A stretch of 36,518 nucleotides of DNA from a virus. Taxonomy: Duplodnaviria > Heunggongvirae > Uroviricota > Caudoviricetes. The stretch lies in IMG/VR virus record IMGVR_UViG_2534681766_000005. The stretch is one strand, 5' to 3'. Both the position numbers and the translations under genes were made by a program. The notes beneath the pieces are model-generated. The model ran no database searches and had not been told where the DNA came from. It saw nothing but the letters and a program-made list of their open reading frames with translations. This document shows positions 1 to 36,518 of the stretch, piece after piece (position 1 is the stretch's first letter; every line of letters begins with the position of its first letter).

Positions 1-131
1 TCATCAATATTACGTAATACTTTTACTGTTTTAAAATTATAGGCCAGTATTTCATCAAAGATTTCTTTATATTTATTATCATTATCTTTGTAATAAAATG
101 AGAAGCCGCGATAACGTATACTTGTAATCAT
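1..131 (-). CDS. waaY: LPS core heptose kinase WaaY, N-terminal part only (gene continues beyond window start)
   Basis: Reverse-strand translation from ATG at 129-131 reads MITSIRYRGFSFYYKDNDNKYKEIFDEILAYNFKTVKVLRNIDD, matching the WaaY N-terminus as I recall it; position after outer-core GT8 genes fits. Confidence 0.75.
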   Translation of the reverse strand, partial: MITSIRYRGFSFYYKDNDNKYKEIFDEILAYNFKTVKVLRNID

Positions 132-140
132 AAGAGTAAT

Positions 141-1136
141 TTATTTCTTAAGCTTGTACTTAATTAATGAAGTTATGCCTTTTATATACTCACCATGGGC
201 AAACAGATGCTTATATTGTTTCTGCATTTCTGCAACAGTCCGCGCCTCTTTAAGAGGATATTTCTTCCAGGGAGATTGTTCACGCGCGATATTAAAGTAT
301 GATGCAGACGGATATCCAGCCCAGCTATGCCATGGTTTAGTTATCCCTGTATAGTGAATCAATACTGTTTTATCGGTAATGGTTTGCTGAAACTTTCGAT
401 GACTACGATCATGAAGTTCATTTTTCAGGGTATAAATAGTATCAAAATCCTTCCCGAGGTAGATATTATTCATATTAAATGCGATATTCAACGCATCCTG
501 ATCTAAATATTTAAGAGAGCCATATTTAGTTTCCCCTCGTAAAAGCTTGAGTAAATACGGTGTCAAATTTGCTTCATGCCATTTTTTAAGATTGACATAG
601 ATAACGCCTGCATTGAAATAACGTCCATTCATTTCGGGAATGTTGAGGCGTTTTGCACATGCCTCCTGCGTACTATCATTGTCAGGAATGACCGCAGCAA
701 ACTCATCTTTAAATATAATTTCTGTGAGAGGTTTCAGGCTTCCTTTACAAACAACATCGGCATCCAGATACAGCAGTGTGGAAATACTTTCACTCAGATA
801 TTCAAAAGACAATACCCTGAAGTATGTCGCGTACGACCAAAACTGTGACGTCGGCAGATCAGCAAAGTATTTGGGGTCAATTAAATATACAATAATTGAG
901 GTATTAAATTGTTTTGCTGTTTCATTAAATGACTTTAAATAATCATCATCCACATAATCAGTGAAAACATGAAAGACAAAATTAATATCTGAATTATTAA
1001 TCAAAACGGAAGAAATTGAAACGCCAGCACCATACAAAAAATTCTTATCGATACCGTAGGAAACATTTAGCTCTGGGGCGTTTTCTTTTTTATTATCTGC
1101 TAAATACGAAAACCGTTCTTTTATAAATTCATTCAT
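141..1136 (-). CDS. LPS outer-core glycosyltransferase, GT8 family (WaaJ/WaaT/WaaR-like)
   Basis: 331-aa ORF with GT8-like features (LDAD DxD motif, NAGV, HYTG..KPW); AT-rich; sits between the waaO-like gene and waaY. Confidence 0.8.
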   Translation of the reverse strand: MNEFIKERFSYLADNKKENAPELNVSYGIDKNFLYGAGVSISSVLINNSDINFVFHVFTDYVDDDYLKSFNETAKQFNTSIIVYLIDPKYFADLPTSQFWSYATYFRVLSFEYLSESISTLLYLDADVVCKGSLKPLTEIIFKDEFAAVIPDNDSTQEACAKRLNIPEMNGRYFNAGVIYVNLKKWHEANLTPYLLKLLRGETKYGSLKYLDQDALNIAFNMNNIYLGKDFDTIYTLKNELHDRSHRKFQQTITDKTVLIHYTGITKPWHSWAGYPSASYFNIAREQSPWKKYPLKEARTVAEMQKQYKHLFAHGEYIKGITSLIKYKLKK

Positions 1137-1152
1137 TTAACTTTTCTCAATT

Positions 1153-2169
1153 TCATTTTATTATCTTTAAATAAAAATAATAAATATAATTCATTATCCC
1201 GTTAATTGGTTTATTTTGTTTAAAATTATGCTTGGCGCAATAACGAGCATAGTTTGAGTTAACTGGCCGCATTAACGGTTCATTTTTCCAGGGCGATGCC
1301 TCTTTGGCTTTGATAAAAGGTCGCGCACTTGGATAACCGGCCCAGTAATGCCAGGGTTTTGTCGGGCCGACATAATGAATTAATACGGTTTCATCATTAA
1401 TTGGACAAACAAATGATTTTTTTAATTCATAATTTAAACTAAATTGCGTATTGTATTTAGCATCAATGAATTTAACTTTCCCTGACAGGATAAGATTAAG
1501 TATATCTTGATCCATATAGGTTAAACGGGAAACGACGGCTTTATCAGCAAGCATCGACATCGCTTTAGCAGAAACGGACTCCTGCGCCCACGCTAGTGTA
1601 TTAATTAACAGGACACCTGAATTAAAGTAACCCTTTTCAAGTTCATTACACTGCAGACTTTGACCCCGTAACGACCACCAGTTAGCATCGCGTTCAGTAA
1701 CAACAGCAGCAATGTTATTGGCAAGATCCATTGTTATCAGCGGCTTTAAGTTTCCCTGACAGGCGATATCAGCATCCAGGTAAAGAACCTTATCTTGTTG
1801 ATCAATAAAGTAATCTGCAATTACAAAACGGAAATACATGGCAATAGACCAATTTTTGGTCGTCGGTAATGCCTTAAGCCGTTCACAATTTACCAGATGG
1901 ATCTGGATACAGGTACGATAGCTTTTCGCCAATTGGGCTAAACGCTGGATATCGGCTTCAGGGATATCATCAATAAAAACGTGGAAAACAAAACTCACGT
2001 CGTTGTTATGTAACAAAACTGACGTGATTGAAACACCACAACCAAAAAGAAAGTTTTTATCAATGCCATAAGCAACATGGAATGATGATGCCACTGACGC
2101 TGCTGGCCTTTCATCGAAGATGATTGTCTTAGTGATCATCTCTTGTGGATTAAAATAGTGGGCACTCAT
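1153..2169 (-). CDS. LPS outer-core glycosyltransferase, GT8 family (WaaO/WaaI-like)
   Basis: 338-aa ORF, paralogous to the adjacent GT8 gene (LDAD, NSGV, HYVGPTKPW); immediately downstream of waaP. Confidence 0.8.
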   Translation of the reverse strand: MSAHYFNPQEMITKTIIFDERPAASVASSFHVAYGIDKNFLFGCGVSITSVLLHNNDVSFVFHVFIDDIPEADIQRLAQLAKSYRTCIQIHLVNCERLKALPTTKNWSIAMYFRFVIADYFIDQQDKVLYLDADIACQGNLKPLITMDLANNIAAVVTERDANWWSLRGQSLQCNELEKGYFNSGVLLINTLAWAQESVSAKAMSMLADKAVVSRLTYMDQDILNLILSGKVKFIDAKYNTQFSLNYELKKSFVCPINDETVLIHYVGPTKPWHYWAGYPSARPFIKAKEASPWKNEPLMRPVNSNYARYCAKHNFKQNKPINGIMNYIYYFYLKIIK

Positions 2170-2184
2170 ATTTCTCTCCGGAAA

Positions 2185-2982
2185 TTACAACGATTTTCGA
2201 ATCGTTCTTTCCCTGATTTTTGTGGCTTTTGCTTCTGCTTGCGACAGCAGTCCTTGTTCCTGCTTGAGAATGTCTTTAAGCGGGGCGGCAAAATACACTT
2301 TCATAAACCGCCAGATATCCCGCTGAGTCAGGCCGATATTCATCGAAGAAAAATAAAGCCCAATAAGATCTTTATCCCGCCAACGACGTGGAACGCGCGT
2401 GCGAAGCTGCGCCCGGTGCAGGTCAATTACCGAAATTTTTAACTCCTCTTCCTTACCGGAAAAAGGCAAGTGCAGCAGGAAATGACAGATATAACAGTCA
2501 CGGTGGTTAATGCCCGCAGCATGCATATCGCGCACCATCGTCGCGACACGCTTAATAAGCATACGCTTTACGCGAACATCTGGAGGGTTAGTCGCCCAGT
2601 CAGCACAGTAATCTTCCAGACTTATGGTTGGTGTCAGATCTTCGGTAATAATAAACGAGGTTCTGGTCAGCGGATTCATGCCTTTTTCGCCGAATGCCAC
2701 CCCATACATAGTATCAACGCCGACATCCCGCAGTCGATGAATCGCATTCCATTCGCGGTCTGCGCCTAATACTGGCATCCGCAATGAGAGTAAATTTTTG
2801 ATTATCTCTTTCAGGGTCGTGCCGCGATGCCATTTGAGAAAATAGCTTTTGCCCGCCATTTCAAAGCGCAGAGTACGGCGAGTTTCCAGTTCACGAAATA
2901 CCTCACCCTGCAAGGTTTTAACTTCCTCAAAAGGATCTTTGCCGCGCCATAACGTGGCAAACGGCTCTTTAAGTTCAACCAT
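2185..2982 (-). CDS. waaP: LPS core heptose(I) kinase WaaP
   Basis: ORF translation from [21 protein letters not shown] gives 265 aa, kinase-like; ORF track extends to 2991 via an upstream ATG. Confidence 0.9.
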
Positions 2983-4099
2983 CCAGACCACCCGTTATGA
3001 TATCCGCCGCTTTCTCTGGCAGACTGTATAAATCTTGTGTATCAGCATAATGTCGCGCATTTTCCGCCCAGGCCTGGCGCAATGAAGATTGCGTTAACGC
3101 TTTGCGTAAAATCTCATTCAATGTTTCCTGGCGGAATGGCTCAGCAATAGCCTCGCCGCAATTGGCGTCGACAATATAATGCGCATAGCCACAAACGGCT
3201 GTTGTTAGTACCGGTAATCCTGCAGTAATCGCTTCCAGCAGCACAATTCCCGCCGCTTCCTGGTAGGCAGGATGCAGTAATAAATCCGCCGCCGCCATTA
3301 ATTCCGAGACATCATTGCGCCCCGAGAAAAAGTGAACATTACTGCGCACGCCGCGTTTTTCTGCCAGCGCCTCAAATTTTCGCGGTTTATCCTGCCCAAC
3401 AACATATAGCAATGTGTTGTGGCGCAGCGAATCCGGTAACGAAGCAAGTGCTTCAATGGAACGATCGACACCTTTACGCGTGAAGTCTGAACCGACCTGC
3501 AACAATAAATATTGTTGTTCGGTTATTCCATTCTTCTTACGGAAGATTTCACGGCTATTGGCTGGCTGCTGGCTATATTTACGATCAGGATAAATCCCCG
3601 GTGGCAGAATATGAAAACGCTCCGCTTCAGTCTGATAATGTTTCTGGAAATCGGCGATTTGCTTATCTGTCAGCATCAGCAACTGTGTCGGCTTACCCTG
3701 TTCGAAGGTTGCCCGCTCAAAGGCGGCATAATGGCGATAACGTGACGTCAGGCGATAGAAAAAGCCTTTTTCCTGCGCTACTTTCTCGGCATAACAAACA
3801 TCAGCGGCATAATAAACGTCCAGCCCCGGCATTTTGTTGAATCCAACGACTTTATCGACGGGATGTTCGCGTAAATGTTTTTGCACCCAGGCAAAATACT
3901 CCGCATTGCGCCCGTGATTGGTATGCGATTTAACCGGCACTTTGATCAGTTCAAATACATCAGGGCATTCGCCTTCCCACGACTGGGTATAAACCCGAAC
4001 ATGATGACCTCGGGCGGCGACTGTCTGAGCAATACGCATAAAATCACGCTGCAAACCGCCAAAGGGAAAATATTTATATAAACAAAAAGCAACGATCAT
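2975..4099 (-). CDS. waaG: LPS core glucosyltransferase I WaaG (GT4)
   Basis: 374-aa [42 protein letters not shown]...; conserved position between waaQ and waaP. Confidence 0.92.
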
Positions 4100-5154
4100 A
4101 ACGACGTACCTGTCGTGGAGGAGGGCAGTAATTTATCGACAGCAGCAATGACATCTGCCGCCGGAATAACCGAAAGATACATCTCATTTCGGTCACGCTG
4201 ATCGCGCGTTGGCATTTCCCGGTAATCTCCCGCCCAGAATTGAATCATGTTATTTGACCAGGGACGCCAGAAAATATGGTCTGTCGCACCAAACAGCGAT
4301 ATCAGCGGCGTATTAACTGCAGCGGCAATATGCGCCGGTGCGGAATCAACGCCAATAAACAGCTGCGCATGATCGATTAACGCACCAAGTTCCGGGAAGG
4401 TCACCTTTCCAGCCAGCGCCGTTACTGGTGGCGTCTGGCATCCCTGCGCAATTTCATTGACGCAGGCCAGATCGTCTTTATCCGGGCCGGACGTCAGAAC
4501 GACTTCATAACCACGAGCATGTAAGGCATCAATCACAGCGGAAAACTTGGCGTTGTCCCAGCATTTGAAGATTTGCCGCGCCGTAGGTTGGATAACCACA
4601 TAATTTTGTCCAACACCAGCGTGATCAAGTTCGCGACGCATACGTTTCCAGCTTGCAGGCGGGTAACTCATGGTTGTCTGCTTCACCAACGAATCAAGTC
4701 CCAATGGTGTCAGCACGGATAAGTTACTTTCCACCACATTTCCACCCTGCAACGGCACCAAATGGGTGAAACTTTTACGCCAAAAAGCAGACTGCCGATG
4801 ATGATAATCCTGGGAAATTTTCACACGGGCATTTAATAAGCGAACCAGTATAGCAACCATCCATTGATCGGTAAGATTGACGATAAGGTCATACTTATTG
4901 GCACGTAATACCTTGATGAGATGAAAAAAGTTGGCAATTTTTTCTGAGGCTTTTGCTTTTTTATTTTTTATGCCGTAGAGCGCGTTAATCTCTGGATTTT
5001 CAGACAGGATCGGGATGGTGTCCTGATAAAGCAGCACATCGATTTTTGCGTCAGGGTAATTTTTTTTCAGCGAACTAATGACGGGAGTAGTTAATAACAT
5101 ATCCCCATGAAAACGCATCTTAATGAGCAAAATTCTTCGAAATGGCTTATCCAC
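4096..5154 (-). CDS. waaQ: LPS heptosyltransferase III WaaQ (GT9)
   Basis: 352-aa ORF, heptosyltransferase-like, first gene of the operon divergent from waaA; exact start uncertain (alternative Met 12 codons in). Confidence 0.85.
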   Translation of the reverse strand: MDKPFRRILLIKMRFHGDMLLTTPVISSLKKNYPDAKIDVLLYQDTIPILSENPEINALYGIKNKKAKASEKIANFFHLIKVLRANKYDLIVNLTDQWMVAILVRLLNARVKISQDYHHRQSAFWRKSFTHLVPLQGGNVVESNLSVLTPLGLDSLVKQTTMSYPPASWKRMRRELDHAGVGQNYVVIQPTARQIFKCWDNAKFSAVIDALHARGYEVVLTSGPDKDDLACVNEIAQGCQTPPVTALAGKVTFPELGALIDHAQLFIGVDSAPAHIAAAVNTPLISLFGATDHIFWRPWSNNMIQFWAGDYREMPTRDQRDRNEMYLSVIPAADVIAAVDKLLPSSTTGTSL

Positions 5155-5203
5155 AAGTAACTCTTTTTGTTGAGATTATCCGATTAAGGTGAAGCAGAAA
5201 AAG

Positions 5204-5215
5204 CACGCTACCGCC
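5204..5215 (-). promoter_or_regulatory. ops element (RfaH-dependent antitermination signal, JUMPstart) in waaQ leader
   Basis: Plus strand cacgctaccgcc = reverse complement GGCGGTAGCGTG on the waaQ-sense strand, in the untranslated leader upstream of waaQ. Confidence 0.8.
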
Positions 5216-5566
5216 CCAGGCTCAACAGCTACCTGAATACTGATACCGCACTGATATTGACGCGCTAGTGTATCACTTCTTTCGCGGCAATCCGACCCGA
5301 ATGATTTTTAAGCACATTGTTGATTTTCAATAAAGAAATCAATCAAATAAAATCATTAGCAACCATATTCTTTCACTGTTGCTCTGCGATTCCTTCCTGC
5401 ACGTACAGCAGAAATCAATGAATCGCATAAAAATACAAAAAAAGTATAGATGTTCAGCAAGAATTGGCGGGTAAATTGCTATTTAAGTCAAAAACGGGAA
5501 AAGTAATGGTAAAGCCACAGCTAAATACATAGAATCCCCAGCACATCCATAAGTCAGCTATTTACT

Positions 5567-7331
<1,765 letters not shown>

Positions 7332-7338
7332 CGTTTAT

Positions 7339-7360
7339 GCCGGATGGTATGCCATCCGGC
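7339..7360. terminator. hairpin between convergent coaD and mutM (probable bidirectional terminator)
   Basis: gccggatgg-tatg-ccatccggc perfect 9-bp inverted repeat lying between coaD stop (7331) and mutM stop (7370). Confidence 0.55.
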
Positions 7361-7369
7361 GCGCATGAA

Positions 7370-8179
7370 TTACTTCTGGCACTGCCGACAATAAAACGTT
7401 GCCCGCTGCGCATGTTTAGTCGCCACAATCGGCGTACCGCACACCCGACACGGCTCGCCTTTTCGCCCGTAAACCTGCAATTCCTGCGCGAAATAGCCCG
7501 GTTTACCATCACTTTGCAGAAAATCTTTCAGCGTTGTACCACCCTGCTCAATCGAACGCAGCAACACCGCTTTAATCACCCGAGCTAACAATTCACACTC
7601 TGCCAGCGACAGTGATGACGCCAGCCGATCCGGATGGATCCCCGCCGCAAACAGTGATTCGCTGGCATAGATATTCCCTACCCCTACCACCAGCTTGTTA
7701 TCCATCAGCCACGGTTTAATCGCCGTTTTTTTCTTCGCGCACTTCTGATGCAGATACTCACCATTGAAATCGTCGCTGAGCGGCTCCGGTCCAAGATGGG
7801 CCAGCACATTATGCCCTTCCAGCTCTTTGGTCCACAGCCAGGCACCAAAGCGGCGCGGATCGGTGTAGCGCAGCACTTTACCGTTGCTCATCACCAAATC
7901 CACATGGTCATGCTTTTCAGGGGGAAGTTCTTCTGGAAGGATGCGCAGGCTGCCAGACATCCCCAAATGAATGATAATCCAGCCCTCAGGCAGCTCCAGC
8001 AGCAAATATTTAGCCCGCCGCTGCACGCTAAGCACTGGTTGGTCGCTTAAACGGTAGATCTCTTCTGAAACCGGCCAGCGCAAGCGTCCGTTGCGCACCA
8101 CTGCATGAAGAATGGTTGCACCAACGAGATGCGGTTCTATGCCGCGACGGCTGGTTTCAACTTCGGGTAATTCAGGCAT
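7370..8179 (-). CDS. mutM: formamidopyrimidine-DNA glycosylase MutM/Fpg
   Basis: Translation [20 protein letters not shown]... with C-terminal zinc finger [25 protein letters not shown]; 269 aa from the MPELPEV start. Confidence 0.95.
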
Positions 8180-8231
8180 AGCATCTCCAGGAATGAACAG
8201 ATGCAATCAATATGGGGGCAAGCAGATAACA

Positions 8232-8258
8232 AAAAACCCCGCCGGAGCGAGGTTTTTT
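8232..8258 (-). terminator. probable rho-independent terminator downstream of rpmG
   Basis: Minus-strand short GC stem (CUCGC/GCGGG) followed by a U-run, flanked by an A-run on the plus strand; located just after rpmG stop. Confidence 0.45.
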
Positions 8259-8276
8259 GTTACATCAAAGCGAGAA

Positions 8277-8447
<171 letters not shown>

Positions 8448-8464
8448 TTATTTCCTCTAAGTAC

Positions 8465-8722
<258 letters not shown>

Positions 8723-8917
8723 TTAGCTCGAGCTTCGTATGGGGTATTGGCGCCTCGTCAGGCTTTACAGCCCGGTCATCGCAGTTCTATGTGAACTCTC
8801 GATTGCCAGGCCCAAATGCCAAACCCGAGATTCTCAAAGGTGGCGTAGTATACGCTGACTCAGCGATGTGCTCAAGTCCCGAACAGACAAAGATCCCGAA
8901 GGATCGCGCATAGCGGG

Positions 8918-9592
8918 TTAAATCCAGCCGCGTTCGGCAAAAGAAACATACTCTCCACGCCCAATCACGATATGGTCGAGCACGCGTAAATCCATGAACT
9001 GACAACTCTTTATTATCCGTTCAGTAATGAGTTTATCCGCTTTACTGGGTTCAGCACAACCCGAAGGGTGATTATGTGCAAGGATCAGCGCCGAGGCGTT
9101 TATTTTTATCGCTTCGCGGATAATTTCCCGAGGATGGACTTCAACATGGTTTAGCGTGCCGGAAAAAAGTCGGCTATGCGTTATAACCCGGTGTTGTGAG
9201 TCGAGAAAGATCACCATAAAGATCTCCCGCTCCTCACCCGTGAGCTGGCTTTGTAAAAATTCCCGCGTCATCTCCGGGCTGAGTAAAGGGCTTTCTTCAC
9301 GCATCCGCACGTTGTAGTAACGCCGCGCCAGTTCAGCAATCCCCTTTAACTGGGCAAATTTCGCTACGCCAATTCCATGAACACCACTAAATTGTTCATA
9401 TTCAGAGGTTAACAAGCCATAAAGAGAGCCGAAATTCTCCAACATCTCTTTTGCCAGGGTTAATACATCTTTACCGCGCGTTCCGGTACGCAGAAATAGC
9501 GCCAGCAGCTCGACATCCGTTAAGGCGCTAATACCAAACTTCAGCATTTTTTCGCGCGGCATCAACAGCTGTGCATTGTTTTTCACCTTCAC
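8918..9592 (-). CDS. yicR: RadC-like JAB-domain protein YicR (UPF0758)
   Basis: 224-aa ORF with C-terminal JAMM-like HNHPSG motif; conserved position between rpmB and coaBC. Confidence 0.85.
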
Positions 9593-9757
9593 CTCCTTTG
9601 TGGTGCTCGCATCCTGTCATAGCCGTTCCGTTAAATCGACGGCCAGTTTTCAATCCTGGAAAGCGCCTCGCAAAGTGAATCTCAGGTGAAGGCACGACAA
9701 CAAAAGTATTGTGATAAAATCGCCAACTTCTGGTGTCACCCAACAGGAAAAATCATC

Positions 9758-10978
9758 ATGAGCCTGGCCGGTAAAAAAATCGTTCTCGGCGTTAGCGGCG
9801 GTATTGCTGCCTATAAAACCCCTGAACTGGTGCGTCGTTTGCGCGATCGCGGGGCCGACGTCCGCGTAGCCATGACCGAAGCGGCAAAAGCCTTTATCAC
9901 CCCACTTAGTTTGCAGGCGGTTTCTGGTTATCCCGTTTCCGACAGTCTGCTGGACCCGGCAGCCGAAGCCGCTATGGGCCATATTGAGCTGGGTAAATGG
10001 GCTGATTTAGTGATTCTCGCCCCTGCCACGGCAGATTTGATTGCCCGTGTTGCTGCCGGAATGGCAAATGATCTGGTATCGACGATTTGTCTGGCTACAC
10101 CTGCGCGTGTAGCCGTGCTCCCCGCCATGAACCAGCAGATGTACCGTGCCGCTGCCACGCAGCATAATTTAGAGGTGCTTGCCTCCCGTGGTTTGCTCAT
10201 CTGGGGGCCAGACAGTGGCAGTCAGGCTTGTGGTGATATCGGCCCTGGGCGAATGCTCGATCCGTTAACCATTGTGGATATGGCGGTAGCGCATTTTTCG
10301 CCCGTCAACGACCTGAAACATCTGAACATTATGATTACCGCCGGTCCGACGCGTGAACCGCTCGATCCGGTGCGTTATATCTCTAATCACAGCTCCGGCA
10401 AGATGGGTTTTGCTATCGCTGCCGCCGCTGCCCGTCGTGGCGCGAACGTCACGCTGGTATCAGGTCCAGTTTCACTACCGACACCACCGTTTGTTAAACG
10501 TGTTGATGTGATGACCGCGCTGGAAATGGAAGCCGCCGTGAATGCTTCTGTACAGCAGCAAAATATTTTTATCGGTTGCGCCGCCGTGGCGGATTATCGC
10601 GCAGCTACCGTGGCCCCAGAAAAAATCAAAAAGCAGGCCACGCAGGGTGATGAATTCACAATAAAAATGGTTAAAAACCCCGATATCGTCGCAGGCGTTG
10701 CCGCACTAAAAGGCCATCGACCCTACGTCGTTGGATTTGCCGCCGAAACAAATAATGTGGAAGAATACGCCCGGCAAAAACGTATCCGTAAAAACCTTGA
10801 TCTGATCTGCGCGAACGATGTTTCCCAGCCAACTCAAGGATTTAACAGCGACAACAACGCATTACACCTTTTCTGGCAGGACGGAGATAAAGTCTTACCG
10901 CTTGAGCGCAAAGAGCTCCTTGGCCAATTATTACTCGACGAGATCGTGACCCGTTATGATGAAAAAAATCGACGTTAA
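9758..10978 (+). CDS. coaBC: bifunctional phosphopantothenoylcysteine decarboxylase / phosphopantothenate-cysteine ligase CoaBC (Dfp)
   Basis: From ATG 9758: [43 protein letters not shown]... flavoprotein N-domain plus CoaB C-domain; ORF track start 9686 is an upstream in-frame extension. Confidence 0.93.
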
Positions 10979-11414
10979 GATTCTGGACCCGCGCGTTGGG
11001 AAGGAATTTCCGCTCCCGACTTATGCCACCTCTGGCTCTGCCGGACTTGACCTGCGTGCCTGTCTCGACGACGCCGTAGAACTGGCTCCGGGTGATACTA
11101 CGCTGGTTCCGACCGGGCTGGCGATTCATATTGCCGATCCTTCACTGGCGGCAATGATGCTGCCGCGCTCCGGATTGGGACATAAGCACGGTATCGTGCT
11201 TGGTAACCTGGTAGGATTGATCGATTCCGACTATCAGGGCCAGTTGATGATTTCCGTGTGGAACCGTGGTCAGGACAGCTTCACCATTCAACCTGGCGAA
11301 CGCATCGCCCAGATGATTTTTGTTCCGGTAGTACAGGCTGAATTTAATCTGGTGGAAGATTTCGACGCCACCGACCGCGGTGAAGGCGGCTTTGGTCACT
11401 CTGGTCGTCAGTAA
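10956..11414 (+). CDS. dut: dUTP diphosphatase (dUTPase)
   Basis: 152-aa [40 protein letters not shown]...; overlaps coaBC 3' end. Confidence 0.95.
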
Positions 11415-11446
11415 CACATACGCATCCGAATAACGTCATAACATAG

Positions 11447-11467
11447 CCGCAAACATTTCGTTTGCGG
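11447..11467 (+). other. hairpin in dut-slmA intergenic region (no U-run; function unassigned)
   Basis: ccgcaaac-atttc-gtttgcgg 8-bp inverted repeat. Confidence 0.3.
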
Positions 11468-11520
11468 TCATAGCGTGGGTGCCGCCTGGCAAGTGCTTAT
11501 TTTCAGGGGTATTTTGTAAC

Positions 11521-12117
11521 ATGGCAGAAAAACAAACTGCGAAAAGGAACCGTCGCGAGGAAATACTTCAGTCTCTGGCGCTGATGCTGGAATCCAGCGA
11601 TGGAAGCCAACGTATCACGACGGCAAAACTGGCTGCCTCTGTCGGCGTTTCCGAAGCGGCACTATATCGCCACTTCCCCAGTAAGACCCGCATGTTCGAT
11701 AGCCTGATTGAGTTTATCGAAGATAGCCTGATTACTCGCATCAACCTGATTCTGAAAGATGAGAAAGACACCACAGCGCGCCTGCGTCTGATTGTGTTGC
11801 TGCTTCTCGGTTTTGGTGAGCGTAATCCTGGCCTGACCCGCATCCTTACCGGGCATGCGCTAATGTTTGAACAGGATCGCCTGCAAGGGCGCATCAACCA
11901 GCTGTTCGAGCGTATTGAAGCGCAGCTGCGTCAGGTATTGCGTGAAAAGAGAATGCGTGAGGGTGAAGGTTACACCACCGATGAAACCCTGCTGGCAAGC
12001 CAGATCCTGGCCTTCTGTGAAGGTATGCTGTCACGTTTTGTCCGCAGCGAGTTTAAATACCGCCCGACGGATGATTTTGACGCCCGCTGGCCGCTAATTG
12101 CCGCGCAGTTGCAGTAA
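11521..12117 (+). CDS. slmA: nucleoid occlusion factor SlmA (TetR family)
   Basis: From ATG 11521: [55 protein letters not shown]... HTH TetR-type; 198 aa. Confidence 0.93.
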
Positions 12118-12131
12118 TTCTCCCCTAAACG

Positions 12132-12161
12132 GTCAGGCAGAAACGTCTGCCTGACGCTTTT
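12132..12161. terminator. bidirectional hairpin terminator shared by convergent slmA and retron ret
   Basis: gtcaggcag-aaacgt-ctgcctgac perfect 9-bp stem followed by gctttt on the plus strand; lies between slmA stop (12117) and ret stop (12163). Confidence 0.7.
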
Positions 12162-12162
12162 C

Positions 12163-13122
12163 TTACCATGCAACCAGCATTCGCTTTACACTCTCTCTCG
12201 CCTGTTGAAAGGCCTCATCCTCAGGGTTGATTTGCAATAACCAGTTTATTCTTCCCTGCAAAGCATAAAGATACGCCGTTGCCTGTGCGTGGAGATCGCC
12301 AGAAGGATCAAGTTCACCACGATGACTAAGATGCGAAATAACGCCATATTTTTGGCACAAATGCACCTCCTGACGCAGCGCCCGGCGCGCTTCACGGGCA
12401 AGCTGTGGCTTGTGATTAACAACAATCCCGGTTACTTGCTGGCGCTTACAGGCAGCTATCAGGCAGCCTTTGCGTTTATTGAGGCTCAGGCCCAGCTCCG
12501 CTAACAATCCGCACACTTTATTTTTAACCTGGCGGGCATTGAAGTGACCTGAAAAGGTCATGTCATCGCAGTAGCGGGTGTAGGTAATTCCCCGAGCCTG
12601 ACACCATTCCCCTATGCGTTCATCAAAACGGCGCATCACAAGATTGGAAATGGCTGGCGAAGTTGGTGCCCCCTGCGGTAACGCGTCGTTATAACAACAA
12701 ATCCAGGTCAGCATGGTTACCACATTACGTGGCAACTGGGCCTGGCGAAACACACGCCAGACCTGTAACCAGCTAATGCTATCGAAAAAGTTTTCGATAT
12801 CGAGTTTCAGGATCTGCGGCTGTTGGCAGTGTGGCTGCGCGTTGCTGACGATTGGGCAACCTGGTCGGTAGGCTGTAGCAAAAGGGGAAAGCGGAAATTG
12901 TGAAAGGACGTTCTTAAGAATGTTGCGCTGTACGGTTTTGAGCAAGTAATCAGGGGCTAACACCAGCCGCTGACCACCGTGGCGTTTAGAAAGAATAATG
13001 CGTCGGTAATGGCGTCCGGCATGATTACTGAGCGCATGCAGTCGCTGTATTTCTTTATCGGCGCTCCAGCCCGGCGAGCCGAACAAATCGAGCGCCAGAA
13101 GGGTTGTCCGGGTAGCATCCAT
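12163..13122 (-). CDS. ret: retron-type reverse transcriptase (RT only, 319 aa)
   Basis: ORF with retron RT hallmarks: LDIENFFDSI, QGAPTSPAISNLV, YTRYCDDMTFSG (YxDD), VTGIVVNHK; preceded by an msr/msd-like structured region; ORF track adds 4 codons from a GTG at 13134. Confidence 0.9.
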   Translation of the reverse strand: MDATRTTLLALDLFGSPGWSADKEIQRLHALSNHAGRHYRRIILSKRHGGQRLVLAPDYLLKTVQRNILKNVLSQFPLSPFATAYRPGCPIVSNAQPHCQQPQILKLDIENFFDSISWLQVWRVFRQAQLPRNVVTMLTWICCYNDALPQGAPTSPAISNLVMRRFDERIGEWCQARGITYTRYCDDMTFSGHFNARQVKNKVCGLLAELGLSLNKRKGCLIAACKRQQVTGIVVNHKPQLAREARRALRQEVHLCQKYGVISHLSHRGELDPSGDLHAQATAYLYALQGRINWLLQINPEDEAFQQARESVKRMLVAW

Positions 13123-13154
13123 TCCACTCTCCACATCACGGCGGCCAAAAGAGG

Positions 13155-13348
13155 CGCCAACAGCGGCAATACCATTAAACCATCCCGAAGGCGCGTAACT
13201 GTACTGAGCGCGTCAGCGCGACGTACGCGAAGCGTACTCAGGTACAATGAAGCGACTTTGGGTATATGGACATACTACTGGCGTTAAGTCAGCGACTCGC
13301 CGACCCTCCCGGCACAAAAGGCCGGAAACGCTATTGCCACTGCTGGCG
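13155..13348 (-). ncRNA. msr-msd: retron msr-msd region, bounded by inverted repeats a1 (13333-13348) and a2 (13155-13170)
   Basis: 16-nt inverted repeats (CGCCAGCAGTGGCAAT / ATTGCCGCUGUUGGCG, two G-U wobbles) flank short hairpins (e.g. CCGGC..GCCGG at 13310-13326) and a dyad-rich segment at 13201-13245; directly upstream of ret on the same strand. Confidence 0.65.
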
Positions 13349-13419
13349 AAAGCAGATTAACACGATATCTTGAAGCGCATCACGCTGCGCACAGCAAAAA
13401 CCCTGCACAGCGCATATTT

Positions 13420-14061
13420 TTAAACGCCGAACTCTTCGCGATAGGCCTTAACCGCCGCCAGATGTTCCGCCATTTCCGGCTTCTCTTCCAGGTAAGCAAT
13501 CAGGTCTTTCAGGGTGATGATAGAGATCACTTTGCAGTTGTAATCACGCTCAACTTCCTGAATCGCCGAAATCTCGCCGCGCCCCCGTTCCTGACGATCG
13601 AGCGAAATCAACACGCCAGCAAGCGTCGCGCCATTGGCCTGAATAATTTCCATCGACTCACGAATCGCCGTTCCGGCGGTGATCACATCATCTACCAGCA
13701 TTACGCGTCCTTGTAACGCGCTACCAACCAGATTGCCGCCTTCACCGTGATCTTTTGCTTCTTTGCGGTTAAAGCAGTACGGCAGGGCCAGGGCATGATG
13801 CTCCGCCAGCGCCACGGCGGTTGTGGTGGCAATCGGGATCCCTTTGTAAGCAGGGCCAAACAGCAGATCGAACTCAATGCCGGAATCCACCAACGCTTCA
13901 GCGTAAAAACGGCCTAACAGTGCCAGATCGCGCCCGGTATTAAACAGCCCGGCGTTGAAGAAATAGGGGCTTTTGCGCCCGGACTTCAACGTAAACTCGC
14001 CAAACTTTAACACCTGCTTGCTAAGCGCAAATTCAATAAACTGGCGCTGATATGGTTTCAT
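13420..14061 (-). CDS. pyrE: orotate phosphoribosyltransferase
   Basis: From ATG at 14059-14061: [57 protein letters not shown]... 213 aa. Confidence 0.95.
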
Positions 14062-14092
14062 GCCTTCGCTCCTCATCTTACTTTTCTACAGA

Positions 14093-14120
14093 CAAAAAAA
14101 AGGCGACTCATCAGTCGCCT
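14093..14120 (-). terminator. pyrE attenuator (rho-independent terminator in rph-pyrE intercistronic region)
   Basis: Minus-strand stem AGGCGACU-GAUG-AGUCGCCU followed by a U8 run, between rph stop (14127) and pyrE start (14061). Confidence 0.8.
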
Positions 14121-14126
14121 TAAAAA

Positions 14127-14843
14127 TCAGTTTGCCAGCGCCGCCTTCTGCGTCGCTACAATGGATTCGATTCCCCCTCGGGCCAGCGCCAACAAGGTGA
14201 GTAACTCTTCATGGGTGAACGGCTCGCCTTCTGCCGTCCCCTGCACTTCAATAATGCGCCCGTCTTCGGTCATCACTACGTTCATGTCGGTCTCTGCGGC
14301 TGAGTCTTCAACGTATTCCAGATCGCAAATTGCTTCACCGTTTACAATACCGACAGAAACCGCGGCTACCATCCCTTTCATTGGATTGGTTTTCAGCTTG
14401 CCGTTTTCCACCAGCTTCTGTAGCGCATCTGCCAGCGCCACACAGGCACCCGTAATCGAAGCGGTACGCGTGCCACCATCAGCCTGAAGCACGTCGCAGT
14501 CCAGCGTAATGGTGAACTCACCCAGCGCTTTCAAATCTACTGCCGCGCGAAGTGCACGGGCGATCAGACGCTGGATTTCCATTGTGCGTCCACCCTGCTT
14601 ACCTTTCGCTGCTTCACGAGCGTTACGGGTGTGGGTAGAACGCGGCAGCATACCGTACTCTGCGGTGATCCAGCCCTGGCCCTGACCTTTCAGGAAGCGC
14701 GGCACGCCTTCTTCAATAGAGGCGGTACACAACACTTTGGTATCGCCAAATTCGACCAGCACCGAGCCTTCTGCATGTTTTGTATAGTTACGAGTCAGGG
14801 TAACGGGACGCACCTGATTATTGCTACGGCCTGCTGGACGCAT
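14127..14843 (-). CDS. rph: ribonuclease PH (intact reading frame)
   Basis: From ATG 14841-14843: [45 protein letters not shown]... 238 aa with no frameshift. Confidence 0.95.
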
Positions 14844-14969
14844 ATTGAAATCTCCGGCTTGAAACAAATGTGGCTGCGCATTATACGGACTTCCGGCGGT
14901 TATTCCTATCCTGACAAGGCATCGATGGCTATAATCCTCCCACCTCTCCTTTTATAAACAGGAACGTCT

Positions 14970-15833
14970 ATGATCCGCAGTATGACCGCCTACGCCCGGC
15001 GTGAAATCAAGGGTGAATGGGGGAGCGCAACCTGGGAAATGCGCTCGGTAAACCAGCGTTATCTGGAAACTTACTTTCGTCTGCCGGAGCAGTTCCGTAG
15101 CCTTGAACCTGTCGTTCGCGAGCGTATTCGTTCTCGCCTGACGCGCGGTAAAGTGGAATGTACCCTGCGCTATGAGCCAGATGTTAGCGCACAAGGTGAG
15201 CTGATCCTCAACGAAAAACTGGCTAAACAGCTGGTAACTGCCGCGAACTGGGTAAAAATGCAGAGTGACGAAGGGGAAATCAACCCGGTTGATATTCTAC
15301 GCTGGCCGGGCGTGATGGCAGCCCAGGAGCAGGATCTCGACGCGATTGCCGCTGAAATTCTCGCGGCGTTGGATGGTACCCTGGACGACTTTATCGTCGC
15401 GCGCGAAACCGAAGGTCAGGCGCTGAAAGCATTGATCGAGCAGCGTCTGGAAGGCGTCACCGCCGAAGTGGTCAAAGTCCGCGCCCATATGCCGGAAATC
15501 CTGCAATGGCAGCGTGAGCGTCTGGTCGCGAAGCTGGAAGATGCTCAGGTTCAGTTGGAAAACAACCGTCTGGAGCAGGAGTTGGTTCTGCTGGCACAAC
15601 GAATTGACGTTGCCGAAGAACTGGACCGCCTGGAAGCGCATGTCAAAGAGACCTACAACATTCTGAAGAAAAAAGAAGCCGTTGGTCGTCGTCTGGACTT
15701 TATGATGCAGGAATTCAACCGCGAGTCGAACACTCTTGCGTCGAAATCTATCAATGCCGAAGTGACAAACTCCGCCATCGAGCTGAAAGTGTTGATTGAG
15801 CAGATGCGCGAGCAGATTCAGAATATTGAGTAA
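14970..15833 (+). CDS. yicC: YicC-family protein
   Basis: 287-aa ORF MIRSMTAYARREIKGEWGSATWEMRSVNQRYLETYFRLPEQFRSLEP... Confidence 0.9.
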   Translation: MIRSMTAYARREIKGEWGSATWEMRSVNQRYLETYFRLPEQFRSLEPVVRERIRSRLTRGKVECTLRYEPDVSAQGELILNEKLAKQLVTAANWVKMQSDEGEINPVDILRWPGVMAAQEQDLDAIAAEILAALDGTLDDFIVARETEGQALKALIEQRLEGVTAEVVKVRAHMPEILQWQRERLVAKLEDAQVQLENNRLEQELVLLAQRIDVAEELDRLEAHVKETYNILKKKEAVGRRLDFMMQEFNRESNTLASKSINAEVTNSAIELKVLIEQMREQIQNIE

Positions 15834-15992
15834 CTCGTAACACTAATTCTTACTTTTCAGCCTTCACAAATGCCGCCCACTCAAACAGAGCGGCATTTTT
15901 CTTCCCCGCAACTTCAATTCTGTTTTGCGTGCCTGCTCCAGATTTTGCGATGTTTTTTTGCCCAGCACACTGAGAACGTGAGATACTCACAA

Positions 15993-16008
15993 CTGTATAT
16001 AAATACAG
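15993..16008 (+). promoter_or_regulatory. LexA box (SOS operator) upstream of dinD
   Basis: CTGTATATAAATACAG matches the CTGT-N8-ACAG consensus, ~45 bp upstream of the dinD start. Confidence 0.8.
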
Positions 16009-16053
16009 TTACAGATTTACTTTCTTTGCAATCGATATCACATGGAGTGGGCA

Positions 16054-16656
16054 ATGAACGAACATCATCAACCTTTTGAAGAGATAAAACTGATTAATGC
16101 AAACGGAGCAGAACAATGGTCAGCAAGACAACTTGGGAAACTACTGGGTTATTCAGAGTATCGTCACTTTATACCTGTATTAACGCGCGCCAAAGAGGCC
16201 TGTGAGAACAGTGGTCACACAATTGATGACCATTTCGAGGAGATCCTCGATATGGTCAAAATTGGCTCAAATGCCAAAAGAGCATTAAAAGACATCGTAC
16301 TCTCCCGCTATGCCTGTTACCTGGTAGTACAAAACGGCGACCCCGCGAAACCGGTCATTGCGGCAGGGCAGACTTATTTTGCTATCCAGACCCGACGGCA
16401 GGAGCTTGCTGACGATGAAGCATTTAAGCAACTTCGTGAAGACGAAAAGCGTCTGTTTCTGAGAAATGAGTTGAAAGAACATAACAAACAATTGGTTGAG
16501 GCAGCACAGCAAGCTAATACCACACACTTTGACGTGGGTAGCAAGGTGAGGCAAACCATTCAGGAACTTGGCGGAACCATGCCTGAGGAGTTGCCGACCC
16601 CGCAGGTCAGCATCAAGCAGTTGGAAAACAGTGTAAAAATTACAGAGAAGAAATAG
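16054..16656 (+). CDS. dinD: DNA-damage-inducible protein D
   Basis: ORF MNEHHQPFEEIKLINANGAEQWSARQLGKLLGY... downstream of a LexA box; an in-frame ATG at 16042 is an alternative start; product is about 200 aa. Confidence 0.8.
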   Translation: MNEHHQPFEEIKLINANGAEQWSARQLGKLLGYSEYRHFIPVLTRAKEACENSGHTIDDHFEEILDMVKIGSNAKRALKDIVLSRYACYLVVQNGDPAKPVIAAGQTYFAIQTRRQELADDEAFKQLREDEKRLFLRNELKEHNKQLVEAAQQANTTHFDVGSKVRQTIQELGGTMPEELPTPQVSIKQLENSVKITEKK

Positions 16657-16946
16657 CAGAAACGAAAAACTCTTTTTGTTGATTGAGACACCCGATGCGT
16701 AAGCCAAGGTCCAGGTGCAGTGAACACAATGGCTAAACATTGCACCTTTCTTTTCCCCCCTCAGTTTTAACCTATTTTTTCTTATGCATTTTCTCAGACA
16801 AGAAGTCAGAAGAATGCATCTACGCTACAGAAAATAGCGATTTCACATAACTACAAGTTATCAATTTCCTCTCACCTTAAAAAATCTCAATCGTGACAAT
16901 ACGCACAAATCGCTACCCTGCCAGACAGATTTTTAGGGAGAGAACC

Positions 16947-19353
<2,407 letters not shown>

Positions 19354-19372
19354 TCACAGGCAAATGCGGAAA

Positions 19373-20120
<748 letters not shown>

Positions 20121-20174
20121 ACCTGATTTCAGTATCATGCCCAGTCATTTCTTCACCTGTGGAGCTTTTTAAGT

Positions 20175-20450
20175 ATGGCACGCGTAACTGTTCAGGACGC
20201 TGTAGAGAAAATTGGTAACCGTTTTGACCTGGTACTGGTCGCCGCGCGTCGCGCTCGTCAGATGCAGGTAGGCGGAAAGGATCCGCTGGTACCGGAAGAA
20301 AACGATAAAACCACTGTAATCGCGCTGCGCGAAATCGAAGAAGGTCTGATCAACAACCAGATCCTCGACGTTCGCGAACGCCAGGAACAGCAAGAGCAGG
20401 AAGCCGCTGAATTACAAGCCGTTACCGCTATTGCTGAAGGTCGTCGTTAA
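20175..20450 (+). CDS. rpoZ: RNA polymerase omega subunit
   Basis: 91-aa [62 protein letters not shown]... Confidence 0.95.
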
Positions 20451-20468
20451 TCACAAAGCGGGTCGCCC

Positions 20469-22577
20469 TTGTATCTGTTTGAAAGCCTGAATCAACTGAT
20501 TCAAACCTACCTGCCGGAAGACCAAATCAAGCGTCTGCGGCAGGCGTATCTCGTTGCACGTGATGCTCACGAGGGGCAAACACGTTCAAGCGGTGAACCC
20601 TATATCACGCACCCGGTAGCGGTTGCCTGCATTCTGGCCGAGATGAAACTCGACTATGAAACGCTGATGGCGGCGCTGCTGCATGACGTGATTGAAGATA
20701 CTCCCGCCACCTACCAGGATATGGAACAGCTTTTTGGTAAAAGCGTCGCCGAGCTGGTAGAGGGGGTGTCGAAACTTGATAAACTCAAGTTCCGCGATAA
20801 GAAAGAGGCGCAGGCCGAAACCTTTCGCAAGATGATTATGGCGATGGTGCAGGATATCCGCGTCATCCTCATCAAACTTGCCGACCGTACCCACAACATG
20901 CGCACGCTGGGCTCACTTCGCCCGGACAAACGTCGCCGCATCGCCCGTGAAACTCTCGAAATTTATAGCCCGCTGGCGCACCGTTTAGGTATCCACCACA
21001 TTAAAACCGAACTCGAAGAGCTGGGTTTTGAGGCGCTGTATCCCAATCGTTACCGCGTAATTAAAGAAGTGGTGAAAGCCGCGCGCGGCAACCGTAAAGA
21101 GATGATCCAAAAAATCCTCTCTGAAATCGAAGGGCGTTTGCAGGAAGCGGGAATACCGTGCCGCGTCAGTGGTCGCGAAAAGCATCTTTATTCGATTTAC
21201 TGCAAAATGGTGCTCAAAGAGCAGCGTTTTCACTCAATCATGGACATCTACGCTTTCCGCGTGATCGTCAATGATTCTGACACCTGTTATCGCGTGCTCG
21301 GGCAAATGCATAGCCTGTACAAGCCGCGTCCGGGTCGCGTGAAAGACTACATCGCCATTCCAAAAGCGAACGGCTATCAGTCTTTGCACACCTCGATGAT
21401 CGGCCCGCACGGTGTGCCGGTTGAGGTCCAGATCCGTACCGAAGATATGGATCAGATGGCGGAGATGGGTGTTGCCGCGCACTGGGCTTATAAAGAGCAC
21501 GGCGAAACCAGCACCACCGCGCAAATCCGCGCCCAGCGCTGGATGCAAAGCCTGCTGGAGCTGCAACAGAGCGCCGGTAGTTCGTTTGAATTTATCGAGA
21601 GCGTTAAATCCGATCTCTTCCCGGATGAGATTTACGTTTTCACACCGGAAGGGCGAATTGTCGAGCTGCCTGCCGGTGCAACGCCCGTCGACTTCGCTTA
21701 TGCAGTGCATACCGATATCGGTCATGCCTGCGTGGGCGCACGCGTTGACCGCCAGCCTTACCCGCTGTCGCAGCCGCTTACCAGCGGTCAAACCGTTGAA
21801 ATCATTACCGCACCGGGCGCTCGCCCGAATGCCGCGTGGCTGAACTTTGTCGTTAGCTCAAAAGCGCGCGCCAAAATTCGTCAGTTGCTGAAAAACCTCA
21901 AGCGTGATGATTCTGTAAGCCTGGGCCGTCGTCTGCTCAACCATGCTTTGGGTGGTAGCCGTAAGCTGAATGAAATCCCGCAGGAAAATATTCAGCGCGA
22001 GCTGGATCGCATGAAGCTGGCAACGCTTGACGATCTGCTGGCAGAAATCGGACTTGGTAACGCAATGAGCGTGGTGGTCGCGAAAAATCTGCAACATGGG
22101 GACGCCTCCATTCCACCGGCAACCCAAAGCCACGGACATCTGCCCATTAAAGGTGCCGATGGCGTGCTGATCACCTTTGCGAAATGCTGCCGCCCTATTC
22201 CTGGCGACCCGATTATCGCCCACGTCAGCCCCGGTAAAGGTCTGGTGATCCACCATGAATCCTGCCGTAATATCCGTGGCTACCAGAAAGAGCCAGAGAA
22301 GTTTATGGCTGTGGAATGGGATAAAGAGACGGCGCAGGAGTTCATCACCGAAATCAAGGTGGAGATGTTCAATCATCAGGGCGCGCTGGCAAACCTGACG
22401 GCGGCAATTAACACCACGACTTCGAATATTCAAAGTTTGAATACGGAAGAGAAAGATGGTCGCGTCTACAGCGCCTTTATTCGTCTGACCGCCCGTGACC
22501 GTGTGCATCTGGCGAATATCATGCGCAAAATCCGCGTGATGCCAGACGTGATTAAAGTCACCCGAAACCGAAATTAA
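20469..22577 (+). CDS. spoT: bifunctional (p)ppGpp synthetase/hydrolase SpoT
   Basis: 702-aa ORF, TTG start at 20469; HD domain (HDVIEDT), synthetase domain, TGS and ACT regions; follows rpoZ. Confidence 0.95.
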   Translation: MYLFESLNQLIQTYLPEDQIKRLRQAYLVARDAHEGQTRSSGEPYITHPVAVACILAEMKLDYETLMAALLHDVIEDTPATYQDMEQLFGKSVAELVEGVSKLDKLKFRDKKEAQAETFRKMIMAMVQDIRVILIKLADRTHNMRTLGSLRPDKRRRIARETLEIYSPLAHRLGIHHIKTELEELGFEALYPNRYRVIKEVVKAARGNRKEMIQKILSEIEGRLQEAGIPCRVSGREKHLYSIYCKMVLKEQRFHSIMDIYAFRVIVNDSDTCYRVLGQMHSLYKPRPGRVKDYIAIPKANGYQSLHTSMIGPHGVPVEVQIRTEDMDQMAEMGVAAHWAYKEHGETSTTAQIRAQRWMQSLLELQQSAGSSFEFIESVKSDLFPDEIYVFTPEGRIVELPAGATPVDFAYAVHTDIGHACVGARVDRQPYPLSQPLTSGQTVEIITAPGARPNAAWLNFVVSSKARAKIRQLLKNLKRDDSVSLGRRLLNHALGGSRKLNEIPQENIQRELDRMKLATLDDLLAEIGLGNAMSVVVAKNLQHGDASIPPATQSHGHLPIKGADGVLITFAKCCRPIPGDPIIAHVSPGKGLVIHHESCRNIRGYQKEPEKFMAVEWDKETAQEFITEIKVEMFNHQGALANLTAAINTTTSNIQSLNTEEKDGRVYSAFIRLTARDRVHLANIMRKIRVMPDVIKVTRNRN

Positions 22578-22583
22578 TGTTTT

Positions 22584-23273
22584 ATGAACCCAACACGTTA
22601 TGCACGCATCTGCGAAATGCTCGCCAGGCGGCAGCCTGATCTGACCGTCTGCATGGAGCAGGTCCACAAACCTCATAACGTTTCTGCGATTATTCGTACC
22701 GCAGATGCCGTTGGCGTACATGAAGTTCACGCCGTCTGGCCTGGTAGCCGCATGCGCACCATGGCTTCGGCAGCGGCGGGTAGTAACAGCTGGGTACAGG
22801 TGAAAACACACCGCACCATTGGCGATGCCGTCGCTCATCTCAAAGGCCAGGGCATGCAGATTCTGGCAACCCATCTTTCTGATAACGCTGTCGATTTCCG
22901 CGAAATTGATTACACTCGCCCGACCTGCATTTTGATGGGACAGGAGAAAACGGGCATCACGCAGGAAGCATTGGCCCTGGCGGATCAGGACATCATCATT
23001 CCGATGATCGGCATGGTGCAGTCGCTGAATGTTTCCGTTGCCTCAGCCCTCATTCTTTACGAAGCCCAGCGTCAGCGGCAAAATGCAGGCATGTACCTGC
23101 GTGAAAACAGCATGTTGCCGGAAGCAGAGCAACAACGCCTGTTGTTTGAAGGCGGCTATCCGGTGCTGGCGAAAGTCGCAAAACGCAAAGGCCTGCCTTA
23201 TCCCCACGTCAATCAGCAAGGCGAGATCGAAGCTGATGCCGACTGGTGGGCTACTATGCAGGCTGCAGGGTAA
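22584..23273 (+). CDS. trmH: tRNA (guanosine-18 2'-O)-methyltransferase TrmH (SpoU)
   Basis: 229-aa ORF MNPTRYARICEMLARRQPDLTVCMEQVHKPHNVSAIIRTADAVGV... Confidence 0.93.
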   Translation: MNPTRYARICEMLARRQPDLTVCMEQVHKPHNVSAIIRTADAVGVHEVHAVWPGSRMRTMASAAAGSNSWVQVKTHRTIGDAVAHLKGQGMQILATHLSDNAVDFREIDYTRPTCILMGQEKTGITQEALALADQDIIIPMIGMVQSLNVSVASALILYEAQRQRQNAGMYLRENSMLPEAEQQRLLFEGGYPVLAKVAKRKGLPYPHVNQQGEIEADADWWATMQAAG

Positions 23274-23278
23274 GTGCC

Positions 23279-25360
23279 ATGAAAGGTCGCCTGTTAGATG
23301 CTGTCCCACTCAGTTCCCTAACGGGCGTTGGCGCAGCACTTAGTAACAAACTGGCGAAAATCAACCTGCATACCGTGCAGGATCTACTCTTACACCTTCC
23401 CCTGCGCTACGAAGATCGCACCCATCTCTACCCCATCGGAGAACTACTGCCGGGCGTTTATGCCACGGTGGAAGGCGAAGTGCTGAACTGCAATATCTCC
23501 TTCGGCGGTCGGCGGATGATGACCTGCCAGATCAGCGACGGTTCCGGCATCCTCACCATGCGCTTTTTCAATTTCAGCGCGGCAATGAAAAATAGCCTGG
23601 CGACGGGCCGCCGTGTACTGGCTTATGGCGAAGCAAAGCGCGGTAAATATGGTGCGGAGATGATCCACCCGGAATACCGCGTGCAGGGCGATCTCAGCAC
23701 GCCAGAATTACAGGAAACGCTCACGCCGGTTTATCCAACAACGGAAGGCGTAAAGCAGGCCACGCTGCGTAAATTAACCGACCAGGCGCTGGATCTGCTC
23801 GACACCTGCGCCATTGAAGAACTCCTGCCGCCGGAACTGTCACAAGGAATGATGACGCTACCGGAAGCGTTGCGCACTTTGCACCGCCCGCCGCCGACGC
23901 TACAGCTTAGCGATCTGGAAACCGGGCAGCATCCGGCGCAACGTCGTCTGATTCTGGAAGAACTGCTGGCGCACAACCTCAGCATGTTAGCCTTACGTGC
24001 CGGAGCACAGCGTTTTCATGCCCAGCCGCTGAGCGCCAATGACGCGCTGAAAAATAAACTCCTCGCCGCCTTACCGTTCAAGCCAACGGGCGCACAGGCA
24101 CGCGTAGTGGCGGAGATCGAGCATGATATGGCGCTGGATGTTCCAATGATGCGCCTGGTGCAGGGCGATGTAGGTTCCGGTAAAACACTGGTCGCCGCCC
24201 TCGCCGCGCTGCGTGCGATTGCCCACGGCAAACAGGTGGCCCTGATGGCACCAACCGAATTACTCGCCGAGCAGCACGCCAATAACTTCCGCAACTGGTT
24301 TGCACCGCTCGGTATCGAAGTGGGCTGGCTCGCCGGTAAGCAGAAAGGTAAAGCGCGACTGGCACAGCAGGAAGCCATCGCCAGCGGTCAGGTGCAGATG
24401 ATTGTCGGTACACACGCCATCTTCCAGGAACAGGTGCAGTTTAACGGTCTGGCGCTGGTGATTATCGACGAACAGCATCGTTTTGGCGTGCATCAGCGTC
24501 TGGCATTGTGGGAGAAAGGCCAGCAGCAGGGCTTCCATCCGCATCAGTTGATCATGACCGCCACGCCGATCCCCCGCACGCTGGCAATGACGGCGTATGC
24601 CGATCTCGATACCTCGGTGATAGATGAGCTGCCGCCAGGCCGCACGCCAGTGACTACGGTCGCTATTCCTGATCCCCGCCGTACCGACATCATTGACCGC
24701 GTGCGCCACGCCTGCATGACTGAAGGTCGTCAGGCGTACTGGGTTTGTACGTTGATTGAAGAGTCAGAGTTACTGGAAGCGCAGGCGGCGGAAGCTACCT
24801 GGGAAGAGTTGAAACTGGCGCTACCAGAATTGAATGTTGGCCTGGTACACGGGCGGATGAAACCAGCCGAGAAACAGGCGGTGATGGCGTCGTTTAAACA
24901 AGGTGAGCTACAACTGCTGGTTGCCACTACCGTTATTGAAGTCGGCGTTGATGTGCCTAACGCCAGTCTGATGATTATCGAAAACCCTGAGCGTCTGGGT
25001 CTAGCGCAGTTACACCAGCTGCGCGGGCGCGTAGGTCGTGGCGCGGTGGCTTCTCACTGCGTGCTGCTCTACAAAACGCCGCTCTCCAAAACGGCGCAAA
25101 TTCGCCTGCAAGTGCTGCGCGACAGTAACGACGGTTTTGTGATTGCGCAAAAAGATCTGGAGATTCGCGGCCCTGGCGAATTGTTAGGCACGCGTCAGAC
25201 GGGTAATGCTGAATTTAAAGTGGCGGATTTACTGCGCGATCAGGCGATGATCCCGGAAGTTCAGCGCCTGGCGCGACATATTCACGAACGTTACCCACAA
25301 CAAGCAAAAGCCCTGATAGAACGCTGGATGCCGGAGACGGAACGTTACTCCAACGCATGA
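23279..25360 (+). CDS. recG: ATP-dependent DNA helicase RecG
   Basis: From ATG 23279: MKGRLLDAVPLSSLTGVGAALSNKLAKINLHTVQDLL...; Walker A GDVGSGKT, DEQH box, helicase C motifs; 693 aa. Confidence 0.95.
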   Translation: MKGRLLDAVPLSSLTGVGAALSNKLAKINLHTVQDLLLHLPLRYEDRTHLYPIGELLPGVYATVEGEVLNCNISFGGRRMMTCQISDGSGILTMRFFNFSAAMKNSLATGRRVLAYGEAKRGKYGAEMIHPEYRVQGDLSTPELQETLTPVYPTTEGVKQATLRKLTDQALDLLDTCAIEELLPPELSQGMMTLPEALRTLHRPPPTLQLSDLETGQHPAQRRLILEELLAHNLSMLALRAGAQRFHAQPLSANDALKNKLLAALPFKPTGAQARVVAEIEHDMALDVPMMRLVQGDVGSGKTLVAALAALRAIAHGKQVALMAPTELLAEQHANNFRNWFAPLGIEVGWLAGKQKGKARLAQQEAIASGQVQMIVGTHAIFQEQVQFNGLALVIIDEQHRFGVHQRLALWEKGQQQGFHPHQLIMTATPIPRTLAMTAYADLDTSVIDELPPGRTPVTTVAIPDPRRTDIIDRVRHACMTEGRQAYWVCTLIEESELLEAQAAEATWEELKLALPELNVGLVHGRMKPAEKQAVMASFKQGELQLLVATTVIEVGVDVPNASLMIIENPERLGLAQLHQLRGRVGRGAVASHCVLLYKTPLSKTAQIRLQVLRDSNDGFVIAQKDLEIRGPGELLGTRQTGNAEFKVADLLRDQAMIPEVQRLARHIHERYPQQAKALIERWMPETERYSNA

Positions 25361-26211
25361 CCAGACTCATCACAAGACAAGTCACGCAGTAAATCTTCAA
25401 TCTGGATAGTGAGGATATCCATTGCCTCATACGCATCCTGTGCAATTCGCGCCGCCATTGCGCCTTCCGGTTCACCACGCAGAATTTCAGCCGCTGCCTG
25501 TACGCCAGCCACAATCATTTCAGGTGTTAACATTTGGCGAAGAAAAGCGCGATTATCAGAGGACCAGCCATCTTTATGGCCTAATGGATGCCCCCAGCCT
25601 ATCCATTCTTGCGACCATAACGGATTGGCTTCTATGGGATAAATTAGATGCGCGGCATACTGAATAGCACACACCGCTTTTCCTGGCGTATCCAGCGCCC
25701 ACCAGCGCGACCAGAGAGAACGAATTAACGGCGCGGCCCCACCCAGAGTATTGAACACCGCCAGCCAGCAAAGAACGTTATTGAAACCACGCTCGTTATC
25801 CATACGCTGCAACGCGGTGTCCAGTAAAAATTGCCGTACCTGCTGGCGTTGGGAAGCATTCATCATCTCCTGCCAGAGATAGGGCCGACACAATGCCTTC
25901 ATTAAGGATTCTTCGAAGTGATCACCATAACCGCCAGCTAAAACGGTTTCATGCCATTGCGCCAGGCAGAGCGGAAACAGATAGCGAAACAACTCTATTT
26001 GCATCGGTTCGTTATAAACGAGATTGAGTACATAGTAAGCACTCAAATCCCATTCGCTGATCTGCTGCCACTCTTTAGCCGCCAGCGCCTTGAGTTCGGC
26101 ATCTGCGTAATCAAATTCCGTTTCCCATACACAGAGCACTGGCGGCTCATCACCAAAAATATGGCGACAGTGTTCACGTAGCGTTTCCGGTTCCTTCCGA
26201 CGCTTTTTCAT
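25345..26211 (-). CDS. hypothetical protein, 288 aa, Trp-rich, no recognised domain
   Basis: Long ORF with ATG at 26209-26211, 2 nt after the gltS stop (26214-26216) on the same strand; 3' end overlaps recG stop by 16 bp; no TM segments evident. Confidence 0.55.
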   Translation of the reverse strand: MKKRRKEPETLREHCRHIFGDEPPVLCVWETEFDYADAELKALAAKEWQQISEWDLSAYYVLNLVYNEPMQIELFRYLFPLCLAQWHETVLAGGYGDHFEESLMKALCRPYLWQEMMNASQRQQVRQFLLDTALQRMDNERGFNNVLCWLAVFNTLGGAAPLIRSLWSRWWALDTPGKAVCAIQYAAHLIYPIEANPLWSQEWIGWGHPLGHKDGWSSDNRAFLRQMLTPEMIVAGVQAAAEILRGEPEGAMAARIAQDAYEAMDILTIQIEDLLRDLSCDESGHALE

Positions 26212-26213
26212 TT

Positions 26214-27419
26214 TTAACCGGCAAAAATCGGCAACATTAAATACAGCTTAATCACCAGCGCATTGACGATATCGATAAAGAACGCACCGACCATCGGCAC
26301 CACCAAAAACGCCATGTGCGACGGGCCAAAGCGTTCAGTGATCGCCTGCATGTTGGCGATTGCCGTTGGCGTTGCACCGAGGCCAAAACCACAGTGACCC
26401 GCAGCCAGCACTGCCGCATCGTAGTTTTTGCCCATCATGCGCCAGGTAACGAAGATGGCATACAACGCCATGAAGATGGTCTGTACCACCAGAATCGCCA
26501 GCATCGGCAGCGCCAGCGAAGCCAGCTCCCACAGTTTCAGCCCCATCAGCGCCATCGCCAGGAACAACGACAGGCTTACGTTACCCAGCACGGATACCGC
26601 ACGCTCAAAGACGCGGTAAAAGCCCATCATTGACAGACCGTTGCTCAGAATCACGCCAACAAACAGGACACAGACGAAGGTCGGCAGTTCAAAAGCAGTG
26701 CCAGCCAAAAGTTGCGCAACAATTTTCCCCACCGTCAGGCAGATAGCAATCAGCGCGATAGTTTCAATCAGCACCAGCGAGGTGATCATGCGGCCCACAT
26801 CCGGCTTTTCAAACGCCGTCGGGACTTCCTGGTCATCCGGAATACCGTTCGGCGTGGTGGAGTGTTTCACCAGATAGCGCGCCACCGGACCGCCAATCAA
26901 GCCGCCCAGCACCAGACCGAACGTTGCACAGGCCATCGCCACTTCCGTCGCATTGGTGAAGCCATAACGTTCAATGAACAATTTACTCCACGCAGCGCCC
27001 GTACCGTGACCGCCGGAAAGCGTAATAGAACCGGCCAACAGCCCCATCAGCGGATCAAGCCCTAACAGGCTAGCCATACCAATGCCAATGGCATTTTGCA
27101 TCACCAACAGACCAACAACCACAATCAAGAAGATGCCAACCACACGCCCACCGGCACGCAAACTGGCAATGTTGGCGTTCAGGCCAATGGTGGCGAAGAA
27201 AGCCAGCATTAACGGATCGCGCAGGGACATATCAAAGTTGACTTCCCAGCCCATGCTTTTTTTCAGTACTAGTAGCGCCAGCGCCACCAACAAACCACCC
27301 GCAACAGGTTCCGGTATGGTGTATTTCTTCAAAAAGGAGACGGAATGGACCAACTTACGCCCGAGCAGCAACGTCAGCGTTGCGGCAACAAGCGTTGCTA
27401 AAGTATCGAGATGAAACAT
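26214..27419 (-). CDS. gltS: sodium/glutamate symporter GltS
   Basis: 401-aa polytopic membrane ORF MFHLDTLATLVAATLTLLLGRKLVHSVSFLKKYTIPEPVAGG... Confidence 0.95.
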   Translation of the reverse strand: MFHLDTLATLVAATLTLLLGRKLVHSVSFLKKYTIPEPVAGGLLVALALLVLKKSMGWEVNFDMSLRDPLMLAFFATIGLNANIASLRAGGRVVGIFLIVVVGLLVMQNAIGIGMASLLGLDPLMGLLAGSITLSGGHGTGAAWSKLFIERYGFTNATEVAMACATFGLVLGGLIGGPVARYLVKHSTTPNGIPDDQEVPTAFEKPDVGRMITSLVLIETIALIAICLTVGKIVAQLLAGTAFELPTFVCVLFVGVILSNGLSMMGFYRVFERAVSVLGNVSLSLFLAMALMGLKLWELASLALPMLAILVVQTIFMALYAIFVTWRMMGKNYDAAVLAAGHCGFGLGATPTAIANMQAITERFGPSHMAFLVVPMVGAFFIDIVNALVIKLYLMLPIFAG

Positions 27420-27698
27420 AGTTACTCCTTTGTATCCGCATCACTCTTTCATACTCGTCATACTTCATCGCGCAGTGGCAACTTCATGAACTATGACGGG
27501 TATCGAGTTATGCTTTCCTGGGTCAAATTCTCAGCTGTTAATGAACAAATGGCATGGATTTTAAGCAGAAAAATACCAAAAGTTATATAAAAAAGTGCAT
27601 TTATCTCATTTAAATATTTAGATGAGGATGTGGCAAACGTTTGCTTTTCTCTTTCGGTCAGCTAAAATGCCCGCTTTGCTACCACGGGATTGTTTTCG

Positions 27699-29090
27699 AT
27701 GTCTGTTTCCCCCCTCGAGTCAGAAAATGCGCAACCGGTTGCGCAGACTCAAAACAGCGAACTGATTTACCGTCTTGAAGATCGTCCGCCGCTTCCTCAA
27801 ACCCTGTTTGCCGCCTGTCAGCATCTGCTGGCGATGTTCGTTGCGGTGATCACGCCAGCGCTATTAATCTGCCAGGCGCTGGGTTTACCGGCACAAGACA
27901 CGCAACACATTATTAGTATGTCGCTGTTTGCCTCCGGTGTGGCATCGATTATTCAAATTAAGGCCTGGGGTCCGGTTGGCTCCGGGCTGTTGTCTATTCA
28001 GGGCACCAGCTTCAACTTTGTTGCCCCGCTGATTATGGGCGGTACCGCGCTGAAAACCGGTGGTGCTGATGTTCCTACCATGATGGCGGCTTTGTTCGGC
28101 ACGTTGATGCTGGCAAGTTGCACCGAGATGGTGCTCTCCCGCGTTCTGCATCTGGCGCGCCGCATTATTACGCCGCTGGTTTCTGGCGTTGTGGTGATGA
28201 TTATCGGCCTGTCGCTAATTCAGGTTGGGTTAACGTCCATTGGCGGCGGTTACGCAGCCATGAGCGATAACACCTTCGGCGCACCGAAAAATCTGCTGCT
28301 GGCAGGCGTGGTCTTAGCCTTAATTATCCTGCTTAACCGTCAACGTAACCCTTACTTACGCGTGGCCTCACTGGTGATTGCGATGGCGGCCGGATATGCG
28401 CTGGCGTGGTTTATGGGCATGTTGCCAGAAAGCAACGAACCGATGACGCAAGAACTGATTATGGTGCCAACGCCGCTCTATTACGGTCTTGGCATTGAAT
28501 GGAGTCTGCTGCTGCCGCTGATGCTGGTCTTTATGATCACTTCGCTGGAAACCATTGGCGATATCACGGCGACCTCTGACGTTTCCGAACAGCCAGTGTC
28601 CGGTCCGCTGTACATGAAACGCCTGAAAGGCGGCGTGCTGGCAAACGGCCTGAACTCGTTTGTTTCGGCGGTGTTTAACACCTTCCCGAACTCCTGCTTC
28701 GGGCAAAACAACGGAGTGATCCAGTTGACTGGTGTTGCCAGCCGCTATGTCGGTTTTGTCGTCGCGCTGATGTTGATCGTGCTGGGTCTGTTCCCGGCAG
28801 TGAGCGGTTTTGTACAACACATTCCAGAACCGGTTCTGGGCGGCGCAACGCTTGTAATGTTTGGCCCCATCGCCGCCTCCGGTGTGCGTATCGTTTCTCG
28901 TGAGCCGCTGAACCGTCGGGCGATTCTGATTATCGCGCTGTCGCTGGCGGTTGGTCTGGGCGTGTCTCAGCAGCCGCTGATTTTGCAGTTTGCCCCTGAA
29001 TGGCTGAAAAACCTGCTCTCCTCCGGGATCGCCGCGGGCGGTATTACTGCCATCGTGCTGAATCTGATTTTCCCACCAGAAAAACAGTAA
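27699..29090 (+). CDS. xanP: xanthine permease (NCS2 family)
   Basis: [53 protein letters not shown]... 463 aa from this start; multi-TM nucleobase:cation symporter-2 type. Confidence 0.9.
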
Positions 29091-29210
29091 TTCACTGGCG
29101 GCGGTAAGATAATTACCGCCGCAGTCTCACCTCTTTCCCCATTCCCGCCTTGAGGATTGCGCGTAAATCGTGCATAACTCCCTTATGTGCATTTCACGGG
29201 ATGGAAGACC

Positions 29211-30920
29211 ATGAAATTTATTGGGAAGCTGCTTCTCTACATTCTCATCGCTCTGTTAGTGGTGATCGCTGGCCTCTATTTTCTTCTGCAAACCCGCTGG
29301 GGAGCAGAACATATCAGCGCATGGGTTTCCGAGAATAGCGACTATCATCTGGCCTTCGGGGCGATGGATCACCGTTTTTCCGCGCCATCTCATATCGTGC
29401 TGGAGAACGTCACGTTTGGTCGTGATGGTCAGCCCGCGACCCTGGTGGCAAAAAGTGTCGACATTGCGCTAAGCAGTCGGCAACTGACCGAACCACGCCA
29501 TGTCGATACCATCCTGCTGGAAAACGGGACGCTGAATCTCACCGACCAGACCGCGCCGCTACCGTTCAAAGCCGATCGTCTGCAACTGCATGATATGGCG
29601 TTTAATAGCCCGAATAGCGAATGGAAACTGAGCGCGCAGCGGGTAAATGGCGGCGTGGTTCCGTGGTCACCAGAAGCCGGTAAAGTGCTGGGTACGAAGG
29701 CGCAGATTCAGTTTAGTGCCGGATCGCTTTCGCTCAATGATGTTCCTGCCACCAATGTACTGATTGAAGGCAGTATTGATAATGATCGCGTTACGCTGAC
29801 TAACCTGGGTGCCGACATCGCCCGCGGGACATTAACCGGAAACGCGCAGCGTAACGCCGACGGCAGCTGGCAAGTGGAAAACCTGCGCATGGCGGATATA
29901 CGTCTACAAAGCGAAAAATCGCTAACCGACTTCTTTGCGCCATTACGCTCTGTCCCGTCGTTGCAGATTGGTCGCCTGGAAGTGATCGATGCTCGTTTGC
30001 AAGGTCCGGACTGGGCGGTGACCGACCTCGATCTCAGCTTGCGCAACATGACCTTCAGTAAAGATGACTGGCAGACACAGGAAGGCAAACTGTCGATGAA
30101 CGCTAGCGAGTTCATTTATGGTTCGCTGCATTTATTTGACCCGATTATAAACGCGGAATTTTCCCCGCAGGGCGTAGCGCTGCGCCAGTTCACCAGCCGC
30201 TGGGAAGGGGGTATGGTCAGAACGTCAGGGAACTGGCTGCGTGACGGGAAAACGTTGATCCTTGATGATGCGGCAATTGCCGGGCTGGAATATACCTTGC
30301 CGAAAAACTGGCAACAGTTGTGGATGGAAACGACACCCGGTTGGTTAAACAGCCTGCAACTGAAGAGATTTAGCGCCAGCCGCAATCTGATCATTGATAT
30401 CGACCCTGACTTCCCGTGGCAGCTCACCGCGCTCGATGGTTACGGTGCCAACCTGACGCTGGTTACCGATCATAAATGGGGCGTCTGGAGTGGCTCGGCG
30501 AATCTGAATGCCGCCGCCGCGACATTCAATCGTGTTGATGTTCGTCGCCCGTCGCTGGCGCTGACCGCCAACAGCAGCACGGTGAATATCAGCGAACTGA
30601 GTGCATTTACTGAAAAAGGCATTCTGGAAGCCACCGCCAGCGTATCCCAAACGCCACAACGTCAGACCCATATCAGTCTGAACGGACGCGGTGTTCCGGT
30701 GAATATTCTGCAACAGTGGGGATGGCCTGAGTTACCCATAACTGGCGATGGCAATATTCAACTGGTTGCCAGCGGTGCGATTCAGGCCAATGCCACGCTG
30801 AAACCTACCGTTAACGGGCAACTCCACGCCGTAAATGCTGAAAAGCAGCAAGTGACTCAAACCATGAATGCGGGCGTCGTTTCCAGTAGCGAAGTTACAT
30901 CGACAGAGCCGGTGCAGTAA
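29211..30920 (+). CDS. yicH: AsmA-family protein YicH
   Basis: From ATG 29211: MKFIGKLLLYILIALLVVIAGLYFLLQTRWGAEHISAWV... N-terminal TM anchor, 569 aa. Confidence 0.88.
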   Translation: MKFIGKLLLYILIALLVVIAGLYFLLQTRWGAEHISAWVSENSDYHLAFGAMDHRFSAPSHIVLENVTFGRDGQPATLVAKSVDIALSSRQLTEPRHVDTILLENGTLNLTDQTAPLPFKADRLQLHDMAFNSPNSEWKLSAQRVNGGVVPWSPEAGKVLGTKAQIQFSAGSLSLNDVPATNVLIEGSIDNDRVTLTNLGADIARGTLTGNAQRNADGSWQVENLRMADIRLQSEKSLTDFFAPLRSVPSLQIGRLEVIDARLQGPDWAVTDLDLSLRNMTFSKDDWQTQEGKLSMNASEFIYGSLHLFDPIINAEFSPQGVALRQFTSRWEGGMVRTSGNWLRDGKTLILDDAAIAGLEYTLPKNWQQLWMETTPGWLNSLQLKRFSASRNLIIDIDPDFPWQLTALDGYGANLTLVTDHKWGVWSGSANLNAAAATFNRVDVRRPSLALTANSSTVNISELSAFTEKGILEATASVSQTPQRQTHISLNGRGVPVNILQQWGWPELPITGDGNIQLVASGAIQANATLKPTVNGQLHAVNAEKQQVTQTMNAGVVSSSEVTSTEPVQ

Positions 30921-30971
30921 ACATCAATCTCGCCGGGTACGACTCAGACGTACCCGGCATTCTTCAATAGA

Positions 30972-33290
30972 TTACAACGTAATTGTCAGCGCATTCCCTT
31001 GAGGCGTCACCACCAGCCCCTGCTCACTTTCAGCCTGCGAACCGCCTTGCAGACCATTTACTTTCACAACATTGCGCAGGCACAGTGTCCAGTTCTTCGC
31101 CTCGCCCGCACCAGTCACAGTAATCGTGTTGCCAGTACGTGCTGCTTTTAGAGTAAAGATCACCGAACCGTCAGCAGCGGGCACTTCACAGACGGCTTCA
31201 TGCCCGTCTTGCAGATTAAAGAGGTGGAATGCCGTGCCTTCGTGCCACGCGTAATCGGGACGTTGATCGTTGTTGCCCAGCGCCAGTAGGGTGTTATCAC
31301 GCACATAAATGGGCAGACTCAGGAAGCTGTGCTGCTGTTTATGCCAGCGACTACCGTCGAGCTCATCGTTGTGCCACAGGTGTGTCCAGCGACCTTCTGG
31401 CAGGTAGAACTGCACATCGCCCGCTTCAGTGAACACCGGAGCAACCATCACGTTGTCGCCTAACATGTATTGACGGTCAAGGTAATCACAAGCCGGATCG
31501 TCCGGGAACTCCATCATCATGGCCCGCATCATCGGCGTACCCCGCGCGTTTGCACGCGCAGCTTCACGATACAGATACGGCATCATGCGGCATTTCAGTT
31601 GCGTGAAGAAGCGCACCACATCACAGGACTCATCATCATAGGCCCACGGCACACGATAAGATTTACTGCCATGTAAACGGCTATGGCTGGAGAGCAAACC
31701 AAACGCGCACCAGCGTTTGTAAACGTGTGCCGGAGCGGTATTTTCAAAGCCGCCGATATCGTGGCTCCAGAAGCCAAAACCTGAAAGGCCAATAGACAAA
31801 CCACCGCGCAGGCTTTCCGCCATTGATTCGTAGTTAGCGTAACAATCGCCACCCCAGTGTACCGGGAATTTCTGCGCACCGACGGAGGCCGAGCGGGCAA
31901 ACAAGACAGCTTCTTCCTCACCAACGGTGTCCTTGAGCACGTTCCACACCAGTTCGTTGTAGATGTACGCATAATGGTTATGCATTTTCTGCGGATCGGA
32001 ACCGTCAAACCACTGAACATCAGTTGGGATACGTTCGCCAAAGTCGGTCTTAAAGCAATCAACGCCCATCGCGACCAGACCTTTCAGTTTGTCGGCGTAC
32101 CATTTGCAAGCATCCGGATTGGTAAAGTCATAAATCGCCAGACCTGGCTGCCATTTATCCCACTGCCATAGCGAACCGTCCGGGCGTTTGAGTAAATAGC
32201 CTTTCTCTTGTAACTCTTTAAAGACGGGGGATTTTTGACCGATATAGGGGTTAATCCAGACGCAGATTTTCAGCCCTTTCGCTTTCAGGCGGCGGATCAT
32301 CCCTTCCGGGTCAGGGAAAGTCAGCGGGTCCCACTCAAAATCGCACCACTGGAAGGCTTTCATCCAGAAACAGTCAAAGTGGAAAACATGCAGCGGCAGA
32401 TTGCGTTCCGCCATACCATCGATAAAGCTGTTTACCGTCGCTTCGTCGTAGTTGGTGGTAAATGAAGTGGTTAGCCACAGGCCGAAGGACCACGCGGGCG
32501 GCAGCGCCGGACGACCAGTAAAGCGGGTATAACGATCAAGTACCGCTTTCGACGTCGGGCCGTCGATAACAAAGTATTCGAGATATTCACTCTCAACGCT
32601 GAACTGCACTTTGGAGACTTTCTCCGATCCCACTTCAAAAGAGACACACTGGGGATGATTGACCAGTACCCCATAACCACGGTTAGTCATGTAGAACGGG
32701 ATATTTTTATACGCCTGTTCAGTACTTGTGCCGCCGTCCCGGTTCCAGGTCTCTACCGTCTGGCCATTGCGCACCAGGGCAGTAAAGCGCTCTCCCAGAC
32801 CGTAAACTGTTTCGCCAACGCCAAGATCAAGCCGCTCAAACATATAATTGCGTTGATTATTCGTGTCCTGCACGTAGCCATTATTTTTCACCTGACTACC
32901 GGTAATACGTTCGCCGTTGCGCAGAAAATCCAGTGACCAGAACTCATCTTTGCTGACACGCGCGCTTAAGTTGCCACTTTTAAACTCAGCATAACGTTCT
33001 GTGTTTTCGATTGTGACCTTCACGTCCTGCAAAATATTGAGCGGATAATGAGGACCGTTATTCAGCGCCCCCTGAAAATGCTCAATCCGCACACCGACAA
33101 TACCTTCCTGTGGGGAGAAAAAGCGCAGCGTAAATAAAGGCGTATCAAGCTGCCAGGTACGTTCACGCACATCACGGGGGGCAGCATAGACCCCCATTTC
33201 ATTACCCTGCTGTTCAACCTCGAATACCTGAAGCGGGTGAATCAAATTGAGGCCAGGTTGAATCAACCAGTTTCCATCGCTAATTTTCAT
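30972..33290 (-). CDS. yicI: alpha-xylosidase YicI (glycoside hydrolase family 31)
   Basis: 772-aa [53 protein letters not shown]... with GH31-type catalytic region (WINPY, KTDFGE). Confidence 0.93.
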
Positions 33291-33299
33291 TGCCGTTCC

Positions 33300-34682
33300 T
33301 TAGTTCTGCACTTCTTGAGAGGTGAATTGTTGCTGGCAACGGCGTTTACCCTGAGCCAGCTGTTCCATAACGGTTTTCAGATTGTGCGTCGTGAGTGAGT
33401 AGTAGCGTTTAGCGATAATCGCGCTCAGCAAATAACAGATCGCCGGAACAATCGTGAATAGCGCAATAATGATGCTAATCGTGGCGCTGTTCTGCGCTTT
33501 TTCTGCCGCATCATATCCGCCATAAGCCAGCATCCAGCCGATAAGAGCGCCGCCGAAGGCCAACCCCAGTTTGAGCACAAACAGCGTGCCAGCAAAACTG
33601 ATCCCGGTCAGGCGTTTACCATTGCACCACTCGCCGTAGTCGACGGTATCGGACATCATTACCCACTGGATAGGTGTCACCAGTTGATGCAACACACCAA
33701 TCACGAAGATGAAGACAAACATAGTGATGCTGGCCTGCATGGGAACAAAGAACATCGCGAGGCTAATCACTGCCAGCAGGGCGTTCGTCCACCAGAAGAT
33801 AGTGACTTTACATTTCCAGTCGGTCAGAGGTTTTGCCAGTGCGGAACCAATCAGGTTACCCACGCAATAAGTGGTGAGAAAAGCGACAAACACTTCCGGC
33901 GTGCCCAAAATCCATGTGACGTAATACATCATCGCCCCACCGCGTACGCACACCGCCAGGATATTGAAAATGGTTAGTAAACCGACAATCCGCCACTGGT
34001 CGTTTTGCCAGATATCACGTAAATCTTCCCGCATAGACGTTGTTGTAGGTGGTGCTTCAACGCGTTCTTTAGTGGTGAAGAAACAAAATGCCAGCATCAT
34101 GAATGCCACCACGGAAAGGACCGCGATACCGCCCTGGAAACCGAGTGGTTTATTATCACCGCCAATTAAATTAACCAGTGGCATCATCAGAACAGTAGAA
34201 AGCATGCCTCCCGCGGTCGCCAGCACAAAACGCCAGGATTGCAGCGAGATACGCTGAGTCGGGTCATTGGTGATTACACCACCCAATGCGCAGTAAGGGA
34301 TATTGACGACGGTATAAAGTAAGGTAAGTAGGGTGTAAGTAATTGCTGCATAGATCATTTTGCCGTTCATACTGAGATCTGGCGTGCTATAGGCCAGTAC
34401 ACAGACGATCCCGAATGGCAGTGCGCCAAACAGTACCCACGGACGAAATTTACCCCAGCGAGAGCGCGTTCGATCGGCCAACAACCCCATGCAAGGATCG
34501 GAAATCGCATCCAGTGCACGAGCGACCAAAAACATGGTTCCGACAAAACCGGCAGGAATGCCAAAAATATCGGTATAAAAGAACATCATATATAACATTA
34601 CGTTATCGAAAATAATGTGGCTGGCGGCGTCTCCCATGCCATAACCAATTTTCTCTTTAACGGACAACACTTCACTCTTCAT
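33300..34682 (-). CDS. yicJ: sugar:cation symporter YicJ (GPH family)
   Basis: From Met-20 of the ORF: MKSEVLSVKEKIGYGMGDAASHIIFDNVMLYMMFFYTDIFGIP... 460 aa, 12-TM MelB-like; forms an operon with yicI. Confidence 0.9.
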   Translation of the reverse strand: MKSEVLSVKEKIGYGMGDAASHIIFDNVMLYMMFFYTDIFGIPAGFVGTMFLVARALDAISDPCMGLLADRTRSRWGKFRPWVLFGALPFGIVCVLAYSTPDLSMNGKMIYAAITYTLLTLLYTVVNIPYCALGGVITNDPTQRISLQSWRFVLATAGGMLSTVLMMPLVNLIGGDNKPLGFQGGIAVLSVVAFMMLAFCFFTTKERVEAPPTTTSMREDLRDIWQNDQWRIVGLLTIFNILAVCVRGGAMMYYVTWILGTPEVFVAFLTTYCVGNLIGSALAKPLTDWKCKVTIFWWTNALLAVISLAMFFVPMQASITMFVFIFVIGVLHQLVTPIQWVMMSDTVDYGEWCNGKRLTGISFAGTLFVLKLGLAFGGALIGWMLAYGGYDAAEKAQNSATISIIIALFTIVPAICYLLSAIIAKRYYSLTTHNLKTVMEQLAQGKRRCQQQFTSQEVQN

Positions 34683-34974
34683 CTGCTTTTCCTTGATGCT
34701 ATAGGGGTGCTGAGACCGATAACGCATTTTGTAAACCATCCCTGTGAGAGCGAATATTCCGATATCTGGTTATTAATTTATGATTCTTGTTTTATGTGAT
34801 CGTGGTAGCGTTAATTCCGCTCATATATCATTGTAAAATATGGGTTTTATATGAACTATAATGCTTTCGTGATAATACGCTGCGTGTATTAGGCGGAAAA
34901 AACTGATCTGGGGGATGTAGAAACTCAAGGAAGTAGCTATAATGCGCCCCGCCTCCATGTAGCAATCGAGGCGC

Positions 34975-35069
34975 GGAAGATCGTCGTCTCCGGTGAGGCG
35001 GCTGGACTTCAAATCCAGTTGGGGCCGCCAGCGGTCCCGGGCAGGTTCGACTCCTGTGATCTTCCGCCA
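34975..35069 (+). tRNA. selC: tRNA-Sec (selenocysteine, UCA anticodon)
   Basis: 95-nt sequence GGAAGATCGTCGTCTCCGGTGAGGCGGCTGGACTTCAAATCCAGTTGGGGCCGCCAGCGGTCCCGGGCAGGTTCGACTCCTGTGATCTTCCGCCA, the canonical E. coli selC product with long variable arm. Confidence 0.97.
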
Positions 35070-35231
35070 AACTTCATCCAGCCAGTTCCGAGACGCTCCA
35101 TAAAACCCTTTATATTCAATATAATGAATAATCATCTTATCCGTAATAGTCCGAGATCGTTTTCCTGAATCCGTGAAAAATATGTATAGTAATGTGTATA
35201 GATTTTTCATACGTAGTTTTCAGTTATACAC

Positions 35232-36404
35232 ATGGCTCTAACCGATATACAGATCAAACGTGCAAAACCACAAGACAAGCCATACACATTGAACGATGGA
35301 CAAGGTCTGTCATTGCTTATCAATCCCGATGGCTCGAAAGGCTGGCGTTTCCGTTTCCGGTTTGCAGGGAAAGCGCGGTTAATGTCATTTGGCAGCTACG
35401 ACTTAGTAAGCCTCGCAGAAGCACGTGAGAAGCGTGATATCGCCCGTAAGCAGGTTGCTAATGGCATTGACCCGGTAGAGGAACGCAAAGCTTTAAGACT
35501 CGCCCAAAAGCTATCAACAGAAAATTCTTTCGAAGCAATATGTCGAGAATGGCATACCAACAAAGCAGACCGCTGGACTGTGGCCTATCGAGAAGAAATC
35601 ATTAAGACATTCGAGCAAGATGTCTTCCCGTTCATTGGTAAACGTCCTATCAGTGAAATCAAACCATTAGAACTGCTTGAAGTATTGCGACGAATAGAGA
35701 AACGAGGAGCACTAGAGAAGACCAGAAAAGTGCGCCAAAGATGCGGTGAGGTCTTTCGTTATGCAATCATAACTGGCCGAGCAGAATATAACCCAGCACC
35801 TGATTTAGCTATCGCTCTGGCCGTTCCTAAGCAAAAACACCACCCATTTTTATCAGCTGAAGAGTTACCTTATTTTATTCGGGATTTGGAAGCATATACC
35901 GGAAGCATCATCACGAAAAATGCGACGAAGATTATGATACTTACTGGTGTAAGGACTCAAGAGATACGCTTTGCAACATGGAGCGAGGTTGACCTTGAGA
36001 AAGGTATTTGGGAAATTCCTGCAGAACGGATGAAGATGCGTAGGCCTCATATTGTTCCTCTTTCTATTCAAGTAATAGAACTCTTTAAGCAGCTCAAGCC
36101 TATCACTGGCCATTACCCATTTATTTTCATTGGCAGGAATAATCGTAGCAAACCAATCTCAAAAGAAAGTGTTTCACAAGTAATTGAGTCGATTGGTTAC
36201 AAAGGACGCGCCACTGGTCATGGGTTCCGACATACCATGTCGACAATACTGCATGAGCAAGGATTTAACAGTGCCTGGATTGAAATGCAATTAGCGCATG
36301 TTGATAAAAATAGTATTCGTGGCACATATAACCATGCATTGTATTTGAAAGGTCGTAAGGAGATGCTATGTTGGTATGCCAACATTTTGTATCCCCTTGT
36401 ATAA
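35232..36404 (+). mobile_element. P4-type tyrosine integrase (390 aa) of a selC-associated genomic island
   Basis: ORF MALTDIQIKRAKPQDKPYTLNDGQGLSLLINPDGSKGWRFRFRFAGKARLMSFGSYDL... with C-terminal catalytic region (GHGFRHTMST..., RGTYNHA); ~160 bp 3' of tRNA-Sec; visibly AT-richer than flanking core genes. Confidence 0.9.
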
Positions 36405-36518
36405 ATTGATACAAGTGCGGTAGCGTTGGCTCCATCCAAAGAAATGGATATGTAATAACATAACAATATTGCACGGAATCTACTATGACTAATACAGTTG
36501 AAGCTATTTTATTTGATT

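What the first reader, a model, noticed from the sequence alone, without database searches (positions are those of the whole stretch)
12118..13419. Compact retron (msr-msd plus reverse transcriptase) between convergent slmA and pyrE
The ~1.3 kb between the slmA stop (12117) and the pyrE stop (13420) is filled by a minus-strand 319-codon ORF with unmistakable retron-RT motifs (LDIENFFDSI, QGAPTSPAISNLV, YTRYCDDMTF, VTGIVVNHK). It is preceded on the same strand by ~300 bp of non-coding, dyad-rich sequence bounded by 16-nt inverted repeats (a1 13333-13348, a2 13155-13170), which is the msr-msd-ret layout that produces multicopy single-stranded DNA. From memory, the position (pyrE/ttk intergenic, replacing a short palindrome), size and RT length match Retron-Ec107 (Eco5), found in only a subset of E. 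coli. Retrons are now known as anti-phage systems, so this is the clearest accessory or defence candidate in the window.
Basis: partly seen in the sequence, partly recalled or inferred. Interest (0 to 1): 0.85.

Follow-up and report, generated by a model that had tools for sequence, protein, structure and literature searches.

The report
Known retron Ec107 without effector gene

Summary

- **Insert:** a 1300-bp insert (12119-13418) replaces the 34-bp palindromic terminator that 93% of complete E. coli genomes carry between slmA and pyrE.
- **Reverse transcriptase:** the minus strand encodes a 319-aa RT. It matches PADLOC RT_Ec107-like at 7e-132 and has the same sequence as a protein in UniRef cluster Q05804_ECOLX. 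It carries the NAxxH, YCDD and VTG motifs.
- **Non-coding RNA:** the RT is preceded by msr-msd, closed by a 17-bp a1/a2 stem, with an invariant ATAG whose G (13331) is the predicted branch point. Across 15 lineages, 23 of 59 pairs show compensatory changes, against 9.9±2.1 in shuffles.
- **Distribution:** 382 of 5426 complete E. coli genomes carry it, always as one chromosomal copy at this site.

The "defence" reading is not supported. There is no effector gene here or in any relative I examined, and Millman et al. left Ec107 out of their phage tests.

Relatives with 68-86% identical RTs sit in the same pyrE-slmA gap in other enteric lineages. Leminorella and Pragia copies sit between other convergent genes. 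The wider YCDD clade, mostly gut Clostridia, shares no neighbouring gene. The RT is under purifying selection.

Verdict: already known. Interest is low to moderate and rests on the open question of what an effector-less retron does.

The parts
12119..13418 (-). Whole Retron-Ec107 insert, 1300 bp. It replaces the 34-bp palindromic spacer ATGACGCCGGATGACTTTTCATCCGGCGAGTTTC of the empty site.
   Evidence: Comparison with the K-12-like empty site L001. One T is shared on each side. No target-site duplication is visible.
12163..13122 (-). ret: retron reverse transcriptase, 319 aa. Motifs: NAQPH (region X), YCDD catalytic box, VTG (region Y).
   Evidence: Pfam RVT_1 3.5e-21. PADLOC RT_Ec107-like 7.3e-132. 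Same sequence as a member of UniRef cluster Q05804_ECOLX. Motif residues are invariant in 19 homologues. Closest solved structure is the Ec86 RT, 4e-40.
12132..12155 (.). 10-bp GC-rich hairpin between the slmA stop and the ret stop. It is brought in by the insert and takes the place of the lost bidirectional terminator.
   Evidence: Terminator scan on the + strand, followed by GCTTTTCTT. Folds at -18.4 kcal/mol (+ strand) and -19.8 kcal/mol (- strand), z = -4.9 and -4.2.
13332..13348 (-). a1: 5' arm of the stem that closes msr-msd.
   Evidence: 8 of its 17 pairs show compensatory changes.
13331..13331 (-). Predicted branching guanosine. Its 2'-OH would prime cDNA synthesis. It is the G of the invariant ATAG just 3' of a1.
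   Evidence: Unpaired G at the end of the a1/a2 stem in the MFE fold. A17-T18-A19-G20 is invariant in 15 lineages. The branch itself is inferred, not shown here.
13274..13348 (-). msr, the RNA part of msDNA. It holds a1, the branch G and two hairpins (13305-13324 and 13283-13303). The 3' end is approximate.
   Evidence: Alifold and pair counts: 4 compensatory pairs in each of helices 3 and 4. A covariance model built from the 13278-13338 core scores 79.7 bits on the window and finds 10 more hits 60-300 nt (mostly 200-300 nt) upstream of distant RTs.
13172..13278 (-). msd: template for the 107-nt single-stranded DNA. The predicted msDNA is the + strand sequence 13172-13278.
   Evidence: Copying would start at the first base 5' of a2 and run 107 nt, the length given by the retron's name. 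As DNA it folds into a long imperfect hairpin, -22.9 kcal/mol, z = -3.5. The stems are conserved or covary. The end points are inferred.
13155..13171 (-). a2: 3' arm of the closing stem.
13354..13362 (-). Candidate extended -10 promoter TGTTAATCT, 5 nt upstream of a1.
   Evidence: A TGnTAnnnT element is kept at the same distance in all the pyrE-slmA and cyaY-cyaA lineages of the alignment, but not clearly in Pragia L102. The simple sigma-70 scan did not call it. Inferred.
13382..13413 (-). Hairpin just after the pyrE stop, inside the insert. Probably the pyrE terminator or an attenuator ahead of the retron promoter.
   Evidence: -22.8 kcal/mol, z = -3.5. A hairpin with a different sequence sits at the same place in Pseudocitrobacter and other lineages.

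Best explanation
This is Retron-Ec107 (Retron-Eco5), a stand-alone msr-msd-ret cassette.

**How it most likely works.** Steps 1-4 are the established retron mechanism applied to this sequence. They were not observed here.
1. A transcript starts a few bases upstream of 13348, probably from a weak extended -10 promoter, and runs through msr, msd and ret.
2. The 17-bp a1/a2 stem (13332-13348 with 13155-13171) brings the branch G (13331) next to the first template base (13172).
3. The 319-aa RT, with a YCDD active site, recognises the msr hairpins. It primes from the 2'-OH of that G and copies msd up to about 13278.
4. Host RNase H removes the copied template. This leaves a 107-nt hairpin DNA joined 2'-5' to about 75 nt of RNA: msDNA-Ec107.

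**What sets it apart.** Unlike nearly all other retrons, it carries no effector or toxin gene. My commitment is that the RT-msDNA complex is a functional, selected module that acts with host factors encoded elsewhere. That could be a partner protein in trans, or a role in stationary-phase or starvation physiology. It is not a self-contained abortive-infection system. It is also not mobile on its own. It is inherited at fixed gaps between convergent core genes and lost repeatedly.
For: **Identity**
- PADLOC RT_Ec107-like 7.3e-132 over the full length.
- Same sequence as a member of UniRef cluster Q05804_ECOLX.
- The 1300-bp insert replaces a 34-bp palindrome between pyrE and slmA, as published for Ec107 (PMC6868368).
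- YCDD box (PMC6868368).

**Anatomy**
- The a1/a2 stem with an unpaired G at its end.
- Invariant ATAG.
- 23 of 59 pairs compensatory, 0 of 500 shuffles reach that number.
- The predicted msd DNA folds as a hairpin.

**Selection**
- RT dN/dS is 0.13 against Escherichia sp. L013. It is about 0.05-0.09 against more distant lineages, where dS is saturated.

**No effector**
- Only one conserved ORF lies in the insert.
- All enteric relatives are RT-only.
- No neighbour family occurs in more than 6 of 80 loci.
- Downstream genes on the same strand are unrelated housekeeping genes, and none matches a defence effector.
- Mestre 2020 reached the same conclusion for this branch (PMC7736814).

**Not mobile**
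- One chromosomal copy at one site in 382 genomes.
- No close copy on plasmids or phages; the listed best hits are 38% and 42% identical.
- The msr motif is absent from viral contigs.

**From the literature**
- Expression rises on phosphate starvation and on entry to stationary phase. RNase H affects msDNA length (PMC6868368 and PMC8989520, citing Herzer 1996 and Shimamoto 1995).
Against: - msDNA production, the branch position and the ends of the RNA and DNA are not measured here. The figures 'G is residue 18 of a 75-nt RNA' come from my memory of Herzer 1992, which I could not open.
- The promoter is weak, and the consensus scan did not find it.
- Rfam has no family that matches this msr.
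- The functional commitment (a partner in trans or a physiological role) is inference from absence. No phage test of Ec107 appears in the papers I could search.
- RT dS is about twice that of the flanking genes. Strict vertical descent is therefore not proven. Import by homologous recombination through the conserved flanks fits equally well.
Confidence: 0.93

Rival explanations
1. A complete anti-phage retron whose effector is encoded elsewhere in the genome (in trans). Alternatively, the RT-msDNA complex is itself the effector.
For: - Most characterised retrons are abortive-infection systems (Millman 2020 preprint; PMC7736814).
- The RT and the ncRNA are under clear constraint, so some function is selected.
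- The element is an accessory trait, present in 7% of E. coli genomes.
Against: - No effector lies in cis in any of about 95 loci.
- Mestre 2020 reports that most hosts of these orphan retrons lack homologues of known retron effectors (PMC7736814).
- The element is not in a defence island or on a mobile element.
- Ec107 was left out of the Millman phage panel.
Confidence: 0.25
2. The neighbouring pyrE (orotate phosphoribosyltransferase) serves as the retron's PRTase effector, by analogy with type III retrons.
For: - The second-best PADLOC profiles are RT_III-A (313 bits).
- pyrE, msr-msd and ret lie on the same strand, and this order is kept in several genera.
Against: - pyrE is a core gene, found next to slmA in 5425 of 5426 genomes with or without the retron.
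- A hairpin separates it from the retron.
- Leminorella and Pragia relatives sit next to cyaY and a cdaR-like gene instead.
- No PRTase turned up among the downstream same-strand neighbours of the Clostridia relatives.
- Mestre 2020 also judged a functional link unlikely.
Confidence: 0.03
3. A decaying, functionless remnant of a retron that lost its effector.
For: - No effector gene.
- Patchy distribution with many empty sites.
- Mestre 2020 suggests the branch lost its associated protein.
Against: - The listed copies are all annotated with an RT gene, and all five sequences I read have an intact 319-aa ORF.
- dN/dS is 0.05-0.13.
- Catalytic and retron-specific motifs are invariant across 19 homologues down to 47% identity.
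- The ncRNA shows compensatory changes.
- Ec107 yielded some precise editing in a retron editing system in human cells (bioRxiv 10.1101/2021.05.11.443596).
Confidence: 0.05
4. Not a retron: a group II intron, DGR or defence-associated (DRT/Abi) reverse transcriptase.
For: All of these share the RVT_1 domain.
Against: - The top 25 PADLOC matches are all retron RT profiles.
- NCBIfam gives retron_St85_RT 230.7 bits, group II RT/maturase 61.9 bits (cut-off 300) and Drt2 56.8 bits (cut-off 390).
- The 14 best PDB matches are retron RTs.
- Rfam finds no group II intron RNA.
- NAxxH and VTG motifs are present.
- The upstream RNA has retron architecture.
Confidence: 0.01

Closest known systems
Retron-Ec107 / Retron-Eco5 (Herzer, Inouye & Inouye 1992, Mol Microbiol 6:345; reviewed in PMC6868368 and PMC7736814)
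   Same: - The chromosomal site (pyrE-slmA/ttk) and the 34-bp palindrome replaced by about 1.3 kb.
- The YCDD box.
- The absence of any accessory ORF.
- The RT matches the Ec107-like profile over its full length, and its sequence is on record in UniRef cluster Q05804_ECOLX.
- The RT is 319 aa, the length I recall (from memory only) for the published Ec107 RT.
   Different: No difference detected. I could not align directly against the 1992 nucleotide record. Other E. coli lineages carry alleles 94-98.5% identical, for example EPEC E2348/69.
Type III-A retrons (PRTase-like effector with or without a winged-helix protein; for example Retron-Eco11, PMC12746101)
   Same: Nearest classified RT relatives (PADLOC RT_III-A, 313 bits). 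Same msr-msd-RT core.
   Different: Type III systems carry a dedicated PRTase-like effector, and Eco11 is shown to defend against phage. This element and its whole clade carry none.
Retron-Eco1 (Ec86), the structurally and mechanistically best known retron (PDB 7V9U, 7XJG, 8QBK)
   Same: An RT of about 320 aa and the closest solved structure (E = 4e-40). It has the a1/a2 stem, priming from a branching G, and a hairpin msDNA.
   Different: Ec86 is type II-A, with an NDT-like toxin that the msDNA holds in check, and it lies in a prophage-like region. Ec107 has YCDD instead of YADD, no toxin, and a core-genome site.

Membership tests
Retron (msr-msd-RT retroelement) | RT belongs to the retron clade and has the retron-specific region X (NAxxH) and region Y (VTG) | tested here: met
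   NAQPH at residues 94-98 and VTG at 230-232, invariant in 19 homologues. All top PADLOC, PDB and NCBIfam matches are retron RTs.
Retron (msr-msd-RT retroelement) | A structured ncRNA lies immediately upstream on the same strand, closed by the inverted repeats a1/a2 | tested here: met
   17-bp stem, 13332-13348 with 13155-13171. Fold z = -6.0. Helix 1 is 96.5% paired, with 8 compensatory pairs.
Retron (msr-msd-RT retroelement) | A conserved branching G just 3' of a1 | tested here: met
   The G at 13331 sits in an ATAG that is invariant across 15 lineages. This is sequence evidence only.
Retron (msr-msd-RT retroelement) | Production of 2'-5' branched multicopy single-stranded DNA | not testable with these tools
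   Reported for Ec107 in the literature cited by PMC6868368 and PMC8989520. It needs msDNA extraction from this strain.
Retron-Ec107 / Eco5 specifically | Lies between pyrE and slmA (ttk), replacing a 34-bp palindromic spacer with about 1.3 kb | tested here: met
   1300 bp replace ATGACGCCGGATGACTTTTCATCCGGCGAGTTTC. The published description is in PMC6868368.
Retron-Ec107 / Eco5 specifically | RT with a YCDD box, matching the Ec107 RT sequence (I recall 319 aa for the published protein; PMC6868368 gives the YCDD box) | tested here: met
   319 codons. YCDD at residues 184-187. RT_Ec107-like 437 bits, covering positions 3-307 of the 307-position profile. Sequence on record in UniRef cluster Q05804_ECOLX. 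A direct alignment to the 1992 record was not possible.
Tripartite retron defence system (Mestre types I-XIII) | A conserved accessory (effector) gene or a fused effector domain | tested here: not met
   No second conserved ORF in the insert. The RT has no extra domain. No shared neighbour in 80 relatives. This agrees with the 'orphan' branch of clade 2 in PMC7736814.
Tripartite retron defence system (Mestre types I-XIII) | Demonstrated protection against phage | not testable with these tools
   Ec107 was left out of the Millman 2020 phage panel. The papers I could search hold no phage test of it.
Group II intron / DGR / DRT reverse transcriptases | Maturase or endonuclease domains with intron RNA; TR/VR repeats; or a family-level match to DRT models | tested here: not met
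   Group II RT/maturase 61.9 bits against a cut-off of 300. Drt2 56.8 against 390. No Rfam intron hit. TR/VR repeats were not searched for.

The most novel reading that the evidence does not exclude
Ec107 may represent a large clade of retrons that have no effector at all. This is the YCDD clade: enterics plus hundreds of gut Clostridia. These retrons are kept by selection at fixed gaps between convergent core genes, at the same pyrE-slmA site in several enteric lineages. Their msDNA sequence is unusually conserved. That points to a host-integrated role, such as stationary-phase or starvation physiology, or sensing through a host protein in trans. It does not look like a self-contained abortive-infection system. 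The clade's orphan status is published. The shared site across genera, the placement between convergent genes and the size of the Clostridia branch are, as far as the papers I could read show, only partly described.
Probability: 0.4. Interest if true: 0.6.

Novelty: already known. Interest (0 to 1): 0.3.

Why it matters
As an identification it adds nothing new. Retron-Ec107 was sequenced, mapped to this exact site and shown to make msDNA in 1992, and it has since been used as an editing and antisense tool.

Its remaining value is as a natural test case for a real open question: what a retron does when it has no toxin. The element is only 1.3 kb, sits at a defined site with a natural empty allele, and occurs in well-studied strains such as EPEC E2348/69. 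Knock-in and knock-out comparisons would therefore be easy. The conserved site across genera and the strongly conserved msd give concrete handles for finding a host partner.

Tried and rejected
- **Rfam:** permissive scan of 11900-13700 gave no msr family hit. This means Rfam has no model for this msr type, not that the RNA is absent.
- **Original papers:** Herzer 1996 and Shimamoto 1995 are not held. No supplements are held for Mestre 2020. Searches for Q05804 and msDNA-Ec107 gave nothing usable. So the exact published RNA and DNA ends could not be checked.
- **Metagenome scan:** a non-E. coli msr pattern gave 1 hit. The viral contig scan gave 0. I used exact-protein contig look-ups instead.
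- **Hidden effector ORF in the insert:** the overlapping ORFs of 96 and 102 aa in the window are not kept in position or frame in 8 other lineages. Rejected.
- **Cis effector in relatives:** neighbour clustering of 80 loci found no family in more than 6 loci, and the largest looks like an integrase family, judged from one annotated member. Pfam and PADLOC scans of 34 downstream same-strand genes gave unrelated housekeeping genes. Rejected.
- **pyrE as effector:** rejected on gene context.
- **Plasmid or phage carriage:** only distant retron RTs, all below 60% identity.
- **Strict vertical descent:** not settled. RT dS exceeds that of the flanks.
- **Literature search for effector-less or orphan retrons since 2021:** no papers found.
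Full report
**1. The observation**

The interval between the slmA stop (12117) and the pyrE stop codon (13420-13422, minus strand) holds one long ORF on the minus strand, 12163-13134 from a GTG. The likely start is the ATG at 13122, which gives 319 codons. It follows a GGAGAG that is kept in relatives.

The 297 nt upstream of the ORF hold the strongest inverted repeat of the interval, 13155-13176 with 13327-13348. As RNA, the minus strand 13150-13352 folds at -93.6 kcal/mol, against -68±4.3 for dinucleotide shuffles (z = -6.0, 0 of 200 as good). The fold has a 17-bp closing stem (13332-13348 with 13155-13171, including two G-U pairs) and an unpaired G at 13331 directly at its end.

**2. What it is**

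- **RT family.** The protein has an RVT_1 domain (3.5e-21). It matches the PADLOC profile RT_Ec107-like from end to end (7.3e-132, 437 bits). The next best are RT_III-A profiles (313 bits), and all 25 listed matches are retron RTs.
- **Other RT families excluded.** NCBIfam gives retron_St85_RT 230.7 bits, just under its 235 cut-off. That explains the generic RefSeq name 'reverse transcriptase family protein'. Group II RT/maturase scores 61.9 bits (cut-off 300) and Drt2 56.8 bits (cut-off 390). The 14 best PDB matches are retron RTs, led by Ec86 at 4e-40. No structure of the Ec107 RT exists.
- **Motifs.** The retron-specific NAxxH and VTG motifs and the unusual YCDD box are invariant in 19 homologues down to 47% identity. 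Simon et al. name YCDD as the peculiarity of RT-Eco5 (PMC6868368).
- **Database identity.** The window protein is on record with the name of UniRef cluster Q05804_ECOLX. My recollection is that Q05804 is the 1992 Ec107 entry, but I could not verify that.

**3. The insertion**

A K-12-like genome has 36 bp between slmA and pyrE. Comparison shows that 34 bp, ATGACGCCGGATGACTTTTCATCCGGCGAGTTTC, a palindromic terminator, are replaced by 1300 bp (12119-13418). No target duplication is visible. This is exactly what is published for Retron-Ec107: it 'replaces a palindromic 34 bp in an intergenic region' with no sign of a mobile element (PMC6868368), next to orotate phosphoribosyltransferase (PMC7736814).

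The insert brings its own hairpins at both ends:
- 12132-12155, between slmA and ret;
- 13382-13413, just after pyrE.

**4. Distribution in E. coli**

- 382 of 5426 complete genomes (7.0%) carry the element, always as one copy, on the chromosome, at this site.
- By identity to the window: 271 genomes at 99% or more, 107 at 95-99%, and 4 at 90-95%. EPEC E2348/69 is in the last class.
- The 27 low-coverage rows listed from the spread sample match only the two flanks, about 35 bp apart.
- The same 90%-identity protein cluster also holds copies from E. fergusonii and from unclassified Escherichia.

**5. The ncRNA**

I collected the upstream regions of 15 distinct lineages: four Escherichia alleles, Pseudocitrobacter, Leminorella, Pragia and unnamed metagenome contigs.

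- **Alignment.** They align over the whole msr-msd at 78% mean column identity, with an invariant ATAG at the branch position.
- **Consensus fold.** RNAalifold recovers the a1/a2 stem, two msr hairpins and a branched msd hairpin.
- **Pair counts.** 96.7% of cells are paired. 23 of 59 pairs have changes on both sides, against 9.9±2.1 in shuffles (0 of 500) and at most 8 when partners are slid by 1-3 columns. The structure was derived from these same sequences, which inflates the paired percentage, but the count of compensatory pairs is robust.
- **Reach.** A covariance model of the msr core finds 10 further matches on the RT strand. They lie 60-300 nt, mostly 200-300 nt, upstream of the RT match in Clostridia loci. 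One hit was off-target. Rfam has no matching family.

**6. Predicted product**

By the standard retron mechanism, cDNA synthesis starts opposite 13172 and runs 107 nt, the length given by the retron's name, to 13278. That DNA (+ strand 13172-13278) folds as a long imperfect hairpin at -22.9 kcal/mol, z = -3.5.

If the RNA starts at 13348, the branch G is residue 18, and a 75-nt RNA would end at 13274. That leaves a 5-bp RNA-DNA hybrid at the 3' ends. These two numbers fit my memory of Herzer 1992, but I could not check them.

**7. Function: no effector**

- **In the insert.** It has no second ORF that is kept in other lineages.
- **Relatives at the same site.** Every relative with 68-86% RT identity sits in the same pyrE to slmA gap with nothing else there. 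These come from Escherichia sp. MOD1-EC7003, Pseudocitrobacter and unnamed enteric contigs. L099 shows only a probable slmA fragment downstream.
- **Relatives at other sites.** The 59-63% group (Leminorella and allied contigs) sits between cyaY and cyaA. Pragia (53%) sits between a cdaR-like and a garD-like gene.
- **Common pattern.** In all these cases the retron runs in the same direction as the upstream gene and faces a convergent gene. In Pseudocitrobacter and Leminorella the two stop regions overlap by 4 nt.
- **Wider clade.** A scan of species-representative genomes found at least 595 relatives with the YTRYCDD motif, mostly gut Clostridia at 38-50% identity. Among the best 80 loci, no neighbouring protein family occurs in more than 6 loci. 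The 34 downstream genes on the same strand are unrelated housekeeping genes with no defence-effector match.
[quoted passage not shown] Millman et al. left Ec107 out of their phage tests.
- **pyrE as effector.** The idea is attractive because the sister clade uses PRTase-like effectors. The non-pyrE contexts and the universal presence of pyrE contradict it.

**8. Is it alive?**

RT dN/dS is 0.13 against the 86% relative. It is about 0.05-0.09 against the 70% relatives, where dS is saturated. Together with the invariant motifs and the ncRNA covariation, this rules out a decaying relic.

RT divergence rises with host divergence, but RT dS is about twice that of the flanking genes. Against Escherichia sp. 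L013, pyrE and slmA (dS 0.24) are more diverged than rph (0.14) and dut (0.095). This fits either an old insertion with many losses or transfer by recombination through the flanks. I cannot separate the two.

No close copy is on plasmids or phages; the listed best hits are 38% and 42% identical.

**9. Verdict**

The finding is a correct recognition of a retron that has been known and characterised since 1992. Novelty: already known. The defence label does not follow for this particular retron.

The only open matter is the biological role of an effector-less retron clade. For that question, the shared site across genera, the placement between convergent genes and the strongly conserved msd are useful but modest additions.

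Noticed in passing
window 34975-35065 and 35232-36404: A tRNA-Sec gene (selC, 83.8 bits) is followed 166 bp later by a 390-aa P4-type tyrosine integrase (Arm-DNA-bind_3, Phage_int_M and Phage_integrase domains). This looks like the start of a genomic island inserted at selC, running off the window's end.
   Followed up: partly
window 5204-5242 (- strand): A JUMPstart RNA element (55.2 bits) lies upstream of a run of five minus-strand ORFs (141-5154). I take these to be the LPS core (waa) operon from the gene order, but I did not test that.
   Followed up: no
window 16042-16656 (+ strand): A 204-aa ORF with a Bro-N domain (5.5e-8) sits among housekeeping genes, between the yicC-like gene and a Gly_transporter-family gene.
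   Followed up: no
L006, L010, L013, L016, L097, L098 (pyrE-slmA gap); L011, L012, L017, L100, L101 (cyaY-cyaA gap); L102 (cdaR-like / garD-like gap): Ec107-like retrons always sit between convergent core genes and run in the same direction as the upstream gene. The same pyrE-slmA site is used in several enteric lineages. In Pseudocitrobacter and Leminorella the RT stop region overlaps the end of the facing gene by 4 nt.
   Followed up: partly
window 10955-14843 compared with L013: Synonymous divergence rises towards the retron. dS is 0.095 for dut and 0.14 for rph, but 0.24 for the two genes that touch the insert (slmA and pyrE) and 0.54 for the RT. This could mark an old haplotype or a recombination tract.
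   Followed up: partly
L012 6969-9529 and L101 3407-5972: The adenylate cyclase gene cyaA that faces the retron is called as three separate ORFs in one Leminorella grimontii assembly and in the L. richardii contig. It is intact (852 aa) in another L. grimontii assembly. This could be assembly frameshifts or pseudogenisation.
   Followed up: no
L018-L095: RTs with the YTRYCDD motif are far more numerous in gut Clostridia (Lachnospiraceae, Oscillospiraceae) than in Proteobacteria among species-representative genomes. Mestre 2020 described clade 2 as mostly gammaproteobacterial.
   Followed up: partly
L013 139-3102, L014 491-1750: In Escherichia sp. contigs that carry the 86% retron allele, a P4-type integrase lies just beyond yicC; in L013 an AlpA-like gene lies next to it. 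An island therefore sits about 2 kb from the retron locus. This window has none at that position.
   Followed up: no

What the first reader, a model, noticed from the sequence alone, without database searches (positions are those of the whole stretch)
13123..14126. Retron has no co-encoded effector and sits where the pyrE terminator should be
Characterised defence retrons pair the RT and msDNA with an effector (fused domain or adjacent gene). Here the RT is bare (319 aa, RT domain only) and the insert has no room for another gene, since it is flanked directly by pyrE and slmA. The only ORFs overlapping the msr/msd region (12957-13247 minus, 12979-13287 plus) look spurious. The element lies immediately downstream of pyrE on the same strand, so read-through from the UTP-attenuated rph-pyrE operon could contribute to msr-msd-ret transcription, coupling msDNA production to pyrimidine status. 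Either the effector acts in trans from elsewhere, or this is a minimal retron of unclear function.
Basis: inference. Interest (0 to 1): 0.6.

Follow-up and report, generated by a model that had tools for sequence, protein, structure and literature searches.

The report
Retron-Ec107: known retron without effector
This is Retron-Ec107 (Retron-Eco5), an E. coli retron described in 1992 whose missing effector gene and position between pyrE and slmA are already published, so the finding is a correct rediscovery and not a new element.

Summary
A 1300-bp insert (12119-13418) between slmA and pyrE holds only a 319-aa reverse transcriptase (13122-12163, minus strand) and one msr-msd RNA gene (13349-13154, minus strand). 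It replaces the 34-bp palindrome of the empty K-12 site. It is Retron-Ec107/Eco5: the best PADLOC model is RT_Ec107-like (7.6e-132), and the site and YCDD motif match published descriptions. Mestre et al. 2020 already discuss the missing effector and the pyrE adjacency. A 2026 survey reports no recurrent accessory genes in this clade.

New here:
- The same pyrE-retron-slmA arrangement occurs in other Escherichia and in Pseudocitrobacter.
- The RT is under purifying selection (dN/dS about 0.1), so the element is not a decaying remnant.
- The ncRNA structure covaries.
- Neighbours of 79 analysed relatives (80 loci fetched) include no recurrent effector family.
- Both small overlapping ORFs are unconserved.

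The read-through idea is unnecessary but not excluded. A conserved extended -10 lies just upstream of msr across the clade. The insert supplies pyrE with a replacement 3' hairpin, and the K-12 palindrome is itself terminator-like only in the slmA direction. The element's function remains unknown.

The parts
12119..13418 (.). The whole insert (1300 bp). It replaces 34 bp of the K-12 slmA-pyrE intergenic palindrome.
   Evidence: Junction comparison with K-12 MG1655. Present as one chromosomal copy in 383 of 5426 complete E. coli genomes.
12132..12155 (.). Hairpin at the slmA-proximal end of the insert. It is terminator-like for slmA (followed by GCTTTTCTT on the plus strand) and lies just after the RT stop on the minus strand.
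   Evidence: Terminator scan. Folds at -18.4 kcal/mol (plus strand) and -19.8 kcal/mol (minus strand). A homologous hairpin with compensating changes is present in L005.
12163..13122 (-). Retron reverse transcriptase, 319 aa, with motifs YCDD, NAQPH (region X) and VTG.
   Evidence: Pfam RVT_1 3.6e-21. PADLOC RT_Ec107-like 7.6e-132. Motifs. Exact sequence of the UniRef cluster represented by Q05804. dN/dS 0.09-0.13.
13127..13132 (-). Ribosome-binding site GGAGAG, 6 nt upstream of the RT ATG.
   Evidence: Sequence. The GGAG is conserved in all 7 syntenic loci.
13154..13349 (-). The msr-msd non-coding RNA gene (template and primer for msDNA-Ec107).
   Evidence: Single-sequence fold z = -4.3. Consensus structure with 22 of 60 pairs compensatory, 95.7% of cells paired and 0 of 500 shuffles as good. 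Covariance model hit of 213 bits, the only hit in the window.
13332..13347 (-). Inverted repeat a2 (5' arm of the closing stem). The G at 13331 immediately 3' of it is the predicted branching (priming) G.
   Evidence: Inverted repeat I1. Helix 1 has 7 covarying pairs. The branch G is placed by analogy with other retrons, which is inference.
13155..13171 (-). Inverted repeat a1 (3' arm of the closing stem). The msd template lies immediately 5' of it, at about 13278-13172 if the DNA is 107 nt.
   Evidence: The msd extent is inferred from the element's name (107-nt DNA).
13354..13362 (-). Predicted retron promoter: extended -10 TGtTAATCT, placing the transcript start at about the first base of a2.
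   Evidence: Conserved as TGnTAnnCT in all 7 syntenic loci. A -10-like hexamer occurs at the same distance in Leminorella, Budvicia, Pragia, Neisseria and Enterobacter relatives. Clade-wide it is found in 24 of 44 loci against 3 of 44 in control windows. It was not detected by the strict two-hexamer scan, because no -35 is present.
13382..13413 (-). Hairpin immediately downstream of the pyrE stop codon. It is carried by the insert and has no U-tract.
   Evidence: -22.8 kcal/mol. The structure is kept through sequence change in other genera (L008 -30.7, L005 -20.9 kcal/mol). It is not called as an intrinsic terminator.
13420..14061 (-). pyrE (orotate phosphoribosyltransferase), a flanking housekeeping gene and not part of the retron.
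   Evidence: Pfam Pribosyltran. 211 of 213 residues identical to K-12. No PADLOC match. RefSeq annotation.
14092..14121 (-). The rph-pyrE intercistronic attenuator (hairpin plus eight U), upstream of pyrE.
   Evidence: Terminator scan. Identical to K-12.
11521..12117 (+). slmA, the flanking gene convergent with the RT.
   Evidence: Pfam TetR_N and SlmA-like_C. RefSeq annotation.

Best explanation
This is Retron-Ec107 (Retron-Eco5), a stand-alone two-part retron made of one msr-msd RNA gene and one 319-aa reverse transcriptase.

How it most likely works:
- The msr-msd-RT unit is transcribed from its own extended -10 promoter, which lies just 5' of msr. The promoter is predicted, not mapped.
- The RNA folds with the a2/a1 stem. 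The RT primes from the 2'-OH of the G next to a2 and copies msd into the 107-nt msDNA. This is the standard retron mechanism, and msDNA-Ec107 is an experimentally known product.
- No effector is encoded in cis, here or in any relative examined.

Evolution:
- The module is an old resident of the pyrE-slmA slot in Enterobacteriaceae and is inherited together with its flanks.
- It is kept under purifying selection, so it is functional and not a remnant.
- The insert carries its own hairpins at both ends, which substitute for the palindrome it displaced.

What the RT-msDNA complex does is not known. The most likely reading is that the complex itself is the functional unit, acting on a host or phage factor that is not genetically linked to it. 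This last step is inference.
For: Identity:
- PADLOC RT_Ec107-like 7.6e-132.
- The RT is the exact sequence of the UniRef cluster represented by Q05804.
- It has the YCDD motif, which Simon et al. 2019 report for RT-Eco5.
- The 1300-bp insert replaces 34 bp between pyrE and slmA, matching the published description.

ncRNA:
- 22 of 60 pairs are compensatory and 95.7% of cells are paired. Slid controls give only 3-6 such pairs.
- The covariance model finds it directly upstream of the RT, on the same strand, in 62 of 80 relatives.

Own promoter:
- An extended -10 is conserved at a fixed distance across the clade.
- Published starvation and stationary-phase induction.

No effector:
- There is no room in the insert.
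- Clustering the neighbours of the 79 analysed relatives (80 loci fetched) finds no recurrent family. The largest tightly linked set covers 4 loci.
- The tightly linked downstream genes are assorted housekeeping genes.
- Of 148 neighbours scanned against PADLOC, none matched a retron effector model recurrently. The most frequent hit was a generic HTH model in 3.
- Literature agrees.

Selection and age:
- The RT is intact in all 9 syntenic loci checked, with dN/dS 0.09-0.13 in the unsaturated pairs.
- The same slot is occupied in Escherichia sp., an unnamed Enterobacteriaceae lineage and Pseudocitrobacter.
- RT dS is similar to flank dS within E. coli and within Pseudocitrobacter.
Against: - No transcript mapping was available, and Herzer 1996 could not be read. 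The promoter is therefore only a prediction, and the strict sigma-70 scan did not call it.
- Between Escherichia lineages (window against L002) the RT dS (0.54) is 2-5 times that of the flanks (0.10-0.24). Strict co-divergence is therefore not proven, and exchange of the locus by homologous recombination remains possible.
- The element is absent from 93% of complete E. coli genomes, so any benefit is conditional.
- No function has been demonstrated for any member of this clade. Millman et al. excluded Ec107 from their phage tests.
Confidence: 0.8

Rival explanations
1. Split three-part system. A toxin or effector encoded elsewhere in the genome is held inactive by RT-msDNA-Ec107, and the system gives abortive-infection defence like other retrons.
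For: All characterised defence retrons work this way. Purifying selection on the RT and ncRNA fits any function, including this one. Mestre et al. name it as one possibility.
Against: Mestre et al. report that most genomes with these orphan retrons lack homologues of known retron-associated proteins. No recurrent neighbour is found in the 79 analysed relatives from Proteobacteria and Firmicutes, and a 2026 survey of 192 clade members finds no recurrent accessory module. An unlinked toxin-antitoxin pair would be unstable under gene loss and transfer. Only 36.5 kb of the source genome could be inspected, and it is core genome.
Confidence: 0.25
2. Transcription reading through from the UTP-attenuated rph-pyrE operon contributes materially to msr-msd-RT expression and so couples msDNA level to pyrimidine supply.
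For: The retron is co-oriented with pyrE. Only 72 nt separate the pyrE stop from a2, and the hairpin between them has no U-tract and is not called as an intrinsic terminator. The attenuator upstream of pyrE is intact. In Leminorella only about 43 nt, with no hairpin seen by eye, separate cyaY from the ncRNA.
Against: A conserved -10 element sits just upstream of msr in every context, so the element does not depend on its neighbour. The strong hairpin after pyrE is conserved by compensatory change, as expected if it ends or insulates the pyrE transcript. Co-orientation with one neighbour is automatic for anything inserted between convergent genes. Relatives sit downstream of unrelated genes such as cyaY, a CdaR-like regulator and ftsX. 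Conservation of the pyrE linkage is explained by vertical inheritance.
Confidence: 0.15
3. Decaying remnant. A former type III-A retron lost its PRTase-like effector and is now a functionless leftover.
For: The RT scores second-best against the RT_III-A models. Mestre et al. place the branch next to PRTase-linked RTs and suggest loss of the associated protein.
Against: The RT ORF is intact in all 9 syntenic loci checked, across several genera, with dN/dS 0.09-0.13. The ncRNA helices are maintained by compensatory changes. The promoter element and RBS are conserved. The stand-alone state is shared by the 79 analysed relatives down to 41% identity, so it is old and stable.
Confidence: 0.04
4. 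PyrE, itself a phosphoribosyltransferase, has been co-opted as the retron's effector, in parallel with the PRTase-like effectors of the sister type III-A retrons.
For: The pyrE-retron adjacency is conserved across Escherichia, Pseudocitrobacter and another Enterobacteriaceae lineage. The sister clade uses PRTase-like partners.
Against: PyrE matches no PADLOC model, including the retron PRTase models. It is 99% identical to PyrE of retron-free K-12. Its two substitutions are private to this lineage and absent from other retron carriers. The next-closest relatives lie beside cyaY/cyaA and a CdaR-like regulator with garD, not beside a PRTase. pyrE lies upstream of the ncRNA as the end of a separate housekeeping operon. 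Mestre et al. also doubted a functional link.
Confidence: 0.04

Closest known systems
Retron-Ec107 / Retron-Eco5 (Herzer, Inouye and Inouye 1992; cited in PMC6868368 and PMC7736814)
   Same: Same element. The RT is 319 aa with YCDD. The location is between pyrE and slmA (formerly ttk), replacing a 34-bp palindrome. No prophage or mobile-element context is present. The best PADLOC model is RT_Ec107-like. The protein is identical to the sequence held under UniProt Q05804.
   Different: Nothing detected. From memory, Q05804 is the Swiss-Prot entry for the Ec107 RT. The name shown by the tool is only 'RNA-directed DNA polymerase', so that last link is not verified here.
Type III-A1 retrons (RT clade 2 with a PRTase-like protein and a winged-helix protein; Mestre et al. 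2020)
   Same: Nearest classified RT group. RT_III-A is the second-best PADLOC model (313 bits, against 437 for RT_Ec107-like), and Mestre et al. place the two branches at a common node.
   Different: Ec107 has no PRTase-like or winged-helix partner. The adjacent PyrE is an ordinary housekeeping enzyme with no match to defence models.
Retron-Ec86 / Eco1 (type II-A; solved structures 7v9u, 7xjg, 8qbk)
   Same: Closest RT with a solved structure (E = 4e-40 over residues 28-266). The overall msr-msd-RT layout and the a1/a2 closing stem are the same.
   Different: Ec86 has a nucleoside deoxyribosyltransferase-like effector and sits in a prophage. Ec107 has neither.
Stand-alone msr-msd-RT cassettes of RT clade 11 (Actinobacteria; Mestre et al. 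2020)
   Same: The other retron lineage reported without an associated protein, and likewise suggested to be vertically inherited and possibly domesticated.
   Different: A different RT clade, ncRNA family and host phylum. Not examined here.

Membership tests
Retron (msr-msd plus RT) | Reverse transcriptase with the retron-specific regions X (NAxxH) and Y (VTG) and a YxDD catalytic box | tested here: met
   NAQPH, VTG and YCDD are present. All top PADLOC hits are retron RT models. RVT_1.
Retron (msr-msd plus RT) | Structured ncRNA immediately upstream of the RT on the same strand, closed by inverted repeats a2/a1 with a conserved G next to a2 | tested here: met
   Inverted repeat. Covarying consensus structure. 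G19 of the alignment is invariant. Covariance model hit at 13349-13154.
Retron (msr-msd plus RT) | Production of branched RNA-linked msDNA | not testable with these tools
   Known from the literature for Ec107 (searches list it among experimentally validated retrons). Not testable from sequence.
Tripartite defence retron (ncRNA, RT and effector) | Effector gene adjacent to the RT, or an effector domain fused to it | tested here: not met
   The insert holds only the RT. The RT has no extra domain. Neighbours of the 79 analysed relatives show no recurrent family and no recurrent retron effector model.
Tripartite defence retron (ncRNA, RT and effector) | Protection against phage | not tested
   Millman et al. 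excluded Ec107 from their phage challenge. No published test was found.
Retron-Ec107 / Eco5 | RT of 319 aa with YCDD that best matches the Ec107 model | tested here: met
   YCDD is reported for RT-Eco5 in PMC6868368.
Retron-Ec107 / Eco5 | Inserted between pyrE and slmA (ttk) in place of a 34-bp palindromic intergenic sequence, with no prophage context | tested here: met
   Junctions against K-12. The flanks are core genes. Described in PMC6868368.
Type III-A retron | PRTase-like effector (clusters 67/113 of Mestre et al.), with or without a winged-helix protein, encoded beside the RT | tested here: not met
   PyrE has no PADLOC hit at E <= 0.001. No PRTase or wHTH model appears among the 148 neighbours scanned.

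The most novel reading that the evidence does not exclude
The Ec107-like retrons are a large, old lineage found in Enterobacterales and gut Firmicutes. In this lineage the RT-msDNA pair alone, with its own promoter and no toxin partner, is the selected functional unit. This would mean a retron activity that is not effector-mediated abortive infection, for example a stationary-phase or starvation function, or msDNA acting directly as a decoy for a host or phage nucleic-acid-binding protein. In Enterobacteriaceae it would behave as a domesticated chromosomal gene fixed at the pyrE-slmA locus since before Escherichia and Pseudocitrobacter diverged.
Probability: 0.3. Interest if true: 0.7.

Novelty: already known. 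Interest (0 to 1): 0.25.

Why it matters
The finding itself adds nothing new. The element, its insertion site and its lack of an effector are all published.

The underlying question remains open: what does a retron do without an effector? The analysis here sharpens it. The stand-alone state is not recent decay. The RT and ncRNA are under purifying selection, the module carries its own conserved promoter, and it has stayed in one chromosomal slot across genera.

That makes Ec107 a clean, minimal and experimentally tractable case, a 1.3-kb cassette in E. coli, for asking whether the RT-msDNA complex has an activity of its own or works with an unlinked partner.

Tried and rejected
1. A general preference for slots between convergent genes (possible terminator targeting). 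All four enterobacterial slots are convergent. Among the 72 of 80 relatives with a called neighbour on both sides, the slots were convergent in 17, co-directional in 40 and divergent in 15, which I judge (from general knowledge, not measured here) to be close to a typical genome background. The idea was rejected. The neighbour calls came from a crude longest-ORF method, so the counts are approximate.

2. The two small ORFs over msr-msd as hidden effectors. They are not conserved in length or presence and have no family match.

3. A hidden recurrent neighbour gene in relatives. All-against-all clustering found no cluster covering more than 5 of the analysed loci. The tightly linked downstream genes are assorted housekeeping genes. 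PADLOC finds no retron effector models.

4. PyrE co-adaptation. The D90A and D92A substitutions are private to this lineage.

5. A recombination-import signature in the flanks. Mismatches to K-12 are not elevated next to the insert.

6. Rfam has no retron ncRNA hit in the window at gathering threshold. The ncRNA was established by covariation instead.

7. Herzer 1996, the paper most likely to settle the promoter question, is not held in the library. Herzer 1992 was not looked up.

8. A genome-wide search of the source strain for orphan effectors is not possible with a 36.5-kb window.

Full report
**What is there.**
- Reading the minus strand, the region runs rph (14843-14127), the rph-pyrE attenuator (hairpin 14121-14100 plus eight U), pyrE (14061-13420), a 297-nt non-coding gap, then a 319-aa ORF (13122-12163). 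slmA converges on that ORF from the other side (11521-12117, plus strand).
- The ORF contains only an RVT_1 domain.
- Its best defence-model match is PADLOC RT_Ec107-like (7.6e-132, covering residues 8-319), followed by the RT_III-A models.
- It carries the retron motifs NAQPH and VTG and the unusual catalytic box YCDD.
- The finding's interval 13123-14126 is exactly the stretch from the RT start to the rph stop.

**The insert and its identity.**
- Against K-12 MG1655, identity stops 1 nt after the slmA stop and 1 nt after the pyrE stop. A 1300-bp insert (12119-13418) replaces 34 bp of the K-12 palindrome GCCGGATGACTTTTCATCCGGC and its flanks.
- This matches the published description of Retron-Ec107 (Retron-Eco5), which "replaces a palindromic 34 bp in an intergenic region". 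The YCDD box is also the one reported for RT-Eco5 (PMC6868368).
- The protein is the exact sequence held in the UniRef cluster represented by Q05804. From memory, Q05804 is the Ec107 RT entry.
- The insert occurs once, on the chromosome and at this site, in 383 of 5426 complete E. coli genomes.

**What was already known about the missing effector.**
- Mestre et al. 2020 (PMC7736814) discuss this element directly. It belongs to a branch of RT clade 2 with "stand-alone (msr-msd)-RT cassettes".
- They leave two options open: an unknown effector acting in trans, or a different mechanistic function. They also suggest vertical inheritance and domestication for clade 2.
- Millman et al. excluded Ec107 from their phage tests.
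- The core of the finding is therefore a rediscovery.

**The ncRNA.**
- The gap folds into a standard retron RNA: a long a2/a1 closing stem (13347-13332 with 13171-13155), two msr hairpins and a long msd hairpin (z = -4.3).
- Ten sequences from Escherichia, Pseudocitrobacter, Leminorella and Budvicia were aligned.
- In that alignment 95.7% of cells are paired and 22 of 60 pairs show compensatory changes. No shuffle out of 500 reaches these values, and slid controls give 3-6 such pairs.
- A covariance model built from the alignment gives a single hit in the window (13349-13154, 213 bits). It also finds the RNA directly upstream of the RT, on the same strand, in 62 of 80 relatives from one-genome-per-species contigs.
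- Rfam has no model that reaches threshold here.

**No effector anywhere in the clade.**
- The insert has no room for another gene.
- The two ORFs over msr-msd have no family match. In the closest relative (L002) one is cut to 47 aa and the other is absent. Lengths vary from 40 to 103 aa in the other relatives.
- 80 relatives with 41-69% RT identity were fetched (79 could be analysed). They come from Enterobacterales, Neisseria and many gut Firmicutes. Clustering their neighbours shows no recurrent family. The largest tightly linked set covers 4 loci.
- Tightly linked downstream genes include topoisomerase III, a MarR regulator, a response regulator, an AAA-ATPase/PD-(D/E)XK protein, an aldo-keto reductase and peptidase U32.
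- Of 148 immediate neighbours scanned against PADLOC, no retron effector model recurs. The most frequent hit is a generic HTH model in 3.
- PyrE matches no PADLOC model.

**Age and selection (additions to the literature).**
- RTs that are 86%, 72%, 71% and 70% identical all lie in the same slot in the same orientation. Their hosts are Escherichia sp. MOD1-EC7003, an unnamed Enterobacteriaceae lineage, and Pseudocitrobacter (the last two). The same holds for two further species representatives.
- Flank nucleotide divergence is about half the RT divergence at both shallow and deep distances.
- Within E. coli (alleles L095 and L096) and within Pseudocitrobacter, RT dS falls inside the range of dut, slmA, pyrE and rph. 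Between Escherichia lineages it is 2-5 times higher.
- The RT is intact in all nine syntenic loci checked. dN/dS is 0.09-0.13 in the unsaturated pairs.
- The element is therefore an old, selected resident of this locus, inherited with its flanks. Some exchange of the whole locus by homologous recombination cannot be excluded.
- The next-closest relatives sit in other slots: cyaY/cyaA in Leminorella, and a CdaR-like regulator with garD in Pragia.
- The pyrE linkage thus reflects inheritance, not an obligate partnership.

**The terminator and read-through question.**
- In the empty K-12 site, the palindrome meets the terminator criteria only in the slmA direction. In the pyrE direction it is a hairpin of -18.2 kcal/mol followed by GUCAUAUUA.
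- The insert places a stronger hairpin (-22.8 kcal/mol, 13413-13382) directly after the pyrE stop, again with no U-tract. This hairpin is kept through sequence change in other genera (-30.7 and -20.9 kcal/mol).
- At the other end the insert carries a hairpin (12132-12155) that is terminator-like for slmA.
- The pyrE 3' structure is therefore replaced and not lost. By these criteria no canonical intrinsic terminator separates pyrE from msr, so read-through cannot be excluded.
- Read-through is not needed, however. An extended -10 (TGtTAATCT, 13362-13354) lies about 7 nt before a2. It is conserved as TGnTAnnCT in all syntenic loci and recurs at the same distance in relatives with unrelated upstream genes.
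- Across the clade a -10-like hexamer ends at -12 to -5 in 24 of 44 loci, against 3 of 44 in each of two control windows.
- From my own knowledge, the motif TGTGCTATACT seen in several members resembles the sigma-S type extended -10. That would fit the published induction in starvation and stationary phase. This is inference.
- Co-orientation with pyrE carries no information, because anything inserted between convergent genes is co-oriented with one of them.

**Rivals.**
- A trans-encoded toxin remains possible (about 0.25), but the absence of any linked or recurrent partner across phyla makes it less attractive.
- A decaying remnant is contradicted by the selection data.
- PyrE as a co-opted PRTase effector is contradicted by several results. 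PyrE is 99% identical to the K-12 enzyme. Its two private substitutions do not track the retron. It matches no defence model. Close relatives sit in non-PRTase slots.

**Verdict.**
It largely restates published uncertainty about a known element.
- The read-through idea is a minor, untested addition, and the conserved promoter and conserved pyrE hairpin make it unnecessary.
- Novelty: already known. Interest is low for the finding as given.
- The underlying open question, the function of stand-alone retrons, is real, and Ec107 is a good system for addressing it.

Noticed in passing
L002, L005, L008, L009, L015, L016 (pyrE-RT-slmA loci); window 12119-13418: The retron occupies the same pyrE-slmA slot in Escherichia sp., an unnamed Enterobacteriaceae lineage and several Pseudocitrobacter species. 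Mestre et al. counted only 2 of 59 branch members beside a PRTase. In Pseudocitrobacter the RT stop overlaps the slmA stop by 4 nt, so the slmA-side hairpin is absent there.
   Followed up: yes
L015-L094: Ec107-like RT plus ncRNA modules are common in gut Firmicutes (Lachnospiraceae, Blautia, Hungatella, Lacrimispora and others), not only in Gammaproteobacteria. More than 593 species representatives matched the two RT peptide patterns.
   Followed up: partly
window 13786-13794 (PyrE residues 90-92): PyrE reads HHALAL where K-12 and all other retron carriers checked read HHDLDL or HHDRDL. The two changes are D90A and D92A. The pair is private to this lineage, and its effect is unknown.
   Followed up: partly
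window 25345-26211 (minus strand): A 288-aa ORF between recG and gltS is annotated 'hypothetical protein' in RefSeq and has no Pfam or PADLOC match. It is present in 1918 of 5426 complete E. coli genomes, including O157:H7 strains; the one O157:H7 genome listed (TR01) lacks the retron. It overlaps the 3' end of recG by 16 nt.
   Followed up: partly
window 17561-19188 (minus strand): ligB is annotated as frameshifted (a pseudogene) in the near-identical APEC O78 genome. In the window the longest ORF here is 505 aa (17561-19078), shorter than the 562-594 aa LigB genes called in related loci.
   Followed up: no
window 16042-16656 (plus strand): DinD (about 200 aa, Bro-N domain) matches the PADLOC candidate-defence model PDC-S13 (1.5e-78) and part of a Type I specificity-subunit model.
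   Followed up: no
window 34975-35276: The tRNA-Sec gene (selC), a classic island integration site, is followed by only a short rhuM pseudogene fragment and then setC. No intact island is present at selC in this strain.
   Followed up: no
window 14092-14099 and L097: The U-run of the pyrE attenuator has 8 residues in the window and in K-12 but 7 in the APEC O78 assembly. This may be a homopolymer sequencing error in that older assembly.
   Followed up: partly
window 5204-5242 (minus strand): A JUMPstart element (Rfam RF01707, 55 bits) lies upstream of the rfaQ-waaG-rfaP LPS core operon, as expected.
   Followed up: no

Follow-up and report, generated by a model that had tools for sequence, protein, structure and literature searches.

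Introduction

The retron Ec107 (Retron-Eco5) was described in 1992 in E. coli ECOR35, between pyrE and slmA (ttk) (Herzer, Inouye & Inouye 1992; PMC6868368). It "replaces a palindromic 34 bp in an intergenic region", lacks mobile-element features, and codes for a reverse transcriptase (RT), RT-Eco5, with an unusual YCDD box (PMC6868368). The length of its msDNA, 107 nt, is given by the name of the retron and by the literature (PMC6868368). The msDNA is branched and linked to RNA through a 2'-5' bond (PMC6868368, PMC8989520), and the length of the Ec107 RT-DNA depends on RNase H1 (PMC8989520). Ec107 adjoins orotate phosphoribosyltransferase (PMC7736814), and the lack of an accessory gene in the Ec107 branch is a known peculiarity (Mestre et al. 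2020, PMC7736814). Millman et al. omitted Ec107 from their defence assays (bioRxiv 10.1101/2020.06.21.156273). A 2026 survey recognizes a clade2_Ec107like group without accessory modules and provides an "Ec107_like" covariance model of its msr/msd (bioRxiv 10.64898/2026.05.14.725207).

Two other retron groups are relevant for comparison. Retron-Ec86 (Eco1), whose RT is only 24% identical to that of Ec107 (supplement of PMC6868368), shares with it the a2/a1 stem, a branching G in a UAGC-like context facing a template G, RT-bound msr hairpins, an msd hairpin that is copied to msDNA, and trimming by RNase H1. Ec86 differs in carrying an effector pair and in its msd, a simple 86-nt hairpin that can be replaced freely; in Ec107 no effector adjoins the RT, the catalytic box is YCDD, and the tip of the msd is branched (Y-shaped). 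Type III-A retrons (e.g., Mx162) form a sister RT clade that joins Ec107 at a common node of the RT tree (PMC7736814). They carry PRTase-like and other accessory genes, whereas at the locus studied here pyrE is an ordinary housekeeping gene.

Here, we analyzed a 36,518-nucleotide stretch of DNA (the window) in which an initial annotation, made by reading the letters, had drawn attention to a dense nested dyad at positions 13201-13245. We find, with a probability of roughly 0.93, that the dyad forms the three-way junction at the apex of the msd of retron Ec107 (Retron-Eco5), encoded on the minus strand. The element is one already known since 1992, with the dyad as its msd tip.

Locus and reverse transcriptase

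The locus is defined by two features:
12163-13122, minus strand: retron reverse transcriptase, 319 aa (Pfam RVT_1, PADLOC, translation)
12118-13419, minus strand: the retron insert as a whole (1302 bp), flanked by the stop codons of slmA (12117) and pyrE (13420)

The RT matches Pfam RVT_1 (3.6e-21) and is matched from end to end by the PADLOC model RT_Ec107-like (E=7.6e-132). A total of 74 PADLOC retron RT models match, the second-best being those of type III-A retron RTs (RT_III-A, E=5e-94). The translation contains NAQPH (the NAXXH motif of region X), VTG (region Y), and YCDD (the YXDD catalytic box), and residues N94, A95, H98, Y184, C185, D186, D187, V230, T231, and G232 are invariant in 20 RT homologues. 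The gene order is dut-slmA, RT, ncRNA, pyrE-rph, with coaBC, dut, and slmA on the plus strand, and the RT, then pyrE and rph, on the minus strand. Homology to retron-less E. coli breaks at 13419, directly after the pyrE stop codon. The empty site of K-12 MC1061 (L092, 866-901) holds a 36-nt palindromic slmA-pyrE spacer, tatgacGCCGGATGActtTTCATCCGGCgagtttct, which is replaced here by the insert. The insert is present in 382 of the 5426 complete E. coli genomes (~7%), once per chromosome and at 90-100% identity; E. coli copies, for example that of EPEC E2348/69 (L001), differ by up to ~6-10%. The RT is annotated in those genomes merely as a "reverse transcriptase family protein".

In a comparison by position, size, and RT, no difference from the published Ec107/Eco5 was detected. 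Both elements occupy the same position between pyrE and slmA (ttk), both replace a short palindromic spacer with an insert of ~1.3 kb that holds just msr-msd and one RT, both code for a 319-aa RT with a YCDD box, and both are free of prophage or mobile-element genes nearby. Because position, size, RT length, and YCDD box agree with the published retron, we identify the locus as Ec107; the match to the ECOR35 element itself, as well as the msDNA ends given below, would follow from indirect evidence. A full-text literature search with 20-mers of the dyad returned no match.

No associated effector gene was found at the locus, the neighbours of the retron being slmA and pyrE. A role of pyrE as the effector was rejected, since 5425 of 5426 E. 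coli genomes have the gene whether or not they carry the retron, and since relatives elsewhere do not have a PRTase neighbour. The missing effector does not bear on membership of the classically defined retron class.

Several other elements were observed in the window. A 10-bp GC-rich hairpin followed by a T-run is located at 12132-12155 (plus strand), right after slmA, inside the insert and overlapping the stretch just beyond the RT stop; it may substitute for the displaced bidirectional terminator. A tRNA-Sec gene (selC, 34975-35065) is directly followed by a 390-aa P4-type tyrosine integrase (35232-36404) with Arm-DNA-bind_3, Phage_int_M, and Phage_integrase domains, an arrangement resembling the beginning of an island or prophage that is cut by the window end. 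A JUMPstart RNA element (5204-5242, minus strand; Rfam RF01707, 55 bits) is presumably the leader of the LPS-core (waa) operon. In an Rfam search of the window at the gathering threshold, only tRNA-Sec and JUMPstart were matched, and no retron family.

Organization of the non-coding RNA

A 22-nt inverted repeat (arms 13327-13348 and 13155-13176) encloses the ncRNA region, 32 nt upstream of the RT ATG and on the same strand as the RT. The following features were assigned, in transcript order:
13354-13362, minus strand: putative promoter element of the extended -10 type (TG-n-TAATCT), 6 nt upstream of a2 (read by eye)
13332-13348, minus strand: a2, the 5' arm of the 17-bp stem closing the ncRNA (inverted repeat; covarying helix)
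13331, minus strand: predicted branching (priming) G, context AAUA-G-C, opposite G13172 (conservation)
13286-13326, minus strand: msr, two RNA hairpins at 13326-13308 and 13306-13286 (RNAalifold and pair counts)
13180-13269, minus strand: full msd stem-loop, the template RNA, whose complement is the msDNA stem-loop (RNA and DNA folds)
13201-13245, minus strand: three-way junction at the msd apex, i.e., the dyad (GUAC/GUAC outer stem, hairpin A, and hairpin B)
13155-13171, minus strand: a1, the 3' arm of the closing stem (inverted repeat; covarying helix)
13173-13279, plus strand: predicted msDNA-Ec107, 107 nt, starting CATTAAACC (5' end by analogy, 3' end by published length)

The ncRNA of 203 nt folds at -93.6 kcal/mol (z=-6.0) into the closing stem, the two msr hairpins, and the long imperfect msd hairpin with the dyad at its apex. 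The tip of the second msr hairpin, GGCGAGUCGCC, is highly conserved. The initial annotation had placed the dyad in a putative msd segment, and the dyad does lie inside the ncRNA bracketed by a2 and a1, directly upstream of a retron RT and in the part that serves as a template. It had also been said to lie between a1 and a2, nearer to a2. The first half of this statement stands; in classical usage, however, the dyad is nearer to a1 (the 3' arm, 13171-13155) than to a2, and the arms appear to have been numbered in transcript order, the reverse of that usage.

Among the 57 related loci described below, G13331, G13172, A13332, and U13171 are each kept in at least 55. From this conservation, G13331 is the predicted priming G at the 3' end of a2, and its arrangement with G13172 is the geometry known for retron Ec86. 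By analogy, G13173 is predicted to be the first templated base. According to the 1992 abstract on Ec107, msDNA-Ec107 reportedly branches from the 18th G of a 75-nt RNA. Counting from 13348, G13331 occupies position 18, and an RNA of 75 nt would overlap the predicted 3' end of the DNA by 6 bp, which is consistent with the predicted ends. As DNA, the predicted msDNA (13173-13279) folds with z=-3.75, with 0 of 200 shuffles folding as well.

A consensus promoter scan called no sigma-70 promoter upstream of a2; elements similar to the putative extended -10 element (TG-n-TAnnnT) are found upstream of a2 in relatives. At the other end of the ncRNA, the 3' part of a1 (13145-13168, minus strand) forms a small hairpin followed by CCUCUUUUGG, which the terminator scan calls terminator-like, and T-runs of this kind are also located 3' of a1 in L002 and L003. 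It is more plausible that the whole a2/a1 stem and the U-run together serve as a leaky terminator separating the ncRNA from the RT start. If so, RT levels would be held low relative to the ncRNA.

Layout and stability of the dyad

The plus strand at 13201-13245 reads GTACTGAGCGCGTCAGCGCGACGTACGCGAAGCGTACTCAGGTAC (45 nt), letter for letter as quoted in the initial annotation, and the nested dyad claimed there is present exactly as described. On the transcript (minus) strand, its helices are as follows:
13245-13242 with 13204-13201: outer stem GUAC/GUAC
13237-13232 and 13228-13223: hairpin A, GUACGC, loop UUC, GCGUAC
13219-13216 and 13211-13208: hairpin B, GCGC, loop UGAC, GCGC

The 5' GUAC (13245-13242) is followed by C and then UGA before hairpin A; GU and C separate hairpins A and B, and UCA stands between hairpin B and the 3' GUAC (13204-13201). 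Folded as DNA, the 45-mer adopts a Y-shaped junction in both its minimum-energy and its centroid structure. The minimum-energy fold of the 45-mer alone as RNA is one elongated imperfect hairpin rather than two hairpins.

The energy of the 45-mer is unexceptional. Its fold has z=-1.26 as DNA and -1.32 as RNA, with 19-20 of 200 dinucleotide shuffles equally stable. When every 45-nt segment along the 36.5-kb window is scored for stability, it falls within the top 1.5%, and there are ~83 separate places at least as stable. A stand-alone stability test, with z of about -1.3 and ~83 places folding as well, is therefore uninformative; stability by itself does not set the 45-mer beyond chance, and the significance of the dyad must come from context and comparison.

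A different picture was obtained with larger units. The msd hairpin (93 nt) has an RNA fold of -36.3 kcal/mol (z=-3.25) and a DNA fold of -22.9 (z=-4.04), and the msd segment is stable both as RNA and as DNA, with z from -2.8 to -4.0. Structure prediction for the RNA and for the single-stranded DNA, which the initial annotation had named as a check, thus returns a stable msd hairpin, as opposed to the value of about -1.3 for the 45-mer alone. The dyad is significant only within these larger units: the 93-nt msd hairpin, the whole ncRNA, and the covariation that follows.

Conservation of the msd apex

RT homologues were gathered, their loci retrieved, and 17 Enterobacterales ncRNAs aligned. From these 17 relatives, RNAalifold independently predicts a2/a1, the two msr hairpins, the msd stem, GUAC/GUAC, and hairpins A and B. 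Hairpin A pairs in full (100%) in these sequences, and 3 of its 6 pairs have compensatory changes. The 17-sequence Enterobacterales alignment was then turned into a covariance model and searched in the RT loci, where it matched in 57 (E 1e-57 to 2e-8), each time directly upstream of the RT. The 57 loci span two phyla and come from Enterobacterales and from Bacillota, the latter contributing ~40.

Across the whole structure, 92% of cells in the 57 loci are paired, compared to 32-44% with partners slid by 1-3 columns, these pairing percentages being biased somewhat upward because the 57-sequence alignment was fitted to the structure of the model. Double changes occur at 51 of 56 pairs. The a2/a1 helix has compensatory changes at 16 of its 17 pairs, and the msd lower stem is 86.8% paired, with double changes at 8 of 8. 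At the apex, the four pairs of the GUAC/GUAC outer stem are kept in 57, 56, 55, and 54 of the 57 loci. Pairing stands at 98.2% in hairpin A and at 93.8% in hairpin B, and every pair of the two hairpins (6 and 4, respectively) shows compensatory changes. The observed pairing and covariation were reached by 0 of 500 shuffles. These results leave next to no chance that the dyad is an accidental, functionless palindrome in GC-rich sequence. The shuffle z of the 45-mer, only about -1.3, is what such a palindrome would give, but compensatory changes at each of the 10 pairs in hairpins A and B, the near invariance of GUAC/GUAC, and the failure of any of the 500 shuffles to match the observed pairing or covariation are not.

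The nested architecture proposed in the initial annotation, an outer stem enclosing inner hairpins, is the one recovered by RNAalifold and by covariation in the 57 loci. Its outer stem had been drawn with 8 pairs, and of these the GUAC/GUAC part is conserved, while the additional UGA/UCA pairs are Watson-Crick in just 43% of cells across relatives and belong to the lineage of this window only. They are already broken in EPEC E2348/69. The ncRNA of that strain (L001, 3536-3729, minus strand) is a 94%-identical E. coli variant in which CUGAG on the 5' side of the junction has become UUAAG, with hairpins A and B and both GUAC intact; changes beside a1 reduce the extended a2/a1 pairing from 22 to 17 bp.

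The raw segments of the 57 loci follow the pattern GTAC-N4-GCACRY-triloop-RYGTGC-N1-5-variable hairpin-N1-4-GTAC, from which E. coli Ec107 departs in hairpin A, where it has GTACGC/GCGTAC. From Enterobacterales to Bacillota, the msd apex in these aligned segments is kept in sequence as well as in pairing. A sequence-conserved apex is unusual for an msd, which is generally treated as freely replaceable.

The genomic setting of the relatives differs between groups. At RT identities of 68-86% (e.g., Pseudocitrobacter), an Ec107-like RT and ncRNA occupy the same slmA-pyrE gap (L082, L084-L087, L091, L002, and L003), while in Leminorella-like contigs (L088-L090) they lie between cyaY and cyaA. No mobility genes were found adjacent to the retrons of the slmA-pyrE and cyaY-cyaA relatives, and this residence suggests long occupancy or vertical descent, not recent insertion. 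The Bacillota loci have unrelated housekeeping neighbours. No effector was found beside the RT in the slmA-pyrE relatives, the cyaY-cyaA relatives, or the Bacillota loci.

The distribution of the dyad also bears on readings that have nothing to do with reverse transcription, namely an intrinsic terminator, an attenuator, or an intergenic palindrome of the REP type. In their favour, the dyad stands in GC-rich intergenic sequence, the retron displaced a palindromic, bidirectional terminator-like spacer, and many places in the window are equally stable. Yet the dyad has no T/U run after it and is not called by the terminator scan, and it lies within the a2/a1 bracket, 25 nt from a1. Moreover, it co-occurs with the RT in 57 loci that have unrelated neighbours and belong to two phyla, and it is absent from retron-less E. 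coli. We regard a terminator or REP-like element as extremely improbable.

Wobble pairs in RNA and DNA helices

A G-U pair in RNA becomes a C-A mismatch in the cDNA, and an A-C mismatch in RNA becomes G-T in DNA. Covariation alone cannot tell the template from the copy, but wobble pairs can. The share of G-U wobble was counted for each helix in the 57 loci:
a2/a1 (RNA only): 7.3% of cells
msr hairpin 1 (RNA only): 13.7% of cells
msr hairpin 2 (RNA only): 13.3% of cells
msd lower stem: 1.1% of cells
msd GUAC stem: 0% of cells
msd hairpin A: 0.3% of cells
msd hairpin B: 1.0% of cells

Overall, G-U is found in 8 of ~1200 cells of the msd helices, counts that are not phylogenetically independent, and A-C in the msd helices is also at ~1%. 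The near absence of G-U wobble from the msd implies that the DNA copy would have to fold too, and its Watson-Crick-only helices, as read from the alignment, fit selection on the RNA template and the DNA copy alike. In the initial annotation the dyad had been likened to the long imperfect palindromes that form the DNA stem of msDNA. It proves to be the tip of the msd hairpin, and the near absence of G-U supports a fold in DNA. What the comparisons made here show directly is the anatomy of the ncRNA, which retron the locus holds, and that the fold is conserved, covaries, and is Watson-Crick-only in character.

The dyad might matter as an RNA structure only, by positioning or pausing the RT or by stabilizing the ncRNA, with the DNA fold being incidental. 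In favour of this, the msd hairpin folds significantly as RNA (z=-3.25), and a purely Watson-Crick RNA stem is automatically mirrored in its complement. On the other hand, G-U at 7-14% in the RNA-only helices vs. 0-1% in the msd is unexpected if just RNA pairing were selected. In addition, part of the Ec107 msd has been swapped for antisense or donor sequences, and msDNA was still made that worked as antisense or as an editing donor (PMC6868368; bioRxiv 10.1101/2021.05.11.443596). A role confined to RNA is therefore improbable. Since the msd of Ec107 can be replaced in this way, the conserved apex is also unlikely to be required for synthesis, and its conservation more likely reflects a later role of the msDNA.

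Proposed synthesis of the msDNA

With the dyad as the msd apex of Ec107, msDNA synthesis would proceed as follows, the priming step, the msDNA ends, and the RNase H trimming being modeled on published retron biochemistry, including that of Ec107. The transcript would start a few bases upstream of 13348, and a2 (13348-13332) would pair with a1 (13171-13155), presenting the 2'-OH of the conserved G13331 to the RT encoded at 13122-12163. Copying by the RT would begin at about 13173, pass through the dyad, and end at about 13279, and the template would be removed by RNase H. The DNA of ~107 nt, still joined to the msr RNA, would then refold into a long imperfect hairpin, whose tip would be the mirror image of the dyad: a GTAC/GTAC stem with two small hairpins.

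Discussion

For a retron specialist, the locus holds nothing unexpected. The analysis settles an annotation: the unlabelled RT found between slmA and pyrE in ~7% of complete E. coli genomes is that of retron Ec107. The locus also resembles the members of clade2_Ec107like in having a stand-alone RT and ncRNA with no recurrent accessory gene. That clade is mostly found in Bacillota (host-associated samples), with few Enterobacterales, and covariance model R1 of this work recovers the same distribution. In the literature on the clade (PMC7736814; bioRxiv 10.64898/2026.05.14.725207), we did not see the GUAC / GCACRY...RYGUGC junction or the wobble contrast set out explicitly, and they may be implicit in the published model. 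A by-product is a clean comparative case of a contrast in G-U wobble, which the msd helices avoid and the msr and a1/a2 helices tolerate.

The sequence-invariant msd apex bears on what Ec107-like retrons do. The invariance of GUAC and of GCAC...GUGC across two phyla hints at a sequence-specific partner. As a tentative and rather doubtful suggestion, the GTAC-bearing branched DNA junction might be a specific recognition site, its partner being either a host protein encoded elsewhere or a trigger from a phage (for example, a methyltransferase or nuclease). If this were true, it would provide a handle on how the effector-less Ec107-like retrons act.

Follow-up and report, generated by a model that had tools for sequence, protein, structure and literature searches.

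Our analysis supports the presence of a genuine accessory gene, dispensable to its host, in the recG-gltS interval of the stretch of Escherichia coli DNA analyzed here (36,518 nucleotides, hereafter the window). With a probability of roughly 0.55, the overall best explanation for this 288-codon open reading frame (ORF) is that it encodes a soluble, acidic, Trp-rich, all-alpha solenoid belonging to an uncharacterized family of single-domain proteins of ~300 aa. The features of the locus are listed in Table 1. The gene represents no new kind of system and is one of many uncharacterized accessory genes; it is, however, a true gene and no artefact of annotation, as judged by the selection analysis described below.

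Table 1. Positions of the ORF, its junctions and its neighbors in the window
Feature	Position	Strand	Details
288-aa accessory ORF (867 nt)	25345..26211	minus	From the ORF list; ATG start; annotated as hypothetical protein WP_000747329.1 / Ybl159
gltS-ORF junction	26209..26216	minus	gltS stop TAA 26214-26216, 2-nt spacer aa, ATG 26209-26211
ORF/recG tail-to-tail overlap	25345..25360		16 nt; encodes the low-confidence ORF C-terminal tail (...HALE-stop)
gltS, sodium/glutamate symporter	26214..27419	minus	Upstream cistron of the ORF
recG	23279..25360	plus	Convergent neighbor of the ORF; the one neighbor conserved across Enterobacteriaceae
Last 340 nt of recG	25021..25360	plus	Left edge of the divergent haplotype block, which travels with ORF presence/absence

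A selectively maintained and lineage-variable gene

The original prediction described a minus-strand frame that opens 2 nt past the gltS stop and runs 16 nt into the 3' end of recG, and this arrangement was confirmed from the sequence, with the minus-strand junction reading ...GCC GGT TAA aa ATG AAA AAG.... The encoded protein, which had been called Trp-rich and apparently soluble, indeed contains 13 Trp residues (4.5%), with a pI of 4.9 and a GRAVY of -0.24. Its Kyte-Doolittle mean over 19 residues peaks at 1.46, a value at which a transmembrane segment would not be expected. The claim of a native composition held for overall GC, which at 50.3% is equal to the window mean (50.5%), but not for GC3, which is 0.50 in the ORF vs 0.63-0.66 in recG and gltS (i.e., about 0.13-0.16 below the flanking genes). 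A search of Rfam uncovered no non-coding RNA in the ORF interval. In addition, the largest opposite-strand frames inside the ORF reach only 77-81 aa, which, together with protein-level conservation across genera, argues against a chance frame.

The view that the frame is a real gene is borne out by coding constraint, whose absence the original prediction had named as grounds for refutation. The two E. coli allele classes of the ORF are separated by 9-10 nonsynonymous and 10-11 synonymous substitutions, differ also in the stop codon, and show a dN/dS of 0.22-0.27, while the ratio between two Superficieibacter species is 0.19; this range of 0.19-0.27 covers the pairs whose synonymous sites are unsaturated. 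Across genera, dS is saturated and dN is 0.2-0.5, and protein identity still amounts to 47-71%, as compared with 90-95% for RecG. Between E. coli and Salmonella, dN is 0.22 for the ORF vs 0.04 for recG and gltS. Thus, the ORF evolves much faster than its neighbors (5-8 times the flanking genes), yet it does so under purifying selection, and an alignment of 18 homologues retains 41 invariant columns. Collectively, the substitution patterns indicate that the 288-codon frame is a genuine, selectively maintained protein gene. Frameshifted or truncated versions are also present in public assemblies; the gene can therefore be dispensed with and is in some cases undergoing decay.

The ORF was found in 1,918 of the 5,426 complete E. 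coli genomes (~35%, about a third), and 1,873 of these 1,918 carriers are at least 99% identical. The carriers include BL21(DE3) and other B strains, O157:H7, and O45:H2. No differences were observed in 867 nt between the window and BL21(DE3), O157:H7 PV15-279, or O45:H2 FWSEC0003, and an identical coding sequence is annotated in strain 503025, O157:H7, BL21(DE3), and O45:H2. In K-12, recG and gltS have no gene between them, as stated in the original prediction, and are separated by a 168-bp hairpin/REP-like spacer instead; in UTI89, a 33-bp hairpin occupies the place of the ORF. A partial match in strain HH97 proved to be a poly-G assembly artefact. The suggestion of a lineage-variable gene is therefore upheld by the genomes, whereas the suggestion that it might be unannotated is not: in all carrier records inspected, the RefSeq/PGAP entry for it is hypothetical protein WP_000747329.1, and UniRef names the exact sequence Ybl159. 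It is thus already known to the databases as a hypothetical protein. Ybl159 / WP_000747329.1 of E. coli B and O157:H7 is the same gene as the window ORF, with no difference, and literature searches returned no function, paper, or family assignment for it. Among laboratory workhorses, the ORF constitutes one difference between K-12 on the one hand and BL21/B strains and O157:H7 on the other. Since isogenic BL21 and K-12 backgrounds exist, the linkage with recG and gltS offers cheap experiments.

An uncharacterized family with a predicted solenoid fold

A profile search revealed 444 homologous clusters (at 50% identity) of single-domain proteins of ~300 aa, distributed among Proteobacteria, Planctomycetota, Acidobacteriota, Armatimonadota, and Cyanobacteria. 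The expectation that the protein would match no recognized family was sustained by the family-library scans, which covered the protein as well as distant relatives: Pfam yielded no family at E-values up to 1, NCBIfam gave a single meaningless match (E 0.15, 10.9 bits vs a cutoff of 817), and no family was matched in PHROGs or PADLOC. When Pfam was applied to 85 aligned members, no family was matched by more than two of them, and the longest members (326-378 aa) showed no extra Pfam domain and no domain fusion. The best E-value of the family profile against PDB sequences was 1.2. Neither Pfam nor the PDB-sequence search related the protein to HEAT, Arm, or TOG repeats at the level of sequence profiles. 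The family is sizeable and phylogenetically broad, with no Pfam model, solved structure, or literature found, which makes it a candidate for its own domain-of-unknown-function entry. If a function emerged, hundreds of hypothetical proteins would be annotated at once.

The AlphaFold model of the ORF protein contains 15 helices (pLDDT 88.9, pTM 0.88), with a mean pLDDT of 60 in its last residue block, and the protein is predicted to be a soluble all-alpha solenoid. HEAT/TOG-type alpha-solenoid domains, such as the Cep104 TOG (5lph) and the MEKK1 TOG (6whb), would be among the closest known systems. The HEAT-like-repeat DNA glycosylases AlkD/AlkC (Pfam DNA_alkylation), which we take to be a lead for the ORF protein, are likewise small bacterial alpha-solenoids with an aromatic-rich functional surface, and the ORF also lies in a DNA-repair neighborhood (recG). 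The ORF protein showed neither a Pfam DNA_alkylation match nor structural similarity to AlkD.

The conserved positions of the family are mostly Trp, aromatic, or Leu residues, and no conserved cluster of His, Lys, or Glu was found. Cys82 is kept in 78% of the 85 aligned members, an FPxCLxxWHE motif occurs in the closer relatives, and most non-enteric members contain a Gly-rich loop, GGGGPY; these three elements could mark an active or ligand site. We postulate that the ORF protein is non-enzymatic and may act as a cytoplasmic binding or adaptor module for a protein or small ligand. Its putative binding surface would be formed by the conserved aromatics W86, W149, W167, W170, W171, and W216, with D34, Y60, Q71, N196, and N220. 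"Binding protein" is what we infer from the modeled fold, as the default reading of a solenoid.

Linkage to gltS and recG, and alternative roles

At least eight enterobacterial lineages possess a homologue of the ORF that is convergent with recG (Salmonella, Klebsiella sp., Pseudocitrobacter, two Superficieibacter species, Intestinirhabdus, Enterobacter sp. kpr-6, and locus L006), with the gene on the other side varying (47-71% identity among these syntenic homologues). The 16-nt overlap with recG recurs in Pseudocitrobacter (L015) and Intestinirhabdus (L018/L012), and the homologues in Salmonella, Klebsiella sp., and Superficieibacter end 1-2 nt short of recG. The tight junction with gltS recurs as well, as TAAgATG in Salmonella (a 1-nt gap) and as a TAATG overlap at locus L006, a third enterobacterium. 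No Shine-Dalgarno sequence is evident by eye at the ORF start, and a site scan detected no promoter-like or terminator-like site between gltS and the ORF. The proximity of stop and start, with no intervening promoter or terminator, is the structure expected, on sequence alone, of a coupled cistron pair. It is therefore plausible that the ORF is translationally coupled to gltS, and the gltS mRNA most likely carries it. In Escherichia, Salmonella, and the third enterobacterial lineage, the ORF would thus have no promoter of its own, and its translation would depend on the gltS mRNA and on coupling by termination-reinitiation.

Several other readings were weighed against that of a non-essential accessory gene for a solenoid protein. 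A spurious or decaying ORF that yields no protein product is scarcely credible. It would accommodate the frameshifted and truncated variants, the low GC3, and the lack of an evident Shine-Dalgarno sequence, as well as the BL21 locus tag ECD_RS25820, whose later series may reflect an addition at re-annotation. However, dN/dS is far under 1 at all scales measured, the full-length frame is intact in 1,912 genomes and many genera, the 444 clusters are uniform in length, and the fold is confidently predicted; the selection analysis already contradicts this reading. The recurrence of the tight stop-start junction in three lineages with just 48-71% identity would fit an accessory subunit or regulator of GltS, kept at a fixed ratio through translational coupling, and one distant member follows a putative glutamate dehydrogenase gene (recognized by eye). 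Nevertheless, close homologues have no adjacent gltS in Klebsiella sp., Superficieibacter, Pseudocitrobacter, Intestinirhabdus, and Enterobacter sp., two-thirds of E. coli have gltS without the ORF, the GltS protein is identical in BL21 and K-12, and family members in other phyla have unrelated neighbors, all of which make this role very unlikely. The other flank invites a comparable proposal, in which the ORF protein works with RecG, e.g., as a partner or modulator, or otherwise in DNA repair or replication restart. Such a partnership would account for the persistence of the tail-to-tail arrangement: the eight or more lineages retain the ORF next to the recG 3' end even though the other neighbor changes (gltS, xanP, glpX-like), and no terminator-like site separates the convergent genes in ORF-bearing strains. 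In Zoogloeaceae, a homologue is located two genes downstream of ssb, and bacterial HEAT-like solenoids include the AlkD DNA glycosylases. We nonetheless regard it as quite unlikely, since the gmk-rpoZ-spoT-trmH-recG block is itself conserved, so that common descent would by itself lead one to expect the linkage of the ORF to the end of this block. Moreover, convergent genes are not co-transcribed, no member outside Enterobacteriaceae adjoins recG, and in most E. coli, K-12 among them, RecG is functional although the ORF is absent.

An orphan immunity or antidote-like protein, which would bind and neutralize a toxin delivered by a competitor or a phage and would be kept without a cognate toxin, is a doubtful candidate, albeit one that would suit a dispensable gene of patchy occurrence that outpaces its flanking genes 5-8 times under purifying selection. 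Some distant members lie beside conflict-type genes (TIR, Macro-NADAR, NUDIX, RlaP), but such neighbors account for 4 of ~40 and could be due to chance. Neighbors were clustered from 18 loci of species-representative genomes and from 55 metagenome loci, with Pfam applied to ~20 neighbors, and this revealed no recurrent gene and no toxin or mobility gene. No neighbor recurs among ~25 non-enteric loci, no toxin gene is adjacent in any of ~25 diverse loci, and the large proteins encoded upstream contained no toxin domains. The protein also matched none of the Pfam Imm or SUKH families, PADLOC, or PHROGs, and phage, viral, and genuine plasmid sequences lack it. Unlike the known all-alpha immunity and antidote proteins (Pfam Imm families; Wolbachia CidA, 7fit), it has no adjacent toxin, and in enterics it is flanked by housekeeping genes rather than forming part of an rhs, cdi, or T6SS locus. 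A defense component more generally is not indicated either, given that there was no PADLOC match and no relative in IMG/VR contigs or phage records. Finally, the ORF protein might be the enterobacterial representative of an undescribed family of at least 444 clusters with a specific conserved role, be it as a RecG/replication-fork factor or as a stand-alone antidote to a widespread toxin or phage effector, with ancient E. coli haplotypes with and without the ORF held under balancing selection; we deem this unlikely.

Haplotypes at the recG end

A comparison of 1,761 nt of recG between K-12 and BL21 revealed identity over the first 1,421 nt and 26 differences (7.6% of sites) in the last 340 nt. 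The RecG protein accession is the same in the K-12 and BL21 records. In gltS, the two strains differ at 5 positions in total, 3 of them in the last 40 nt. The recG of the window strain is K-12-like until ~150 nt before its stop and of the ORF-associated type beyond that point. These patterns are consistent with a scenario in which the E. coli intervals with and without the ORF persist as diverged haplotypes, which may be exchanged among lineages when the recG and gltS ends undergo homologous recombination. However, the recG 3' part shows unusual diversity across the E. coli haplotypes as a whole, and not only between those with and without the ORF, which renders the haplotype argument weaker than the contrast between K-12 and BL21 alone suggests.

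We propose that the ORF was in place early in Enterobacteriaceae and was then lost repeatedly; ancestral presence followed by loss is what we infer from synteny, which is the only source of this polarity. A mobile-element origin was rejected, as no relatives occur in IMG/VR viral contigs or phage records. A plasmid origin was likewise discarded, since the three plasmid matches were chromosomal sequence filed as plasmid (one with recG, and one of 4.8 Mb). The possibility that an ORF-less spacer is a deletion remnant was also considered, with the UTI89 sequence ATGAAGCGGCGG resembling the ORF start, but its gapped alignment was no better than 159 of 500 shuffles, and the ORF-less spacers contain no statistically supported remnant of the ORF. 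A recent sweep, proposed on the basis of zero diversity in the ORF, was not supported, given that gltS and xanP are also nearly invariant in the same strains. The diversity anomaly in this interval is the high diversity of recG, not the invariance of the ORF.

Layout and coding status of the gltS-recG ORF

Annotation was transferred to the window from the RefSeq record of an identical genome, that of strain 503025, and the resulting coordinates are listed below together with those of other loci that were examined.

Coordinates of features in the window and in other recG-gltS or ORF-family loci
Sequence	Feature	Coordinates	Strand	Basis
Window	recG	23279-25360	+	RefSeq projection from strain 503025
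Window	recG codons ~205-645, SNP-dense	23893-25213		
Window	ORF, 288 codons	25345-26211	-	ORF listing and RefSeq projection from strain 503025
Window	gltS	26214-27419	-	RefSeq projection from strain 503025
Window	xanP	27699-29090	+	RefSeq projection from strain 503025
K-12 (L002)	168-bp spacer	1762-1929		
UTI89 (L003)	33-bp spacer	1762-1794		
Leminorella grimontii (L020)	ORF homologue and flanks	4933-7835		Pfam (GAPDH), by eye (yeaD-like)
Zoogloeaceae MAG (L022)	ORF homologue and protease gene	1869-3241		
Planctomycetales MAG (L030)	split family member	5959-8111		
Planctomycetales MAG (L030)	transposase-like ORF	6523-7353		By eye
E. coli HH97 (L092)	poly-G interval	2425-2600		

On the minus strand, the junction reads ...GCC GGT TAA aa ATG AAA AAG CGT..., with a 2-nt spacer between the gltS stop (26214-26216) and the ORF ATG (26209-26211), and the convergent ORF and recG have 16 nt in common. 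The ORF protein contains 13 Trp residues (4.5%), has a pI of 4.9 and a GRAVY of -0.24, and carries no hydrophobic stretch of membrane-spanning length. Coordinates, sequence, and protein properties thus agree throughout with the original prediction of a frame closely spaced from gltS, overlapping recG, and encoding a Trp-rich, soluble-looking protein. The overlap itself is probably incidental, since the ORF tail within it (...HALE*) has low model confidence and a sequence set by the invariant RecG C-terminus, and since the homologues of Salmonella, Klebsiella sp., and Superficieibacter end just before recG.

The E. coli ORF alleles fall into two classes 21 nt apart, which differ by 9-10 nonsynonymous, 10-11 synonymous, and one stop-codon change (dN/dS, 0.22-0.27). 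Two Superficieibacter species gave a dN/dS of 0.19 with unsaturated dS; across genera, synonymous sites are saturated, and protein identity is still 47-71%. An alignment of 18 homologues retains 41 invariant columns, many of them Trp. Coding constraint, the absence of which across species had been named as an argument against the gene, was therefore found (dN/dS, 0.19-0.27 in the pairs with unsaturated synonymous sites). An Rfam search of the recG-gltS interval returned no RNA, and the opposite strand of the ORF contains no frame longer than 81 aa. We are confident that the ORF is a real accessory gene.

Inspection by eye showed no evident Shine-Dalgarno sequence ahead of the ATG, and scans found neither a promoter-like site separating the ORF from gltS nor a terminator-like site at their junction. 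This junction is TAA-aa-ATG in the window, TAA-g-ATG in Salmonella, and TAATG in the enterobacterium locus L006, an arrangement from which we infer that the ORF may be co-transcribed with gltS and translated by termination-reinitiation. Between recG and the gltS-ORF unit that converges on it, a scan of ORF-bearing strains revealed no terminator-like site; in ORF-less strains, a hairpin lies between recG and gltS.

Distribution and history of the recG-gltS interval

The ORF had been proposed to be unannotated or lineage-variable. It is not unannotated: every carrier record inspected has it in the PGAP annotation as "hypothetical protein" (WP_000747329.1), so it is already known in that form, and its exact sequence occurs in the protein collection under the UniRef name "Ybl159." Literature searches found no paper that mentions it. 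Its lineage variability was borne out, as a search of 5,426 complete E. coli genomes found the ORF in 1,918 (1,873 at ≥99% identity and 44 at 95-99%), such as those of BL21(DE3), NEBExpress, O157:H7, O45:H2, and O103 strains, and short spacers take its place in K-12 derivatives and UTI89-type strains. Polymorphism of this presence/absence kind is typical for accessory genes in E. coli. Searches of plasmid and phage sequences found the ORF on no genuine plasmid or phage.

The UTI89-type spacer is one GC-rich hairpin (GCGGCGG-TGAGAAGA-CCGCCGC) whose gltS strand carries a T-tail. In the K-12-type spacer, a similar hairpin at the recG end is followed by ~110 nt of REP-like sequence and, at the gltS end, by a loop-inverted copy of the hairpin; it looks as if an element had been inserted into, or had duplicated, a terminator. 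No ORF relic with statistical support was detected in the short spacer.

ORF homologues lie tail-to-tail with recG in some Salmonella enterica strains, Klebsiella sp. MISC125, Pseudocitrobacter, two Superficieibacter species, Intestinirhabdus, Enterobacter sp. kpr-6, and L006. On the other side, the neighbor is a tightly juxtaposed gltS in Escherichia, Salmonella, and L006, and xanP or a glpX-like gene in the remaining recG-adjacent lineages. The simplest reading is that the ORF would have stood beside recG early and been lost repeatedly. Its protein evolves much faster than its neighbors: identity among these genera is 47-71%, versus 90-95% for RecG, and dN between E. coli and Salmonella is 0.22, versus 0.04 for recG and gltS.

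K-12 and BL21 have RecG and GltS protein accessions in common. Their recG nucleotides are identical up to 340 nt before the stop and then differ at 26 sites (7.6%), and gltS differs at 5 positions in total, 3 of them within its last 40 nt. In the window strain, recG switches from K-12-like to ORF-type about 90-150 nt before its stop. These patterns suggest that intervals with and without the ORF act as diverged haplotypes, exchanged between lineages by homologous recombination whose breakpoints vary, with the caveat that the recG 3' part is unusually diverse among all haplotypes (5-10% over the last 340 nt).

Among E. coli strains, the central and 3' part of recG also forms an SNP-dense mosaic. 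Strain pairs differ by 1.8-5% over the gene and by up to 7-12% in its last 340 nt, versus 0-0.5% for the ORF, gltS, and xanP in the same pairs, and the SNPs are grouped in tracts, a pattern that suggests repeated recombination or else long-lived haplotypes beside the ORF indel. Among A, B1, and E strains, the ORF does not vary at all; we rejected this as an anomaly because gltS and xanP hardly vary in those strains either.

Several public records call for careful reading. The 90%-identity cluster that holds the ORF product (window 25348-26211, minus strand) has 9,280 members and is represented by GltS (401 aa); two unrelated proteins have thus been merged, probably via fused or read-through gene calls over the 2-nt junction, which may account for the full-length E. 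coli protein missing as its own cluster in the first homology search. Frameshifted or truncated E. coli proteins of 161-219 aa recur in many public assemblies (proteins P0002, P0014, P0015, P0018, and P0022; one represents 269 member sequences and another 73) and may be pseudogenized copies in some lineages, unless they are assembly errors. A 4.83-Mb genome labeled E. coli DH5alpha (NZ_CP026085.1) carries the ORF, and the accessions of its trmH, recG, gltS, and xanP proteins are not those of K-12 or, in the case of trmH, of the other strains inspected; the genome is probably no true derivative of K-12. In the "complete" genome of E. coli HH97 (NZ_CP116409.1), recG is flagged as a pseudogene and long poly-G runs fill the recG-gltS interval around a 51-nt ORF fragment, which we rejected as a biological remnant because the runs look like a sequencing or assembly artifact.

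Protein family and candidate roles of the product

A profile search against 1.84 billion cluster representatives retrieved 444 clusters with E-values of at most 1e-3, of which 113 reached 1e-30 or better; almost all represent single-domain proteins of ~300 aa. Among the hosts with names are Leminorella, Cupriavidus, Zoogloeaceae, Planctomycetaceae, Bryobacteraceae, Chthonomonadaceae, and Microcoleus; the proteins are all labeled hypothetical and carry no Pfam domain. Pfam gave no meaningful match for the ORF protein or for 84 further aligned relatives; this broad family lacks a profile model and merits a Pfam DUF entry. Across the family, conservation falls mostly on Trp, aromatic, or Leu residues, with motifs that include a core LQP(D/E)LFxYLFPxCL, WxxWW, and NPxF. 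Polar residues are conserved at few positions (D34, Y60, Q71, C82, N196, and N220) and form no obvious catalytic constellation. A GGGGPY loop found in many non-enteric members is degenerate and poorly modeled in the enteric subfamily.

Our preferred reading, with a probability of about 0.55, is that the ORF encodes a putative soluble alpha-solenoid binding or adaptor protein, dispensable and presumably co-expressed with gltS in Escherichia and Salmonella. An orphan immunity or antidote protein is a doubtful alternative; among the scanned neighbors of family genes, there were no toxin, transposase, or phage genes. The tail-to-tail position beside recG could point to a RecG- or DNA-repair-associated factor, and the tight gltS junction to a GltS accessory subunit; neighbor clustering at about 25 diverse family loci outside the enterics found no recurring partner, and we consider the former improbable and the latter still more so. 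A spurious ORF, set against the coding constraint, is the least credible reading of all.

The family is one of stand-alone genes. Pfam annotation of about 20 neighbors identified carboxymuconolactone decarboxylase, DinB, TIR-TonB_C, Macro-NADAR, NUDIX, RlaP, DUF6869, DUF6843, glycosyltransferase, WD40, and planctomycete DUF1549/1553 proteins, and a probable glutamate dehydrogenase was recognized by eye. The Leminorella grimontii homologue lies between a GAPDH gene and a yeaD-like aldose-1-epimerase gene, a pair that is adjacent in E. coli, and would be another lone gene between housekeeping genes without a mobility gene. In the Zoogloeaceae MAG, the homologue lies two genes downstream of ssb and shares 4 nt with the end of a gene for a retropepsin-like aspartyl protease (Asp_protease_2), the sole case in which a family member seems coupled to a gene that is not gltS. 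The only transposase-like ORF seen interrupts the Planctomycetales family member, an insertion-disrupted copy in two pieces (5959-6480 and 7677-8111).

Follow-up and report, generated by a model that had tools for sequence, protein, structure and literature searches.

The 3' end of the analysed DNA, a stretch of 36,518 nucleotides from a viral record (IMGVR_UViG_2534681766_000005) that is referred to as the window, very probably represents the left attachment site (attL) of a P4-like phage satellite that is integrated in selC and carries a Shosta-type cargo. The element is of a known kind, which has been annotated and catalogued before, and its novelty is low. The window stops 114 nt past the stop codon of the integrase, and the rest of the element was read in other genomes. 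A preliminary description of the window had stated that only the left junction and the integrase are visible, which holds true for the most part; the addition is a stretch of 33 nt (36486-36518) belonging to the next gene of the element.

By ARAGORN, the tRNA-Sec gene selC was located on the plus strand at 34975-35069 as the sole tRNA in the window (anticodon TCA), at the same coordinates as in the preliminary description. This was also reflected by the Rfam model RF01852, which was covered in full by 34975-35065 with 83.8 bits at a gathering score of 47. Two open reading frames on the minus strand that overlap selC (34821-35210 and 34828-35070) were taken as chance ORFs. The 3' end of selC is regenerated by the attL core GACTCCTGTGATCTTCCGCCAAA, which spans 35049-35071 and comprises the final 21 nt of selC and 2 further nt. 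These 23 bp form the left boundary of the element and the crossover region. The same 23-mer, either exact or with one change, was found again as attR 10.6-11.6 kb downstream in six related loci, where the two cores enclose 10.66-11.59 kb, and in element-free genomes the homology to the window breaks off exactly at 35071 (hits H40-H45, query position 23472). AttL and attR accordingly comprise a 23-bp core that is duplicated as a direct repeat at the tRNA 3' end, as for P4-family integrases. In three of the four examined loci that carry ShosTA, attR showed a change or deletion of 1 nt, and such imperfections might lower the excision.

The spacer between selC and the integrase gene (35070-35231) comprises 162 bp with a GC content of 33.3%, in agreement with the AT-rich stretch of about 160 bp described before. 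Its AT-rich portion from 35072 to 35231 on the plus strand was assigned as P' arm of the attachment site and integrase leader, and is identical in the four loci L001-L004. A consensus scan of the region around int gave no convincing match to a sigma-70 promoter upstream of this gene, and in the promoter and terminator scan the same region showed fewer promoter-like sites than shuffled sequence. A candidate arm-type site for the binding of the integrase, TATGTATAGTAATGTGTATAGAT, is located at 35181-35203 on the plus strand and consists of two tandem ATGT(G)TATAR units. While the motif is unique in the window, with 0 copies expected from 100 shuffles, a near-identical copy is present on the opposite arm, 56-78 bp before attR. 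Each of the six selC-integrated elements showed exactly two copies, one per arm; P4 has none. The repeats returned by the k-mer search were mainly crr iterons of P4, and only the core-proximal ATGT(G)TATAR pairs were kept as candidates. The motif at 35181-35203 is assumed to be bound by the integrase.

The integrase gene int (35232-36404, plus strand) encodes a P4-family tyrosine integrase of 390 aa belonging to a selC-specific clade. The protein comprises three domains in the order of the P4 family, all far above the Pfam gathering scores: an N-terminal arm-DNA-binding domain (Arm-DNA-bind_3, residues 3-87, 4.8e-27), a central core-binding domain (Phage_int_M, residues 100-193, 1.4e-36) and a C-terminal catalytic domain (Phage_integrase, residues 206-370, 6.8e-27). 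Aligned to P4 Int, the catalytic R, H-x-x-R, H and Y are kept (TGVRTQE, HGFRHT, LAHVDKN and RGTYNH). The full-length open reading frame with its domains and catalytic residues bears out the preliminary call of a P4-family integrase of this length and position, and the lower GC content claimed for it relative to its core neighbours was likewise observed (0.434 for int, while core genes located at 28000-34000 show 0.49-0.57 and the whole window 0.505). The identity to P4 Int was determined as 37.1% over 404 aa (E 2.3e-90) and as 38.8% in a MAFFT alignment. The selC integrases of UPEC F11 and O157:H7 showed amino acid identities of 93.1% and 89.5%. The best matches among phage integrase proteins were of the Sf6/HK620/CUS-3 type with about 48% identity, which is uninformative on the type of element. 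The protein is identical to RefSeq WP_001392828.1, which is present on at least 1000 contigs. Of 5426 complete E. coli genomes, 457 contain an integrase of this clade, and a query spanning selC and the integrase was covered to 80% or more by 470 genomes. An intergenic spacer (36405-36485) separates int from the first hotspot gene, as determined from the sequence and from the annotation of identical loci.

The same integrase allele occurs in 14 complete E. coli genomes. Thirteen of these match the window from 34900 to 36518 in full with 99.9-100% identity and the fourteenth matches over the first 95%, while the same two genes continue after int in all 14 junction-sharing genomes. Judged from this identity, the genome from which the window derives would continue beyond its end as these relatives do. 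Over 21,619 positions, the nearest genome, CFIAFB20180540 (locus L004), has 9 mismatches to the window, and past 33193 the two are identical. In this genome the insertion is discrete and measures 11.57 kb from the start of the attL core to the end of the attR core, or about 11.55 kb with a single core. Its order is attL, int, the ShosT-like gene, the ShosA-like gene, cos, psu, delta, sid and vis, followed by the icd/cI region, epsilon, orf151, orf106, alpha, crr, attR and the core genes setC-yicL-nlpA. The core genes of P4-like satellites (int, psu, delta, sid, alpA, ash/epsilon and alpha) are complete and in canonical order in L004 as well as in L001-L003; the window itself shows int alone. 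Since the repeat of the selC 3' end was found 11.5 kb downstream in every junction-carrying genome examined, the proposal of a genomic island at selC is supported, and a continuation into plain core genome lacking a distal att repeat does not apply to these relatives.

Another explanation would be that a large pathogenicity island (LEE, PAI-I, SHI-2 or LPA) uses the integrase as its recombinase, with virulence genes just past the window, as selC is a documented insertion site of such islands (PMC6174562). Genome CV261, which carries the identical junction, shows IS66/IS3 elements and the LEE genes espF, escF, espB, espD, espA and sepL about 14 kb downstream of it, and O157:H7 has the same layout behind its 89.5%-identical integrase. 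However, an attR belonging to the satellite precedes the IS elements and the LEE in both genomes, so that the LEE lies outside the unit delimited by the integrase. No virulence genes were found from attL to attR in any of the six loci, and CV261 is the only LEE carrier among the four ShosTA-carrying genomes examined. Moreover, setC-yicL-nlpA directly follow the 11.5-kb satellite in L004, MLI107 and 0-4. For most other carriers, the junction lies about 57.65 kb from the record start, like in the genomes without LEE, which, judged from the position alone, fits the same short insertion. The LEE in CV261 is a neighbouring island and not the cargo of this integrase, and a large pathogenicity island beginning at the window end is very unlikely. 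The initial reading as an island therefore stands with respect to an att-bounded, cargo-bearing element, which is refined here to a complete P4-like phage satellite in place of a large pathogenicity island.

The P4-like prophage of O157:H7 beside selC and upstream of the LEE, which is known as 933L, a name that reportedly goes back to Perna et al. in 1998, shares the att core, the arm motif and the P4 backbone with the satellite described here. The satellite copy of CV261 is arranged in tandem as in O157:H7, ahead of IS66/IS3 and the LEE. Unlike O157:H7, L004, which is closest to the window, shows no LEE after the satellite. The selC elements of O157:H7 and F11 have the P4-like backbone in common and comprise other cargo between int and psu, which in O157:H7 is a DEAD/DEAH helicase and a small protein compared to the ShosTA-like pair observed here.

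A comparison of L004 (24243-31567) with phage P4 (NC_001609, 11624-4291) showed a nucleotide identity of 98.0% over 7.3 kb. The proteins Psu, Delta, Sid, Vis, Epsilon, ORF151, ORF106 and Alpha are 98-100% identical to those of P4 (98.9% for Vis) and of equal lengths. The P4 cos sequence GGCGAGGCGGGGAAAGCAC separates the hotspot from psu and is read on the complementary strand of L004 (24224-24242), the crr repeats are common to both elements, and with 11.57 kb from att to att compared to 11.62 kb for P4 their sizes are similar. Contrary to the backbone, the segment around the attachment site differs. The integrase comprises 390 aa compared to about 440 aa in P4, with 37-39% identity, and the att core is the 3' end of selC, whereas P4 integrates at leuX; the arm repeats are also unlike those of P4. 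In addition, gop-beta-cII of P4 is swapped for the ShosT-like/ShosA-like pair, and an ORF in the cI region is annotated as a longer Icd-like protein. The P4-type excisionase Vis may or may not be able to cooperate with an integrase that is only 37% identical to P4 Int.

Swaps of the integrase among near-identical P4 backbones have been described (Rousset et al. 2022, PMC9122126; Moura de Sousa & Rocha 2021; PMC13586616). The P4-like satellites catalogued by Rousset et al. 2022 (PMC9122126) comprise the same layout with cargo between int and cos/psu, where the int-psu hotspot is filled with anti-phage systems, and no structural difference to them was observed. The same element type at the same target is also represented by the retronphage phiR73 (Sun, Inouye & Inouye 1991; Inouye et al. 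1991), judged from the titles cited in PMC6174562 and PMC9122126. The cargo of phiR73 is the retron Ec73, while the selC satellite described here contains no reverse transcriptase gene. The sole reverse transcriptase in the window belongs to an unrelated Ec107-like retron at 12163-13122. When a phage collection was searched on the DNA level with selC and int, only the tRNA itself and a 64-nt fragment of the integrase were matched.

The integrase could also be the stranded remnant of an old integration, in which case the mobile element would be absent or decayed and thus immobile. Cryptic P4-like prophages are common, attR shows the described changes in some carriers, and the delta gene is frameshifted in one of them (MLI107). 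This explanation is opposed by the full-length integrase with its catalytic residues, and by the P4 core genes, cos and crr of L004, none of which is disrupted and which share 98-100% identity with functional P4. Furthermore, the segment of int and cargo is 100% identical in 14 genomes originating from cattle, humans, dog, pig, duck, monkey and food, while the chromosome around it shows a divergence of 0.5-1.3% from the window in the three genomes compared. This indicates a recent horizontal spread and not an ancient decay. Altogether, a remnant is highly improbable, and the refuting case named in the preliminary description, a degenerate integrase devoid of cargo, can be set aside, the open reading frame being intact and cargo genes being attached to it in the relatives. 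The satellite is predicted to be competent for excision and packaging.

The cargo starts within the window with the first 11 codons (MTNTVEAILFD) of a ShosT-like HAD-PRTase-zinc-ribbon gene at 36486-36518 on the plus strand, which is cut by the window end. This stretch equals L004 21586-21618 and belongs to the CDS WP_021501220.1 of 444 aa, for which the Pfam domains HAD_2, Pribosyltran and Zn_ribbon_Top1 were determined. Pribosyltran was found with 9e-8 and 32 bits at a cut-off of 26.3, and the PRPP loop ILIIDDVITTGSTL is intact. The PADLOC profile for ShosT (PDLC03962) matched with 4.8e-14 and 50.8 bits, compared to 179.8 bits for a reference ShosT. The second protein, which is ShosA-like and 335 aa long, comprises the Pfam domain DNA_processg_A and matched the PADLOC profile for ShosA (PDLC03961) with 3.1e-76 and 254.6 bits over residues 1-272, and the solved ShosA structure (PDB 9vzo) with 6.2e-29. 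On the same profile, 284.7 bits were obtained for the ShosA encoded at a P2 hotspot, in a locus that matches the tested APEC O1 construct; the ShosA-like protein is 31% identical to this ShosA over 221 aa (E 7e-34). Both genes are located on one strand at a distance of 106 bp, have a GC content of 33% and occur as a pair in 14 of 5426 genomes. In the supplement of Rousset et al. 2022 (PMC9122126), the pair WP_021501220 + WP_001393214 is present at least 20 times among the P4 int-psu hotspot loci. Among the examined entries of the table of tested constructs from that study, the pair does not occur, and the system of DprA and PRTase tested by these authors came from a P2 hotspot.

In the characterised ShosT, a HAD-type hydrolase domain at the N-terminus precedes the PRTase (PMC11961720), which is also the domain order of the P4-borne toxin. 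The ShosTA system of APEC O1 (PMC11961720, PMC12961424; PDB 8zvb, 8zva, 9vzo) likewise consists of two genes, encoding a HAD-PRTase toxin and a DprA-like antitoxin, and both cargo proteins of the element match the PADLOC Shosta profiles. The P2-borne system blocks the phages T7 and lambda. For the toxin, a PDB search with the full-length protein gave generic HAD hydrolases only, and a search with the C-terminal half gave ShosT (8zvb) at E 0.2, behind ordinary PRTases. Because of this weak result, the P2-hotspot copy of ShosTA in HB-Coli0, which matches the tested APEC O1 construct, was used for a direct comparison. In BLASTP, the relation to the characterised ShosT did not extend over the full length and was limited to 81 aa around the PRPP loop, of which 27% are identical (E 2e-5). 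The P4-borne toxin furthermore differs in that a topoisomerase-type zinc ribbon is added at the C-terminus and that Pfam gives a canonical HAD_2 match. The gene order is toxin to antitoxin in the P4-borne pair and reversed in the characterised P2-hotspot ShosTA, and the carrier is a P4-like satellite compared to a P2-like phage for the APEC O1 system. Due to the weak resemblance of the toxin and the reversed gene order, the defence role of the P4-borne pair is regarded as putative.

The RefSeq names of the two proteins, 'HAD-IA family hydrolase' and 'DNA-processing protein DprA', do not contain the Shosta label and would rather be in line with housekeeping or metabolic cargo, that is, a HAD-IA phosphatase and a competence DprA. 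The NCBIfam dprA match of 1.4e-47 and the marginal similarity of the toxin to the characterised ShosT point in the same direction. Nonetheless, both NCBIfam DprA models stayed below their curated cut-offs (161.7 vs 191 and 139 vs 495), whereas the PADLOC ShosA score comes near that of the P2-hotspot ShosA, and the fusion of HAD to a PRTase with an intact PRPP loop represents the ShosT architecture. The low GC content, the restriction to 14 genomes and the placement in a hotspot rich in anti-phage systems (Rousset et al.) also argue against a housekeeping function, which is considered improbable. The accessory cargo is thus assigned as a two-gene Shosta-like system with a predicted anti-phage phenotype. 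Of the three kinds of cargo considered in the preliminary description, defence is favoured by the PADLOC Shosta match, while virulence is improbable, as no such genes lie between attL and attR in the six loci.

Since the similarity of the toxin is confined to the PRPP loop, and since it comprises a zinc ribbon and a canonical HAD and is encoded upstream of the antitoxin, the substrate, the trigger or the phage range could differ from those of the APEC O1 system. The topoisomerase-type zinc ribbon could mediate binding of nucleic acids. That the P4-borne pair constitutes a mechanistically distinct branch of Shosta instead of a simple orthologue is a tentative idea and rather doubtful at present.

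The following course of events can be proposed. The attP core of the satellite, being identical to the 3' end of tRNA-Sec, would be recombined with selC by the tyrosine integrase, which would leave the tRNA intact and the 23-bp core doubled, with one copy at each end of the element. In this process, the N-terminal arm-binding domain of the integrase probably occupies the ATGT(G)TATAR repeats on both arms. Since the rest of the element is essentially P4, with vis/alpA and the immunity region included, a P2-like helper phage would mobilise the satellite, which would shrink the capsid and use the packaging machinery of the helper. Relative to P4, the segment from cos to attP has been exchanged for one comprising the selC-specific integrase and a pair of the Shosta kind. 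By analogy with the characterised ShosTA, the P4-borne pair probably interferes with the nucleotide metabolism once the action of the antitoxin is lost, so that infected cells die or are arrested.

The practical value of these results lies in the annotation, as the element and the cargo pair are already covered by the literature. The element is a clean example of module exchange, in which a P4-like backbone of 98% identity was combined with a swapped module for integration and hotspot cargo. An integrase at selC should not be taken for a sign of the LEE or of another pathogenicity island, as an integrase of this clade marked the end of a small phage satellite in six of six loci inspected. Since the sole accessory load is a putative anti-phage system, the susceptibility to phages and the interactions with P2 helpers would be affected, and not virulence.

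The tRNA-Sec (anticodon TCA) was located by ARAGORN at 34975-35069 on the plus strand as the sole tRNA in the window and was matched by the Rfam tRNA-Sec model across the complete model (34975-35065, 83.8 bits, gathering score 47). It is followed by a spacer of 162 bp with 33% GC and by an ORF of 390 aa (35232-36404, plus strand), whose product comprises the trio of Pfam domains typical of P4-family integrases (Arm-DNA-bind_3, Phage_int_M and Phage_integrase), each by far exceeding its threshold. The integrase gene showed a GC content of 43.4% compared to 50.5% for the window and 0.49-0.57 (as a fraction) for the adjacent core genes. The preliminary description of this junction, with the tRNA-Sec, the AT-rich spacer, the P4-family integrase and its lower GC content, was borne out. 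The last 33 nt of the window (36486-36518) comprise the start of a further gene. Everything described past 36518 is drawn from genomes sharing the junction, which is the main caveat of this analysis.

A megablast search of 5,426 complete E. coli genomes with 34900-36518 as query revealed 13 genomes with 99.9-100% identity across the entire query and a 14th that was identical across its first 95%, while a single place covering at least 80% of the selC and integrase query was found in 470 of the 5,426. Over 21,619 aligned positions, the nearest genome, CFIAFB20180540, showed 9 differences, all at or before window position 33193. Three genomes, this one, MLI107 and 0-4, share the gene order past the integrase. 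A 444-aa 'HAD-IA hydrolase' and a 335-aa 'DprA' come first, then psu and genes of the ogr/delta, sid-like, AlpA-type HTH and Icd-like kinds. Next are a derepression protein, a pair of small ORFs and a primase-helicase of 777 aa, after which the core genes setC, yicL and nlpA continue. Past the primase gene, a repeat of the selC 3' end (its final 21 nt and 2 nt more), GACTCCTGTGATCTTCCGCCAAA, was found (attR); the MLI107 copy is exact, and the others differ by one change or deletion. The span from att to att amounts to 11.57 kb, and in genomes without the insertion the homology to the window stops precisely where the core ends, at 35071. Because of this repeat, the bounded span and the loss of homology at 35071, the downstream sequence in these genomes is not ordinary core genome, and the proposed genomic island at selC is supported. 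The same holds true for the integrase, which is no degenerate remnant: in an alignment with P4 Int it retained the catalytic R, H-x-x-R, H and Y, and two cargo genes follow it in the genomes that share the junction.

The gene lengths of the element are those of phage P4. Positions 24243-31567 of the CFIAFB20180540 locus aligned to P4 11624-4291 with 98.0% nucleotide identity, and Psu, Delta, Sid, Vis, Epsilon, ORF151, ORF106 and Alpha were 98-100% identical to their P4 counterparts. The P4 cohesive-end sequence is present at the expected place, as are the crr iterons. In contrast, the integrase is only 37-39% identical to P4 Int, and two cargo genes stand in place of the gop-beta-cII genes of P4. 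Together, these observations identify the element, as judged from its sequence, as a P4 in which the segment from cos to attP was exchanged for another integration module and other hotspot cargo. The same behaviour, a conserved P4-like core with often exchanged integrases (Moura de Sousa & Rocha) and a variable int-psu hotspot of anti-phage systems (Rousset et al. 2022, PMC9122126), has been described before and again in a 2026 follow-up paper; the element is of a well-known kind, already annotated and catalogued. The P4-type Vis would have to work with this heterologous integrase.

The integrase belongs to a clade (at least ~80% nucleotide identity) found in 457 of the 5,426 genomes. At the protein level, it shares 93.1% identity with the selC integrase of UPEC F11 and 89.5% with that of O157:H7. 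Each of these two heads a P4-like satellite with the same backbone and other cargo between int and psu; F11 has two hypothetical proteins there, and O157:H7 has a DEAD/DEAH helicase with a small protein. In the attP reconstituted from the sister genome, each arm comprises a 23-nt unit in which the ATGT(G)TATAR repeat occurs twice in tandem. The attL-side copy (35181-35203) is unique in the window, with none expected in shuffles, and the attR-side copy is located 56-78 bp ahead of attR. All 6 selC-integrated elements examined had exactly two copies, with one on either arm, and P4 had none. These repeats are candidate arm-type binding sites for the N-terminal domain of the integrase.

For the 335-aa protein (WP_001393214), matches to the PADLOC ShosA profile (3.1e-76) and to the solved ShosA 9vzo (6e-29) were obtained. 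The 444-aa protein (WP_021501220) comprises HAD_2, Pribosyltran and a topoisomerase-type zinc ribbon and matched the PADLOC ShosT profile with 4.8e-14. In the characterised ShosT of E. coli APEC O1, a HAD-type pyrophosphatase domain at the N-terminus precedes a PRTase domain (PMC11961720; PMC12961424), the same order as in the 444-aa protein. As reference, a copy of the P2-hotspot locus in HB-Coli0 matching the tested APEC O1 construct (Table S3 sequence of Rousset et al.) was used. Since the antitoxins share 31% identity across 221 aa (E 7e-34), the toxins align in the PRPP loop region only (27% over 81 aa, E 2e-5) and the gene order is reversed, the pair is best described as a distant, Shosta-like relative. 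The exact pair is listed at least 20 times among the P4 hotspot loci of Rousset et al. 2022 (PMC9122126); among the tested constructs covered here, it is absent, and the tested DprA+PRTase system derives from a P2 hotspot. An anti-phage activity of the satellite pair would be assumed by analogy, and its divergent toxin, given the zinc ribbon and the reversed order of the genes, may or may not act like the characterised ShosT. The pair occurred in exactly 14 of the 5,426 genomes, the same carriers as those of the integrase allele at 99% identity or above, and its genes showed 33% GC compared to 55% for the P4 backbone. Because the pair is 100% identical in 14 of 14 carriers from diverse hosts, while the flanks of three compared genomes diverge by 0.5-1.3% from the window, its pattern indicates a recent horizontal spread as a unit.

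The satellite is followed by IS66/IS3 elements and the LEE in CV261, whose junction is identical, and in O157:H7. Since the satellite's own attR precedes the IS elements in both, the LEE adjoins it as another island of a tandem array and does not belong to the cargo of this integrase. We take the P4-like prophage beside the LEE of O157:H7 to be the element called 933L, a name reportedly used by Perna et al. in 1998. According to reference titles in two papers (PMC6174562, PMC9122126), the selenocystyl tRNA gene also harbours a P4-like prophage in the case of retronphage phiR73. Just past the attR core of the LEE-bearing loci, before IS66 and the LEE, the sequence (CV261 locus from 31742, O157:H7 locus from 25121) starts with CTTCCTCTTCTGAACTCTCCCGACG, which partly resembles the P' arm after attL (CTTCATCCAGCCAGTTCCGAGACG) and is unlike the native setC-side flank (ATGCCTCTCCTGACG). 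An older selC island may have left its decayed left end in this stretch, as would be in keeping with serial tandem integration. Furthermore, a RhuM-family gene lies between the satellite attR and the core genes, intact in UPEC F11 (24857-25894) and as a short pseudogene fragment in ShosTA-carrying strains (~31797-31959 in the MLI107, 0-4 and CFIAFB20180540 loci, three of the four fetched loci of such strains), which points to the residue of a former selC-associated insertion.

Several further features were observed in the window. Between pyrE and slmA, a gene for a 319-aa reverse transcriptase (12163-13122, minus strand; RefSeq name 'reverse transcriptase family protein') matched PADLOC RT_Ec107-like with 7.3e-132 and is probably retron Ec107, which is described at the pyrE-ttk intergenic site. 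Its msr/msd region is presumed to lie at 13123-13419; no msr/msd family was found with Rfam at the gathering threshold. ligB (17561-19363, minus strand) appears disrupted into ORFs of 505 aa (17561-19078) and 87 aa (19100-19363); it is annotated as frameshifted in the nearest genome and is intact (1683 nt) in other strains. dinD (~16054-16656, plus strand) is annotated with 603 nt in the nearest genome and MLI107 compared to 825 nt in CV261 and 0-4, to which the window alignment is broken at ~16086-16300; the 5' end of the gene thus appears to carry an indel polymorphism. Between waaA and rfaQ, a JUMPstart RNA element (Rfam RF01707, 55.2 bits; 5204-5242, minus strand) precedes rfaQ and the LPS-core genes that continue in the same orientation, as is expected and ordinary. 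An 867-nt ORF for the 'hypothetical protein' WP_000747329.1 (~25345-26211, minus strand), directly downstream of gltS, overlaps the recG 3' end by 16 nt and is present in all fetched loci covering the recG-gltS interval.

Starting from the observed sequence anatomy, att repeats, homologies and distribution, we infer the following course of mobilisation and protection. The integrase would join attP to the selC 3' end, whereby the tRNA is regenerated, and the element would stay dormant until a P2-like helper provides late functions. Epsilon, Delta, Sid and Psu would then hijack the helper, and the 11.5-kb genome would be packaged from cos. Meanwhile, the ShosTA-like pair may give an abortive-infection-type protection against other phages, in which, by analogy to ShosTA, the PRTase/pyrophosphatase toxin would disturb purine metabolism and the DprA-like antitoxin would work via ssDNA/RecA-linked repair.
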